64,000 nucleotides of DNA from Eledone cirrhosa (Eukaryota). Numbering within the stretch: position 1 is the stretch's first letter; the number at the start of each line of letters is the position of its first letter. Below the pieces are notes generated by a model, which saw only the letters and a program-made list of their open reading frames with translations, had not been told where the DNA came from and made no database searches. This document shows positions 1-64,000 of the stretch, in pieces. Position numbers and translations under genes: made by a program. The stretch spans positions 75,702,001-75,766,000 of the forward strand of contig OZ024741.1 in assembly GCA_964016885.1 (NCBI GenBank), read 5' to 3'.

Positions 1-397
1 CGTATTTTAATTATTCTGTCGTTCACTCTATTTACGTCTATTATCTTATCTGCCCACTTTTCTGCTACCATGATTCCTACTCCACCCAGCCCATCGTCGT
101 TTCCCACCCAGAAAAGCTTATAACATCGTTTTTTACCCTCAATGAATCTAGCAGACCCACCCCTCCACCTGGTCTCTTGAATACAACAAACATCGACCTC
201 CTTACGTTCAAGCATTTCTACAACCTCGTTAGCGCGACCCTTTAGGGTGCCTACATTTACGGTACCAACTCTGAAGTTTTGGATTGCGTTTGGGGGGCGG
301 GGGGAGATGGGGTTATGTTAGCCGCCCGCGGTTGAAACAAAGAGGAGTGCTCGCATTCTCGTCCACGAGGTGAATTTGTCTTCAACTTTGGCATTTT
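1..397 (-). mobile_element. 5' end of an RTE-A LINE copy (leader and N-terminal APE endonuclease), running off the left window edge
   Basis: Reverse complement matches about 9980-10411 of the full-length copy. It translates as FRVGTVNVGTLKGRANEVVEMLERKEVDVCCIQETRWRGG...VGIMVAEKW..IIDVNRVNDRIIKIR. Confidence 0.92.
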
Positions 398-426
398 CGA
401 TATATATATATCTCGAAAATGCCTCC

Positions 427-524
<98 letters not shown>

Positions 525-655
525 GGAGGCATTTTCGAGATATATATATATATCGAAAATGCCAAAGTTGAAGACAAATTCACCTCGTGGACGAGAATGC
601 GAGCACTCCTCTTTGTTTCAACCGCGGGCGGCTAACATAACCCCATCTCCCCCCG
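298..655. repeat. 358-bp near-perfect palindrome centred on (TA)n
   Basis: 298-430 is the reverse complement of 521-655, differing by one TA unit. The spacer is self-complementary (TA)n. Confidence 0.97.
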
Positions 656-1303
656 GTTCCTTACCACACTTCCTTCGTTATATATATATTATATATATAT
701 ATGTATATTTTATTTATTTAATTACATACTAAGCAACACAATATAATTATTCCATCACCAAAGGTTTCAAGAAACTAGATGTTTATTACAGAAACATCCA
801 GCCTGTTCAATATATATATGTATAAATGTGCAATATGTGATGTCTTCATATTCATATACCTTTATATGTGTTTGTGCCTTTCTCCGCACAAAAATATATA
901 TGTCTATATATGTCTTTGTGTGTGTATATATGTAATATAAATATATATATGAAAAAACAATGTTGTCTCTGATCAAGATAAAACGAGAGTGTATTTGAAT
1001 ACATATAAAAGTGAGAAAACTCATAGCTAGAGCAGCCATTAAAACAGCTAAATCATGAGGGTGAAGATGTATATGTGTAAACTTGTCTTCTACATTCTTT
1101 TTTCCAGTCACTTCTATACGTCAACACACTTCCTCTTATCCTCCTCCGTCATTTCTATATTTCATCTGCCAGTCACCCACCATGTGCATTGTCTCTCTGT
1201 TGACCACTGGCAGCTGGTCTCTGTCTTCTGAGGCATTTTTGCCCATTGCTGTCTTTGACAGCATTTAACTGTTTTAGTGATCAGCTTTCTCATTTATATA
1301 CAT

Positions 1304-2435
1304 ATCATCATCACCATCGTCACCGTTTTACGTCTGTTCTTCCACGCTAGCATGGGTTAGACGGGTTGTCCTGTTGTGGGCAGTGTCCAGTCAGCTGACC
1401 TTGTCTTGCTCATACAGAAACTGATTCTGGCTTGATTTCTACAGCTGGGTGCCATTCCTAACACCAACCTCATTTACAGTGAGTGCTGGGTGCTTTTTTT
1501 CCGTGGCGCCTACACGTCCACTTTACAGTGTGGGCTGGGTGCTTTTTTTGAGGTGGCACCTCCACGACCACTTTGCAGTGGGAGGGTGTGGGGGCATATT
1601 GTCTATATGCTTCAGCTCTGGCTTGTTCCCGTGGGAAGTCGGGTCTTCTGTACTATTGCGTGACGCCAGAGGTCACAGTCGTGTGTCATCACCTTTGAGA
1701 GGTGTAATTGTGTAAGGTCGGCTTTTATCACCTCATCCCAGGTCTTCTTGGGTCTCCCCACTCCGCGGCTTCCATCGACTTCTTATGCTCTGCACCTTTT
1801 TATGCAGCTGTCATCCTTCATACGCATCACATGTCCATACCAATGTAACCTCCTCTCCTGCACACACCATTTGATTCCTCTATTGCTTAGTCTCTCTCTC
1901 AATTTGTTTATGCTTTGCCGTTCGCGTATATTACTATTACACATCCATCGGAGCAAGCAAGCTTCGTTCTTTCTAATCTGCACAAGTCTTCCACAGACAG
2001 TGCCCAGGTCTCACTAATATGTAACATTGCTGTTCATATACACGCATCATACAGTCTGCCTTTCATTTTGAGGGAAAAGCCTTTTGCAGCTAGCAGTGGC
2101 AGTATCTCTATGAACTTCTTCCATCCCGTTCTTACCCTAGTTATTGTACTTTCCAAACACCCACCTCCGCTGCTAATTTGGTCACCTAGGTAGCAGAAGC
2201 TGCCTACTGTTTCTACAGAGCCCTCCCAGAGTTTGGTGGTGCTTGTTTCCTGTGGTTGTTTGCTGCTTGCTGTCCCAGCGCAGCTGCTACATATGAAGCC
2301 TACATACTTAGTTAAACTTCCTGAGATCCCACTACTCTTGTGTACCCAATGATTGCATTTGGGGCAGAGGATGGAGTTCTTACCTACACCTTTCCTACAA
2401 ACTGAGCAAGGCCATTTCCCTGAGGGGATCTGGAT
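1304..2435 (-). mobile_element. Diverged RTE relative of RTE-A, 5'-truncated (PHD finger, RT C-terminus, 3' UTR, (GAT)n tail)
   Basis: Minus strand encodes PSGKWPCSVCRKGVGRNSILCPKC and [19 protein letters not shown]...[13 protein letters not shown] (CAT)n-type tail lies near 1304-1322. Confidence 0.88.
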
Positions 2436-2464
<29 letters not shown>

Positions 2465-2466
<2 letters not shown>

Positions 2467-3155
2467 CATCATCATCATCATCATCGTTTAACGTCCATTT
2501 TCCACGCTAGCATGGGTCTGGACGGGAATTGTCCCACTTGAGGCAAGATTGGTTGTCTTGCTCAGGACTGTCTGGCGGGTTTTCTACGGCTGGATGCCCT
2601 TCCTAACACCAACCACGTTTACAGTGTGGACTGGGAGGTTTTTACCATGTTACCTACATGGCCACATTACAGCGTGGCCTGTGTGTTTTTTGTCGTGACA
2701 CCTACACGACCTCATTTGTTTCGGACTGGATGTTGTGGTACCAACATAACTTTACATTGAAGGGAGTGGTGTGGATGGGGTGGGGGTAGTGGGACAGGGG
2801 TGTATTTTTGTTAGAGGTGCCTACTGACTGTAGGTTTTGCTTTGTACTTAGGCAAGGCAGGTCTTCTGTATTACTGTGTAGCGCCAAAGATCTCGGTCCA
2901 GTGACATTGTCTTGGAGAGGTACAAGTTTGTGAGGTCGGAATTTATCAAGTCGTCCCAGATTTTTCTGGGTCTGCCTACTCCGTGGCTACCGTCTATTTT
3001 TATCGCCCTGCACTTTTTTATACAGCTGTCGTCTTTCATGCGCATCACGTGACCATACCAACGTAGTCTTCTCTCGAGTAAACAACATCTGATCCCTCTT
3101 ATTCCTAATTTCTCCCTTAGTTCATTTATGCTTTGCCGTTCACGTATATTACTAT
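2465..3155 (-). mobile_element. RTE-A 3' fragment
   Basis: Near-identical reverse complement of about 12870-13695 (ORF 2848-3048 [12 protein letters not shown]...). It has a (CAT)n tail and (TA)n on both sides. Confidence 0.95.
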
Positions 3156-3232
3156 AATATATATATATATATACATATATATATAGAGAGAGAGAGAGAG
3201 GGATGTCTGTGCACCTGTGTGTATGTATACCA

Positions 3233-4460
3233 TTATCATTATCATCATCTTTTTATATCATTGTCCCATGCTTGCATGGGTTGGACAAGTCCTTTTCAGT
3301 ACAGTATCCAGTATTTCTCCACTTATGTTCCTTTGTCATCTCCATGAACTTTAGTGATCTAAGATTAACTCTCACCACTTCCATCAAGATCTTCTTTGGC
3401 CTTCCTCTACTACAGCCTCCCTGTACTGGGATTATTTGGCACTTCTTCACTCAACAATCATCATCCATCACATGTCCATAACAATGCAGTTTCTTTTCCT
3501 ACACTTCTTCAGATTCCTCTTATACCCAGTTTTTCCCTCAGTTCATCCAACCCTTGCCATTCTCGCACATTAATATTGCACATCCATCGAAGCATGCTTG
3601 CCTCATTTATCTCCATCCTCTGTTTGTCCTCTGCCTTCACTGCCCATATCTCACTATCATGCAGCATGGCACTTTGCACACAGCAGTCACACAGCAACCC
3701 TTTCGTTCATAGGGAGAAACCTTTTGATGTTAGCAGAGGTAGCAATTCCCTAAACTTCTTCCATCCTTTCCTTATTCTAGCTTCTATGCACTCCAAGCAC
3801 CCTCCTCCATGGCTAATTATATCACCTGGGTAGCATAAACTATCAACCTCTTCTATGGATACTTTCTGGGATTGGAAAAGGTTTATATTATTTATTTTAT
3901 TATTGGCATTCTTACAATCAAACGACTCTGAACGTCTACTATATATACAAAGTTTGCCTTTCCTGTTAGTCTGCCTATTATCCCACTACATCTCTTGTGT
4001 AACTTAGATTTGCATTGTGTACATCATATAGCTTTTATGCTTACTCATTTTCTAAATATTAGCAAGGCCACTTCCCTGACGAGATTTCTTGCTTATTAAC
4101 ATTTTGTTTTTTGCTAAACTTTCTCTAAGCACTTTTGATACTTAATTGTTTCTACAGCTGGAATTTATTCTCTAGTGTTTCCACAGATTCAGCTATGATG
4201 ACCAGATCATTGGCATACAGAAGTTCCCATGAGCAGACAGTCTGTTATGGCCTGGAGGACTAGGATAAACAGGGAAGGGTTAAGAACTGAACCCTGATGC
4301 ATTCCTATCTGCACCTTAAATTCCTCACTAAACCTACTTCCTATTCTCAGTTTACTTACAGCTCCTCTGTATACATATTGCACTGCTTTTACAAGCCACT
4401 CTTTTACATCTAGTTTTCTTAAGGACCACCAGATGACTGATCAGAGTACTCTTTTACTGA
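3233..4460 (-). mobile_element. Old degenerate RTE (RT, PHD remnant, C-terminus)
   Basis: ORFs 3509-3697 (SAMLHDSEIW..NEASMLRWMCN) and 3253-3450 (RGRPKK). A remnant of HQGSVL.PSLF...WELLYANDL lies near 4200-4300. Confidence 0.82.
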
Positions 4461-4606
4461 TGGAATACACCAGTATATTCTTCATATGGTTGCATTGGCG
4501 CCATGATAAAATGCACCTACCCTTCTCTATAAAATAGAAGTGCTAATCCCATGATAAAATTCACACAACCCACTTTGTAAAGTGGTTTCCAGTAATATAA
4601 GCCGTG

Positions 4607-4993
4607 TGCTTGCATCAGCAGTGGCCATTTGTTCTCTCCATTCTTCTGCTAAGCATATCAGTGCAAGCAGTGCTGCACTTGCATCAGTGGTAACTGTTTC
4701 TTAACTCTGTCCTTCTGCTAAGCATAGCACTGCAGGCAGTGTTGCATTTAGATCAGCAGTGGCCATTTGTTTACTCCATCCTTCTGCTCATTGCAGTATT
4801 GTGGGCAGTACTGTGCTTGCAATGATGGTAACCTTTCATTCTGTCTGTCCTTCTGCTAAGGGTAGTACTGCAGGCAGTGCCACACTTGTATCAGCAGTGA
4901 CCTTGTTCTCTCCATCCTTCTGCCAAGTGTAACATTGCAGGCAGTGCTGCACTTGCATTCTCTCTGTCCTTTTGCTCATTTTAGCACTGCAGG
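4607..4993. repeat. Minisatellite of about 68-70 bp unit, about 6 copies
   Basis: Recurrent unit TGCATCAG(C)AGTGG...TCC(A/T)TCCTTCTGCTAAG...ACTGCAGGCAGTG. Confidence 0.85.
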
Positions 4994-5039
4994 TGGAGCA
5001 GTAAACCAGCTTCCTCCATGACCTTTATCGTGAGTCAGT

Positions 5040-5350
5040 ACTTGGATTGGTGTGAAATCTTTACCTTAATGTTATCCACACATTTTTTCTTCAGCTGCCC
5101 TTGCCTTCTTTTCTCTTTGACTGTTCTTTGGAGATAGCCTTGATCAATCCATCATATCATGTTACATGACCATACAATCTCATTTTTCTTTTCTTTATTA
5201 TGGTTAGCTAATCTTGATAGTTGCCCACATGATATCTGATTGCTGTGCAAATGCTTGTGTTGCTTATCAGTTACATGTAGGAGATATCAATAATTTTTAT
5301 GTAGCATCTAATTTGGAATGTCAGTATTTTCCTTTGTAATTCCATTGAGA
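5040..5350 (-). mobile_element. Highly degenerate RTE 3' coding remnant
   Basis: Minus strand resembles ...KMRLYGHVT..DG....LQRTVK.KRRQG...K.CVDNIK. Confidence 0.5.
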
Positions 5351-5710
5351 GCATGCATGAGTTTCAGTTTAGCTTTTATATTTTGTCTCGAAAATAATAC
5401 AATATAGTATATATCAATAAGATAATATGGTACAGAGGCAACTTAGTTTTGTCATGGAAAATGTATATTGATTTTCCTTTCACATAACACAAAAACACAA
5501 TACACCTGTATAATTTTGTTCAACTGTTGTAGAATTCTTCAAGTTTTCATAAAATTCTCTCTTTAGGGAAAGTATAACTGACATGAAGGAGGCTTGAAAG
5601 TGACAACTAGAAAAATGTTATTTTTTAATGATGCAATAATGAATATTAATCATATTAAGGATATGAAAACGATACATTGATATAGAATATTGAATACCAA
5701 CACTGCTTGT

Positions 5711-5845
5711 GAAGGCACATGGCCTAGTTGCATAATCATAAGACACTGGGTTCAATTTCACTTACATTGAGTTGTGTCACTGAGCCAGACACTTCATTTC
5801 ATGTTGCTCCAGTTCACTCATCAGAAAAGAAGGTGAGTACCAACA
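5711..5845 (+). mobile_element. tRNA-derived CORE-like SINE, degenerate
   Basis: A-box-like TGGCCTAGTTG and B-box-like GGTTCAATT. The core TGTGTC.CTGAGC.AGACACTTCATTTCATGTTGCTCCAGT is shared with 17550-17610, 52400-52540(-) and 58310-58445(-). Confidence 0.6.
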
Positions 5846-6261
5846 GCAGCAACTGGAGTTTAACCCCTGCAATTGGGGTCCAGTGAGGAGAAGTATTTTC
5901 ATGAGAAGACTGGGGCTCCTATCATTAAAACACTTGAGAAACCTCCTACGAGATGCAGCCTCACATAGATGTAAGCTGTAACAACAGCAATTCTTGTTTG
6001 AAAAATCTAATGAAAGTTTTGTAAGTAATTTTCAATAAGGACACAGTGTTTTCTCCCAATGAGGGACATCTCTCGGTTTCAATGAGCAGTCAGTCTGTTG
6101 ATCAACATCTTTATGAATTAATGCGTAAGTGGTTGATTATTTCACAGACATGTGTTCATTTAATGTTATTCTCAGGGAGATTCAGCATGGCACATTATGT
6201 GACAAAATTGGACCTTTGAATTACAGGTACCGTCCAACTTGTATTATAATATTAATAATAT

Positions 6262-6470
6262 GGCGGTGGATTGGCAGTATCGGTAGAGGGTTGGACGCCA
6301 TGCTTTGACGCATAGTTACGGCCCTTTCCATTCTGAGTTCAAATCCCATTGAGCTTAACTTTGCCTTTCATCCTTACGGGGTCGATAAAATAAGTACCAG
6401 TAATGCACTGGGTAATTGCTGGCCTTGTACCAAAAAGTAGAAACAATTATAATAATAATAATAATAATAA
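6262..6470 (+). mobile_element. tRNA-derived SINE (SINE-1), full length, (AAT)n tail
   Basis: A box TGGCAGTATCGG, B box GAGTTCAAATC and central GCCTTTCATCCTTACGGGGTCGATAAAATAAGTACCAG. More than 10 related copies occur in the window. Confidence 0.88.
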
Positions 6471-6471
6471 T

Positions 6472-6912
6472 GAAATTATTGTGTACAGTGCTCAGGTGCA
6501 CTACAACTCATCAAAGCTGCATGTATAGTACATAGAATAATGTACAAATGTCAGGGATGTGAATAGTGTATGAGTCATGATATACATATGTGCGTGTGTA
6601 TGGAGGGGGAATATTAGGCGTAGTGTTGGCGAATCTTAGGAAGCATGGAGGTTTTAAAGGATGCAGTGTCTCGACAGCTAATAACTGATGCAGGGAGTTT
6701 CTTCCATCCTTCAGCAACTCTGAGTGAGAAAAAATGTTTCCGAAAGTCATGGGAGCTGTGCTGTTTTCTAACTTTGTTGGCATATGCACATGTGTTAAAC
6801 ACATGGAAATCAAAAAGGTACTCAGGGTTATTGTTGGCAAGATGGTTAATAATTTTGTGGGTGTTTACCAAGTCAGTTGCCAGACGTTGGAGCTTCAATG
6901 TATCCATGCCCA
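6472..6912 (-). mobile_element. CR1-type LINE 3' fragment
   Basis: ORF 6614-6913 (TLKLQRLATDLV..HKII...DFRKHFFSLRVAEGW.KLP). Same family as 43620-44622 and 50390-51381. Confidence 0.9.
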
Positions 6913-7204
6913 CAGTACAAGATCTTCAGTATTCCACAGACACATGTTCCCTTAACATAATTATCTGGGAGATTCAGCATGACAGAGTGTGCGAATTACA
7001 GGCACAATCCATTTTATGAGCTTCAAACAATTTCCACGGAGTCAATTTCACTCACAAAGCTTGAACCAACCAAAATCTATGGTAAAGACTGACACCTATT
7101 CAAGATGCCAGGCAGCGGGATGAATCTTCAGAACTTCATGATTGCAAAACAAACTTCTTAACCATTCAGCCATGCCTGTGTCCTCTCTCTCAATATGCCA
7201 TTAA

Positions 7205-7391
7205 TTGTTTCTATTTTAGGCACAAGGCCAGCAATTACCCAGTACATTACTGGTACTTTATTTTATCGACCCCGTAAGGATGAAAGGCAAAGTTAACCTC
7301 GGCGCGATTTGAACTCAGACCATAAAGGGACGTAACTCTATGCTTCAAAGCATGGTGTCCGACTCTCTACCGATACTGCCAATCCACCGCT
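7205..7391 (-). mobile_element. SINE-1 copy
   Basis: Reverse complement of 6262-6450. Confidence 0.9.
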
Positions 7392-8455
7392 CTTGTCAAT
7401 ATGCCATTAATGAAACACAGTGAGAAAGGCAAGCAGTTACCACCAGGATATCAGAAAGATGACAAACATTGAAAGCTTAGAGATAATGTAATTTATGAAA
7501 GGACTTATGAAATGCAGATATTAAGTACTTACTTACTTCCCAGCCTAAACGAGTTACTAACAAAATTTATCTCTACCTCACTCTCATTTGTTAATTCTTT
7601 CTTTCATCATCTCTTCTTTGTTTCTCATTATCATTCTTTCTCATATTCTTTATCTCCCTATCTCTCCAGCTATACATACGTACATATATATATAAAAATA
7701 ATTCAGTCACATACACATGTATATATATATATACATACACATACAAACATACATATGTATGTATTTGTGTATGCATGTATGTATGTATGTATGTATGTAT
7801 GTATGTGCAAATATATACATGAATATATATAAACATACATCATACATATATATGTCACTGCTTTGAAAAGACAGGATCCTCTCTGTCAACAGGTAGAAGG
7901 ATTTTGACAGTTACAAATTGGCTGTTATGGTGGGGAATGTGCAGCTGCGTATTTTGAAATGTAGTGTGTGGTCTTGAAAGTGACGTTGTCAAGACAGAAT
8001 TAGCTGACCATATTATGAATGTTGAAATGTGTATTTTATTTGTGTGTCTGTTGAAGCTGTTGCCATGCTATAGCAAGACATTCTTGGCTATGTTTGTGAT
8101 AATATCCAGGTTATATGGAGGATTAAACTCCTTTACTTACCTCTTTATGGTTATACCCTGGTATGAGGAGGGTTTTGTGCTACATGTACACTAGCTTCTC
8201 ACAGAAAATGTTTTTAGCTAATACATCATTGTAATAGGATTGATTCTGTTAAAAATAAAGCAGAGACTCACTACATATTCCAGCTACAAGATTTCTAATT
8301 TTCTAATTATAACAGGGGGGTGGTATGAAGTTTCGTTAATATCATTTATATATATAATGATTTACAGTTTGATGCCCTTCCTGACACCAACCCTTTTAGT
8401 TGCTTCTTACAGCATACTTATTCGAAACTAGATACACATGCGCATTATATATATA

Positions 8456-8640
8456 TCATCATCATCATCATCATCATTTTACGTCTGCTTTTCCCTGCTT
8501 GCAAGGGTGGGACGGTAATATTTGTTGTTCCTATATAATTGTTTTGGTATTGATACACTGGTTGGATGCCCTTCCTAACACCAGTGCCACTTTACAGCAT
8601 GGACTGGGTTCTTTTATTCGTGCCACCAGCACTAGAGAGG
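8456..8640 (-). mobile_element. Short RTE-3'-tail element
   Basis: (CAT)n followed by TTTTACGTCTGCTTTTCCCTGCTTGCAAGGGTGGGACGG and TGGATGCCCTTCCTAACACC, both shared with the RTE 3' UTR. Confidence 0.75.
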
Positions 8641-9084
8641 ATGTCTTACTGGACTCATGGGCCCTCTCTACCTCTCCATTTTACAGCATGGTCATAACAA
8701 AAAAAAAAAAAAAACACCACTTATTGACACTCACGGCACACACACACACACACACTCACTCACACACAAACACTCACGCATACAAACACACATGCCACTC
8801 ACACACCAACCCTCATGCATACAAACACACACACGCCACTCACATACATACATATATTACCGTCAGTACTGATACAAGATCATGTCAACTGTTGACTTTT
8901 ACAGTTCAGTTTTTATATAATAATAATAATTGTTTGCTTTACAGCATAAAGCAATGGCCCACCATTCTCCGGGCCCAAAAACAAGGCACCAACAATGCAC
9001 TGGGACAATCGCTGCCCTGTGCCAAGAACAGAATAATTATTACTATTATTATAGTTGTTTTCTTCTTCTTAAGGCCTGATCGCT

Positions 9085-9630
9085 GGTGATGGTGGTAGTG
9101 GTGGATAGTATCAGTGATGGTGATGGTGGATGGTGTCAGTGATGGTGGTGGCAGTTGTTTTTGTTGTCGTTGTTGTTGTTGTTGTTGCTGCTGCCGTTGC
9201 TGTTGTTCATTTCACTGATGCTGCTGTAGACAATGGTGTTGTTGCTGTTGTTGTTGTTGTTGTTGCTGTTGTTGTTGCTGTTGTAGTTGCTGGGTTGAAA
9301 TTTTGAAATTTGGTCGCTTTGCGTGTGTGATATACACACATACATATATATATACACATACATACACACACATTTAACACAGACAATGGTGTTGTTGCTG
9401 TTGTTGTTGTTGCAGTTGCTGTTGTTGTTGTTGTTGTAGTTGATGTTGTTGTTGTAGTTGTCGTTGCTGTGTTGAAATCTGGTTGCATCAACTGAGATAT
9501 ATATATATATGTTGTTGTAGTTGCTGTTGTTGTTGTAGTTGCTGTGCTGAAATCTGGTCACATCGACTGAGATATATATATATATATACATATATACACA
9601 CACATACGTATATATATACACACACATTCA
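9085..9630. repeat. Compound microsatellite array: (GGT)n, (GTT)n and (TA/CA)n with duplicated spacers
   Basis: Spacers GACAATGGTGTTG (twice) and TGAAATCTGGT..CATC.ACTGAGAT (twice) lie between simple repeats. Confidence 0.85.
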
Positions 9631-9688
9631 ACACAGAGAAAGGAGTTAGGAGTTTGTCAACAGGTCATATATATATATACTGTAGTTA

Positions 9689-9751
<63 letters not shown>

Positions 9752-9755
<4 letters not shown>

Positions 9756-12700
9756 ATGCTTGTTAAATTATGCCCAAAATATGGGGATCTTATTTAAACC
9801 TTAACCTTCTCGCTAACTACCCAATATCCCTCCCACCCGCCTCCACACACCACCATTATTACGTGGGCCAATCATAAGTCAGCGGACTATGCTATCACTT
9901 ACCTGGTTGCCTTTTGATATGATGGATGGACTACGGAATTCTGGAGAGTTTGAAAAGAAAATATCTGGACACTCAGTGACAATGCCAAAGATAAAGACAA
10001 ATTCACCTCATGCTGCCGGACGAGAATGCAAGGACTCCTCCTCCTTGTTTCGGCGGTGGATGGCTAACATAACCCCATCTCCCTCACACACACACCCCTG
10101 CGCCCCACCGCTCCCACCCTCCAAATGCAATCCAAAACTTCAGAGTTGGTACCATGAATGTAGGCACTTTAAAGGGTCGCTCTAACGAGGTTGTAGAAAT
10201 GCTTGAACGTAAGGAGGTCGATGTTTGTTGTATTCAAGAGACCAGGTGGAGGGGTGGGTCTGTTAGATTTATTCTGGTTAAAGAACGATGTTATAAGCTT
10301 TTCTGGTTGGGAAATGACAATGGGATGGGTGGAGTAGGAATCATGGTAGCAGAAAAGTGGGCAGATAAGATAATAGACGTAAATAGAGTGAACGACAGAA
10401 TAATTAAAATAAGACTTGTCCTCAATAGAACTACTGTGACAGTAATATCTGCGTACGCATCCCAATCCGGACTGCCTGGCGTTATAAAAGACAGATTCTA
10501 TGAGACACTGATGCTAACTACCTCCAAAATAACCGACAGTGACTACATAGTTATCGCTGGCGACCTAAATGGTCATGTTGGACAACATTGTGACGGCTAT
10601 GACGGAATCCATGGAGGCTATGGGTTTGGTACTAGAAATGAGGAAGGCTCCAGAATCCTGGAATTCTGTGATGCAAATAACCTAACTATCTGTAACACTA
10701 ACTTCAAAAAATGAGACAATCACTTGATCACCTATAGATTGGGGGAACACACCAGCCAGGTAGATTATATCCTTACCAGGAGACGTGACAGAGTGTCTGT
10801 TGTAAACACTAAATCCCTCCCCCATGAAGAATGCACCTCCCAACATAGACTCATAATTAGCGACCTCATAGTCAGGACGAGACGTACTCAACAACAGAAG
10901 AGGACTATCCTCAGGAGAAAAATATGGAAGTTAAAAGACCCCACAGCCAGTAATAAATTTAAAAGCATATTACTTGATGCTTTTGATAGTAAGGAAGAGC
11001 AATTAGAGTCGTACAATATAGATGAACAGTGTGAATTCCTGAAAGCTAACCTGCTGAAGGCGACAGATGAAACCTGTGACTGGAGCAGACCTATAGGCAG
11101 GAGGAGAGTAACTTGGTGGTGGAACAGTAAGGTGGAGGAGTCAATCAAGGCCAAAAAGCAGGCTTGGAAAGCATGGCGGGATGAGGGAAGTAGAGAAGAC
11201 TATCAAGTGGCCAGGAGGGAAGCTAGGAGACAAGTGTACTTAGCAAGAAGGGAAGCAGAGGAAAGAAAGTTCAAGCATGTTCTACAACGCGAGGACCAAA
11301 AACGTGAGGTGTTCGGGATTGCTAGGCAATGTGTCAAAGAAAACAGTGATATTGTCGGGGAGAAGTGTGTCCTTAATGATGATGGTGTACTTGCCATCAC
11401 TGACGCTGATAAGAAGGTAGCTTGGAAGTGTCATTACGAAAGGCTACTAAATGAGGAGAATAATTGGGAGAAAGACAGTCTCCCCCACATCGACCCAATA
11501 GAGGGACCAGCAGTGCAAGTTGAAGGTAGTATAATAAGTAAGGCGATCAAAGACATGAAGACGAGCAAGGCGGCCGGGCCTTCGGAAATAGTTGCTGAAA
11601 TGCTGAAAGCATCTGGAACGGTGGGACACACTATGGTCACTCAGATAGTAAACCAAGTCATACAGAATGGGGTCATTCCGAAGGACTGGCGCAGCAGCAT
11701 CATCATTAACTGCTACAAGGGTAAAGGTGATGCCCTAGATAGGGGAAACTATAGAGGCATTAAATTAATTGACCAGGTCATGAAGGTCACAGAAAAAGTA
11801 ATAGCGCATCTAATCAGAGAGCGAATTGATCTAGACGAAATGCAGTTCGGGTTTGTGTCAGGTAAAAGTACAACAGACGCTCTCTTCATTGTACGACAAC
11901 TACAGGAGAAGTACCTACCTAAAAGTAAACCCCTATACTTAGCCTTTGTTGACTTGGAGAAAGCCTTTGACAGAGTACTCCGCTCGATTATCTGGTGTGC
12001 CCTTAGAAAACTAGGTGTTGATGAATGGCTTGTGAGAGCTATACAAGCCATGTATAAAGAAACAGTCAGCAAGGTTAGAATTAACAACGAATATAGTGAA
12101 GAGTTTAGCGTAAAAGTTGGTGTTCATCAGGGCTCCGTCCTTAGCCCCCTACTATTTATTATTGCCCTTCAGGCTATAACAGAGGAGTTCAAGACTGGCT
12201 GCCCATGGGAACTCCTATATGCAGATGATCTAACGCTCATAGCTGAATCAATGGCTGAACTAGAGAATAAATTCCAAACATGGAAGCGTGGCCTAGAATC
12301 AAAAGGCCTTAAAGTTAACTTGTCTAAGACTAAAGTTCTAGTTTGTAGGAAGGAAAATAGGGCACCGGTCCCATCTGGGAAATGGCCATGCTCAGTGTGT
12401 AGGAAAGGAGTAGGTAGAAACTCCATTTTATGTCCCAAATGCAAAGTATGGGTGCATAAAAGATGTAGTGGGATCACAGGTAAGCTAACTAAGAATATAG
12501 ATTTTATATGTGGCCGGTGCTCTGGTGCAATAAGTAGCAGCAAGTGTACACAGAATACTAGCTCATTCCATTGCACAGATGGTTCTATAGAAATAGTGGA
12601 CACCTTCCGTTACCTGGGTGACAAAATCAGCAGTGGGGGAGGGTGCTCTGAAAGTACAGTAGCTAGAGTCAGAACGGGATGGAAAAAGTTCAGAGAGCTT

Positions 12701-13695
12701 ATACCACTATTGGCTGCTAAAGGGTTCTCTCTAAAAATGAAAGGCAGGCTGTATGATGCCTGCATACGAACAGCAATGTTACATGGCAGTGAGACCTGGG
12801 CATTGTGTGCAGAGGATATACGCAGACTGGAGAGGAACGAAGCTTGCATGCTCCGCTGGATGTGTAATAGTAATATACGTGAACGGCAAAGCATAAACGA
12901 ACTAAGGGAGAAATTAGGAATAAGAGGGATCAGATGTTGTTTACTCATGAGAAGACTACATTGGTACGGTCACGTGATGCGCATGAAAGACGACAGCTGT
13001 ATAAAAAAGTGCAGGACGATAAAAATAGACGGTAGCCACGGAGTAGCCAGATCCAGAAAAACCTGGGACGACTTGATAAATTCCGACCTCACACACTTAC
13101 ACCTCTCCAAGACAATGTCACTGGACCGAGATCTTTGGCACTACACAGTTATACAGAAGACCCGCCTTGCCTAAGTACAAAGCGAAACCTACAGACAGTA
13201 GGCACCTCTAACAAAATACACCCCGTCCCACTACCCCCACCCCATTCACACCATCCCCTTAATTGTGAAGTTATGTTGGTACCACAACATCCAGTCCGAA
13301 ACAAATGAGGTCGTGTAGGTGTCACGACAAAAAAACACACAGTCCACGCTGTAAGGTGGCCGTGTAGGTAACACGGTAAAAACCTCCCAGTACACACTGT
13401 AAACGTGGTTGGTGTTGGGAAGGGCACCCAGCTGTAGAAAACCCGCCAGACATGTAGGTGTCACGACAATAAAACACATAGTCCACGCTGTAAGGTGGCC
13501 GTGTAGGTAACATGGTAAAAACCTCCCAGTCCACACTGTAAACGTGGTTGGTGTTAGGAAGGGCATCCAGCCGTAGAAAACCCGCCAGACAGTCCTGAGC
13601 AAGACAACCAATCTTGCCTCAAGTGGGACAATTCCCGTCCAGACCCATGCTAGCGTGGAAAATGGACGTTAAACGATGATTATGATGATGATGAT
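9752..13695 (+). mobile_element. Near full-length RTE-clade non-LTR retrotransposon (RTE-A)
   Basis: Starts right after (TA)n at about 9691-9751. It has APE and RT coding regions, a 3' UTR with tandem units, and a (GAT)n tail followed by TATATA. Confidence 0.96.
10154..13174 (+). pseudogene. RTE-A APE endonuclease and reverse transcriptase ORF with internal PHD finger, interrupted by one in-frame TGA (10712-10714)
   Basis: ORFs 10154-10714 and 10724-13174 share a frame. APE motifs are NVGTL, IQETRW, GDLNGHVG and SQHRLI. RT motifs are NYRGIKL, QFGF, FVDLEKAFD, GVHQGSVLSPLLF, YADD and FRYLG. Confidence 0.95.
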
Positions 13696-14119
13696 ATATA
13701 TATCAACTAGAAATTGATTGACATATATATATATTTAAAATAAACACATGAAACAATCACAGGGGATAATTTGTAAAGTATGTAATCACACATAGCTAGG
13801 TAGGTAACTAATTAAAGTTTAACTAGAGCTTCAAATATTACCTTTTAAAAAATGATTAATCCTCCTTGTATATATTTCATTAAAGAAATATATTTCACCA
13901 ATAATTCGTAAAGTCACAGTAGTCAAATCTTGGATCTTCAGCAAAGGGAAGATATAACTATCTGTGTTTACACATCAAATGCAAATCTGTGAGTGACCAG
14001 TCACACGTGTTGCAATTCTAAAACTACTAACAACATGCTAGCGTCCTCCCATTGGCGTGAATAGGGTGGTCGACAGCTATAAATAGCAGCCAAGTCCTTA
14101 TTTTGTGTATATATATATA

Positions 14120-15300
14120 TAAGTTAAAACAATGAAATAAAAAATGAAGTCATTAGAGATATACTTCACTGCTTTACGATCGTTTCTAGATGGTGATAAT
14201 ACATTGTATCTATACTCACTTATTGATCTATGTAAGTTTACAAACTATCAGATAGAGAGAATATTTACTTACACGCATATCACCAGCTGTTTTCAAAAGC
14301 AATAATAATTTTATTCAATAATAAATTTACTCAGAATTAGTATCATGTCCATATTTGGAGGTAGTTGAAGAACTAACGAATCAAATTGTTTTTTTCATAT
14401 GGTGTTAAGATGAAAAGTAATACACTTTAGTTGAGGTCATGACCCTTTGAAAGGAATGGTTGAAAGGTGTTAGTAGAAATGGCATAACAATCTATTAGGA
14501 AGGAAGGGGATTGTCAAACTGATAGTTGAATGTATCTTGTATAGTGAATTTAAAAGGAATGTCAAAATAAATGATGATTAGTGTTGTATTGAGTTTTAAG
14601 GTGAATATAAATTAATGTTATGGCTAGGAAAGATAGTATATTAAAAGATGAAAATTATAATAAGATAATGTGATATAGTAATGCGATAATATACAACTTA
14701 ACCAACAGAATATAGTACGGTGTGGTAAATTGCACTCAGTATAATATAACATATTATACGCTTTAAAATATTGCTAACTATGTTTATGCATAAACAATCA
14801 AACTCAGATAAGTACATGTTGGCATAGTTAAAGCACATAAATTTCATAGTCTACAAAGTGCATATATTCACACCACATATATAGAGAGGTACAGTTATAT
14901 TGATATCTAACCAAAATATACATACGTGGAAACAGGAGGGAATGCGGATTATGTTCAGGAAAGATCTTGGAAATTTCTAAATCTAAGGACGATTTATTAA
15001 ATAAAAGACAGGAATTGATCATAGTCTGTAATCACCGTATACGAAAAATATTTAAATACTATAAACCTAATTAAATACTATAAACCTAATTAAATATTCT
15101 AAATAGCAACTCACTATAATTCCGTATAGAATAACATTTATTAGTACCTCTTTCCCCTAATTATATGCTTTCATGCTTATTTTTGCCTTTTAATGTTTTA
15201 GCTTCCATAGATTTATGCGTTAATGACTAAAGGCAACACGATACACAGCCACCCGTAATTGCATGAGTGAAAAGAAACATCTATGTATGATATGGAAATA
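14120..15300 (-). mobile_element. Possible Penelope-like pseudo-LTR / 3' UTR remnant (non-coding)
   Basis: Bounded by (TA)n. The minus strand carries the hammerhead 3' half GAAAC-GATC-GTA at about 14175-14186. No matching CTGANGA half was found. Confidence 0.3.
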
Positions 15301-15326
15301 TATTTATGTGTGTATATATTTGTGTG

Positions 15327-15486
<160 letters not shown>

Positions 15487-15579
15487 TTATGTATGTGTAT
15501 ATGTGTATATATGGATATGCTTGTGTATGTATGTGTGTATGCATGTATATGTATATGTATGTAAATGTGTATATATATG

Positions 15580-15621
<42 letters not shown>

Positions 15622-15659
15622 AGCAAGAAATTGCTTATTGTGATCCAGTTCTTGGTTAA

Positions 15660-17500
15660 GAAAGCTAGTTTCATGGTTGGTTTCAACGTACGGTTAGGGG
15701 TAACTCCACAAGTTTGTAAGAATTCCGTTCAATCTTGGAGTATAAAGTATAAAAGAGAAAACACAGGTAAGCATTAAGAGGAGGATTTTATCCATGTATT
15801 TACGACCGTTTCATTGGTAAGTGCAACCTTATATTGCTATAATGCAAATAGCAGCCACGCAAATATAATTGCTGTTCACAGTCCAAATTTTCAAAATAGT
15901 GAATAAGTTACTCTTGCAATAATTCTTAATATATAGAGAAAAACATTTATTTGGAATTGTATTTACTCGTATAGATAGAGAGGAATCAGAAGGTGAGAGG
16001 ACAAATAGAATAGTATAGAGAGAGGGTAAGGGGTAGAGGTGGAAGGATTCCTTGGTCAGTTTTGATAGCAGACTTCATGTCGTGGAATGTAGTGAGTTAA
16101 AGAGAATTAAATTGATCATAGTGGGAGGGATGGATAGAGAGGGAGAGAGAGAGGGGGGAGATATAAAGAGATAAATATATATATATGTATAAAAAACATG
16201 GGAAGAAAGAGGAAAACTGCGTGGTTGCACATGGGTTACATATTATAAAATTAGTCCCTCATCAGTGATTTGCCAACCATCATTGGTATTTCATCGCATT
16301 AAAAATCATATACCTCAGGTTGATGCGAGCAATAACTAAAATAAGCTATTGGCACAAGTGAATCGCGTAAAGTGAGTGAGACAAGTAAACAACGTAGAAG
16401 GAAAAGCAAACCGAAGGTAGGAAAAAAGCAAGCAACATGATGGTTATCCGATCAGCATAAGCTAGGTGAATTTCATGAGCGGTCAGAAAACAGACCGTCC
16501 GACGTGAATGAGATGTGAGAAAGAAAGAATCCCACTACTAACGAACAGGAGGAAGTGAGAAGAGGAGAAACAGAGAGTGAGTGAGTGGAAGTGCGAGGAA
16601 GAGGTCAGTCGAGAGAAAGTGTAACTGACAGAGGGGGCGAAAGAAGGTGAGAGAAACAGAGAGAACGGGGGAGCAGAAAGAGAGAAACAGACAATCGCAG
16701 TCGAGGTAAATATGTATAAAAAACATGGGAAGAAAGAGGAAAACTGCGTGGTTGTACATGGGTTACATATTATAAAATTAGTCCCTCATCAGTGATTTGC
16801 CAACCATCATTGGTATTTCATCGCATTAAAAATCATATATATATAAAATAAAGATAAAGATAATAATGACAAAAATAAAAGCAAAGATGGGGTGAGAAAG
16901 AAGAAGAGAAAAGATAGCCAAGAAGGGGAGGGAAGGAAAGAAAAAAACGAAAAAAATAGAAGAAGAATGAGGGAGAAGAGGGGGATATATATATTGGTTT
17001 TGTGGGTAATTAAAAGGGTTTAGATACAACAAGAGGGTATAAAGTCTAAGTATATATGGTTTGTCAGTTGGTAGTAAGAGGTTAAGGGTTCGATTTGTAG
17101 TGCGAAAACTTCTCTTTGAGTCTATGGTTACAATAAATTGATCTTTCGATTTTATTGTTGAGTAACTTATTCTTCGAACTCAAGATGTGGAACAGCTCAA
17201 GGTCGCATAATCGACAGCTTCTCATACCACTCCGATATGGGCGCATTCGATAATTTTTTCCACTTCAGGGTGTATTGATGGTTACTTTCCCTCAGTTGCC
17301 AGGTCTTGTTTGCAAGGGTAGTTACATAACGATGCTGGGAATGTTTCATTGCGTAACGGTGTGTATAACAACGGGCTTTAAATGTATTCCCAGTCGCTCC
17401 GATGTAATACCATTTCTGGTTGTCCGATTCCACTGTGCATTGGTAAACCAGGTTAGACTGCATACATTCATTATGTAGTGTGTGGTCAAAATTGTTAGGG
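15660..17500 (-). mobile_element. 5'-truncated Penelope-like element (GIY-YIG C-terminus and long 3' UTR with an internal direct repeat of about 130 bp)
   Basis: GIY-YIG remnant at 17082-17463. Direct repeat at about 16183-16312 and 16709-16838. GAAAC-GGTC-GTA on the minus strand near 15801-15812. Confidence 0.65.
17082..17463 (-). pseudogene. PLE GIY-YIG endonuclease remnant (frameshifted)
   Basis: NLVYQCTV...YYIGATGNTFKAR..TH...TTLANKTWQLRE...Y.LKWK, then in another frame CRLCDLELFHILSSKNKLLNNKIERSIYCNHRLKEKFSHYKSNP*. Confidence 0.88.
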
Positions 17501-17514
17501 TGTTGTGCTTATAA

Positions 17515-17620
17515 TCATATCACAGATTCATTTGCTAAACCAGGTGACACATTGTGCTCTTGAGTAAGACACTTCATTTCACATTGCTCCACTCCACTCA
17601 GCTGAAAATGAGTGTCAGCA
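17515..17620 (+). mobile_element. CORE-like SINE remnant
   Basis: TGTGCTCTTGAGTAAGACACTTCATTTCACATTGCTCCACTCCACTCAGCTG, shared with 5770-5820. Confidence 0.55.
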
Positions 17621-18364
17621 GCTCGGACTGGCCTCTAGTACTCTCAGTTACTTTAACACCAAACTGGGATAAGCTCCAGACTGATGAACCTCCATGCTCA
17701 AAATAGACTCCCACCTTTTTTTATTGTATAAATATGCATTTATAGAATGGCATTGATGCTGCTCTACAGCAGTGAACTATACTGTAAATCTATGGTAAAT
17801 ATTTAAAGCTATGAACTCAAAGACATTGATTGTGAGTTAGATGTTATCTTGCGAAATCACATTGGTTGACTGATACCTTTTGAGTAAAAAAGGGTTAATA
17901 GAAACTGTAAAAAATATGGTTAACAGAAACTGTAAAAAAAATGGTTAACTGTAAAAAACAATGTATATATAAATATTTATATGTGTGTATGTGTGTGTGT
18001 GTCTGTGTCTATGTATATGTTTGTGTCTGTGTTTATATCCTGTAACTTAGCAGTTCAGCAAAAGAGGGATTGATAAAATAAATGATTGATAAAATAAGTG
18101 AAAATAAGTACTGAGGTCAGTATGGTCAACTAAATCAAGGTGGTCTCTCAACATGACTTCAGTCTAATGAGTTAAACTAGTAAAAGATCTAAAAGAATGG
18201 AAGTGGTGCCCCAGCATGACCCCAGTCGAATGACTGAAACTAGTAAAAGAAAAGAATGTGCAGTTTTGGGATAACATGGAAAGGATGGAGAAACAACTCA
18301 CCTCATAAGACGTGAACCTGTTGCATAAGATTTTTTTCAAAACAATAATTCATGTTATATTTGT

Positions 18365-18845
18365 TGCCAAGTGGGTCAATTGACAGAGTTGATAGAGCAT
18401 CAGATAAAATACATTTCAATATTTGTTCAAGCTTTTTCTGCTCAGTGTTCAAATCTTGTTGAAATCTACTTTACCCTTTATCCTTTGGAGGTTAATAAAT
18501 TACCAGCCTAATGCTGGTACAGCCCTTTCTTCTCTAAATATTCCACTGACTCAATGGTGGGAGGGCCAAGAGGTGGATCTCTGTGTCTGTATCTGCTAGT
18601 GATTATATGGAAACATAAAACCATTAGTGGAACCATGGTACATGTTAATATTAAGTCATCTTTAACTAATAATAACATTATGAATCAATAAATCTTTCAT
18701 TGGTGATTTACAGAGACAAATTAGCAGAGTTGTTAGAATATTGGATTAAATGCCTTATTTGTTTCAGCTCACTATCCTCTAAGTTCAGATCCTGCTGAGG
18801 TCAACTTTGCCTTTTAGCCTTTCTGGATCGTTAAAGTACCTGTCT
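18365..18845 (+). mobile_element. Two degenerate SINE-1 relatives
   Basis: B-box-like GTTCAAATC / GTTCAGATC followed by ACTTT(A/G)CC.TTT.TCCTT...TAAA.TACC. Confidence 0.55.
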
Positions 18846-20014
18846 AGGGGTAGTGGATTGGGGAAATGAATAGAGTCAGAAGGACTTTGCAGTATTTGTT
18901 CCAATTATGCACGTTTTGAGTTCAAATTCTGCCTCCTTATGCTTGGAGTTACAGCTAGCAGATAGTATCAGCAATGGAAAGAAAGACCAATAGAAACATA
19001 ATTTTTTGGTCCAATCTGATGATCGGCCTCCTTCCTATAAAAATAATGTATAAGAAAATAATCTCCCTCTGGGATCTACTTTATCCCTCATCCTTTCAGG
19101 ATCTATAAAATAACATTGCTGTGAAGTCTTCATTTCCTTTAGCTGTCACATCCTGGATATTCCATTGGCTCGTGTCTGGGAGAGCCGAGAAGATGGTGTC
19201 AGTATCAGTATCTAGTTGTGACTGCATGGACACTTAAAGCCATTTATGATATTAAATCATCCTTGATTGTTAGTGATGACCATAATTATATTTCCTTGCC
19301 AAATAGGATCGATAGATATAGATTGATAAATCTTTCAATGAGGATTTACAAAAGCAAGGTGATTGAATGGAAAGTAAATATGACACTTTAAAATATGAAC
19401 ATTGAAAATTATATATTTAAGTGACACCAGAAGATGCTAACGAAATACTACAAGAAATTGGCACCTTCTAAGAATAGTAATCAGAATTATATGAAGGAAG
19501 AGATCGGGGAAGGAAAGGAGAGAAACATGGACAAGCCTGAAGATAACATTCTTCTGTTAAATATATATTGATCCAGATTTTTGAGTGCTTACTTCAGGAA
19601 TATTGATATCTCAACATTTTCAAGAAAACAGAAGGCCTGATTTTCATAAAAGTGACTTTATTTGATTTCCTTGATATATCTTATACAAAGGGGATTTTGT
19701 TATTTCTCTCTAGAGGAAATATTTATCAATAGTCAGATTTAATAAATGCTGACAAAGCCAACAGTTTGAGAAAGAGCCATACAAGTATTATCTATTTTAC
19801 AAATCAAGATTGTCTGCTTTTTCAAACGTTTATCAACCAATTATAAGCAGATACTTCTATTCATTTACTTGCCATTTACAGGCATTAGACTGTGGCCATG
19901 TTGGAGCACCTCCTTAATAGGATTTAGTAGATCATATTGATCCCAGTTCTTATTTTATCAATCTTGTTTTATTGAACTGCCAAGTTCCAGGACATAAACA
20001 CATACACACATATA

Positions 20015-20102
<88 letters not shown>

Positions 20103-20147
20103 TATATAAATGTAATAAAAGACCAATGATATTCAAAAAGTCAGTAC

Positions 20148-20545
20148 ATCATCATCATTTTAAAGTCTGCTTTTCCTGCTAGCAAGGGTTGGATGAATTT
20201 ACATAGACCAAGTCAGTACTGAAGTGGTGGCTACTGATCGCCCAGACAAGCCAGAGGTCTGTCATTTCGGTTAAGTACGGGGAACTTGACATGCCTTTGA
20301 CACAACTGAAGGTCCTCCTAACCCTTTGCTTGACAAGCTTTCTATGGCTGGATGCCCATCCTATCACCAACCACTTTACAGCATGTACTGGGTATATTTA
20401 TTGTGTAGCTCACCAAAAACTAGGGAGGTTGTCATGCCTTGTCGTGACTGATGGGTCCTCCCAACCCTTTGTTTGGCAAGCCCTCTATGGCTGGAAGCCC
20501 TTCCTATCATCAACCACTTCACAAAGGGGGCAACAGCTATGAACA
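20148..20545 (-). mobile_element. RTE-3'-tail-related short element
   Basis: (CAT)n, then TTTTCCTGCTAGCAAGGGTTGGA, then two copies of TATGGCTGGA.GCCC.TCCTATCA.CAACCAC. Confidence 0.65.
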
Positions 20546-21416
20546 TGTGTGAGGAAGGGGCATGGGGTGTATAGTAAGGGGTTGTAGTAGTGTTCTGTTT
20601 TATTTGTTATCTTTTACCTTTTATACATTTCTACCATATTCTACTGGCTTTTTGAAATTTATCAGACTTTTATTACATATCTCACAATGCTTTGTATTAA
20701 CTATATTACTTTATACACACACACATGCACACGCGCACGCACGTATATGTGTGTGTGTGTGTATCACCATCATATCTTTATTTTATGTTCGTTTTCCTTG
20801 CTAGCACAAAAATATATATATATATGTATGTTGAACTTCCCTAAGTTCTGTTGATGAGTGTTTCAGTTGCTTGACCAACGAAACAACCAGCTCAAGAAAT
20901 TAACATACAAGTGAGTGAGCATTCCAACAGACACATGTACTTCACAATCGTAAGGTTTTACATTCCATCCCGCTGTGTGACAAGAGTAGATTGACCCAAG
21001 TCTTATGAGTGAAGTTGAGTTGACAAAAACTGTGTGAGAACCCATTCAAATTGTGTCAAACTGAGTCAGCTTGAGAATTATGTTAAATGTACACATGTTT
21101 GTAGAATATTTAATCACTTACACCATAACACAAGATTAATTGTACCTGCAAGTCAGGTTTAGCCTTGTCACATATTTTGTCAAAGAGATTCTGCTGAGGA
21201 ATTACATTAAGGATACACAGGTTTGTGAAATACAAAACCACTTGTGCATAAATTTATAAATCAGATGTGTATGCTCAATTGATCAAACAACTGAATGTTC
21301 ATTGTCAAAACAGACTGAGAATCCATCATCTTCATCATTATTCTCGAAGAAATATTTCTCATAATTTTAATATTTTGAAACCTAGATTATACTCATGAAT
21401 CCTATAACATGTTATG

Positions 21417-21616
21417 TTAGCCCTTTTGATAATAATCTGCCCAAAACTGGCTCTGGTTCTTAAATTAAATCTTCCAACATAATTTTATATAAGAACTATA
21501 TGTTATGTTAATATCTTGATAATGAAATAATTATTAATTTTTGTAAATCCCTCAAAATCCTTCATTAATTAATTGAAACAGTGTTTTTGTTAGAAATATT
21601 GTAATGAAAAGGTTAA
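21417..21616. mobile_element. piggyBac-like MITE remnant
   Basis: Ends TTAGCCCTTTTGAT... and ...ATGAAAAGGTTAA fit the TTAA-CCC terminal pattern. A related copy lies at 41263-41453. Confidence 0.5.
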
Positions 21617-22023
21617 ATGACAGGGGATAAAAGAGAAAGATTAAATGATAAAGGATAAAAGAGAAAAGTAGACAAATGCTTGAAAAAAGTCTTATCATTT
21701 CCAACATTTCTACATAAGACTGATGTCAGAAAACCAAACCATTGAGTTCTATTTTACTATGGTACTAACTGTCGTAACAACCAAGAATGAGGAAAATGCT
21801 ATTGTAGTTTTAAATATTTTATTATTCTTCAGTTTATTCGATTAGCAAGTGTTAAATTCTTTGGAAAAAGTTTCCGAATGTCACTCTGTGCTAATTATCT
21901 AATAATTAAATAAAAGAAACAAAAATAAGAAAGCAAATCAAACAAAGTGAATGAAAATTTCAACACCTCCGCATTTCCACATTTCTGATTTATACAATGT
22001 TGTCACGAAGTTCATGTCATACC

Positions 22024-22025
<2 letters not shown>

Positions 22026-22068
<43 letters not shown>
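22026..22068 (+). repeat. G43 homopolymer
   Basis: Uninterrupted G run followed by CA and a T run. Confidence 0.95.
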
Positions 22069-22070
<2 letters not shown>

Positions 22071-22289
22071 TTTTTTTTTTTTTTGGCTCCAAAGATTCTA
22101 GAATTTTTCTAAATTTATATCTTTGAAATTGCTTGTCAAACAACAAGAGAGAACCAGATTCACGAGTTAAAAAGGTGTAAAACACCTAATATGGCAGAAT
22201 TGAAGAATATTACATGGCTTGGTGACATTGAAATTAGAGAAATATGCATATCAACATCATCTTTATTTTTTCTGTAGTTTCATGTGAGC

Positions 22290-25200
22290 TTCTACTGCAT
22301 CACCTAGTGCACTTCCATATTCCTGAGGTGTGTGCAGCACTGTGTTCTTATTTTTGTCAAGGAGGAGAGAGTATAGATTCTTTTCTGTTAGTGAACTTGT
22401 TTTGTTATGAGATTTAGTTTGTAGTTTCTTGTTATTTTAGTGTTTGTTCTATTGTCTTTGGTGTATGTAATGCGAGTTATTTCATTGGGTATTAATCTCG
22501 ATAGTATATTTAGTGTGCATTGTGTTGTCTTATTTTATTGTATAAGGTGTATCTTGTGTATGAAAATTGATCTATTTGAGCTGTGAATTAATAATGCCTA
22601 GTGCAGGATGTTGGCTGTTTTTTAGATAGTGTGTAGTATTGTGAACCCTGGCATGACTTCTATGTTTTTATTCATATTTTTTTACCATACCTAGTGCTCT
22701 GATTATTATTGCCATTGTTTTTATCTTTATACTTCAATTTCAATATCTTTATACTGTGACAGTTTTTCCATTTCATTTTTAGCAATATTTTAGTCAGAGG
22801 GAGGTTGTGGTATTTATCAGTGTGCATGCTTTTTTGTTTGCTAGTTTGTTTGTTTGTTTTTTTTCAGTCCTTGATTATTATGCTTAGATGGATAGTTTTC
22901 AATTTTTGTCAGTTTAGATGGGTTTATTCCAGATATTTGTTGCTAGGTTGTTGTCATGTTTCGAAGTGTTAGCATATTGCTCAGTATTGGCATGTTGCAA
23001 ACTCAGTCATATAGTGTTTTGTGGCCTAACATTGGTCTTGTGCTACAAGAGTCAGTCCTTCCATTTCTACTTTTAGTCTGAAGCTTCTAAGTCATTATTG
23101 ATTTTCACTTTGACTTACTTCTCCATTGTCCAGCCTTGTGGGGTATTGGCTATGGAGTGATTTTTCTCTCCATTTCTCCATTAGTATGTTTTGTAATTTT
23201 GTTTTCATATTGTTTATTGTTTCTTTAACCATTTTTGTTACCTAAATTTATTATTTCAACTTAATATATTTCTGTTTTCTACACCATTATCTTTTTGTAT
23301 ATAGAGGAAAGTTTTTTGTTTTATTTCGTTTTTTTCTCATGTTTCCATATAACATTTATCAGTCTTCCTCTCTTTACTTCTAAGTGCTCCTTCAGTCCAA
23401 CTTCTTTTATTTTGTAGTAGTTTTTTTTATTTGTGTCAGGCTATATCCTCCTTGTGTTTGGGGTAGGTATATTGTGTCTATGTCTGCTTTATGGTATGTT
23501 GTCAGAAGTTTCCTGGTTTTTCTGTCTAAAATGTTCAGCTCACTTAGTTCCCAGTTTATTATATTGAAGTTGTAACTGGTATGACCCTCATATTTACACC
23601 TAATATCTTATTTTTTGCATTGAGTTTGCTTTTTAATACTAGTCTCATGCTTCTGTAGTATTCTTTCCTAAATTTCTTTTTCATTTCTTTGTGTTGTATT
23701 TTAGCGGTTTTATCTAATCTTGAGTATTTATATGAGTGATTGAAATCTAATTCTAGTTAATTTGCCTTTTCTTGGAGTGGCTTTCATACATTTGTCTAAT
23801 CGTTTACTAATTATACTAATCTTTATGTATTTGCTGAAGTTATGAACAATTTGTTGGAGGTTTTCTAATTCAACATTATCTTTGTAAATATTTTTGAGTC
23901 ATCCATGTACAAGAGATGATTTATTGCATCTGTAACCCATGATGGTTTCATTCATTCAAGTTTGTTAGTGGAGTCAGAGCAAAATAAAAATGTAGGAGGA
24001 ATAATAACCCCTCTTTTTGTGTGTATTTTGATAATTTTTTCTCTATATTCCAGAGTCATTGTGGCTTTCCATTTTGTCATGCCATGGGTGATATAGTTGA
24101 CCAGTATTGGAGCTATTTTATTCATGGGGTTTGACTCCAGTGTCCAAGAGTGTAAAATACATTCAAAAGCTTTCTGGTAGTCAATCCAGACCATACTGAA
24201 GTTTGATTTCCTCTTTCTGCTGTTTTTTATAATGGCCTGATTAACTAACAGCTGATCTTTACAACCATACATCCCTTTCCAGCACACTTTTTGTCCCTCT
24301 AATAGAATGTTTTTGTTTTCAAGATGTGTAACTTTAGCTGTTAAAGAGATGTGGGTTATTTGGCTAGATGTTGTAGCTTGGCTGTACTACTTTAGCAGAT
24401 GAATCTTTAATATAGTTGTTGTTGGCAAGTGAGTAAGTGAAATTGATCTCAGTGAGTTGAGAGAAGTTATGCCATCTTTAAGGAAACAAAAACTGTTCTC
24501 ACTTGTTGTGGTGCGAAATGATATTACCTTGGGAAAAAGGATTTTACCATATCACGTCAGAAGAAATATTTTTACGATGTGTGAAGATTCAATGGTGGCA
24601 GAAACTATCAGAAGGCTGTTAAAACATTTTATAAAGGGTTTATTTTCTTCCGTATAATATTATCATTAAATGTTGCTGGCATGCCACATGAGTAAGTTGA
24701 ACAAAAATGAAGTGTTGGTGACTGTGTAGGAAGAAAGTAATTTGGCCCTTGCCAAGAGGGCCAAAGTTTCTTCTTTAGTGCTACATCTTGCTAGTATCGG
24801 TCAGGAATGTAATTAGTTAGGTCTTCTCTCCATGAAGTGAAAGCAGCAACTGTGTAGGCGAGAAAAAAGCACGAATTCGTTTTTCTTTGCTTATTACATA
24901 GCTAGTTTGTTTTATATTATTAATGTGAGGGTTTTGTATGTTGTTGGTATGTTATACATCTGTAATTTTATTGGTGCTCAGTGCTTTTGTTTTGGGAGAT
25001 TAGAGTAGTTTTTTTCTCTAGCATCCAGTCAGGTTTGATTCTGGCTTGCTTAGCATTTCATTAAATGCCATGAGTACTGCTAAGGTGTTTCGGCCAGAGG
25101 TTGGGGACCATGTCTATTCCTGATGTTTTCCAGTTGCTGGTAGTTCACAATATGGCAGTGATTTCTTCACTGGTGGTGGTGGTGGTCCATGTTTGTGATG

Positions 25201-25750
25201 CTATCATACTTTCCCTTCCCCCTGCTTCCTATCTATTGTGTTCTTTTGTTGTGTTGGTCTTATCTCTCCCAGTATGTCTGAATTTCTGATGTTGTTGATG
25301 TCTTCTGTTATTTTTTTCATGCTTCTGTAGAATCATTTGGAAGTCATCACAAGTTCTTGGAAGAAACATTTGCCTTTTTTATAGTGTTGTATGTGGAAGG
25401 TTTTTGCTGTCATGCTCTGTTTGAGTTTTTATTTTTCTTCCAATGTGTCCTTATTCTTATTTATGTTATATATTTTGTTATTTGAGCCCATATATTTTCT
25501 TTCCATTTTGGCTGGTTCTAGGTTTGGCTGCTTTTTCTCCTGTTAGAGTCAAGCCCAGTTTCTCTTGATCCCACTACTGCTACTGATAAGATAAAGCCAT
25601 TCAGTGTGTCAATATTCAGGTAGTCAGTTATCATGAGTAAAAATTCTTTCAGGACTCTATGGTATTTATTTATTCTTTCATAAAGCTATTTATTCCTCTG
25701 TATTTTGGAGATTCATGCTTTTTTGATTTTGTAATGTTATCTTCTATTTG
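22290..25750 (-). mobile_element. Long degenerate R4/Dong-like LINE (RT and restriction-like endonuclease)
   Basis: ORF 23952-24287 KGMYGCKDQLLVN...SMVWIDYQKAF. HLLYMDD remnant near 23900-23925. LYLPQTQGG near 23445-23470. Endonuclease remnants near 22620-22900. Confidence 0.8.
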
Positions 25751-25974
25751 TTTTATTGCTTCAGTTAGTTTCATGTCAATATTGATTCTGGTGGATTTGT
25801 CATGGTGTGTGTTTTACTCTCCACTCTACTCCACTATATGACACCACATTAAACTACACTATGATACATCATCATCATCATTTTACGTCCGCTTTTCCCT
25901 ACTTGCAAGGGTGGGACAGGTCTTATTACACTACAATACAATACAATACACAACATTACATTACACTATGTTAC

Positions 25975-26275
25975 ACTTCCAACTCGTCCCTCATCCACCA
26001 TACATGCCAGATGTTTCACCCTCCAACTTCCACCTGTTCCTAAACATGAAAAAGAATATGGTCAGACAATACTATGCCACAGATGATGACGCCACAGCTG
26101 CTGTGGACACCTACCCGGAGGACCAAACTAAAGAGTTCTACTTCAGCCAAATCCAGGCACTTCAGCACAGGTGGAAGAAGTGTGTGGATTCAAAGGGAGA
26201 CTATGTTGAAAAATAAAACAAGAAAATATTTGTATATGCTGCCATTTCTTGGAACTCAAAACATTGCACCTCGTA
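25975..26275 (+). mobile_element. mariner transposase C-terminal fragment and right end
   Basis: PHPPYMPDVSPSNFHLF (YSPDLAPSD-like) ...LQHRWKKCVDSKGDYVEK*. The terminus is ...CCTCG-TA. Confidence 0.9.
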
Positions 26276-26279
26276 GAAT

Positions 26280-26600
26280 GCACTACAATACACAACACAA
26301 CACTACACTACAATACACTTTACTATACAGTGATATACAACATTACAATATACAACACTATATTACACTACAATACAATACACTACAATATACTACATTA
26401 CAATACACTACAACACTGCATTACACTATAATATACTACACTACACTACACAACACTACATGACAGCATGCTACATTACAACACAATATACTACAATACA
26501 CTACACAACACAACACTACATTACACTACACTACAAAACAATACACTTCATTACACTATGATACACCACACTACCATACACTACATGACAATACTACTAC
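26280..26600 (+). repeat. Degenerate pentamer repeat (ACTAC/ACAAT/ACAAC)n
   Basis: 5-bp periodic low-complexity tract, also seen at 25826-25975. Confidence 0.85.
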
Positions 26601-26912
26601 TTTATTTATCAACCCTATGTACTGAAAGACAAAGTTGCCTCAGACCTCAGAAGACCAGAACAAGTACAAAGGTGTTCAAGAGACACTCTAATAAATCTGG
26701 TAATTTGTTGCCTTAAAAAAATTAAGTACCAGTCAAGTAATGGGAGTCAATATATTTATAATTGACTGTACCCCTCCTCTAAAAAATGTGTGACATTGTC
26801 CCTATTCCAAAAATCAATATTTTCTAAGTTATATCAGGAAGTCAGATCAATTGCATTTATCAATATTTCCTCATAGATAGACATTTCTTCAAACTAATCT
26901 AACCACCCACCA

Positions 26913-26945
<33 letters not shown>

Positions 26946-27309
26946 CTCTTTACACCTTGTCCTCCAATCCTCCTTTATTCTCTGTCTCTCATTTTTTCCT
27001 TACACTCTCTTCTCTCTACCTCATCCCTTCCCTCTCTCTCACTCCAAACTTTGCTCTTTCTCCTCTCTCATTCCACCTTCTCACACTCTCAACTCTTCCC
27101 ATCTCTCTCTCTCCTCACCTCTCTCACCCCTCCCTACCCTCCACCCACTCCCTCTCAGTCATTGCCTTTCTCTCTCCATCTATCAGTAAAGCCATCAATT
27201 ATCCACAGACACTATTAAAGTAGATTTTAAATATATTTAGTCAACAGATGGAAAACGACAATTTTTGAAATACTTTGATTAAGTAAAAGTCAACTTTCTG
27301 TGAGAAATG

Positions 27310-27935
27310 TATGTGTTGTAGAGAAGTATAGTAAAGTGTATTGTAATGAAGTCTAATGCGTAATTTGTTGTAGGGTAGTGTTTTGTAGTATAATATAATG
27401 TGATGTATTGTAATGTAGTGTATTGCATTGTAATGTTCTGTAGTGTGATGTTGTGTAGTGTAATGTAATGTAGTGTATAGTATTTTATATTGTAGGGTTG
27501 TGTATCATAATGTAGTGTGTTGTGTGTGTATTACAGTGTAATGTAGAGTAGTGTAATGTAGTGTTTTGTATTGCAGTGTACTGTATCATAGTGTAGTATA
27601 GTGTACTACACAACACAACACTACACTACATTATGATACACAACCCTACAATATAGATCACTCTACATGTAATGTAGTGTAGTGTTGTATTGTGTGTCCT
27701 GCAATAATATAGTGTACTGTAGTTCAGTGAAGTGTAGTGTATTGCAGGGTAATGTATTGTACTGTAATGTAGTATGTTGTGTAGTGTTGTACATTGTAGT
27801 ATATTGCAGTATATTGTAGTGCAGTGTATTGTAGTGTAGCATATTGTAGTGCAGTGTATTGTAGTGTCATCATCATCATCATCGTTTAACGTCTATCTTC
27901 CACGCTAGCATGTATTATAATGTAATGTAGTAGAG
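27310..27935 (-). repeat. Same pentamer repeat in the opposite orientation (GTAGT/ATTGT)n
   Basis: Reverse-complement composition of 26280-26600, with a locally inverted block at 27605-27655. Confidence 0.85.
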
Positions 27936-28019
27936 GAAGGGGAGGAGGGAGACTACAAGAATAAATTATACTTTATATATTTCTACACTTCATATACAGT
28001 ATATATATGTATTTATAGT

Positions 28020-28248
28020 AATAATAATAAATTTGAAGACTAAAATTCAAAGAGGGCTCGATAAGGATAAATATATATCAGATATATAAGAACCGTAGAG
28101 CAAATATTTATTAAAATAACAGATTAAAGTTTAAGCAAAGAATCGCTGCTTTCACCCTTAATGGGATCTTCTGAGTTTCAGAAGATCCTGTTAAGGGTGA
28201 AAGCAGCGATTCTTTGCTTAAACTTTAATCTGTTATTTTAATAAATAT
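28020..28248 (-). mobile_element. PLE-like 3' end with fold-back hairpin (28104-28248)
   Basis: 71-bp arms with a GTT loop. The arms contain the hammerhead-like CAGAAGA-T-CCC-ATTAA-GGG-T-GAAA. The tail at 28020-28110 is the reverse complement of 43517-43607. Confidence 0.65.
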
Positions 28249-28260
28249 ATATATATATAT

Positions 28261-30845
28261 TTCGACAGTCAGGAAGAGCAATTAGAGTCGTATAATATAG
28301 AGGAACAGTGGGAATTCCTGAGAGCAAACCTGCTGATGGCGGCAGACGAAGTCTGTGGCTGGAGCAGGCTTGTAGGTGGGAGGAGAGTAACATGGTGGTG
28401 GAACAGTAAGGTGGAGGAGTCAATTAAGGCCAAAAAGCAGGCTTGGAAAGTATGGCGGTATGGGGGAAGTAGAGAAGACTATCAAGTGGCCAGGAGGAAA
28501 GCTAGGAGACAAGTGTACTTCGCAAGAAGGGAAGCAGAGGAAAGAAAGTTCAAGCATGTTCTACAACGTGAGGACCAAAAACGTGAGGTGTTCAGGATTG
28601 CCAGGCAATGTGTCAAGGAAAACCGTGATATTGTCGGGGAGAAGTGTGTACTTAACGATGATGGCATACTTGCCATCACCGACGCTGATAAGAAGGTAGC
28701 TTGGAAGTGTCACTACGAAAGGCTTCTAAATGAGGAGAATAAATGGGAGAAAGACAGTCTCCCCCACATCGACCCAATAGAGGGACCAGCAGTGTTAGTC
28801 CAGGGTAGTACAATAAGCAAGGCAATCAAAGATATGAAGACGGGTAAGGCGGCTGGTCCTTCGGAAATAGTTGCTGAGATGCTGAAGGCATCTGGTTCGG
28901 TGGGACACACCATGGTCACCCGCATAGTTAACCAAGTCGTACAGAATGGGGTTGTTCCGAAGGACTGGCGTAGCAGCATCATCGTTACCTGCTATAAGGG
29001 AAAAGGAGATGCCCTAGATAGGAGTAACTATAGAGGCATTAAATTAATCGACCAGGTCATGAAGGTCACGGAAAAAGTAATAGCGCAACTAATCAGAGAG
29101 AGAATTGATCTAGATGAAATGCAGTTCGGGTTTGTGTCAGGCAAAAGTACCACAGACGCTCTTTTCATCGTACGACAACTACAGGAGAAGTACCTAGCTA
29201 AAAGTAAACCCCTATACTTAGCTTTCGTCGACTTGGAGAAAGCCTTCGACAGAGTCCCCCGTTCCATTATCTGGTGGTCTCTTAGAAAACTAGGTGTTGA
29301 CGAATGGCTTGTGAGAGCTATACAAGCCATGTATAAAGAAACAGTCAGTAAGGTTAGAATTAACAACGAATATAGTGAAGAGTTTAGCGTAAAAGTTGGT
29401 GTCCATCAGGGCTCTGTTCTTAGCCCCCTACTATTTATTATTGCCCTTCAGGCTATAACAGAGGAGTTCAAGACCGGCTGCCCATGGGAACTCCTATACG
29501 CAGATGATCTAACGTTCATAGCTGAATCAATGACCGAACTAGAGAAGAAATTCCAAACATGGAAGCACGGCCTAGAATCAAAGGGCCTTAAAATTAACCT
29601 GGCTAAGACTAAAGTTCTAGTTTGTAGGAAAGAAAATAAGGCGGCGGTCCCTTCTGGGAAATGGCCATGCTCAGTGTGTAGGAAAGGCGTAGGTAGAAAC
29701 TCCATTTTATGTCCCAAATGCAAAGTATGGGTGCATAAAAGATGTAGTGGGATCACAGGTAAGCTAACTAAGAACATAGATTTTACATGTGGCCGGTGCT
29801 CTGGTGCAATAAGTAGCAGCAAGTGCCCACAAATACTAGCTCCTTCAACTGCGCAGAGGGTTCTATAGAAATAGTGGACAGCTTCCGTTACCTGGGTGAC
29901 AAAATCAGCAGTGGGGGAGGGTGCTCTGAAAGTACTGTAGCTAGAGTCAGAACTGGATGGAAAAAGTTCAGAGAGCTTATACCACTATTAGCCGCTAGAG
30001 GGTTCTCCCTAAAAATGAAAGGCAGGTTATATGATGCCTGCATACGAACAGCAATGCTGCATGGCAGTGAGACCTGAGCATTGTGTGCAGAGGATATACG
30101 CAGACTAGAGAGGAACGAAGCTTGCATGCTCCGCTGGATGTGCAATAGTAATATACGTGAACAGCAAAGCATAAACGAACTAAGGAAAAAATTAGAAATA
30201 AGAGGGATCAGATGTTGTTTACTCGAGAGAAGGCTACGTTGGTACGGTCACGTGATGCGCATGAAAGACGACAGCTGTATAACAAAGTGCAGGGCAATAA
30301 AGATAGACGGTAGCCACGGAGTAGGCAGACCCAGAAAAACTTGGGACGACATGATAAATTCTGACCTCACACGCTTACACCTCTCCAAGACAATGTCACT
30401 GGACCGAGACCTTTGGCGGTACTCAGTAATAGAGAAGACCCGCCTTACCTAAATACAAAGTAAAAACCTACTACAGTCAGTAGGCATCTCTATCAAAACA
30501 CACCCCCGTCCCACCACCTCCACCCCATCCACACCGCCCCTTTTAATGTAAAGTTATGTTGGTCCCACAACATCCAGTCCGAAAAAAATGAGGTCGTGTA
30601 GGTGTCACGACAAAAAAACACACAGTCCACGCTGTAAGGTGGCCGTGTAGGTAACACGGTAAAAACCTCCCAGTCCACACTGTAAATGTGGTTGGTGTTA
30701 GGAAGGGCATCCAGCTGTAGAAAACCCGCCAGACAGTCCTATGCGAGCAAGACAACCACTCTTGCCTCAAGTGGGAAAACCCCCGTCCAAACCCATGCAA
30801 GCGTGGAACACGGACGCTAAACCCGATGATGATGATGATGATGAT
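28261..30845 (+). mobile_element. 5'-truncated RTE-A copy (RT, PHD, 3' UTR)
   Basis: ORFs 28336-29868, 29823-30077 and 30081-30452 are near-identical to the 10724-13174 protein. There is a 1-bp frameshift near 29830 and TGG>TGA at 30075. (GAT)n tail and (TA)n flanks. Confidence 0.96.
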
Positions 30846-30970
30846 ATATATATATTAATAAAAGGAATTCCAGCTTTGTCTGATTTACTCGTTTTATTTA
30901 CAATCCTTTAAAATTTATAATGGTATTAGAATGAAATAGTATGATAGAATATTAAATGTTAAGTGTTAAT

Positions 30971-31009
30971 TGAACAAGTACTTTCATGCTTTCGCAATCT
31001 TCAGGTTCA
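30971..31009 (-). ncRNA. Minimal type I hammerhead ribozyme
   Basis: Minus strand reads TGAAC CTGAAGA T-TGC-GAAA-GCA-T GAAA GTAC TT GTTCA. Stem I is TGAAC/GTTCA, stem II is GNRA-capped, and the stem III loop is the palindrome GTAC. Confidence 0.8.
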
Positions 31010-31112
31010 TATTCTGTGGTGACAGTCAAGTTTGCAATTTTCAACTGTGAAAATTTCGACAGTTGAATTTTCGACAGTTGAAAATTGCAAACTTGACTGT
31101 CACCACATAATA

Positions 31113-31151
31113 TGAACCTGAAGATTGTGAAAGCATGAAAGTACTTGTTCA
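31113..31151 (+). ncRNA. Minimal type I hammerhead ribozyme
   Basis: TGAAC CTGAAGA T-TGT-GAAA-GCA-T GAAA GTAC TT GTTCA. The C>T change in stem II still allows a U-G pair. Confidence 0.78.
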
Positions 31152-31423
31152 ATTAACACTTAACATTTAATATTCTATCATATTATTCTATTCTAATACC
31201 ATTATAAATTTTAAAGGATTGTAAATAAAACGAGTAAATCAGACAAGGTTGGAATTCTTTTTATTAATATAATCTTCTATACACAATCATACACACCCGT
31301 GTATATTTATATATATATATATATAGTGGTAGAACACTGGAAGGTAATATCCGTAGTGGTACAGCACTCAGTCCATGGGACGAGTTAGGTAGGAGTGGTT
31401 ACACAACAGTTAATTCATCATGC

Positions 31424-31461
31424 CAAGAACAATTGTTTCACCTTAGCGGATCCTCAGCTCG
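31424..31461 (-). ncRNA. Minimal type I hammerhead ribozyme (inverted arm)
   Basis: Minus strand reads CGAG CTGAGGA T-CC-GCTAA-GG-T GAAAC AATT GTT CTTG. Stem I is CGAG/CTTG with a G-U pair. Confidence 0.78.
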
Positions 31462-31765
31462 TAATGGGCATGGTTATACGGAACAGGAAGGACAACCGTA
31501 CGAACGCGCATGCGCAGAAACCCGTCACTTCACACAGGCAATACTAAAATGCGTGCGAGAGGTGTAAGGGAGATAACTGCTAAAGTCCGAAAGGTTTTTA
31601 GTTGATAAGAAAAAATATTGATGTTGCTACAATAATTCATTCAATCCGGAGCTTTGTAGTTATGCAATAGGTGTTTCGAGACATGTGGACAAATTCATTT
31701 TTCGTGTTTAGGCAATCACTATTGCATAATCTCTTTAGAATATTTATTCGTTCGTCAATACACAG

Positions 31766-32611
31766 GCCACTGTTTTTAGAAACTTCGTAAATAATATAAG
31801 TACTAAAATCTCAAACCTCTCCTCTAATAAGGCTATCTTTGACAGGGCGGCACCCTACTCTAACACGGAGTTAGCTAACAGCGGCTTCTCGCAACCTATC
31901 ACTTACTCTCCCACTATCAACAACAGCAATAAGAAAAGAAAGCGCAACAATAGACAAACTATCTGGTTCTCTCCTCCCTTCTCACTCAACGTTAAAACCA
32001 ATGTAGGCAAAAAATGTCTAGCCCTCTTAGATAGACACTTTCCCATAGGTCATAAATACCGCTCCATCTTTAACCGATACAAAATAAAACTAGGATACTC
32101 CTGCGCTAAGAACATGAAGGCCCACATCACCAGCAGCCCTAGGAGCAACACCCCACCAGAGTGCTCTTGCCGTAAGATTGAAGCTTGCCCCCTTCAACAG
32201 CAATGTAACACACCAGCTGTAATTTATGAAGCTGTGGTCACTTCCAACCAACCAAATCAACCACAGGAGGTCAAATCCTATGTGGGCATGGCGGAGGGCC
32301 GATTTAAGGAACGTTTCCTGAACCATCAGTCGACCTTTAGGTATCCGGACAGACGTTCATCCACGAAACTGGTGAGCCACGTATGGTCCCTCAAGGACTC
32401 AAGTATAGACTACTCCATTCAATGGAAAGCCATCACTAAGTCCAAACAATACGCAAGGGGAAATCCGTCGTGTGCACTGTGTATTGACGAACGAATAAAT
32501 ATTCTAAAGAGATTATGCAATAGTGATTGCCTAAACACGAGAAATGAATGTTTCACACGTTGTCCAGACGTCTCAAAACACCTATTGCATAACTACAAAG
32601 CCCCGGATTGA
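31766..32611 (+). pseudogene. PLE RT thumb/linker and GIY-YIG endonuclease, open but 5'-truncated
   Basis: Frame is open upstream of ORF 32114: KISNLSS...IWFSPPFSLNVKTNVGKK.L.LLDRHFP..H....IFNR..IKLGYSC. Then CSCRKIEACPLQQQC, VIYEA..YVG.AEGRFKERF.NH, CALC.DE...I....LNTRNE. Confidence 0.92.
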
Positions 32612-32790
32612 ATGAATTATTGTAACAACATCAATATTTTTTCTTATCAACTAAAAACTTTTCGGACTTTCGCAGTTATCTCCCTTACACCTCTCGCACG
32701 CATTTTAGTATTGCCTGTGTGAAGTGACGGGTTTCTGCGCATGCGCGTTCGTACGGTTGTCCTTCCTGTTCCGTATAACCATGCCCATTA

Positions 32791-32828
32791 CGAGCTGAGG
32801 ATCCGCTAAGGTGAAACAATTGTTCTCG
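32791..32828 (+). ncRNA. Minimal type I hammerhead ribozyme in the PLE 3' pseudo-LTR
   Basis: CGAG CTGAGGA T-CC-GCTAA-GG-T GAAAC AATT GTT CTCG. Perfect stem I, both core boxes, a palindromic AATT loop and a GUU site. Confidence 0.85.
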
Positions 32829-32860
32829 GTATGATGAACTAACTGTTGTGTAACCACTCC

Positions 32861-32920
<60 letters not shown>

Positions 32921-32940
32921 TAAGACTAAAGTCTTAGACA

Positions 32941-34172
32941 TGTCTAAGACTAAAGTTCTAGTTTGTAGGAAAATAGGGCACCGGTCCCATCTGGGAAATG
33001 GCCATGTTCAGTGTGTAGGAAAGGAGTAGGCAGAAACTCCATTTTATGTCCCAAATGCAAAGTATGGGTGCATAAAAGATGTAGTGGGATCACAGGTAAG
33101 CTAACTAAGAATATAGATTTTATATGTGGCTAGTGCTCAGGTGCAATAAGTAGCAGCAAGTGCCCACAGAATACTAGCTCATTCCATTGCACAGATGGTT
33201 CTATAGAAATAGTTGACACCTTCCGTTACCTGGGTGACAAAATCAGCAGTGGTGGAGGGTGCTCTGAAAGTACAGTAGCTAGAGTCAGAACGGGATGGAA
33301 AAAGTTCAGAGAGCTTATACCACTATTGGCTGCTAAAGAGTTCTCTCTAAAAATGAAAGGCAGGCTGTATGATGCCTGCATACGAACAGCAATATAACAT
33401 GGCAGTGAGACTTGGGCATTGTGTGAAGAGGATATACGCAGACTGGAGAGGAACAAAGCTTGCATGCTCCGCTGGATGTGTAATAGTAATATACGTGAAC
33501 GCCAAAGCATAAACGAACTAAGGGAGAAATTAGGAATAAGAGGGATCAGATGTCGTTTACTCGAGAGAAGACTACATTGGTACGGTCACGTGATGCGCAT
33601 GAAAGACGACAGCTGTATAAAAAAGTGCAGGGCGATAAAAATAGACGGTAGCCACAGAGTAGGCAGACCCAGAAAAACCTGGGATGACTTGATAAATTCC
33701 AACCTCACACACTTACACCTCTCCAAGACACTGTCACTGGACCGAGACCTTTGGCGCTACACAGTAATACAGAAGACCCGCCTTGCCTAAGTACAAAGTG
33801 AAACCTACAGTCAGTAGGCACCTCTAACAAAAATACACCCACTTCCCACTACTCCCCACCCCATCCACACCACCACTTTCAATGTAAAGTTATGTTGGTA
33901 CCACAACATCCAGTCCGAAATAAATGAGGTCGTGTAGGTGTCACGACAAAAAAACACACAGTCCACGCTGTAATGTGGCCGTGTAGGTAACACGGTAAAA
34001 ACTTCCCAGACCCACACTGTAAACGTGGTTAATGTTAGGAAGGGCATCTAGCCGTAGAAAAACCTGCCAGACAGTCCTATACAAGCAAGACAACCAATCT
34101 TGCCTCAAGTGGGACAATTCCTGTCTAAACCCATGCTAGCGTGGAAGATAGATGTTAAACGATGATGATGAT
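32941..34172 (+). mobile_element. 5'-truncated RTE-A copy
   Basis: Near-identical to 12321-13695, with stops. ORF 33419-33790. (GAT)n tail and (TA)n flanks. Confidence 0.95.
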
Positions 34173-34198
34173 AATATATATATATATATTGCCAGAAT

Positions 34199-34318
34199 CA
34201 GTTCCCATATGAGCAAGACAAGGTCAGCCGACCCATCAATGCCCACAACAGGACAATCCGTCTAACCCATGCTAGCATGAAAGAACGGGCGTAAAATTGT
34301 GATGATGATGATGATGAT
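34199..34318 (+). mobile_element. RTE tail-only insertion (older subfamily, like 1304-1430)
   Basis: GAGCAAGACAAGGTCAG...CCCATGCTAGCATG...(GAT)n between TA tracts. Confidence 0.75.
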
Positions 34319-34620
34319 ATATATATATGTATATATGTATATAAGTAGAAGGGATATTTAATTTGTTGGAAATACAACAAATATTTATAACTGATGATGA
34401 TGATCATCATCATGATTCAGAGCATGATGACAGATTTCTGGAGTAAATATTCAATGATATGACAACTATATTTATAAAACTATATTTATTCAATTATATA
34501 TATTTCAAGGGTACCATCAGGTAAAATACAAAAAGTTTTATAAAAATTTGACATGACCAAGGATAATATACCTTAACGATTCAAGTTAATGGTTCAAGTT
34601 ATCCAGGGATAACTTGAACT

Positions 34621-36345
34621 GTTAAGGTATATTATCCTTGGTCATGTCAAATTTTTATAAAACTTTTTGTATTCTATCTGATGATTTACTAAAAATCCAA
34701 TCCACAAAGAGTAACAAGAAAACTATTGATACATATAATGCCACACTGTAAAAATTCCTCAGTGTTGGGGATCATTAATATATAAGTAAGCTAAACTGCA
34801 TTATATACACAACAGGACTAGCTGTAACTGAAAACCTGAACATAAAGACATTAAAAAATCATGCATAACAGGCATAAAGAGCCTGCCTGGAAAGTAAATA
34901 TAAAGAAAGAAATAGAGGTACTGAGAAGTGACATTTCCATACTTCATGAAATGTCAAATGGGGTTCAAATGGCTACCTTGAAATCCAGAAAAGTAAAAAG
35001 AAAATACAAACATATCACAAATAAATAAAAACAACATTGAAGCAAAGAATTCAAGTGAAATCATAAAGGTTAAGGTGATATGAAAGAAAAAAGAACAACA
35101 TTTTTTAGGCAAAACAAGATTCTTGAAACAGATGACAAAAGGTTCAACAGAGAAATAGGAAAACAAGAAATAGAAATAAAAAAGCCACTCTCAATGTAAA
35201 AGGTACAAAAATTCTGGGAAAACATCTGGAGTAATCCATAGGAACACAATGAAAATACTGAGTGAATTGAATGGCAAAAAGTATGAATGAAGGATATACC
35301 AATACAAGAGTGGAATGATATCACAAAAGAAAATGTTAAAATTGCTTTGAAGAAATCTCTAAAGTGTAATCACCTGGCAATGATAACGGGCCAAACTTGA
35401 CTTCACCACCTTACATCTACAGCTGGATCAATAAAATGGAACAACATTCCTTTTACCTCAAAATGAAGGAACTGAAACCCAGCAATTACAGACCAATAAC
35501 GTACCTGTCCACTACATATAAACTTTTGACATCAATAATCAATTACCCGATGTATTCATTTCTGAAAGAAAACAATATCTTAACAATAGACCAAAAGGGA
35601 TGTGAACAGGAATCATATGGTTGTAAGGACCAACTACAAATAAACAAAATGATACTGGAAAACTGCTCTGCAGAGAAAAGAAACCTCAAAGAAAACCAAA
35701 ATAACTGTAAGATCCAATACAGACTTAGATATAAACAATTTTTTTTTTAATTGTCAAGAGGTGGAGAGGGGCCTACAAATTGTTTATGTTCAATAAATGT
35801 GAGAGGATAAGTCACACCCAAATGAAAGAAAAAATCATAAAGGAGTAGTTTAGGTGGGTACAACTTATTTTAAATACAGAGCTCAATTCAAAGAATAGAA
35901 TATCTGTAATAAACAGCTTGGCTGAATCTGTTGTTCAGTATAGCTTTAACACAATTAACTGGGCAGTGCAAGAAATTGAAAGAATGGATACTAAAACCCA
36001 TAAACTTTTCCCTTGTCATCATCATCATCATCGTTTAATGTCCATCAACGTGGATATTGATCAACTCAACCTGCCCTGGTGTTAGGCAGGTAGAGGTCTA
36101 ATACAATGGAGCTGTCTTACAATTGTCCTGCACCAATATCTTGAAGCAACCAATGAAATATACAATAAGCTCAACTCCGTGGTCAAAGAAAGCATAAAAT
36201 ATAAACAGGTAATAAATCTAAACACAGTTGAGACACAGGAAACTCCTCTACTGCCAACAATGACAGCAAAAGCAATAAAATGTGTAGAAAAGGAAGCAAC
36301 CCTTGAACAGATGAAAATAAAATGGCAATATAAACCTCCACATGG
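34621..36345 (+). mobile_element. Degenerate R4/Dong-like LINE with internal deletions and a 5' fold-back (34515-34683)
   Basis: ORF 35397-35750 PSNYRPITYLSTTYKLLTSI...DQKGC...YGCKDQL.INKMILE. Also ELNSKNRISVINSLA and GRGLIQ...KWQYKPPHG. Confidence 0.82.
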
Positions 36346-37639
36346 TTCTGGTCTATTCATTCCATCTCGATTGAGAGATAGTAGAAAAGCAAGAAATTCC
36401 TATAAAATCCCTTATAAACATAACTTACTCTTTTAAGAAAACTCTCTGTACTGATAGAAAGTGTATAGTCTTCAAAGTAAACCAACAGATAAACTGTAAA
36501 AATAAAAATGTCGTTTATATCATAAGATGCACAGAAGGACAATGTAGAAATATGACCACAATATATGTAGGTGAGATGGCTCACAGTAAAAGGATGAAGA
36601 AGCACTGGTGAGAACTCCAAGGCAAGAAAAATTCATTAGTACCCTACTATATAAAATAAATATGTATCTTCTCTACTGCCTTGAGTATCTTATTTAACAT
36701 GGTTTCTTCCTGACCCCTTTGAAAAACCATTCTTAATTTTATATATCAACATCATCATCACCATCATCATAATTTTTACGTCTGTTCTTCCACACTTGCA
36801 TAGATTAGATGGGGCATTTTCAGCACAGCATCTTTCCACTAGCCACGTTCCTTCAACATGTATGTATATTCATATTTCCTGATGTATTTAAGGTTATTAC
36901 ATATCCATTAATGACTAAAACAAGTAAAAGATTAACTAATTAATGCTTCTATGATGTTCTGTTTACATCCATCTGATTTATCTCTTGAAGCTATTGGTAG
37001 CCAGTGAAGTAGAACTGTAGTTTATGGACAATTTTCAGGGGTGTAGAGCATTTCCTTTCACTATAATCTATCTGCTGCTGCTGCTTCGATCAAGGACATT
37101 AAAGTGTGTATATGTAATATTGTATATTTAGTGTTGAGTGGAGATTGGCTTCATGAACTGTGTGTGTGTGTATATAAGTTTGTGTGTCTGTATGTTGTTG
37201 CATGCGGGTAACCTTCATAGTATGTGTGTATATGGGTGTGTGCATATGTTTGTGTGTATGTTTGTGTGTGTGCGTATGTGTGTATTGTAAGTAGGTGAAC
37301 TTCATGGTATGTGTGTATATGTTTGGTACTGTCTATAGGCATTTGTGTGCAAGTATTTGTGTATGCCTGTAAGTGGACTCCATTGTTTGTTATTGTGGTA
37401 GGTATGTGTATATGTGTGTAGATGACTCTATGGTGTGTGTGCATGTGTGCCAACTCTCAACATTTTATAAGTTAACAAGTAATGTGTTGAAAATTGTATA
37501 TATCTCCATAGAAATATACCTTATGACAGTAGCATCGATAATGAAATTGAGCGATGAATACATGCGGAAAGACTCTGAAGTGCACTGAGAGAAATGATCA
37601 AAAGCTCAAGAATCTATCCAAATTGCTGTGTCCAAGGCA

Positions 37640-38035
37640 ACAGAAGTGAAATTCCTTACATACTGCAATGTGACATAAATAGTTCACTATTACCATCACT
37701 TGCAGCTAAAGTCCTTTCATTTAAAAACACTCTGTCAGATACTCAAGATTGTTTGGCAAGATAGAATATCAAACCTGAAAGTCTTTGGATTCCCCTGAAT
37801 AACTAACATGGAAATAATCCTTGCCTATTTAAAGTTGTCCTATGTGAGACATGTTGTCAGGATAGTTAAGAACAGTTTACCCAAAGTCATCCTTTCAGGT
37901 AAGCTTACATGTGGAGCAAGACTGCAGAACAGACAGAAAAAGTGATTCAAGGATGATCTTCAATACACCTTGAAACACTGCAAAATTCCATTGTCTAGCT
38001 GGGAAGATGCAGCAAAGAACTGGCATAACTGGTAC
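37640..38035 (+). mobile_element. Degenerate RTE (BovB-like) 3' coding remnant
   Basis: QLKSFH...QILKIVWQDRISN...HVVR....LPKVILSG.L..G.R...QKK*FKDDL...LK.C.I....WEDAA.N...W. Confidence 0.7.
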
Positions 38036-38939
38036 TCTTTTACCACTCAGCAACTCCCTGAGCTGCCTAAGCTTCACTCTGACCAGGTCACTGCAAACTG
38101 AGAGAGGCACTTTCTTACCACTTAGCATCTCTGACCAGGTCACTGTGTACAGAGACAGGCACTTTCTAACCCCTCAAGCATTTCCCTGAGCTGTCAGAGT
38201 TTGACTTTGATCAGATCACAGTGAGCGGAATCAGAAGTGTGGCTCAGCACCGAAGAAGTGAGTGTGTATATGTTTGGTGTTGTGCGTTGGTGGACTCCAT
38301 TACAGTTTTGTGTATGTGTGTTTATGTGTGCACCAAAAACAAAAAAGCAACAGCAACAACAATAACAACAACAATAGTAACAGCAAAAACATTAGCAACA
38401 ACACCATTATCAACCTTGAGAAACCAGTCAACAACCACCCTATATAACTGTTGAGATATTGATTTGTATGATGCTTTGTGTGTGTGTTTACACATGTATG
38501 TGTGTCTATCTGTTCTGTATGTGTGTATATGTGTGTGCATGTGTATGTGTATATATATATATATATATGGGTGTGTGTGTATGTGTGTGCGTATATATAT
38601 ATATGTGTGTGTGTGTGTGTATGTGTGTATGTGCGCGTATATATATGTATATGTGTGTGTATATGTATATATTCATATGTGTGTGTGTATGTATGTATAT
38701 ATATGTGTATGTGTGTGTGAGTAACAAACTAATAAAGCCTGAGAGGACCAGATAAATTACCCAGTGTTTTTAGTAGCAATGAAAACGTCTGTTTAGATTA
38801 AACAGGAATGACTCCCCCACCTCCCCATATCAGTAATTGAATTCTCTTCTTGGCAATTAAGAATCGTCTTAATTTGTCTTTTATCTCACTTTATATCCTC
38901 AGACTCAATGGACACTTCATTGCAATGGTTTTATTATTA

Positions 38940-39108
38940 TATCAGTAGAGGGTTGGATGCCATGCTTTCCAGCATAGTTACGTCCCTTTACGGTCTGAGT
39001 TCAAATCCCGTCGAGGTTAACTTTGCCTTTCATCCTTACGGGGTAGATAAAATAAAGAACCAGTAATGCACTGGGATAAATGCTGGCCTTGTGCCAATAG
39101 TAGAAACA

Positions 39109-39150
<42 letters not shown>
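38940..39150 (+). mobile_element. SINE-1 copy with (ATT)n tail
   Basis: Matches 6280-6450. Confidence 0.9.
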
Positions 39151-39153
<3 letters not shown>

Positions 39154-39344
39154 TTTATTTTCTTTCATTATTTTTTCTGAGATATATGCCAAGTGTCTTC
39201 CTGACACCTAGAGCAAATAAATTCACAGTGTGCATTGGTAAGCCAATTAATACAGCACATTGATTATAATAAAAATTAAAAAAAACAGTATACATATATA
39301 CACATGTGCATATGCATATGTAAATACAAGGAGGGATATCAATC

Positions 39345-40432
39345 TTACAGAGATAGTGCTCTTCTCAATACGTGTGCAGTACCAGTCAAAACAATTTTTT
39401 GCACCTTGTGCAGAGAGGGTAAACCAGGAATCATTCGCAAATATTGTTCTGTTCCTTTCTTGATCATACCCAGTCCTCCCACAATCACTGATATTGTAAC
39501 GGCCTTGAGGTGCCACATTTTCTCAATTTCAATAAGCAGATCTTTATATTTTCGTAGCTTGTCAAATTCTTTTGCCGCGATATTGTGATCACATGGGATG
39601 CTCATATCTATCAATAAACAGACCTTGTTATGTTGATCTTTTACAATGATGTCAGGTCTATTTGCTTTTATGGTCCTGTCAGTATGTACAGGAAAGTCCC
39701 AGAGAATTGTTACTTTTTCTCCTTCAGTTACAGCCTCATGGTGATGATTGTACCACTTGTCTTCAGCTTTGATTTTGTAATGCCGACATATTACCCAGTG
39801 TAGATATTGGCCAACTCTGTCATGTCTATATTTGTATTCTACTGGTGCTAAAACTTTACATCCAGAGACTAAGTGATCCACTGTTTCAACCTCAGCATTG
39901 CAGATTCGGCACTTTGGGTTTATTCCGTTTCTCATCACATTGGCCTGGTAATTACGAGTCAATAAGCTTTGATCTTGGGCAGTTATGATGAAGCCTTCAC
40001 TCTCTGCCTTTAGCCCTGAACTACGTAGCCACTGATGGGTGTGCTTTTGGTCAACATCAGCTTGTTTGCTGCGGGCCACATATTTGCCATGCAGAGGTTT
40101 CTGCTCCCAATTTGATGCTAATTGTCCTTGCCCTTTTGCTTTTGCCAGTGATTTTATGTGTCTAGCAGCATCAGTTGCAACAGTTTCTTTAGTCTGTCCA
40201 GCCTGGATGTCAATCATGAGATCAGTAGCATATTTTTTGCTCTCCTTCAAGATAGAATGAAGCTTCTTACTTCTCTCATGCTTTTCAACAAGTTTCAGCA
40301 TACAGTCGTTAGTTGTTTCAAGGTATTTGGCCAGTCCAATGATGGTGGTCTTGTAAGCAAGTTCAAATTGGATCAGGCCATGGCCTCCTTGAGTTCTAGG
40401 AAGGTAAAGACGATCCACATCTGCTTTTGTCC
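39345..40432 (-). mobile_element. R4/Dong-like LINE 3' fragment with open CCHC knuckle and restriction-like endonuclease
   Basis: 364-aa ORF containing ADVDRLYLPR.QGG.GL, CRIC...ETVDHLVSGC, RHDRV, ANRPDIIVKD, LIDMSIP and K..KYKDL. Confidence 0.93.
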
Positions 40433-40730
40433 ACACCACCTTTACACTGTAAAGTTATGTTGGAATCACAACAAAACTCATCCAGCCTACACTATAAAAT
40501 GGAAGTGTAGGTGTCATGACCAAAAGCATCCAGCCTACACTGTAAAGTGGTCATGTAGGAGTCATGACAAAAAGCACCCAGCACACACTGTAAATGTGGT
40601 TGGCTTTAGAAACCTAGCCAGAAATAGTTCTATATGAGCAAGACACAGTTACTTGACCCAATTTTCCTCCAATGGGACAACCCATCTAACCCATGCTAGT
40701 GTGAAAAATGGACGTTAAGTGATGATGATG
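40433..40730 (+). mobile_element. RTE-3'UTR-type element with tandem units of about 40 bp and (GAT)n tail
   Basis: ACACTGTAAAGTGG.C.TGTAGG.GTCA.GACAAAAAGCACCCAG units, then CCCATGCTAGTGTG...GGACGTTAA. Confidence 0.8.
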
Positions 40731-40849
40731 AAATCAGTGGGCTTGAAATTCAGCATGTAGAGGCAGTACCATGCTGGCCAGCAAACATTTCTGCTGCTAC
40801 TCCAATGGCCCAGTCAGAGTGCTTGGAATTTGGTTTGGACTGATGACTC

Positions 40850-41090
40850 AAAGGAATACAGGTGGAATCTAAAAAAACTGCCAACAAATTAAAACACAAC
40901 CAGCCTGATATTGTTGTTTGGGACCACATTAAAAACATGCTCTGTTGTAGAAGACAGCTGCCCACTTGATGTCAATGTGGTAAGAAAAATGCCAGACAAG
41001 GAGGATATCAACAAGTAATTGTCGAGGAGTTTGCAATTCCAGTATCCAAGATATACGTTCATCTTCATATCTTAATTCATAAGCTAGAAA
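40850..41090 (+). mobile_element. Restriction-like endonuclease remnant of an R2/R4-group LINE
   Basis: KLKHNQPDIVVWD...TCSVVEDSCPLDVNVV.K..DKE...LQFQYPRYTF. Confidence 0.65.
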
Positions 41091-41262
41091 TGTCCGTGAT
41101 ATTGGAAACCTTAAAAATTTGTAAAACATTTTTACGATTCAAATGATAAATGCTTACACATGAGGTGCCAACAATTTCCTTTTCTTTACAACTTTGCCAC
41201 CGGGAAGATGGCCAGTCAAAAATAAACTCAAAATTAAGAGAAAGAGAGAACATACGCACATA

Positions 41263-41453
41263 TTAACACTTTTGACACCAAACCGTCTTAAACCGTCCTT
41301 GGGTCAATGCTACAAAGCTTATTTTATAGTGTTTATATTTATTTAACACTAGATTGATAACAAGAAAGTAATGTTACTAAATCTTTCCAAATTTTTTATC
41401 ATTTTCAAAATTATTTTAGAATAATAGTGTCCTCATGGTAACGAAAGGTCTGA
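41263..41453. mobile_element. piggyBac-like MITE remnant
   Basis: TTAACACTTTTGACACC... and ...GGTAACGAAAGG, homologous to 21417-21616. Confidence 0.45.
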
Positions 41454-41898
41454 AATAATATAAATTATGGTGCGGGCATGGCTTTGTTGTGAAGGAGTTT
41501 TCTTCGTAAACACATAGTCTTGGGTTCAGTCCTACTGTTTGGCTCCATAGAGTAGACCAATGCCTTTTGAGTGGAATTTACGTATTAGTGTGTGTGTGTA
41601 TGTATGTGTCTAAATTGGCAGTTCGATAACAAAGATTAATAAAATATGTACTATATTTGAAAAAATAAGTATTTGGGTCGATATGATCAACTGCATAGTG
41701 GCAGTCTAATGACTAAAACAATAAGAGTACTAGAGCATGAGTCTACTCAAGGAAATATATACTAATAATATGGATTTTATAAAAAGAAAAAAAAGTAGAA
41801 TAATTTCCCTTGATATTCTAAGTCTATATGGTTGTAAAAATATAAAAGATTTCAAGACTACGCAAGGGAGAAAACTCTTTCAAGTAAAATTGTGTAAA

Positions 41899-42084
41899 TA
41901 TGAGGGTCGACTGAAAAGATTATAGGCTGACCAAGATACTCTTGTGGAATAACCAAATGAGATTTATTTTTCAACATAGTCCATGGAAAGAAACAATGCA
42001 GTTATTAATAAGAAGAGCTGAAATTAATGCAAGCAACATTTCACAGCTCTAGCATCATTCCTTCATATTCATCTTACCCTCGTA
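41899..42084. mobile_element. mariner-type non-autonomous remnant
   Basis: Ends TA-TGAGGG... and ...CCCTCG-TA. Internal TTTATTTTTCAACATAGTC is the reverse complement of the GACTATGTTGAAAAATAAA end of the transposase at 26199-26217. Confidence 0.6.
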
Positions 42085-42289
42085 TATATAGTATCTTTTA
42101 TTTCCAGGATAAAAATTACATAAATATAATAAAGAATTTAATATTTAGTCAGACTTATAGAAAAAAAAAGTAGCATTACAAAATACAATAACTGCTATAA
42201 ATGAGGGAAAATGGAGGAAAGAGCAAGGATTGTTACGCACCAAAAGAAAGAAAGAAAGAAAGAAAGAAAGGGAGAGGATGACAGCCTCT

Positions 42290-42790
42290 ATACCTAAGTC
42301 AGAGCGATGTTTCGGTTGTGCCCCGCAGACAAAATGACAAAGGCATTTTTGCGGACAATGGCCAGCGACACCCGTTGCATCATCCCCACCACCACCACCA
42401 CTTCACAGGGCTCCTTACTCAGACTGGCTGTTGTCATTCCGATTTTATGGATGAGGTCTCTACTGCGACCGGTGTAAAGAGAAAACGGCCAGACAAGCTC
42501 CAATATTTGCTTATCTTCCTGTCTTCTGCATTGTAGGCCACGTATCAGGGTTTGTGGCCAAATCAGCTAGGTTGGAGACGGAGAACATGTCGCAGCATGT
42601 CGCGTCCCAGGTAACGGATTTACCTCCCACGAATGGGAAGGCAGTAATTCGTCGGTGCGCTTGCCAACTCCACAGTCGAAATCTGTTGGCTCTAGTTGTG
42701 ATGGGAAGCCGGCTGCATCTAAGCTCCTCATTATGTCGTTCAGAACGGCATGTCGGGAGAACTGGACTGCGCTCTGGCAGCATGATCGTG
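42290..42790 (-). mobile_element. CRE-clade LINE 3' fragment (restriction-like endonuclease)
   Basis: RHAVLNDIM.RSL..AGFPSQLEP....GKR.D...GKSVTWDATC.D...AEDRK.SKY..L..RFLFTPVAVET...QRVSLAIVR.NA. Confidence 0.85.
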
Positions 42791-43043
42791 GATGCAGGCC
42801 GAACTCGCCAAGAACAGCTCCATATCGGCCAATGAGATATTCAAAGTTAATCACTTGACCTTCTAGAAATAGCAACCAAATCTCCTTCAAACCACCCAGT
42901 CCTGTCTTTTTAAAATATGAGGCGAGGTATAGAAAAATATCAATTAAACGGGAATGTTTCCTTTTTTTTTTTTTTTTTTGCGGACATTATTTAAAAACAT
43001 CAGTCATTAAGGTATATATATCGTTTCCTGTACCAATCCCCGC

Positions 43044-43380
43044 TGATAATCTATCTTTACAATTGTAAAGATAGATTATCAACGTGTGATCTTCATCTAT
43101 GTGATCTTTAAATAGAAATTTACTGCTCTCTTTTTACCTACTCCCGTTCTCCATTCACCCTACCAAAAACCCAGTAATAAGTGTATATAAAAGGAACATG
43201 GGACATCTGTCAATAGTTTAGATGTGGATCACGCATGTAAACTCACATATCTGAGGAGATGTCGAAGAAGAGTAAGGCTTCGATTGTCTTGATCACACCC
43301 GAGTTGATCGATATTGAAATAATTGTAATAGGCAAATAAAGTTTCTGCACAACTACATATCTGATTTCAATTATTTTCAC
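43044..43380 (+). mobile_element. ORF-less PLE pseudo-LTR-like insert with hammerhead
   Basis: Starts with a perfect 38-bp palindrome. TATATAAA at about 43184, hammerhead at 43246-43332, AATAAA at 43335, then (TA)(TG)n. Confidence 0.65.
43246..43332 (+). ncRNA. Type I hammerhead motif with extended stem II (slightly decayed)
   Basis: CATAT CTGAGGA GATGTCGA...TCGATATT GAAAT AATT GTA ATAGG. Stem II is 8 bp with two G-U pairs, the stem III loop is palindromic AATT, and the site is GUA. Confidence 0.65.
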
Positions 43381-43519
<139 letters not shown>

Positions 43520-43619
43520 TTGCTCTACGCTTTTTATATATTTTTATATATATCTTATCCTTATCGAGCCCTCTTCAGATTTTAGACTTCACATTTATTA
43601 TTATTACTATATATATATA

Positions 43620-44622
43620 CACAGTGAATAGTGTATGAGTCATGATATACATGTGTGCATGTATATCGAGGGGGAATATTAGGTGTAGTGTTGGCGAATC
43701 TCAGGAAGAATGGGGGTTTTAAAGGATGCAGTGTCTCGACAGCTAACAACTGATGCAGGTAGTTTGTTCCATGCTTCAGCAACTCTGTGCGTGAAAAAAT
43801 GTTTCCGAAAGTTATGGGAGCTGTGCTATTTTCTGACTGTTGGCATGGAAATCAAAAAGGTACTCAGAGTTGTTGTTGGCAAGATGGTTAATAATTTTGT
43901 GGGTGTTTACCAAGTCAGTTGCCTGATGTCGGAGCTTCAATGTATTCATGCACAGGGAAGCAAGGCATTCAAAGTATGGTAGATGCCTGATGGAGGGTAT
44001 TCGCTTGGTTGCACGTCTCTGAACAGTTTCCAGGCGGTCAATGTTCTGAATAAGATAGGGGTTCCAGACTGGTGATGCAAATTCTAAGTGTGGCTGCACC
44101 ATAGCTATATACAGCTTTAAATAGATAGCTGTAGAGCGGCTGACAAAGGTCTTGCTGAGTAATGCTAAGACACCCTCGGCCTTCTTGACAATTTTAGAGA
44201 CGTGCTTCGTCCAACGCCAATCGCTGCTGGCAGTAATGCCCAGGTCACGTTCACAAAAAGACTTCTTGATATTAGTGTTGTGGAGGGAGTATGTGGACGC
44301 TGGGTTTTTACTCCCAAAATGCATGGTGGTGCACTTGTCCACAGCCAGCTTGAGTTGCCAGTCCGTGATCCATTGTTGCATTGTGTCCAGGTCAGATTGC
44401 AGGCAAGATCTATAGTCTTCAGGATCTGTTCTTTTTATCTCAAGGTACAGCTTGATGTCATCTGCATATTTCAGTACTGTGGCATTCTTTAAGTTGGCAT
44501 CTATGTCATTAATATATGCCACAAACAAAAGAGGGCCAAGAACAGATCCCTGTGGTACACCAGATGACATCTCATACGGTGAGGAATTCTGTCCTAGAAC
44601 CGTGACTACCTCTCTTCGACTG
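43620..44622 (-). mobile_element. CR1-type LINE, 5'-truncated
   Basis: ORF 43812-44570 SGVPQGSVLGPLLF..YINDI, YADDIKLY, ERDLG, PHLEFASPVWNP, LETVQRRATK. Confidence 0.93.
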
Positions 44623-44869
44623 AGAATGTGTATGTGTGTGTAACAAATTTATTAAATAATATATATATAACGCATATAACAAATATAATTAATCATTGCT
44701 AGGAACCTCACAAAAACAACGTACCAAAATATATGACCATAGAAAGAGGGAGGAAGCAAAAGAAAAGTGTGCGGGGTGGGGGGACAAAAACGATCATCAA
44801 TTCACCACCTATTTGTAATGAAATTATGAAAGAATTGTCAGCAATTTGTAATGTCATTTATGTATAATA

Positions 44870-45750
44870 TCATCATCATCATCGTTTAACGTCCATCTTC
44901 CACGCTTGCATGGGTTTGGACGGGAATTTTCCCACTTGAGGCAAGATTGGTTGACTTGCTCGTATAGGACTGTCTGGCGGGTTTTCTACGGCTGGATGCC
45001 CTTCCTAACACCAACCACGTTTACAGTGTGGACTGTTTTTACCGTGTTACCTACACGGCCACATTACAGCTTGGACTGTGTGCTTTTTTGTCGTGACACC
45101 TACACGACCTCATTTGTTTCGGACTGGATGTTGTGGTACCAACATAACTTTACATTGAAAGGGGTGGTGTGGATGGGGTGGGGTAGTGGGACAGGGGTGT
45201 GTTTTGTTAGAGGTGCCTACTGACTGTAGGTTTCGCTTTGTACTTAGGCAAGGCGGGTCTTCTGTATTACTGTGTAGCGCCAAAGATCTCGGTCCAGTGA
45301 CATTGTCTTGGAGAGGTGTAAGTGTGTAAGGTCGGAATTTATCAAGTCGTCCCAGGTTTTTATGGGTCTGCCTACTCTGTGGCTACCGTCTATTTTTATC
45401 GCACTTTTTTATACAGCTGTCGTCTTTCATGCGCATCACGTGACCGTACCAACGTAGTCTTCGCTCGAGTAAACAGCATCTGATCCCTCTTATTCCTAAT
45501 TTCTCCCTTAGTTCATTTATGCTTTGCCGTTCACGTATATTACTATTACACATCCATAGGAGCATGCAAGCGTCGTTCCTCTCCAGTGCGTATATCCTCT
45601 GCACACAATGCCCAAGTCTCACTGCCATGTAACATTGCTGTTCATATGCAGGCATCATACAGCCTGCCTTTCATTTTTAGAGAGAACCCTTTAGCGGCCA
45701 ATAGTAGTATAAGCTCTCTGAACTTTTTCCATCCCGTTCTGACTCTAGCT
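44870..45750 (-). mobile_element. RTE-A 3' fragment
   Basis: Reverse complement of about 12661-13690. (CAT)n tail and a TA tract at the truncation point. Confidence 0.95.
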
Positions 45751-46074
45751 AATATATATATATTAATAATATATATATATTAATAAATCAAAATATATGT
45801 TACAAATTTATTTACTTATTTATTCACAATTGTATAAATAACATTACAAATTATTTATAACTCTTACAGAATGAAAACAGACATAAATAATATAGATAAC
45901 ACTCAACGAATACTTCCTACTGAATGAAAATATAAACACAAACAACAGATACTGTCAACTGCTGCTAGGAACCTTATAGATATAAGGCACAAAAATATAT
46001 GATTAAAGCGAGGGGAAAAAATCAATTCACTACCAAGTACGTCAATCGGTCACATACAACAAGAGTCAACGGGA

Positions 46075-46390
46075 ATTTTAGGGACAAGCCAACACGCTTG
46101 CGACATTACCACGAGTGATGGCGAGGCTAAGGCGCTGAAACAACCAGGCACCTTTACGTTCATTACCTGACACCTAGCGAGCCGCTAACGATGACAAGAA
46201 CTTTAGTCAGCGGCTCAGCTCCACCAAATGTCTCGAACGTCACATGCTAGAAAAAATAGTTAGTTCCCAGTATTTTATGATTCTATTCCATTCGGCTATG
46301 AAAGCAATTACCCTCACATTTACCGCGGTATCCATGATATGGGAGGGAGAAAAAAAGTTACTGACTGTGGCGTCCCAGATGAGACCAGCT
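46075..46390 (-). mobile_element. CRE-clade LINE 3' fragment
   Basis: GLIWDATV...TFETFGG...AWLFQRLSLAITRGNVASVLACP*. Confidence 0.8.
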
Positions 46391-46468
46391 TTTTTAGTTA
46401 CAAAACATAAAAGAACATAGAGGGCAACAAAAAAGAAGAAAACGAAATTATGAGGGAAAACTGTACTC

Positions 46469-46800
46469 CAGTGATTCCCAAATCATGAGCCGCGTTGCAC
46501 TGATGCGCCGCAAAAGACTAAGATTAAGTTTTAAGATGTGAAAAATACAAACTGAAATACGTATGATGGTTCATATATAGCTGTCAACGTGGCAAACAAG
46601 TAAAGTTTACTAACAAGATTTGCGAAAAATAGCACAATCCGGGGATGAATGGGCCTAGAACGTTTTAACTCTATGTTATGCTATGTCTGAAAAAGCTTTT
46701 TTAATAAATTTTCGAATTTATAGTACAAAGGGAGCCGGCATACTTTTACATTTTTTTTTTTAATGCACTATAAGTAAAAAAAGAAGTTTGGGAACCACTG
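46469..46800. mobile_element. hAT (Charlie-like) MITE
   Basis: TIRs CAGTGATTCCCAAA and TTTGGGAACCACTG. The 8-bp flanks CTGTACTC and CTTTACAC match at 6 of 8 positions. Confidence 0.85.
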
Positions 46801-46839
46801 CTTTACACGTTTGGATGGTATATCTCAGATGTGCTACAC

Positions 46840-47070
46840 GATGCACAAAATGGCGAAAGCATTGCCATGAAGAACAGCCAGTGATGCTCGTTGCATCAGC
46901 CATTACATCTCACGAAGTTCCTCCCTTTTCAAACGCGAATACGATCATCCTGATTTGATGGAATAAAACCGCAGTACGATGACGAGAACATGGAAGTCTC
47001 AGTGGCGACTGTCACAAAAAGGAAACCGCCAGTCAAACGGTTTGTGGCCGCGAAGCGATAAGGTAGACAG
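46840..47070 (-). mobile_element. CRE-clade LINE 3' fragment
   Basis: Homologous to 42325-42500. Minus strand reads GFLFVTVATETS...LMQRASLAVLHGNAFAILC. Confidence 0.72.
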
Positions 47071-47224
47071 TGCTACAACATATGGCGTTCTAGGTGAGCG
47101 ATTTATTTGTTTGTTTGTTTTTTATTTGTTTTTTTTTTACATAGTTTGGCAAAATCGTTCAAAGTGACGGATAAAAGGCTTTGTGGTATATAATTACGGC
47201 CCTTTACATTACGTTTGCATTAAG

Positions 47225-48000
47225 AACATTGCTCAGAACATTGACCTCCTGGAAACTGTTCAGAGACGTGCAACCAAGCGAATACCCTCCATCAGGCATC
47301 TACCATACTCTGAACGCCTTGCTTCCCTGGGCATAGATATATAGCATTTTACTGAGAAAGGATTCTACTTCCTATCTAGAGAGCGTTAATCTAGAGTTCA
47401 AATCCCGCCGAAGTTAACTTTGCCTTTCATCCTTACGGGGTCGATAAAATAAAGTACCAGTAATGTGCTGGGTAATTGCTGGCCTTGTGCCTAAAGTAGA
47501 AACAGTTAATCTATTGGTGATGTGAGTGTCACAACAAGGGAGGCAACTCCTGCTACAGATACATTGAAGCTCCGACGTCTGGCAACTGACTTGGTAAACA
47601 CACACAAAATTATAAACCATCTTGCCAACAACAACCCTGAGCACCTTTTTGATTTCCATGTGTCTAACACACGTGGGCATGCCTACAAAGTCAGAAAACA
47701 GCACAGCTCCCATGACTTTCGGAAACATATTTTCATGCTCAGAGTTGCTGAAGCATGGAGCAAACTACCTGCATCAGTTATTAGCTGTCGAGACACTGCA
47801 TCCTTTAAAACCTCCATGCTTCCTGAAATTCGCCAAGACTATACCTGATATTCCCCCTCCATACACACGCACACATGTATATCATGACTCGTACACTGTT
47901 CACTTTCCTGACACGTGTACCTTATTCTATGTACTATACATGCACCTTTGATGAGTTGTAGTTCATCTGAGCACTGTATACAATAATTTCATTATTATTA
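47225..48000 (+). mobile_element. CR1 3' fragment interrupted by an insert of about 215 bp containing a partial SINE-1
   Basis: CR1 at 47225-47339 resumes near 47557 (AGATACATTGAAGCTCCG). SINE core at 47394-47506. (ATT)n tail. Confidence 0.88.
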
Positions 48001-48319
48001 TCCCGTGTAGATCATTATTGCCTTTCATTCTTTCGGAGTCGATAAGATAAAGTACCACTCACGTACTGGGATCGATATAACCGATTTTCCCTCCCCTTCA
48101 CAATTGGTGGCTTCCTTCCTAAATTAGAAACCATTGTGGTATTGTGAAACGATACTTGTCTGTATGTATATATGGCTATCTACTTATAAAAAAAAAACAT
48201 ATCTACCTATTTATAGTAAAATCACTTAAACTTTTACTCTACAAAATACTTCAGCAATGGTGGTATAATCATTGACTCCATCTCTCTCCCCATCTCTCAC
48301 TATTATAAGTAAATGGGGC

Positions 48320-48565
48320 CCACGCGCTGAAGGCCCCAGCAGACAGAATAGAAAAGGCATTTCCCCAGGAGGAGCCATTCCAGCTCGCGAGGCTCACACC
48401 TGCGGGTAGCCAACTCCGTGCTGTTGGTGGTAAATAGGGAGGTGGTCCTAGGCCAAGGATACCAGAAGCTCCACTGCTACGGGCTCGACTGCAAACCTGT
48501 CGGAGAGCGACTGATATTTGGAGAATTTACCGTCCTCAGTCCGAAGTGCAGTAGTAGTGCCTGGA
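48320..48565 (-). mobile_element. CRE-clade LINE 3' fragment
   Basis: TEDGKFSKYQSLSDRFAVEPVAVE...EPRELEWLL..GNAFSILSAG. Confidence 0.75.
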
Positions 48566-49691
48566 TTATATGATCATTTAAAATGTATTTTACTTATTTA
48601 AAGGGGAAGTAAATGTTTATAACTTACTCTTGTTGTAGAGTTGTTTCCCTTGATAAACTAAGCAATAATCATAATATATTTAGTATTTGTGCCTGTAACT
48701 CTTTAAAATGTACACACATAAACAGACACACAATGCATTTCCTGTATCAGTTATGTTGCTACAATAATAAGTTCACATTTCAATCACAAGATCCTAGGCT
48801 CTAACCCTACATTTATCCCTATATATAGTTATTTTTTCCAAAGTTACTCATACTTATAATACTGTATGTCATTTGTATATACATGATGAACATTTATGTA
48901 ATTATGTCCTAGAAATATATTACTGAAGTATCATCTTTATCATTAATTACTTCCACAGGTGAGTAATCAACGTCAACTATACGGTTTCTCTTATGCAAAC
49001 TTTAAATTCATCAAAACGCAAATTTCCCAGGACCATAAAACCCAGACATTCTCTGTTAATATCAATGCTGCTTAGCACTGCTGGATTGAGTGATACCAGT
49101 GGCCAGCTAATGAAGGCAATGTTCCACAGTGCTAGTATGAATGTGTGCATCCATATATGACATGAATAGTTAGCTATAAAGTGTTTCATTTGACAAAGTT
49201 TATATTAGACATGCTTGGAAGGTGGAAAAAACATATTTGTCATTTTATGCAACATATTTACTAGACTGAAAATCTCATTAACAACGATAACAATAATTTA
49301 TTGTGAAACAATAAAATATATTTTTTATGTACGTTTGGTAAAAGAAAAACATTTGATGCTGCGATAAAATACACCCAGTCTACTCTGTAAGGTGTTAGTG
49401 CTGGTGCCACGATAGAATACACCCAATACACTCTGTAAGGTATTAGTGATAGTACTACAATAAAATGCACTCAGTACATTCCACAAAGTATTAGTGCTGG
49501 TGCCGATAATAAGGTTTAACTGATGCCAGTGTTTAAACCAGAAATCCCCAAATGTTTTACACCATCAAACCATTCATAAAATGTTTGACCCCTTATCAAC
49601 TCCAGGCATGTACAAAAATAGGTAAGTAAATAAATATATCAGTAAACAGAATACAAAATAGATAGACAATAAAGACTAATTATAGAAAAGG

Positions 49692-50000
49692 GCACAGCTC
49701 CCGTGACTTTCAGAAACATTTTTTTACATTCAGAATTGCTGAAGCATGGAACAAACTACCTGCATCAGTTGTTAGCTGTTGGAACACTGCATTTTTAAAA
49801 CTTCCATGCTTCCTGAAATTCGTCAACACTGCACCTGATATCCCCTCCCCCCTCCATACACACACACTCATATATCTGTGCGTGTATCATGACTCAGACA
49901 CTGTTCACTTTCCTTACATTTGTACATTATTCTATGTACTATACATGCAACTTTGATGAGTTGTAGTGCACCTGAGGACTGTACGCAATAATTTTCTTTA
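49692..50000 (+). mobile_element. CR1 3' end
   Basis: Matches 47701-48000. Confidence 0.88.
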
Positions 50001-50034
50001 TTATATGGAAGATGTATTTTATTGTATTATTTGG

Positions 50035-50205
50035 ATCGGTAGAGGGTCGGACGCCATTCTTTCCAGTATAGTTACGTCCCTTTACGATCTGAGTTCAAAT
50101 CCCGCCGAGGTTGACTTTGCCTTTCATCCTTACGGGGTCGATAAAATAAAGTACCAGTAATGCCCTGAGTAATTGCTGGCCTTGTGCCTAAAGTAGAAAC
50201 AATTA
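50035..50205 (+). mobile_element. SINE-1 copy
   Basis: Matches 6279-6450. Confidence 0.9.
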
Positions 50206-50389
50206 TTTTATGTATTTTCATTTCTTTGCAATTGTCAGGTTTTCGTATGAAAATTTAATCAACATCATAAGTATTCTCATTGAATCCTGTCGATCAATTT
50301 ATAAACCCTTGGTTTAGACCATGACTGCTTCCAAGTTGCTCTATGGTGGGGGTTAATGCTGCAGTAGGTATTAATGGCACATACATACA

Positions 50390-51381
50390 TATATTAATGA
50401 CATAGATGCCAACTTAAAGAATGCCACAGTACTGAAATATGCAGATGACATCAAGCTGTACCTTGAGATAAAAAGGACGGATCCTGAACACTATAGATCT
50501 TTCCTACAATCAGACCTGGACACAATGCAGCAATGGATCATGCACTGGCAACTCAAGCTGTGTGTAGACAAGTGTATCACCATGCATTTTGGGAGGAAAA
50601 ACCCAGAGTCCACATACTCCCTCCACAACACTAATATCAAGTCTTCTTGTGAACGGGACTTGGGCATTATTGTCAGCAGTGATTGGCGTTGGACAAAGCA
50701 CATCTCTAAAATTGTCAAGAAGGTCGAAGGTGTCTTGGCATCACTCAGCAAGACCTTTGTCAGCTGCTCTCCAGCTATCTATTTAAAGCTGTATATAGCT
50801 ATGGTGCAGCCACACTTAGAATTTGCATCAGCAGTGTGGAACCCCTATCTTACTCAGAACATTGACCTCTTGGAAACTGTTCAGAGATGTGCAACCAAGC
50901 AAATACCCTCCATCAGGCATCTACCATACTCTGAATGCCTTGCCTCCCTAGGCATAGATACATTGAAGCTTCGACATCAGGCAACTGACTTGGTAAACAC
51001 CCACAAAATTATTAACCATCTTGCTAACAACAACCCTGAGTACCTTTTTGAATTCCATGTGTCCAACACACGTGGGCATGCCCACAAAGTCAGAAAACAG
51101 CACAGCTCCCATAACTTTCGGAAACAGTTTTTCATGCTCAGAGTTGCTGAAGCATGGAATAGACTACCTGCATCAGTTGTTAGCTGCTGGGACACTGCAT
51201 CCTTTAAAACCTCCATTCTTCCTGAAATTCGCCAATACTACATATACACACACACATGTATATCCTGACTCATACACTGTTCACTTTCCTGACATTTGTA
51301 CATTATTCTATGTACTATACATGCACCTTTGATGAGTTGTAGTGCACCCGAAAACTGTACACAATAATTTCATTATTATTA
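50390..51381 (+). mobile_element. CR1-type LINE, 5'-truncated
   Basis: INDID...YADDIKLY followed by ORF 50525-51268. Near-identical to 43620-44520 reversed. (ATT)n tail. Confidence 0.93.
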
Positions 51382-52852
51382 TTACACATACAAAAAATAA
51401 TTACAGCGCAACAATTCTGCTTAATTGGCCACATTGTCAGTCTACCCAATCACTAGCACTCAAAAACTGTAATGACTTGGACTCTTCTTAGAGGCAAATA
51501 AGAAAGGGGCTGATGAAAGATCAACTAGCACTGAACATTTCAAGACTATCTGATGGCCATCAACATTATCCAAAATTAATGCAAAAGAGCAGCAGTGGAT
51601 TATGTGTGTAGTAGGATGTTTGTCACCCAATATGCTACCCAGTGCAGCCATTATTATAGAAGCACAATTCTAGGAGGCATTGGCTATTGTTATAATTCTT
51701 GCAAATACTACATGGAAACCTAAACAAAAGGGCTAAGCTTCATTATCCCTACAAAAGATGCCTCTGTCCACTTTTTTCAGCTATAAGAATGGTTTATTCA
51801 ATTTTCTCAACTATTATTTATAGTAATTAACTGTTATTACAGCTATTTTCTGCATTTGGGACTCTCACATTTTAAAATTTCAAACACTCTCATCACTTCA
51901 ATAATTCATACAGTATATCTGTGTAATAACTTTTGTGAAATTATGTTACCCAAGTGTCCATGTCCAAACAAAACTAAACAACATAGACATATATTATGGC
52001 AGCATATTTTTTTATTTATTTATACACATATGCATTTTTTCTGTTGCAATCACGGCTTCAGATTTGACATCAGAGGATACACCTGCAATGAGAATAGATT
52101 AAAGAAACTGTTATTAACACATTTGTATTGATAAGTAACTCCCACCTCCATCCTCTAACCCTCCACCTTTGGTTATAACAGGCCCTAGCTTATGCACACA
52201 TACTAACTGACGTGTTACCCAGTTACCCAAGCCTGAAAAATAATTCTTAATAATATGAATTGATTTCAATGCCAAAGTCAGTTGTTTAGGATTCCCTACA
52301 TTATGACAATGATCAATGTCTCAGAATTGTGCTTCTATTGTATTGATGTTATCCAAGGGAAAAAGCATAAGCCAATACAGCTTAGTACCAATGTCATTGC
52401 TACTTATTTTTTCCAGCTGGGTGGACTGGAGCAATATGACATAAAGTGTCTAAAGTGTCTTGCTCAAGGACACAATGTACCACTTGGTATAGGAATCAAA
52501 CTTACAACCTTACAATCATGAGCCCAGCACCCTAACCACTATCTTCTGTAGTATAGAGAGTTTTATGTAACTTAATAAAGACGTAGTTTGTTGTATTATT
52601 TTATGTATTTTCATTTCATATACAAATGTTAGGTTTTGGCATGAATGCTTAATTGCCCCGTGGGTAGTCCCATCAGGCCCTGGGCATCGATATGCATGTA
52701 TATATGTGTGTGTGTTTATTAATGTTGATTCCATGACCTATTATTCTGGAGTTTCCCCAGTATGTTATTGGTTCCTTTGACAGTTAAAGACTGCTTTTAG
52801 CTTTTTTGAAATGGAAAGTCAACTCAAAAGATACATTTACAAAAGTAACTCA

Positions 52853-53170
52853 TCATCATCATCATCATCACCATCATATTTTTGTGTCTACTTTTTTCAT
52901 GCTTGGGTTACATAGGTTTATTTTCAGCACAACTTCACTCTACCTACTGCAGTCCTTCATCATCTCCTTTTGAGATCTGCTCTCACCACTTCTGCTCAAG
53001 TCTGCCTTGGCCTTCCTCTACTGCAGCTTCCTTCCACTGGGAACACCTGGCACTTCATCACCCAACAATCATCAACCATATGCATCACATATCCATACCA
53101 GTGCAATCTTCTCTCTTACACACAACATTTGATTCCTCTTAAGCTCTGTTTTTCTCCCACCCCATCCATG
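52853..53170 (-). mobile_element. Old RTE 3' fragment
   Basis: (CAT)n tail. Minus strand reads LRGIKCCV*ERRLHWYGYVMHM...RGRPRQT. Confidence 0.75.
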
Positions 53171-53214
53171 CTTTACCATTAATGCATATTGATATCTAAT
53201 TAATGCATATTGAT

Positions 53215-54890
53215 ACAGGGCCAGTAATTTTTGGATGAAAGGGAAATTCGATTATATCAACCCCAGTTCTTGCCTGATACTTTATTTTATCCCCCTTGAA
53301 AGAGTGAAAGGTAAAGTTGACTTTGGTAGGATTTGAACTGAGAACATAAATTCCTACCCAAATACTGCAAAGCATTTTGTCAGATGCGCTACCAATTCTG
53401 CCAAACCCTTATGCATATAAACATGACACATCCATTGAAGAATGTTCGTTTAACTATTGTTTGGTTTGTTTCATTTATATATGGCATCTGACAATAAGAC
53501 TTAAGATAAAATGATCTTACTTTTTACTGAACTTCTTCAACATTGTGCGAATACAAAACCATGGTCCATTATGAATACAGATTATATACTCAAGGAAGAA
53601 CCTGGAAGGCAAACATAAATTGGTAGATCACATTTTAGAAATGAATGATTAGCATAATGGACAATATGTTGCATTTTTTTTTTCTTCGTGTAAATACAAT
53701 TTAATAGAAAATGGAAAAAAAAAATTTAGATTGAGGAGAAAGAATGAAATGTAAAAGGAAAAGAGAGGGAAAGGCAAGGGCTCTAGTGACACAGAAGAAT
53801 GAGGAGGGGGAGGGTAATTTGAGTCTAGGGCGCAACAGTAATGGGGCTGTGCCCCGTGAACAAGGCCGCGAAAGCATTCCTACAGACAATGGCCAGCAAC
53901 ACCTGCTGTAACAGCCATCTCATCTTGTAGGGCTCCTTCCTCAGACAGGTTGCCAATGTTCTGATCTTGTAAAGGAGCTCAGCAGTACAGGTTCCAAGTA
54001 TGATAAAGCATATGGCATTATCTATGTATGTTAAGGGCAGCAGATTGGCAGTATCAGTAGCACTGGGGTTAATTTAATCAATTTTCCCCTTCCCACAAAA
54101 ATTGTTGGCCTTGTGCCTAAATCAGAAACCGTTATTTATGTATTTTTTTTAGGGTGGTGAAATGGTAGTATCATTAATCCATCAGATGAAATGCATTGCA
54201 ATATTTCATTACGGCATTTTATGTTCAGGTTTCAAATCCTGCTTTTAATCCTACTGGAGTCAATAAAATAAAGTACCAGTTAAGTATTGAGGTTTACCTT
54301 CCCCCAAATTACTGGCTTTGTGCCAATGTTATAAAGAATTATATAAGTACTTAAATCAAACCTCACTGAGGTAGATAAAATGGGTGCTATTTTAAAACAT
54401 GGCTTATTTATGCTTTCTAGGGGCAATGGATTGACAGAATGGTTAGTGTTGAGTAAAATACATTGCAGTATTTTGTTACATTCTGATTCCAAATCCCGTC
54501 GAGATCAACTTTGACTTTCATTCTTCCAAGGTCGATAAAATAAAGTACTGGGATTGATCTAACCGACTTTCCCTTCCTTGCCAAATCACTGACCTTGTGC
54601 CAAAATCAGAAACCATTATTTATGCTTTCTACATTTTTTTGTGGTTTAATTTGCTTTACATATTTCTGTGCTGAATAAAATAAATACTATCCAAGTGTGG
54701 AAATGTAAGAAATAATGATTCTTAATTTAGGCACAAGACTAGTAATTTGAAGGAAGAGATAAGTTGATTGCACCAACCCCAGTGTTTAACTGGTGCTTTA
54801 TTTTACTGACCTAAGAAGGATGAAAGTCAAAGTTGACCTAGGTGGGATTTGATCTCAGAATGTAAAGAGCCAGAATAAATACCGCAATGG
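53215..54890. mobile_element. Cluster of older SINE-1 relatives: 53215-53405(-), 54035-54130(+), 54150-54330(+), 54422-54620(+), 54720-54890(-)
   Basis: Each has parts of the A/B boxes, the CTTTCAT.C...GGTCGATAAAATAAAGTAC core and a GGCCTTGTGCC..AA..AGAAAC end. Confidence 0.7.
53850..53995 (-). mobile_element. CRE-clade LINE 3' remnant
   Basis: Homologous to 42320-42440. Minus strand reads WLLQQVLLAIVCRNAFAAL. Confidence 0.6.
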
Positions 54891-55224
54891 CATTTTATCT
54901 GTGATGGAGTCATAGAGGCACCATAGTGACACACAACATGTGTTGGGCATTTTAAACCTAGTGGAGCCTATCCTTTCTCTAGGTCTCAACACTGCCAATT
55001 TCTTTTAGAGAAGAAGAAAGTGTGTAATAGAGATGAAGTGAGAAAGAAGTATAAAAGAAGAATCAAGTCCATCATTGGACTGGTACTATTTTTACCACCC
55101 TTCACTATATGAACAGTTGATGCTATGGCGGTTTATTAAAATTAATCAATATGTAAACAGTTAATGCTTTTGTGGCCTCAGCCTTTAAGAGATTAATCAT
55201 CACTCCCAGATGCACCTCACGTAC

Positions 55225-56370
55225 ATCAGAAGATTTAAAGAGCTCAAATGTGGCAAGGCTGCTGGGGAGGACGAAATTCGGCCCAAGATGTTAAAAGTCT
55301 TAAATAAGAAATGTATTCTCTTGCTGACTCGTGTGTGCCAGGCTGCTTGGATCTCTGGAAGGGCACCTAAGCAATGGCAATCGAGAGTGATAATCCCAAT
55401 TTTCAAATAGAGAGACTAGAGAAATTGCTTCAATTATAGAGGGGGTCTCCTTGTTAAGCCTCTCTGGTAAAGCTTAATATCTGGCAAAGAGATATAGGGA
55501 TATTGTCAAGTCCAAGCTAACTGGATAACTGTGGTTTTCACCCCAGGTGCAGCACAGGCAACCAAATATTCACACATGACAATTTTTTGAGAAATCATGG
55601 AAGAACTGCAAAGAGTCAGCTGGAATTTGCAGATGACATGGTATTACTTAACTCATCAGAAGGTGATCTCTGACATGTACTTCATAGGTTTGCTGCTGTG
55701 TGCTGCAGGGCTGGAATGAAAATCGGTGCTACAAAAACTGAGACACTCATCCTCTCAAGGAAGATTGTGCAGTAGACTCTACTTGTGTGTGGAGTTCCAC
55801 TGAAGCAGGTGGAGAAGTACAAGTATCACAGGGCTGTGTTCATGAGTGATGGAAGACAAGAGGCTGAATTAAGTGCAAGAATTGCAAGAGCTGGTGCAGT
55901 AATGCTTCAACATTCGGTAATCAGAAGTAGGGAGGTAGGTGTAAAAGCCACACTCACTATTTTCAGTTTGGTATTTGTGCCAACCCTTATGAATTTCGAT
56001 ACTGACTAAAAGAAGGGTGTTTGGTGTAACTATACTCGAAAGAGTACATAGCTCAGAGATTAGAGAGTCACTCATGGTAGAGCTGCTACTTCTCTGAATT
56101 GAGAGATCACAGCTTCAATACTATGGGCATGTGGTTAGAATGTTTCAGGAAAGAATTGCTGGACAGATTTTAGTTTCAAAATCTAGGGGTAGACTCCGAG
56201 CATAATGGTTGGATAACATCCATGAGCTTGGTTGGTGTCACTTGGGAATCCAACCAGATCATTTGGAGACAGTTGCTTTTGACAAGGCTCAGTGGAAGGC
56301 ATGCTTGATGCCTCTGTCTGCCCCTTTGATCCTCCCAGGAATAAGTGGGCAAAGGAGGAGGAGGAGAATT
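55225..56370 (+). mobile_element. Degenerate RTE (Expander/Rex3-like)
   Basis: LKCGKAAGEDEIRPKMLK...WQSRVIIPIFK, NYRG.SLLSL, FADD, LKQVEKYKY, QL.YYGHVVRM. Confidence 0.82.
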
Positions 56371-56649
56371 AATGAGTTAAGAAATAGTAGTGAAAAGAGG
56401 ATATGTACTTGCATGAAGTCTCGGTGATATAATTAGGATACTTTTTCCAGACTTCGGGGCAGAGTTCTTTATGCATGCAGTGTGATCTAACAGTAACTCC
56501 TGCAAATAAAAAATGTTCATTTATATTCTTCAATACCTTTACCCAATTAAATAACTATTATGTAATACACCATAAAGTGTAGTTTTTAGTTCTATTCTGA
56601 AATCATGTCATAAGTTGAAAAACTATCATCTGTGAATGGATATGGTCTA

Positions 56650-57037
56650 GGATGTTGACAAAAAACGGCCAGGCCACACTGTAAAGTGGTCGTATAGATA
56701 GGTGCCACGGCAAAAAGCACCCAGTTCACACTGTAAAGTGGTCATGTACAGTAAAAGGTGCATAGCCCACACTGTAAAGTGGTCGTGTAGGTGCCACAAC
56801 AAAAGGCACCCTGTCCACATTGTAAAGTGGTCGTGTAGGCGTCACAACAAAAAGCACCCAGTACTCATTGTAAATGAGCTGGCACTAGGAAAGGCAACCA
56901 GCTGTAGAAACCAAGCCAAAATCAGTTCTGTATAAGCATGACATGGTTACCTGACCTGGCATTGTTCATAACAGGATAACTTGTCAAACCCATGCCAGTG
57001 TGGAAAAATGGGCATTAAACGGTGATGATGATGATGA
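56650..57037 (+). mobile_element. RTE-3'UTR-type element with about 6 tandem units and (GAT)n tail
   Basis: CACACTGTAAAGTGGTCGTGTAGG.G.CAC.ACAAAAAGCACCC units. Confidence 0.8.
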
Positions 57038-57377
57038 CATTTTGTGCATGGGAGGTATGACAATGGTATTGTGTGTTAACTCGTTAGTGAGCACCTTTTA
57101 AAAAGTTTATAATTATCATATTACTGTCACATTGGTAGTCTCTGGTGTTCTGTGAATTTAAAAATGTCTATGAATACATTCAGACCAATGTAGTGTGCAA
57201 GAGAGAAGAATGCAATGGTATAGGCATGGGATGCACATGGATATTGATTGCTATCAGTTGAAGAATACCAAGGAAGGCCTAAGCAGAGGTGTTGAGAGCT
57301 AATCTCAAATTGCAGGATGCTCACAATGAATATGAAGGAACCCAATGAGTAGAGGAGTATATATATTATCGTCAACA

Positions 57378-58088
57378 TCATCATGATTACCATTTAATGT
57401 CAATTTTTCCACGCTAGCATGGGTTATACAAGTTGCCCCATTTTGAGACAAGCCAGGACCAATGACTATGCCTTGCTCATAGAATGTTTGGCTTTGGTTT
57501 CTGTGGCTGGATACCTTTCCTAACACCAACCACATTTACAGTGTGCTGGGTGCTTTTTTGTCATGACACCTACATGACGACTTTACAGTATGGGGTGGGC
57601 ACTTTTGTTGTGTCACCTTCATGACCATTTTACAGTATGGGTGGGTACGTTTTGTCATGTCACCTACACGACCACTTTACACTGTAAACTGGGTGCTTTT
57701 GTCGTGTCACCTACACAACCACTTTAGTATGGGCCGGGTGCTTTTTGTTATGACACTTACTTAACAACTTTACAGTGTGGGCTGGGCACTTTTTGTTATA
57801 ATACTTAAACAACCACTTTACAGTGTGGGCTGGGCGCTTTATGTTGTGCCACGTACACAATCACTGTACAGTGTGGGCTGGGAACTTGGGTGATGGGAGG
57901 TGTGCGGGGATTGGGGAGGTAGATCTAGGAGTATGTGTGAGGGGGCAGAGTGTTCAGGCGTGAGTGGTGTATTAGGACGTGGAGGTGTATGGAAGGGGGA
58001 GAGGGAATATAGTGCATACAAGATGTATACTTCAGCCCATGCACATGGGAAGGTGGGTCTTCTGTATTACTGCATAACGCCAGAGATC
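57378..58088 (-). mobile_element. RTE 3' end (last codons and 3' UTR with about 9 tandem units of about 40 bp)
   Basis: Minus strand reads DLWRYAVIQKTHLP at 58045-58088. Unit array at 57535-57880. Confidence 0.85.
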
Positions 58089-58115
58089 TCATATATATAT
58101 ATATATATATATATA

Positions 58116-58519
58116 TCATCATCATCATCATTTCACGTCCGCTTTTTCCCTGCTTGCAAGGGTGGGACGGGAACTGACGCTGGCTTGATTTCTACAGCTA
58201 GATGCCCTTCCTAACCCCAACTTCTGGGTGCTTTTTTTTTTGCTGTGGCACCTCCACGACCACTTTGCAATGGAATGATAGGGACCCCCGTCCCTATCAT
58301 CTCATTTCTACAGCTGAGTAAACTGGAGCAATGTGAAATAAAGTGTCTTTGTCAAGGAAACAACACATCACCCGGTCTGAGAATTGAACTCATAACCTTT
58401 CGATTGCAAGGCCAATGCTCTAACCACTAAGCCATGTGCCCTCCATTAATATAGTTCCCGTCCCACCCTTGCAAGCAGGGAAAAAGCGGATGTAAAATGA
58501 AATGATGATGATGAAATGA
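58116..58519. mobile_element. Two inverted RTE-tail elements enclosing a CORE-like SINE(-)
   Basis: 58116-58176 is the near reverse complement of 58452-58512. SINE at 58310-58445. (TA)n on both sides. Confidence 0.75.
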
Positions 58520-58540
58520 TATATATATATATATATATAT

Positions 58541-58727
58541 GTTTCTACTTTTGGCACAAGGCCAGCAATTACCCCAGTGTATTACTGGTACTTTATTTTA
58601 TCGAGCCCGTAATGATGAAAAGAAAAGTTAACCTCAGCGGGATTTGAACTCAGATCATAAAGGGCCGTAACTCTATGCTGCAAAGCATAGCTTCCGACCC
58701 TCTACCGACACTGCCAATCCACCGCCC
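58541..58727 (-). mobile_element. SINE-1 copy
   Basis: Reverse complement of 6262-6445. Confidence 0.9.
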
Positions 58728-58871
58728 TTAGTACACAAAATGGCATGAGAAAATGCATAGGAAGCTAAGAAAAAAACACTTTTGTGTAAAATGTGGGATT
58801 CTGGAACACCCTACATGTATATATATATGTACATATATACAATATATATAATGTATGTATGTATATATATT

Positions 58872-61026
58872 CTAAGGCGGGTAAAATTCCCGAGATCCAT
58901 GGACGAGTTCTCTCCAGCGGTCTCTGTCCCTCATTATCGCTGCCATGTCCTGCGTCTCCAACAGACCAGTGTTTGTCCTTAGGGCATCAACATACGTTAA
59001 CCTTGGTCTTCCTCTTCTAGTGTGTCCATGTATGGGCTCCCAAAGGAGCACTGAGTGCAATGTCAACTCTGGATGTCGGTGAGCATGTCCAGCTAACCTC
59101 AGTCTCCTCTGTGTCACTTTTGAGCTGACTTTTGGGATGCTCCCATACAGCTCTGAGTTTTTCATCCTCAGTGTATATTGATTAATGTTCAGAGCCATCC
59201 TCAGCATTCTCGTGTAGCACCCATCCACCATCTGAGTGAGTTTCTTGGTCAGTGTCCAAGTCTCAGACCCATACAGCAGCACAGACTCCACTACAGCAAT
59301 GAAGAGGCGGACTTTCAGGTCTTTACGAAGGTCCGACTTCCACACCGATCTCAAGCTGTGGCACGCCGCCCAGGCCTTGCTCTTCCTCTCAACAACATCA
59401 TCTTCCGTATTCCCAATCTTTGCTCCCAAATACAGGAAGCCCTCAACCAATTCTAGCGGCTTGTTATGAGTGAGGTCCGGGTGAGCTTAAGAAAGAGCAA
59501 GGCTCAGCTCCGGAGAGGAATCTATGACTGGGGAGCTTTCAAGGAAGATGATAAGCTACAGGAGAGGTTCACAGTGGAAGTGAGAAACAGGTTTAGTGCT
59601 CTGTGTGGAGAGTCAGAGGAGAGAGAGATTGGATGGACTGAGGAGAGTGTGACGAGGAGGTACGGGCACTTCACCAATGCAGTGGCGGAAGCAAGTGAAA
59701 CCCTGGTGCCGAGGAAAAAGAACAAAGGGAAGCACGTCAGCTCTGCAAACCCAAAAGTGTGTGCAGCCAGAGAACACCAGAAAGCTGCCAAGGACCAATT
59801 CTATGCTGATCCTACGGAGGAGAGGGTGGAGACTGTGGAGGTGATGAGGGAAGAGCTCTGTACCGTTTACACTGAGTTCAGAGAGGAGGCACTGATAGAG
59901 AAGATCAGAAGTGTGGAGAGAGCGCTTGACAGATCTGGATGTAAGGAGAGCTGGATGATCATCAACGAGATCACAGGGAGGAAGAGAAGGTGTTCGAGTC
60001 AGATCCAGGGAACGGGGCCCGAGGATAGGAAGAGGAAATGGCTAGACCATTTTAGGACCCTACTAGGAGAGCCACCCCCCACAGCCCAGAGCACTGGGGA
60101 GATCAGGCGGCTGTTTGAGGAACTGGATGTTGAGACAGAGCCCTTCACCAGAGAGGAGCTTCAGAGAGCCAAGAAGAGGATCAAGGAGGGCAAGGCTCAT
60201 GGAGAAGATGGAGTGGCATCAGAGGTGATGAAGAGGTGTGATTTTGATGATATCATCCTGGGGTTCTGTAACAGGGCACTGGAGAAAGGAGTTGCCCCGA
60301 ATCAGTAGAGGATCAGTAACATCGTCCCAGTGCCAAAGAAGGGAGATCTCTCTAACACCAACAACTACAGGGGGATCTCACTGACGTCACTTGTGGCAAA
60401 GACCCTCAACAGGATGATTCTTAACAGGATCCAGCCTGAGATGGAGAAGAAGCTCAGGGACAACCAGAACGGCTTCAGAGAGGGTAGATCAACCAGTCAC
60501 ATCCTGATGCTGAGGAGGATATTAGAGGGAGCTAGAGCAAAGTGCCTTGGTTTTCATTGACTTTAGGAAGGCCTTTGATTCTGCCTGATGAAGATCTTAC
60601 AGGCTTATGGAATCCCCAAAAAGATAGTGGACCTGATATCACTGCTCTACACCAACACCAAAGCCCAAATCATTACACCTGATGGGATGACAGAGTTCTT
60701 TGAGATACTGGCTGGAGTGCTCCAGGGAGATACATTGGCTCCCTACCTTTTTATCATCGTAGTGGACTATTGTATGCGCCTTGCACTGGAGAAACACCAG
60801 GACTCTGGCTTTACTGTAGCACCGGCTCAGAGCAGGAGAGTTAGGGCGAAAAAGGTATCGGATGGTGGATTTGCCAACAACATAGTTTTAGTGACAAATA
60901 CATTGAAAGAGGCAGAGGATTTGATGCGGGAGGTTGAGACTGTGTCGATGAGTGTGGGGCTGAGAATGAATGAGACTAAAACAAAATATCTGGTAGAGAA
61001 TGTTGAGAAGCCAGAGGGGATCACTA

Positions 61027-61028
<2 letters not shown>
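58872..61028 (-). mobile_element. Second RTE family (RTE-B) with 5' inversion: 3' part on minus (58872-59465), upstream RT part on plus (59466-61028)
   Basis: Plus part: [42 protein letters not shown]...EGITNV. Minus part continues NKPLELVEGFLYLG...ESVLLYGSETW...RLRLAGH...GRPR. Confidence 0.93.
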
Positions 61029-61099
<71 letters not shown>

Positions 61100-61209
61100 T
61101 TTCATTCATTTCATTTTACGACCGCTTCTTCCCTGCTTGCAAGGGTGGGACTGTATATATATGTGTGTATATATATATATATGTGTGTATATATATATAT
61201 ATATGTATG

Positions 61210-61244
<35 letters not shown>

Positions 61245-61262
61245 GTATATATATATGTATAT

Positions 61263-62265
61263 ATCATCATCATCATAATCGTTTAACGTCCATGTTCCAC
61301 GCTCGCATGGGTTTGGACGGGCGTTTTCCCACTTGAGGCAAGAGTGGTTGTCTTGCTCGCATAGGACTATCTGGCGGGTTTTTACCGTGTTGCCTACATG
61401 GCCACATTACAGCGTGGACTGTGTGTTTTTTTGTCGTGACACCTACACGATCTCATTTGTTTCGGCCTGGATGTTGTGGCACCAACATAACTTTACATTG
61501 AAAGGGGCGGTGTGGATGGGGTGGGGGTGGTGGGACGGGGTGTATTTTGTTAGAGATGCCTACTGACTGTAGTAGGTTTTACTTTGTATTTAGGTAAGGC
61601 AGGTCTTCTCTATTACTGAGTACCACCAAAGATCTCGGTCCAGTGACATTGTCTTGGAGAGGTGTAAGTGTGTGAGGTCGGAATTTATCAGGTCGTCCCA
61701 GGTTTTTCTGGGTCTGCCTACTCCGTGGCTACCGTCTATCTTTATTGCCTTGCACTTTTTATACAGCTGTCGTCTTTCATGCGCATCACGTGACCATACC
61801 AACGTAGCCTTCTCTCGAGTAAACAACATCTGATCCCTCTTATTTCTAATTTTTCCCTTAGTTCGTTTATGCTTTGCCGTTCACGTATATTACTATTACA
61901 CATCCAGCGGAGCATGCAAGCTTCGTTCCTCTCTAGTCTGCGTATATCCTCTGCACACAATGCCCAGGTCTCACTGCCATGCAACATTGCTGTTCGTATG
62001 CAGGCATCATACAGCCTGCCTTTCATTTTTAGGGAGAACCCTTTAGCGGCTAATAGTGGTATAAGCTCTCTGAACTTTTTCCATCCAGTTCTGACTCTAG
62101 CTACTGTACTTTCAGAGCACCCTCCCCCACTGCTGATTTTGTCACCCAGGTAACGGAAGCTGTCCACTATTCCTATAGAACCCTCTGCGCAATTGAAAGA
62201 GCTAGTATTCTGTGGGCACTTGCTGCTACTTATTGCACCAGAGCACCGGCCATGCGTAAAATCTA
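61263..62265 (-). mobile_element. RTE-A 3' fragment
   Basis: ORF 61742-62482 from [14 protein letters not shown] onward. (CAT)n tail and (TA)-rich flanks. Confidence 0.95.
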
Positions 62266-62413
62266 TATATATGTATATATATATATATGTATGTATATAT
62301 ATATGTATATATATGTGTATATATATATGTATGTATATATATATGTATATATATATATATGTATATATATGTATGTATATATATATGTATATATATGTAT
62401 ATATATATGTATG

Positions 62414-62446
<33 letters not shown>

Positions 62447-62478
62447 GTATGTATATATATATATATATATGTATATAT

Positions 62479-63102
62479 ACAAATAATTTTGGAGATAATT
62501 ATAAAGAATTAGTATATCTAGAAACTAATTAGTTGAGAGTGAAATTTAAGTAAGTTAATTTTATAATTTTCTTATTTTACGTCTCTCATATTATTGTTCT
62601 GCAACCCCATGCATTGAACCACATAGTTACTAAGACAAAACCTATATATTTGCTAACATAAGTATGCATCTGTGTATATATATGTTACTAGATATACTAA
62701 TTCTTTATAATTATCTCCAAAATTATTTGTCGAGCAAAAATGGCCAAGACTGCTGCTATAGTAGCAGTACGGCTGCTGTCTTACTAACAAACCACTATCC
62801 ACTGATTGACCTCGATGTCACGTGATTGATTCTTTTGAATTTGCCACCGACGCAGTAGGCAGTGATTTTATCAATGGCTTGGAATTAGTCCTCGCTTTGC
62901 TTTTTCCATCCACTGAATTATTTTTGTATAAGTTCCCTGTGTCCACGTATTGCCTGGAAACTTAGCTGAGAATAGACTTCCCTGATGACGAAAGGCTTCT
63001 CCGTGCGTTCTTCGGATAGTACGTTTAATCCCTTTCAGGAACTAATTAGTTGGGAGTGAAATTTAAGTAAGTAAGTTAATTTTATAATTTTCTTATTTTA
63101 CG

Positions 63103-63110
<8 letters not shown>
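62479..63110 (+). mobile_element. ORF-less hammerhead-bearing retroelement (PLE pseudo-LTR or retrozyme-like), 517-bp unit with terminal redundancy of about 70 bp
   Basis: 62521-62591 repeats directly at 63038-63110. 62479-62521 is the inverse of about 62687-62730. Hammerhead at 62976-63057. (TA)n flanks. Confidence 0.75.
62976..63057 (+). ncRNA. Type I hammerhead ribozyme motif with long stem II loop
   Basis: ACTTCC CTGATGA C-GAAAGG...CCTTTC-A GGAAC TAATTA GTT GGGAGT. The upstream repeat copy keeps the canonical GAAAC (62521-62525). Confidence 0.75.
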
Positions 63111-63139
<29 letters not shown>

Positions 63140-63155
<16 letters not shown>

Positions 63156-63384
63156 TAAAAGCAAGTCGGTCTGTGTGTGTGTGTGTCTGTCTCTGTACAA
63201 ATACTAGGCTCCTTTTAAGATTTGAAGTACTAGGCCGATTTGGCACGTACTATTGAGGCGACCTCTCATTGGCTAGCTGACATAAGCTGACATGCACTCA
63301 GAAATTGCTAGCTAAGCCATAAACGACCTTGAACAATTCAGGCTGTCATTCATTTCCCGAGTAACGCCGGGTACATCTGCTAAT
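63140..63384 (+). mobile_element. Non-autonomous Helitron-like element
   Basis: 5' TATAAATATAAAA followed by (TG/TCTG) repeats. 3' hairpin CCCGAGTAACGCCGGG, then 8 nt later a CTAA-T (CTRR) end. Confidence 0.6.
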
Positions 63385-63407
63385 GTAGTGTATATATATA
63401 TATATAT

Positions 63408-64000
63408 ATGCGCATGAAAGACGACAGCTGTATAACAAAGTGCAGGGCAATAAAGATAGACGGTAGCCACGGAGTAGGCAGACCCAGAAAAACCTGGGAC
63501 GACATGATAAATTCCGACCTCACACGCTTACACCTCTCCAAGACAATGTCACTGGACCGAGACCTTTGGCGGTACTCAGTAATAGAGAAGACCCGCCTTA
63601 CCTAAATACAAAGTAAAACCTACTACAGTCAGTAGGCATCTCTAACAAAACACACCCCCGTCCCACCACCCCCACCACATCCACACCGCCCCTTTCAATG
63701 TAAAGTTATGTTAGTGCCACAACATATCCAGGCCGAAACAAATGAGATCGTGTAGGTGTCACGACAAAAAAACACACAGTCCACGCTGTAATGTGGCAGT
63801 GTAAGCAACACGGTAAAAACCTCCCAGCCCCACACTGTAAATGTGGTTGTTGTTAGGAAGGGCATCCAGCTGTAGAAAACCCGCCAGACAGTCCACGCTG
63901 TAATGTGGCCATGTAGGCAACACGGTAAAAACCTCCCAGCCCCACACTGTAAATGTGGTTGGTGTTAGGAAGGGCATCCAGCTGTAGAAAACCCGCCAGA
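63408..64000 (+). mobile_element. RTE-A 3' fragment running off the right window edge
   Basis: ORF 63408-63605 is identical to the C-terminus of 30081-30452. Starts in (TA)n. The 3' UTR has an internal duplication. Confidence 0.95.

What the first reader, a model, noticed from the sequence alone, without database searches (positions are those of the whole stretch)
30971..32828. Four minimal hammerheads within 1.9 kb, as two sense/antisense pairs with an unusual U-U closing pair on stem II
Seen: two unrelated families, at 30971-31009(-)/31113-31151(+) and 31424-31461(-)/32791-32828(+). Both read CUGAnGA-U-[stem]-U-GAAA, so positions 10.1/11.1 are U-U instead of the usual G-C. Both have palindromic stem III loops (GTAC, AATT) and NUU cleavage triplets. 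The differences between arms keep pairing (C-G to U-G, G-C to G-U). Known: minimal PLE hammerheads with palindromic loop III are thought to cleave as dimers. Inference: this is a shared variant core, and transcription from either strand meets a ribozyme.
Basis: partly seen in the sequence, partly recalled or inferred. Interest (0 to 1): 0.75.

Follow-up and report, generated by a model that had tools for sequence, protein, structure and literature searches.

The report
Inverted Penelope ends with U·U hammerheads
The four self-cutting-RNA motifs are real but ordinary: they are the ends of two neighbouring Penelope-type jumping genes, each inserted as a head-to-head pair, and their U·U variant is the family norm and already published, although a pile-up of genomic copy ends at the predicted cut site hints that one family likely does cut itself now and then.

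Summary
All four motifs are at the stated coordinates and exceed chance. They are not four independent ribozymes. Each sense/antisense pair is one pseudo-LTR (pLTR) present twice in a head-to-head Penelope-like (PLE) insertion. Family A is Neptune/Nematis-like (6,107 genomic matches); family B is Hydra-clade (3,357). U10.1·U11.1 is the consensus in both (98 and 92 of the first 100 listed, no G-C), so it is not decay. It is also published: 14 of 25 Hydra-clade families in Craig 2021 File S2, about 60,000 axolotl retrozyme motifs that cleave in vitro, and Perreault 2011. The two 'pair-keeping' arm differences are rare CpG transitions, not evidence of selection. A read-through transcript of either strand is predicted to zip into a long hairpin that buries the motif, so 'either strand meets a ribozyme' is unlikely to matter. 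Extra result: family A head-to-head junctions number 1,029 at a likely transcription start, 91 around the predicted cut and 12 in a control window, a possible footprint of occasional cleavage in vivo. This scan noted such footprints and twin-primed stubs before on other DNA. No RNA run was available.

The parts
30851..31048 (-). Family A (Neptune/Nematis-like PLE) pLTR arm without tail; inner end at the family's common 5' boundary, outer end at the proximal 3' end
30971..31009 (-). Type I hammerhead A-: 5-bp stem I, U·U plus 3-bp stem II, 6-nt palindromic stem III, CUU triplet; predicted cut between 30976 and 30975
31049..31073 (.). 25-nt junction between the two A arms, made of short repeats of the arm's own 5' end
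   Evidence: sequence; junctions of other copies
31074..31310 (+). Family A pLTR arm with tail (tail about 31272-31310); starts 73 nt upstream of the predicted cut, at a likely Pol II start
   Evidence: matches the upstream pLTR of the full-length element in L102 at 91%
31113..31151 (+). Type I hammerhead A+; predicted cut after 31146; carries a rare C-to-T change at 31128
31311..31325 (.). (TA)n stretch between the two insertions (likely shared target)
   Evidence: sequence; (TA)n preference per PMC8557442
31326..31770 (-). Family B (Hydra-clade PLE) inverted 5'-truncated arm: ORF 3' end, pLTR and tail (tail about 31326-31389)
31424..31461 (-). Type I hammerhead B-: 4-bp stem I with one G·U private to this locus, U·U plus 2-bp stem II, 8-nt palindromic stem III, GUU triplet; predicted cut between 31428 and 31427
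31768..32611 (+). 5'-truncated family B ORF: end of the RT region, CxCX5C linker and GIY-YIG-type endonuclease with CxxC; 86.5% identical to the 722-aa frame of the full-length copy L235
   Evidence: no Pfam match
32612..32860 (+). Family B 3' pLTR, no tail
32791..32828 (+). Type I hammerhead B+; predicted cut after 32824
32861..32917 (.). (TA)n flank of the family B insertion

Best explanation
The region holds two adjacent Penelope-like retroelement insertions in one (TA)n stretch, each present as a head-to-head pair of pLTR arms that carry the family's standard U·U type I hammerhead, likely made by two separately primed cDNAs of an uncleaved element RNA, and these genomic copies are predicted to be inactive passengers. 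Shown: the motifs, the inverted arms, the PLE parents (full-length copies L102 and L235), U·U as family consensus, and one arm with and one without tail. Inferred: in the parent elements the motif is a slow ribozyme that needs a second copy (the other pLTR or another molecule) to build stem III through its palindrome, with U·U stacking in place of G10.1-C11.1. Most templates are copied uncleaved from the transcription start; a minority of family A templates were likely cut first. Here a read-through transcript would fold arm on arm and bury the motif.
For: Inverted arms. Parents: L102 has direct pLTRs, GLKF, DKG, YLDD, CX4CxxC, and Pfam RVT_1 plus GIY-YIG. L235 has direct pLTR hammerheads 2,577 nt apart, RWR, DKT, YRDD and CxCX5C, matching the Hydra definition. 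Consensus U·U: 98 and 92 of the first 100 listed. Outer ends: one proximal and one tailed arm in 22 of 31 A loci and 10 of 12 B loci with head-to-head arms (my tally after merging loci that are the same place). This fits two RT start sites and extension of both strands in vitro (PMC11167929). Both window A arms reach the same 5' boundary; 1,029 junctions sit there, 31 nt downstream of a TATAAAA in L102. Folding with both arms: stem I and II probability 0.000, motif bases paired outside the motif 0.97-1.00; homo-duplex stem III -4.8 and -6.4 kcal/mol, A/B hetero-duplex +0.2. Precedent that U·U cleaves: axolotl HHR_Amex2, 22% in 1 h as monomer and much more as dimer; U·U is the best tolerated mismatch. 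Homologous tandem families C (U·U) and D (G-C) swap this pair in the same register with covarying stems (68% over 252 nt).
Against: No cleavage or expression data for these motifs. Equilibrium folding does not favour the hammerhead even in one arm alone (stem I probability at most 0.005 for B, 0.003 for A in its arm), so function of the parent motif rests on precedent and cross-family conservation. Twin priming was not separated from fold-back of one cDNA by a direct test. Nine of 31 A loci and 2 of 12 B loci do not show the proximal/tailed pattern. Family B shows only 2 junctions near its predicted cut. Neptune versus Nematis was not resolved and no tree was built.
Confidence: 0.85

Rival explanations
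1. One reading: a new shared U·U core, kept on both strands so that transcription from either side is cut at this locus.
For: U·U is consensus in both families and in a third. Both orientations are present, and both arm differences keep pairing. Co-transcriptional folding could in principle differ from the equilibrium prediction.
Against: U·U is published. The orientation follows from the common inverted insertion. On either strand the antisense arm is transcribed first, so the motif emerges next to its complement and is predicted to be buried. No same-family partner lies on the same strand in the window. Arm differences match neutral expectation.
Confidence: 0.04
2. The U·U/NUU motif is kept in these PLE lineages mainly as a folded signal or protein-binding site (for example for the element's RT-EN) and does not cleave to any meaningful extent in vivo.
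For: The large majority of counted A junctions (1,029 against 91) come from templates that extend upstream of the cut. B has 2 junctions near the cut. In the anole element, ribozyme mutants do not affect insertion in vitro, no RNA-seq reads end at the cut, and cleavage needs the protein. Minimal PLE hammerheads cleave weakly.
Against: 91 versus 12 junctions in matched windows, with 25 of 49 ending at -2 to +1. The catalytic core is intact across distant clades. U·U retrozymes cleave and give circular RNAs in axolotl.
Confidence: 0.25
3. The two U residues are not a pair at 10.1/11.1. They are an inserted nucleotide at 9.1 plus an unpaired U before GAAA, flanking a shorter stem II (a different drawing of the same sequence).
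For: Cervera 2014 reports a conserved extra nucleotide between 9 and 10.1, and both papers' tables place these U residues outside stem II for Hydra elements.
Against: In homologous families C and D, U...U and G...C occupy the same register with equal stem II length and loop. Perreault 2011 and Cervera 2020 describe it as a U-U mismatch at the base of helix II.
Confidence: 0.15

Closest known systems
Hydra-clade PLE hammerheads (Craig et al. 2021, PMC8557442; passages, the Hydra section, supplement parts 1-2 and supplement search passages read)
   Same: Family B has DKT, CxCX5C, an RWK-like motif, length under 3 kb and (TA)n flanks. 14 of 25 Hydra families in File S2 read CUGAnGA-U...U-GAAA, 8 of those 14 with U at the cleavage site (my count). 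Penelope-13_HM is listed on both strands because of an inverted 5' copy.
   Different: Family B is not among the listed families by hammerhead sequence. Its stem II has only 2 Watson-Crick pairs (listed U·U families have 3-5) and its stem III is a perfect 8-nt palindrome.
[quoted passage not shown]
   Same: Type I, short stem I, palindromic stem III, weak dimer-dependent cleavage. Opposite-strand pairs 100-700 bp apart are described there, and Fig. S3 holds a U...U Hydra magnipapillata motif.
   Different: Their consensus has G10.1-C11.1 and a 6-8 bp stem II; A and B have U·U and 3 or 2 pairs. A Neptune/Nematis-like family with U·U was not seen in the rows I read.
Axolotl retrozyme HHR_Amex2 (Cervera and De la Pena 2020, PMC7229834; passages and section 15 read)
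   Same: U·U mismatch at the base of helix II in about 60,000 genomic motifs; cleaves weakly as monomer and better as dimer.
   Different: A tandem non-autonomous retrozyme with longer stems. Here A and B are PLE pLTRs; family C of this genome is the closer parallel.
Natural U10.1-U11.1 core variants (Perreault et al. 2011, PMC3088659; passages and section 8 read)
   Same: Same mismatch, with two-pair stem II described as common.
   Different: Reported as a rare variant; here it reaches tens of thousands of copies in one genome.
Poseidon element PAc of the anole (PMC11167929; passages read)
   Same: Two RT start sites bounding the tail, both strands nicked and extended, uncleaved RNA the main template.
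   Different: Different PLE clade; no trace of cleavage was found in its RNA-seq, whereas family A shows a possible genomic trace.

Membership tests
Type I hammerhead ribozyme | Core CUGANGA ... GAAA ... UH with stem I closing | tested here: met
   all four motifs
Type I hammerhead ribozyme | G10.1-C11.1 pair (most conserved pair, known exceptions) | tested here: not met
   U·U in 98 and 92 of the first 100 listed copies, 0 G-C; U·U is a published natural exception
Type I hammerhead ribozyme | Self-cleavage 3' of H17 | not testable with these tools
   No assay. Indirect genomic trace in family A, none in B
Dimer-dependent PLE hammerhead | Palindromic stem III able to pair between two copies | tested here: met
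   Homo-duplex -4.8 and -6.4 kcal/mol, hetero-duplex +0.2
Dimer-dependent PLE hammerhead | Located in the pLTR of a PLE | tested here: met
   L102 and L235 carry the same motifs in direct pLTRs around RT-EN frames
Hydra clade PLE (family B) | DKT in place of DKG | tested here: met
Hydra clade PLE (family B) | CxCX5C linker; CxxC and CxH around the conserved E and N; no CCHH cysteines in the GIY-YIG core | tested here: met
   CxCX5C in the window ORF and L235. CxxC is in the window ORF; the CxH reads C-P-D here but C-P-H in L091 and L092. No cysteines between the two core motifs (read by eye)
Hydra clade PLE (family B) | RWK motif, no GxKF/Y at the N-terminus | tested here: met
   RWR (conservative variant) at residue 103 of the L235 frame; no N-terminal GxKF
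Hydra clade PLE (family B) | Short (under 3 kb) and inserted in (TA)n | tested here: met
   2,577 nt between pLTR hammerheads; TA flanks
Hydra clade PLE (family B) | Groups with Hydra elements in an RT tree | not tested
   No tree built; published Hydra proteins compared by eye only
Neptune/Nematis PLE (family A) | C-terminal GIY-YIG with two internal cysteines (CCHH) and a CX2-5CxxC linker; DKG; GxKF | tested here: met
   (L102); second histidine read by eye
Neptune/Nematis PLE (family A) | Neptune rather than Nematis by phylogeny | not tested
   No reference proteins at hand; no tree built
Canonical EN+ PLE insertion | Inverted 5'-truncated copy at the 5' end; tail at one end only | tested here: met
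   Window arms, and 22 of 31 A and 10 of 12 B head-to-head loci; definition

The most novel reading that the evidence does not exclude
The weakest-looking hammerhead build (U·U closing pair, 3-bp stem II, CUU site) really cuts in the germ line: a few percent of family A insertions were copied from RNA that starts at the ribozyme cut, so the genome itself records in vivo cleavage by a PLE hammerhead. U·U also arose or spread separately in a Neptune-like PLE, a Hydra PLE and a tandem retrozyme of one genome, as a tuned slow-cleavage state that lets most templates be copied whole.
Probability: 0.4. Interest if true: 0.45.

Novelty: new member of a known kind. Interest (0 to 1): 0.22.

Why it matters
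As given, it matters little: U·U hammerheads, palindromic stem III and opposite-strand pairs in PLE insertions are all in print. Two side results have some value. First, descriptors that demand a pair at 10.1/11.1 would miss about 40,000 motifs in this genome (36,810 plus 3,357). Second, whether PLE hammerheads cleave in vivo is open (PMC8557442 calls their function unclear; PMC11167929 found no cleaved ends), and the excess of family A junctions at the predicted cut offers a genome-only way to test it.

Tried and rejected
Rfam gathering scan: no match. Pfam on the window ORF and on family B frames: no match. My first genome pattern had the stem III loop mis-specified, missed both families and gave 172 mixed matches against 21 control; not used for counts. 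Sequencing runs: no RNA holder listed; contigs of two runs of unknown kind were laid and only show a high-copy repeat, with no information on ends or expression. The sigma-70 promoter scan of L102 does not apply to an animal element and was ignored. L236 was not a usable full-length copy. Lunse, Weinberg and Breaker 2017 on dimer-cleaving PLE hammerheads is not held; it may tabulate 10.1/11.1 identity and I did not see it. Literature searches: U10.1/U11.1 wording gave only Perreault 2011 as a relevant paper; a search for a cleavage-site footprint or twin priming in PLE copies gave 0 papers with 4 of 5 terms, a narrow search of an incomplete library. Read without bearing on the question: PMC13282606 (passages; no hammerhead mention), bioRxiv 10.64898/2026.07.22.740005 (part 1 of 5; its supplements are closed), PMC6765202 and PMC10085705 (passages). 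Rejected: U·U as decay; arm differences as covariation; A/B heterodimer; a splice acceptor as the A 5' boundary (arms keep the ACAG itself and upstream letters vary; inference).

Full report
1. Observation. A generic type I hammerhead descriptor finds four sites in the window, exactly those named. Shuffles gave 0.24 generic sites each and none with palindrome plus stem II (100 shuffles). Rfam misses them. Family A reads: 5-bp stem I, CUGAAGA, U, 3-bp stem II with GAAA loop, U, GAAA, GUAC, UU. Family B reads: 4-bp stem I, CUGAGGA, U, 2-bp stem II with 5-nt loop, U, GAAA, CAAUUG, UU.

2. Each pair is one sequence twice. The A motifs lie in the arms of a 210-nt, 94% inverted repeat; the B motifs lie in a 308 + 83 nt, 94-96% inverted repeat around a 290-codon frame. 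The A arms differ at 8 of 197 positions and the B arms at about 10 of 303 (two end positions dropped). One difference per motif is therefore expected (1.6 and 1.3), and the chance that both are structure-neutral is about 0.07. Both differences are C/T at a CpG. The A variant occurs in 1 of the first 100 listed genomic copies. The B variant appears only at this locus among the copies scanned. They are not evidence of selection.

3. Parents. The genome is 3.0 Gb; I did not determine the organism. Exact patterns with 10.1 and 11.1 left free give 6,107 matches for A and 3,357 for B, with controls 0. Family A: L102 holds a full-length element with direct pLTRs, GLKF, DKG, YLDD, a CX4CxxC linker and a GIY-YIG domain with internal cysteines, which is Neptune/Nematis-like by the criteria. 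Family B: L235 holds direct pLTR hammerheads 2,577 nt apart around a 722-aa frame with RWR, DKT, YRDD and CxCX5C, 86.5% identical to the window frame. This matches the Hydra clade as defined in PMC8557442. Both insertions sit in TA runs, which explains why they are neighbours (inference from the published (TA)n preference).

4. U·U is consensus and known. Among the first 100 listed matches, 98 (A) and 92 (B) are U·U and none is G-C; the rest are single changes (my counts). A generic U...U pattern with a 4-nt stem III loop gives 36,810 matches (control 16), and a G...C pattern gives 32,769 (control 27). The two patterns are not symmetric and cover one loop class only, so this shows comparable abundance, not a census. 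The first 100 U...U rows are family A and a third family, C, often in 420-500 bp tandem arrays. One C unit is homologous to units of a G-C family, D (68% over 252 nt), with U·U and G-C in the same register and covarying stems. In print: Perreault 2011 reports natural U10.1-U11.1 and calls it the best tolerated mismatch. Cervera 2020 reports about 60,000 axolotl motifs with U·U that cleave 22% in one hour as monomers and much better as dimers. Craig 2021 File S2 lists U...U in 14 of 25 Hydra families, 8 of them with U at the cleavage site, and one family on both strands (my count). Cervera 2014 describes opposite-strand pairs 100-700 bp apart and shows the Hydra magnipapillata U...U motif in Fig. 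S3.

5. How the pairs form. In head-to-head loci one arm stops at a proximal 3' end and the other runs on through a tail: 22 of 31 A loci and 10 of 12 B loci (my tally after merging duplicates; 6 A loci have an interrupted arm and 3 have like ends). The window shows this in both insertions. It fits two RT start sites and priming on both nicked strands, as shown in vitro for an anole PLE. I first read the palindromes as fold-backs; earlier notes of this scan suggested twin priming, and the outer-end pattern favours it without proving it. Both A arms in the window end at the same inner position, 73 nt upstream of the predicted cut. 1,029 junctions genome-wide lie there, 31 nt downstream of a TATAAAA with CCAAT-type boxes further up in L102. 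I infer a Pol II start. These arms were therefore copied from uncleaved RNA.

6. Would the motifs work here? On either strand the antisense arm comes first. With both arms in the transcript, stem I and II probabilities are 0.000 and motif bases pair outside the motif with probability 0.97-1.00. Stem III palindromes pair within a family (-4.8, -6.4 kcal/mol) but not between A and B (+0.2), and no second same-family copy lies on the same strand in the window. The claim that transcription from either strand meets a working ribozyme is therefore unlikely. Equilibrium folding also disfavours the hammerhead in a single arm, which tempers both this prediction and the case for activity in the parents.

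7. Possible cleavage footprint. With 10-letter anchors of similar conservation (63 and 66 of 68 arms exact), head-to-head A junctions number 91 around the predicted cut (pattern control 2) and 12 in a window just upstream of the core. I examined 49 of the 91 (the first listed). The longer arm begins at -2 to +1 in 25, against 13 at -3 to -9 (p about 2e-4), 7 of which sit at the stem III palindrome; 9 begin at +2 to +4 and 2 further upstream. Four of these calls are distorted by point mutations. Against a cleavage reading: local microhomologies and palindromes could steer joins here, some loci are duplicates, RT pausing at stem I is possible, and family B shows only 2 junctions in the equivalent window. 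The scan has noted such footprints before in this and another genome. I did not find it in print in one narrow search.

8. Verdict. The feature is real, is explained by known PLE biology, and is a new member of a known kind. Interest 0.22. The boldest reading left, in vivo cleavage recorded in the genome, has probability about 0.4. Lunse 2017 could not be read and may already cover the 10.1/11.1 statistics.

Noticed in passing
L111-L140, e.g. L137-L140; also L051, L057: Family C: a very abundant U·U hammerhead (4-bp stem II, CUAG palindrome, GUA site), often in 420-500 bp tandem arrays like a non-LTR retrozyme; it dominates the 36,810 matches.
   Followed up: partly
L141, L164; G000:C1:5738326-5752444: Family D: G-C counterpart of family C in 466-bp tandem arrays of 30 or more units, with the last unit inverted; homologous to C outside the ribozyme.
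   Followed up: partly
L144-L170: Further abundant minimal hammerhead families with an extra nucleotide at 9.1, G10.1-C11.1, long stem II and a non-palindromic GAAC stem III loop.
   Followed up: no
L005:~140-530 (- strand): A hammerhead with the U3-A8 core covariation downstream of a diverged Hydra-like endonuclease fragment.
   Followed up: no
G000:C4:197881361-197881389: A family B-like core with the same stem II but a different 6-nt stem III palindrome (CGATCG), a palindrome-preserving change.
   Followed up: no
L102:3228-4655 (- strand): The full-length family A element has a separate 476-codon frame upstream of its RT-EN frames; whether this is a second ORF or a frameshifted N-terminus was not examined.
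   Followed up: no
window 29000-30846 and 32920-34000: LINE-type RT fragments (RTE-like by recall, no call) flank the region; the left one ends in a (GAT)n tail directly before the (TA)n target.
   Followed up: no
window 31326-31389: The family B tail is about 64 nt, longer than the 30-40 nt usually described, with a small direct repeat inside.
   Followed up: no
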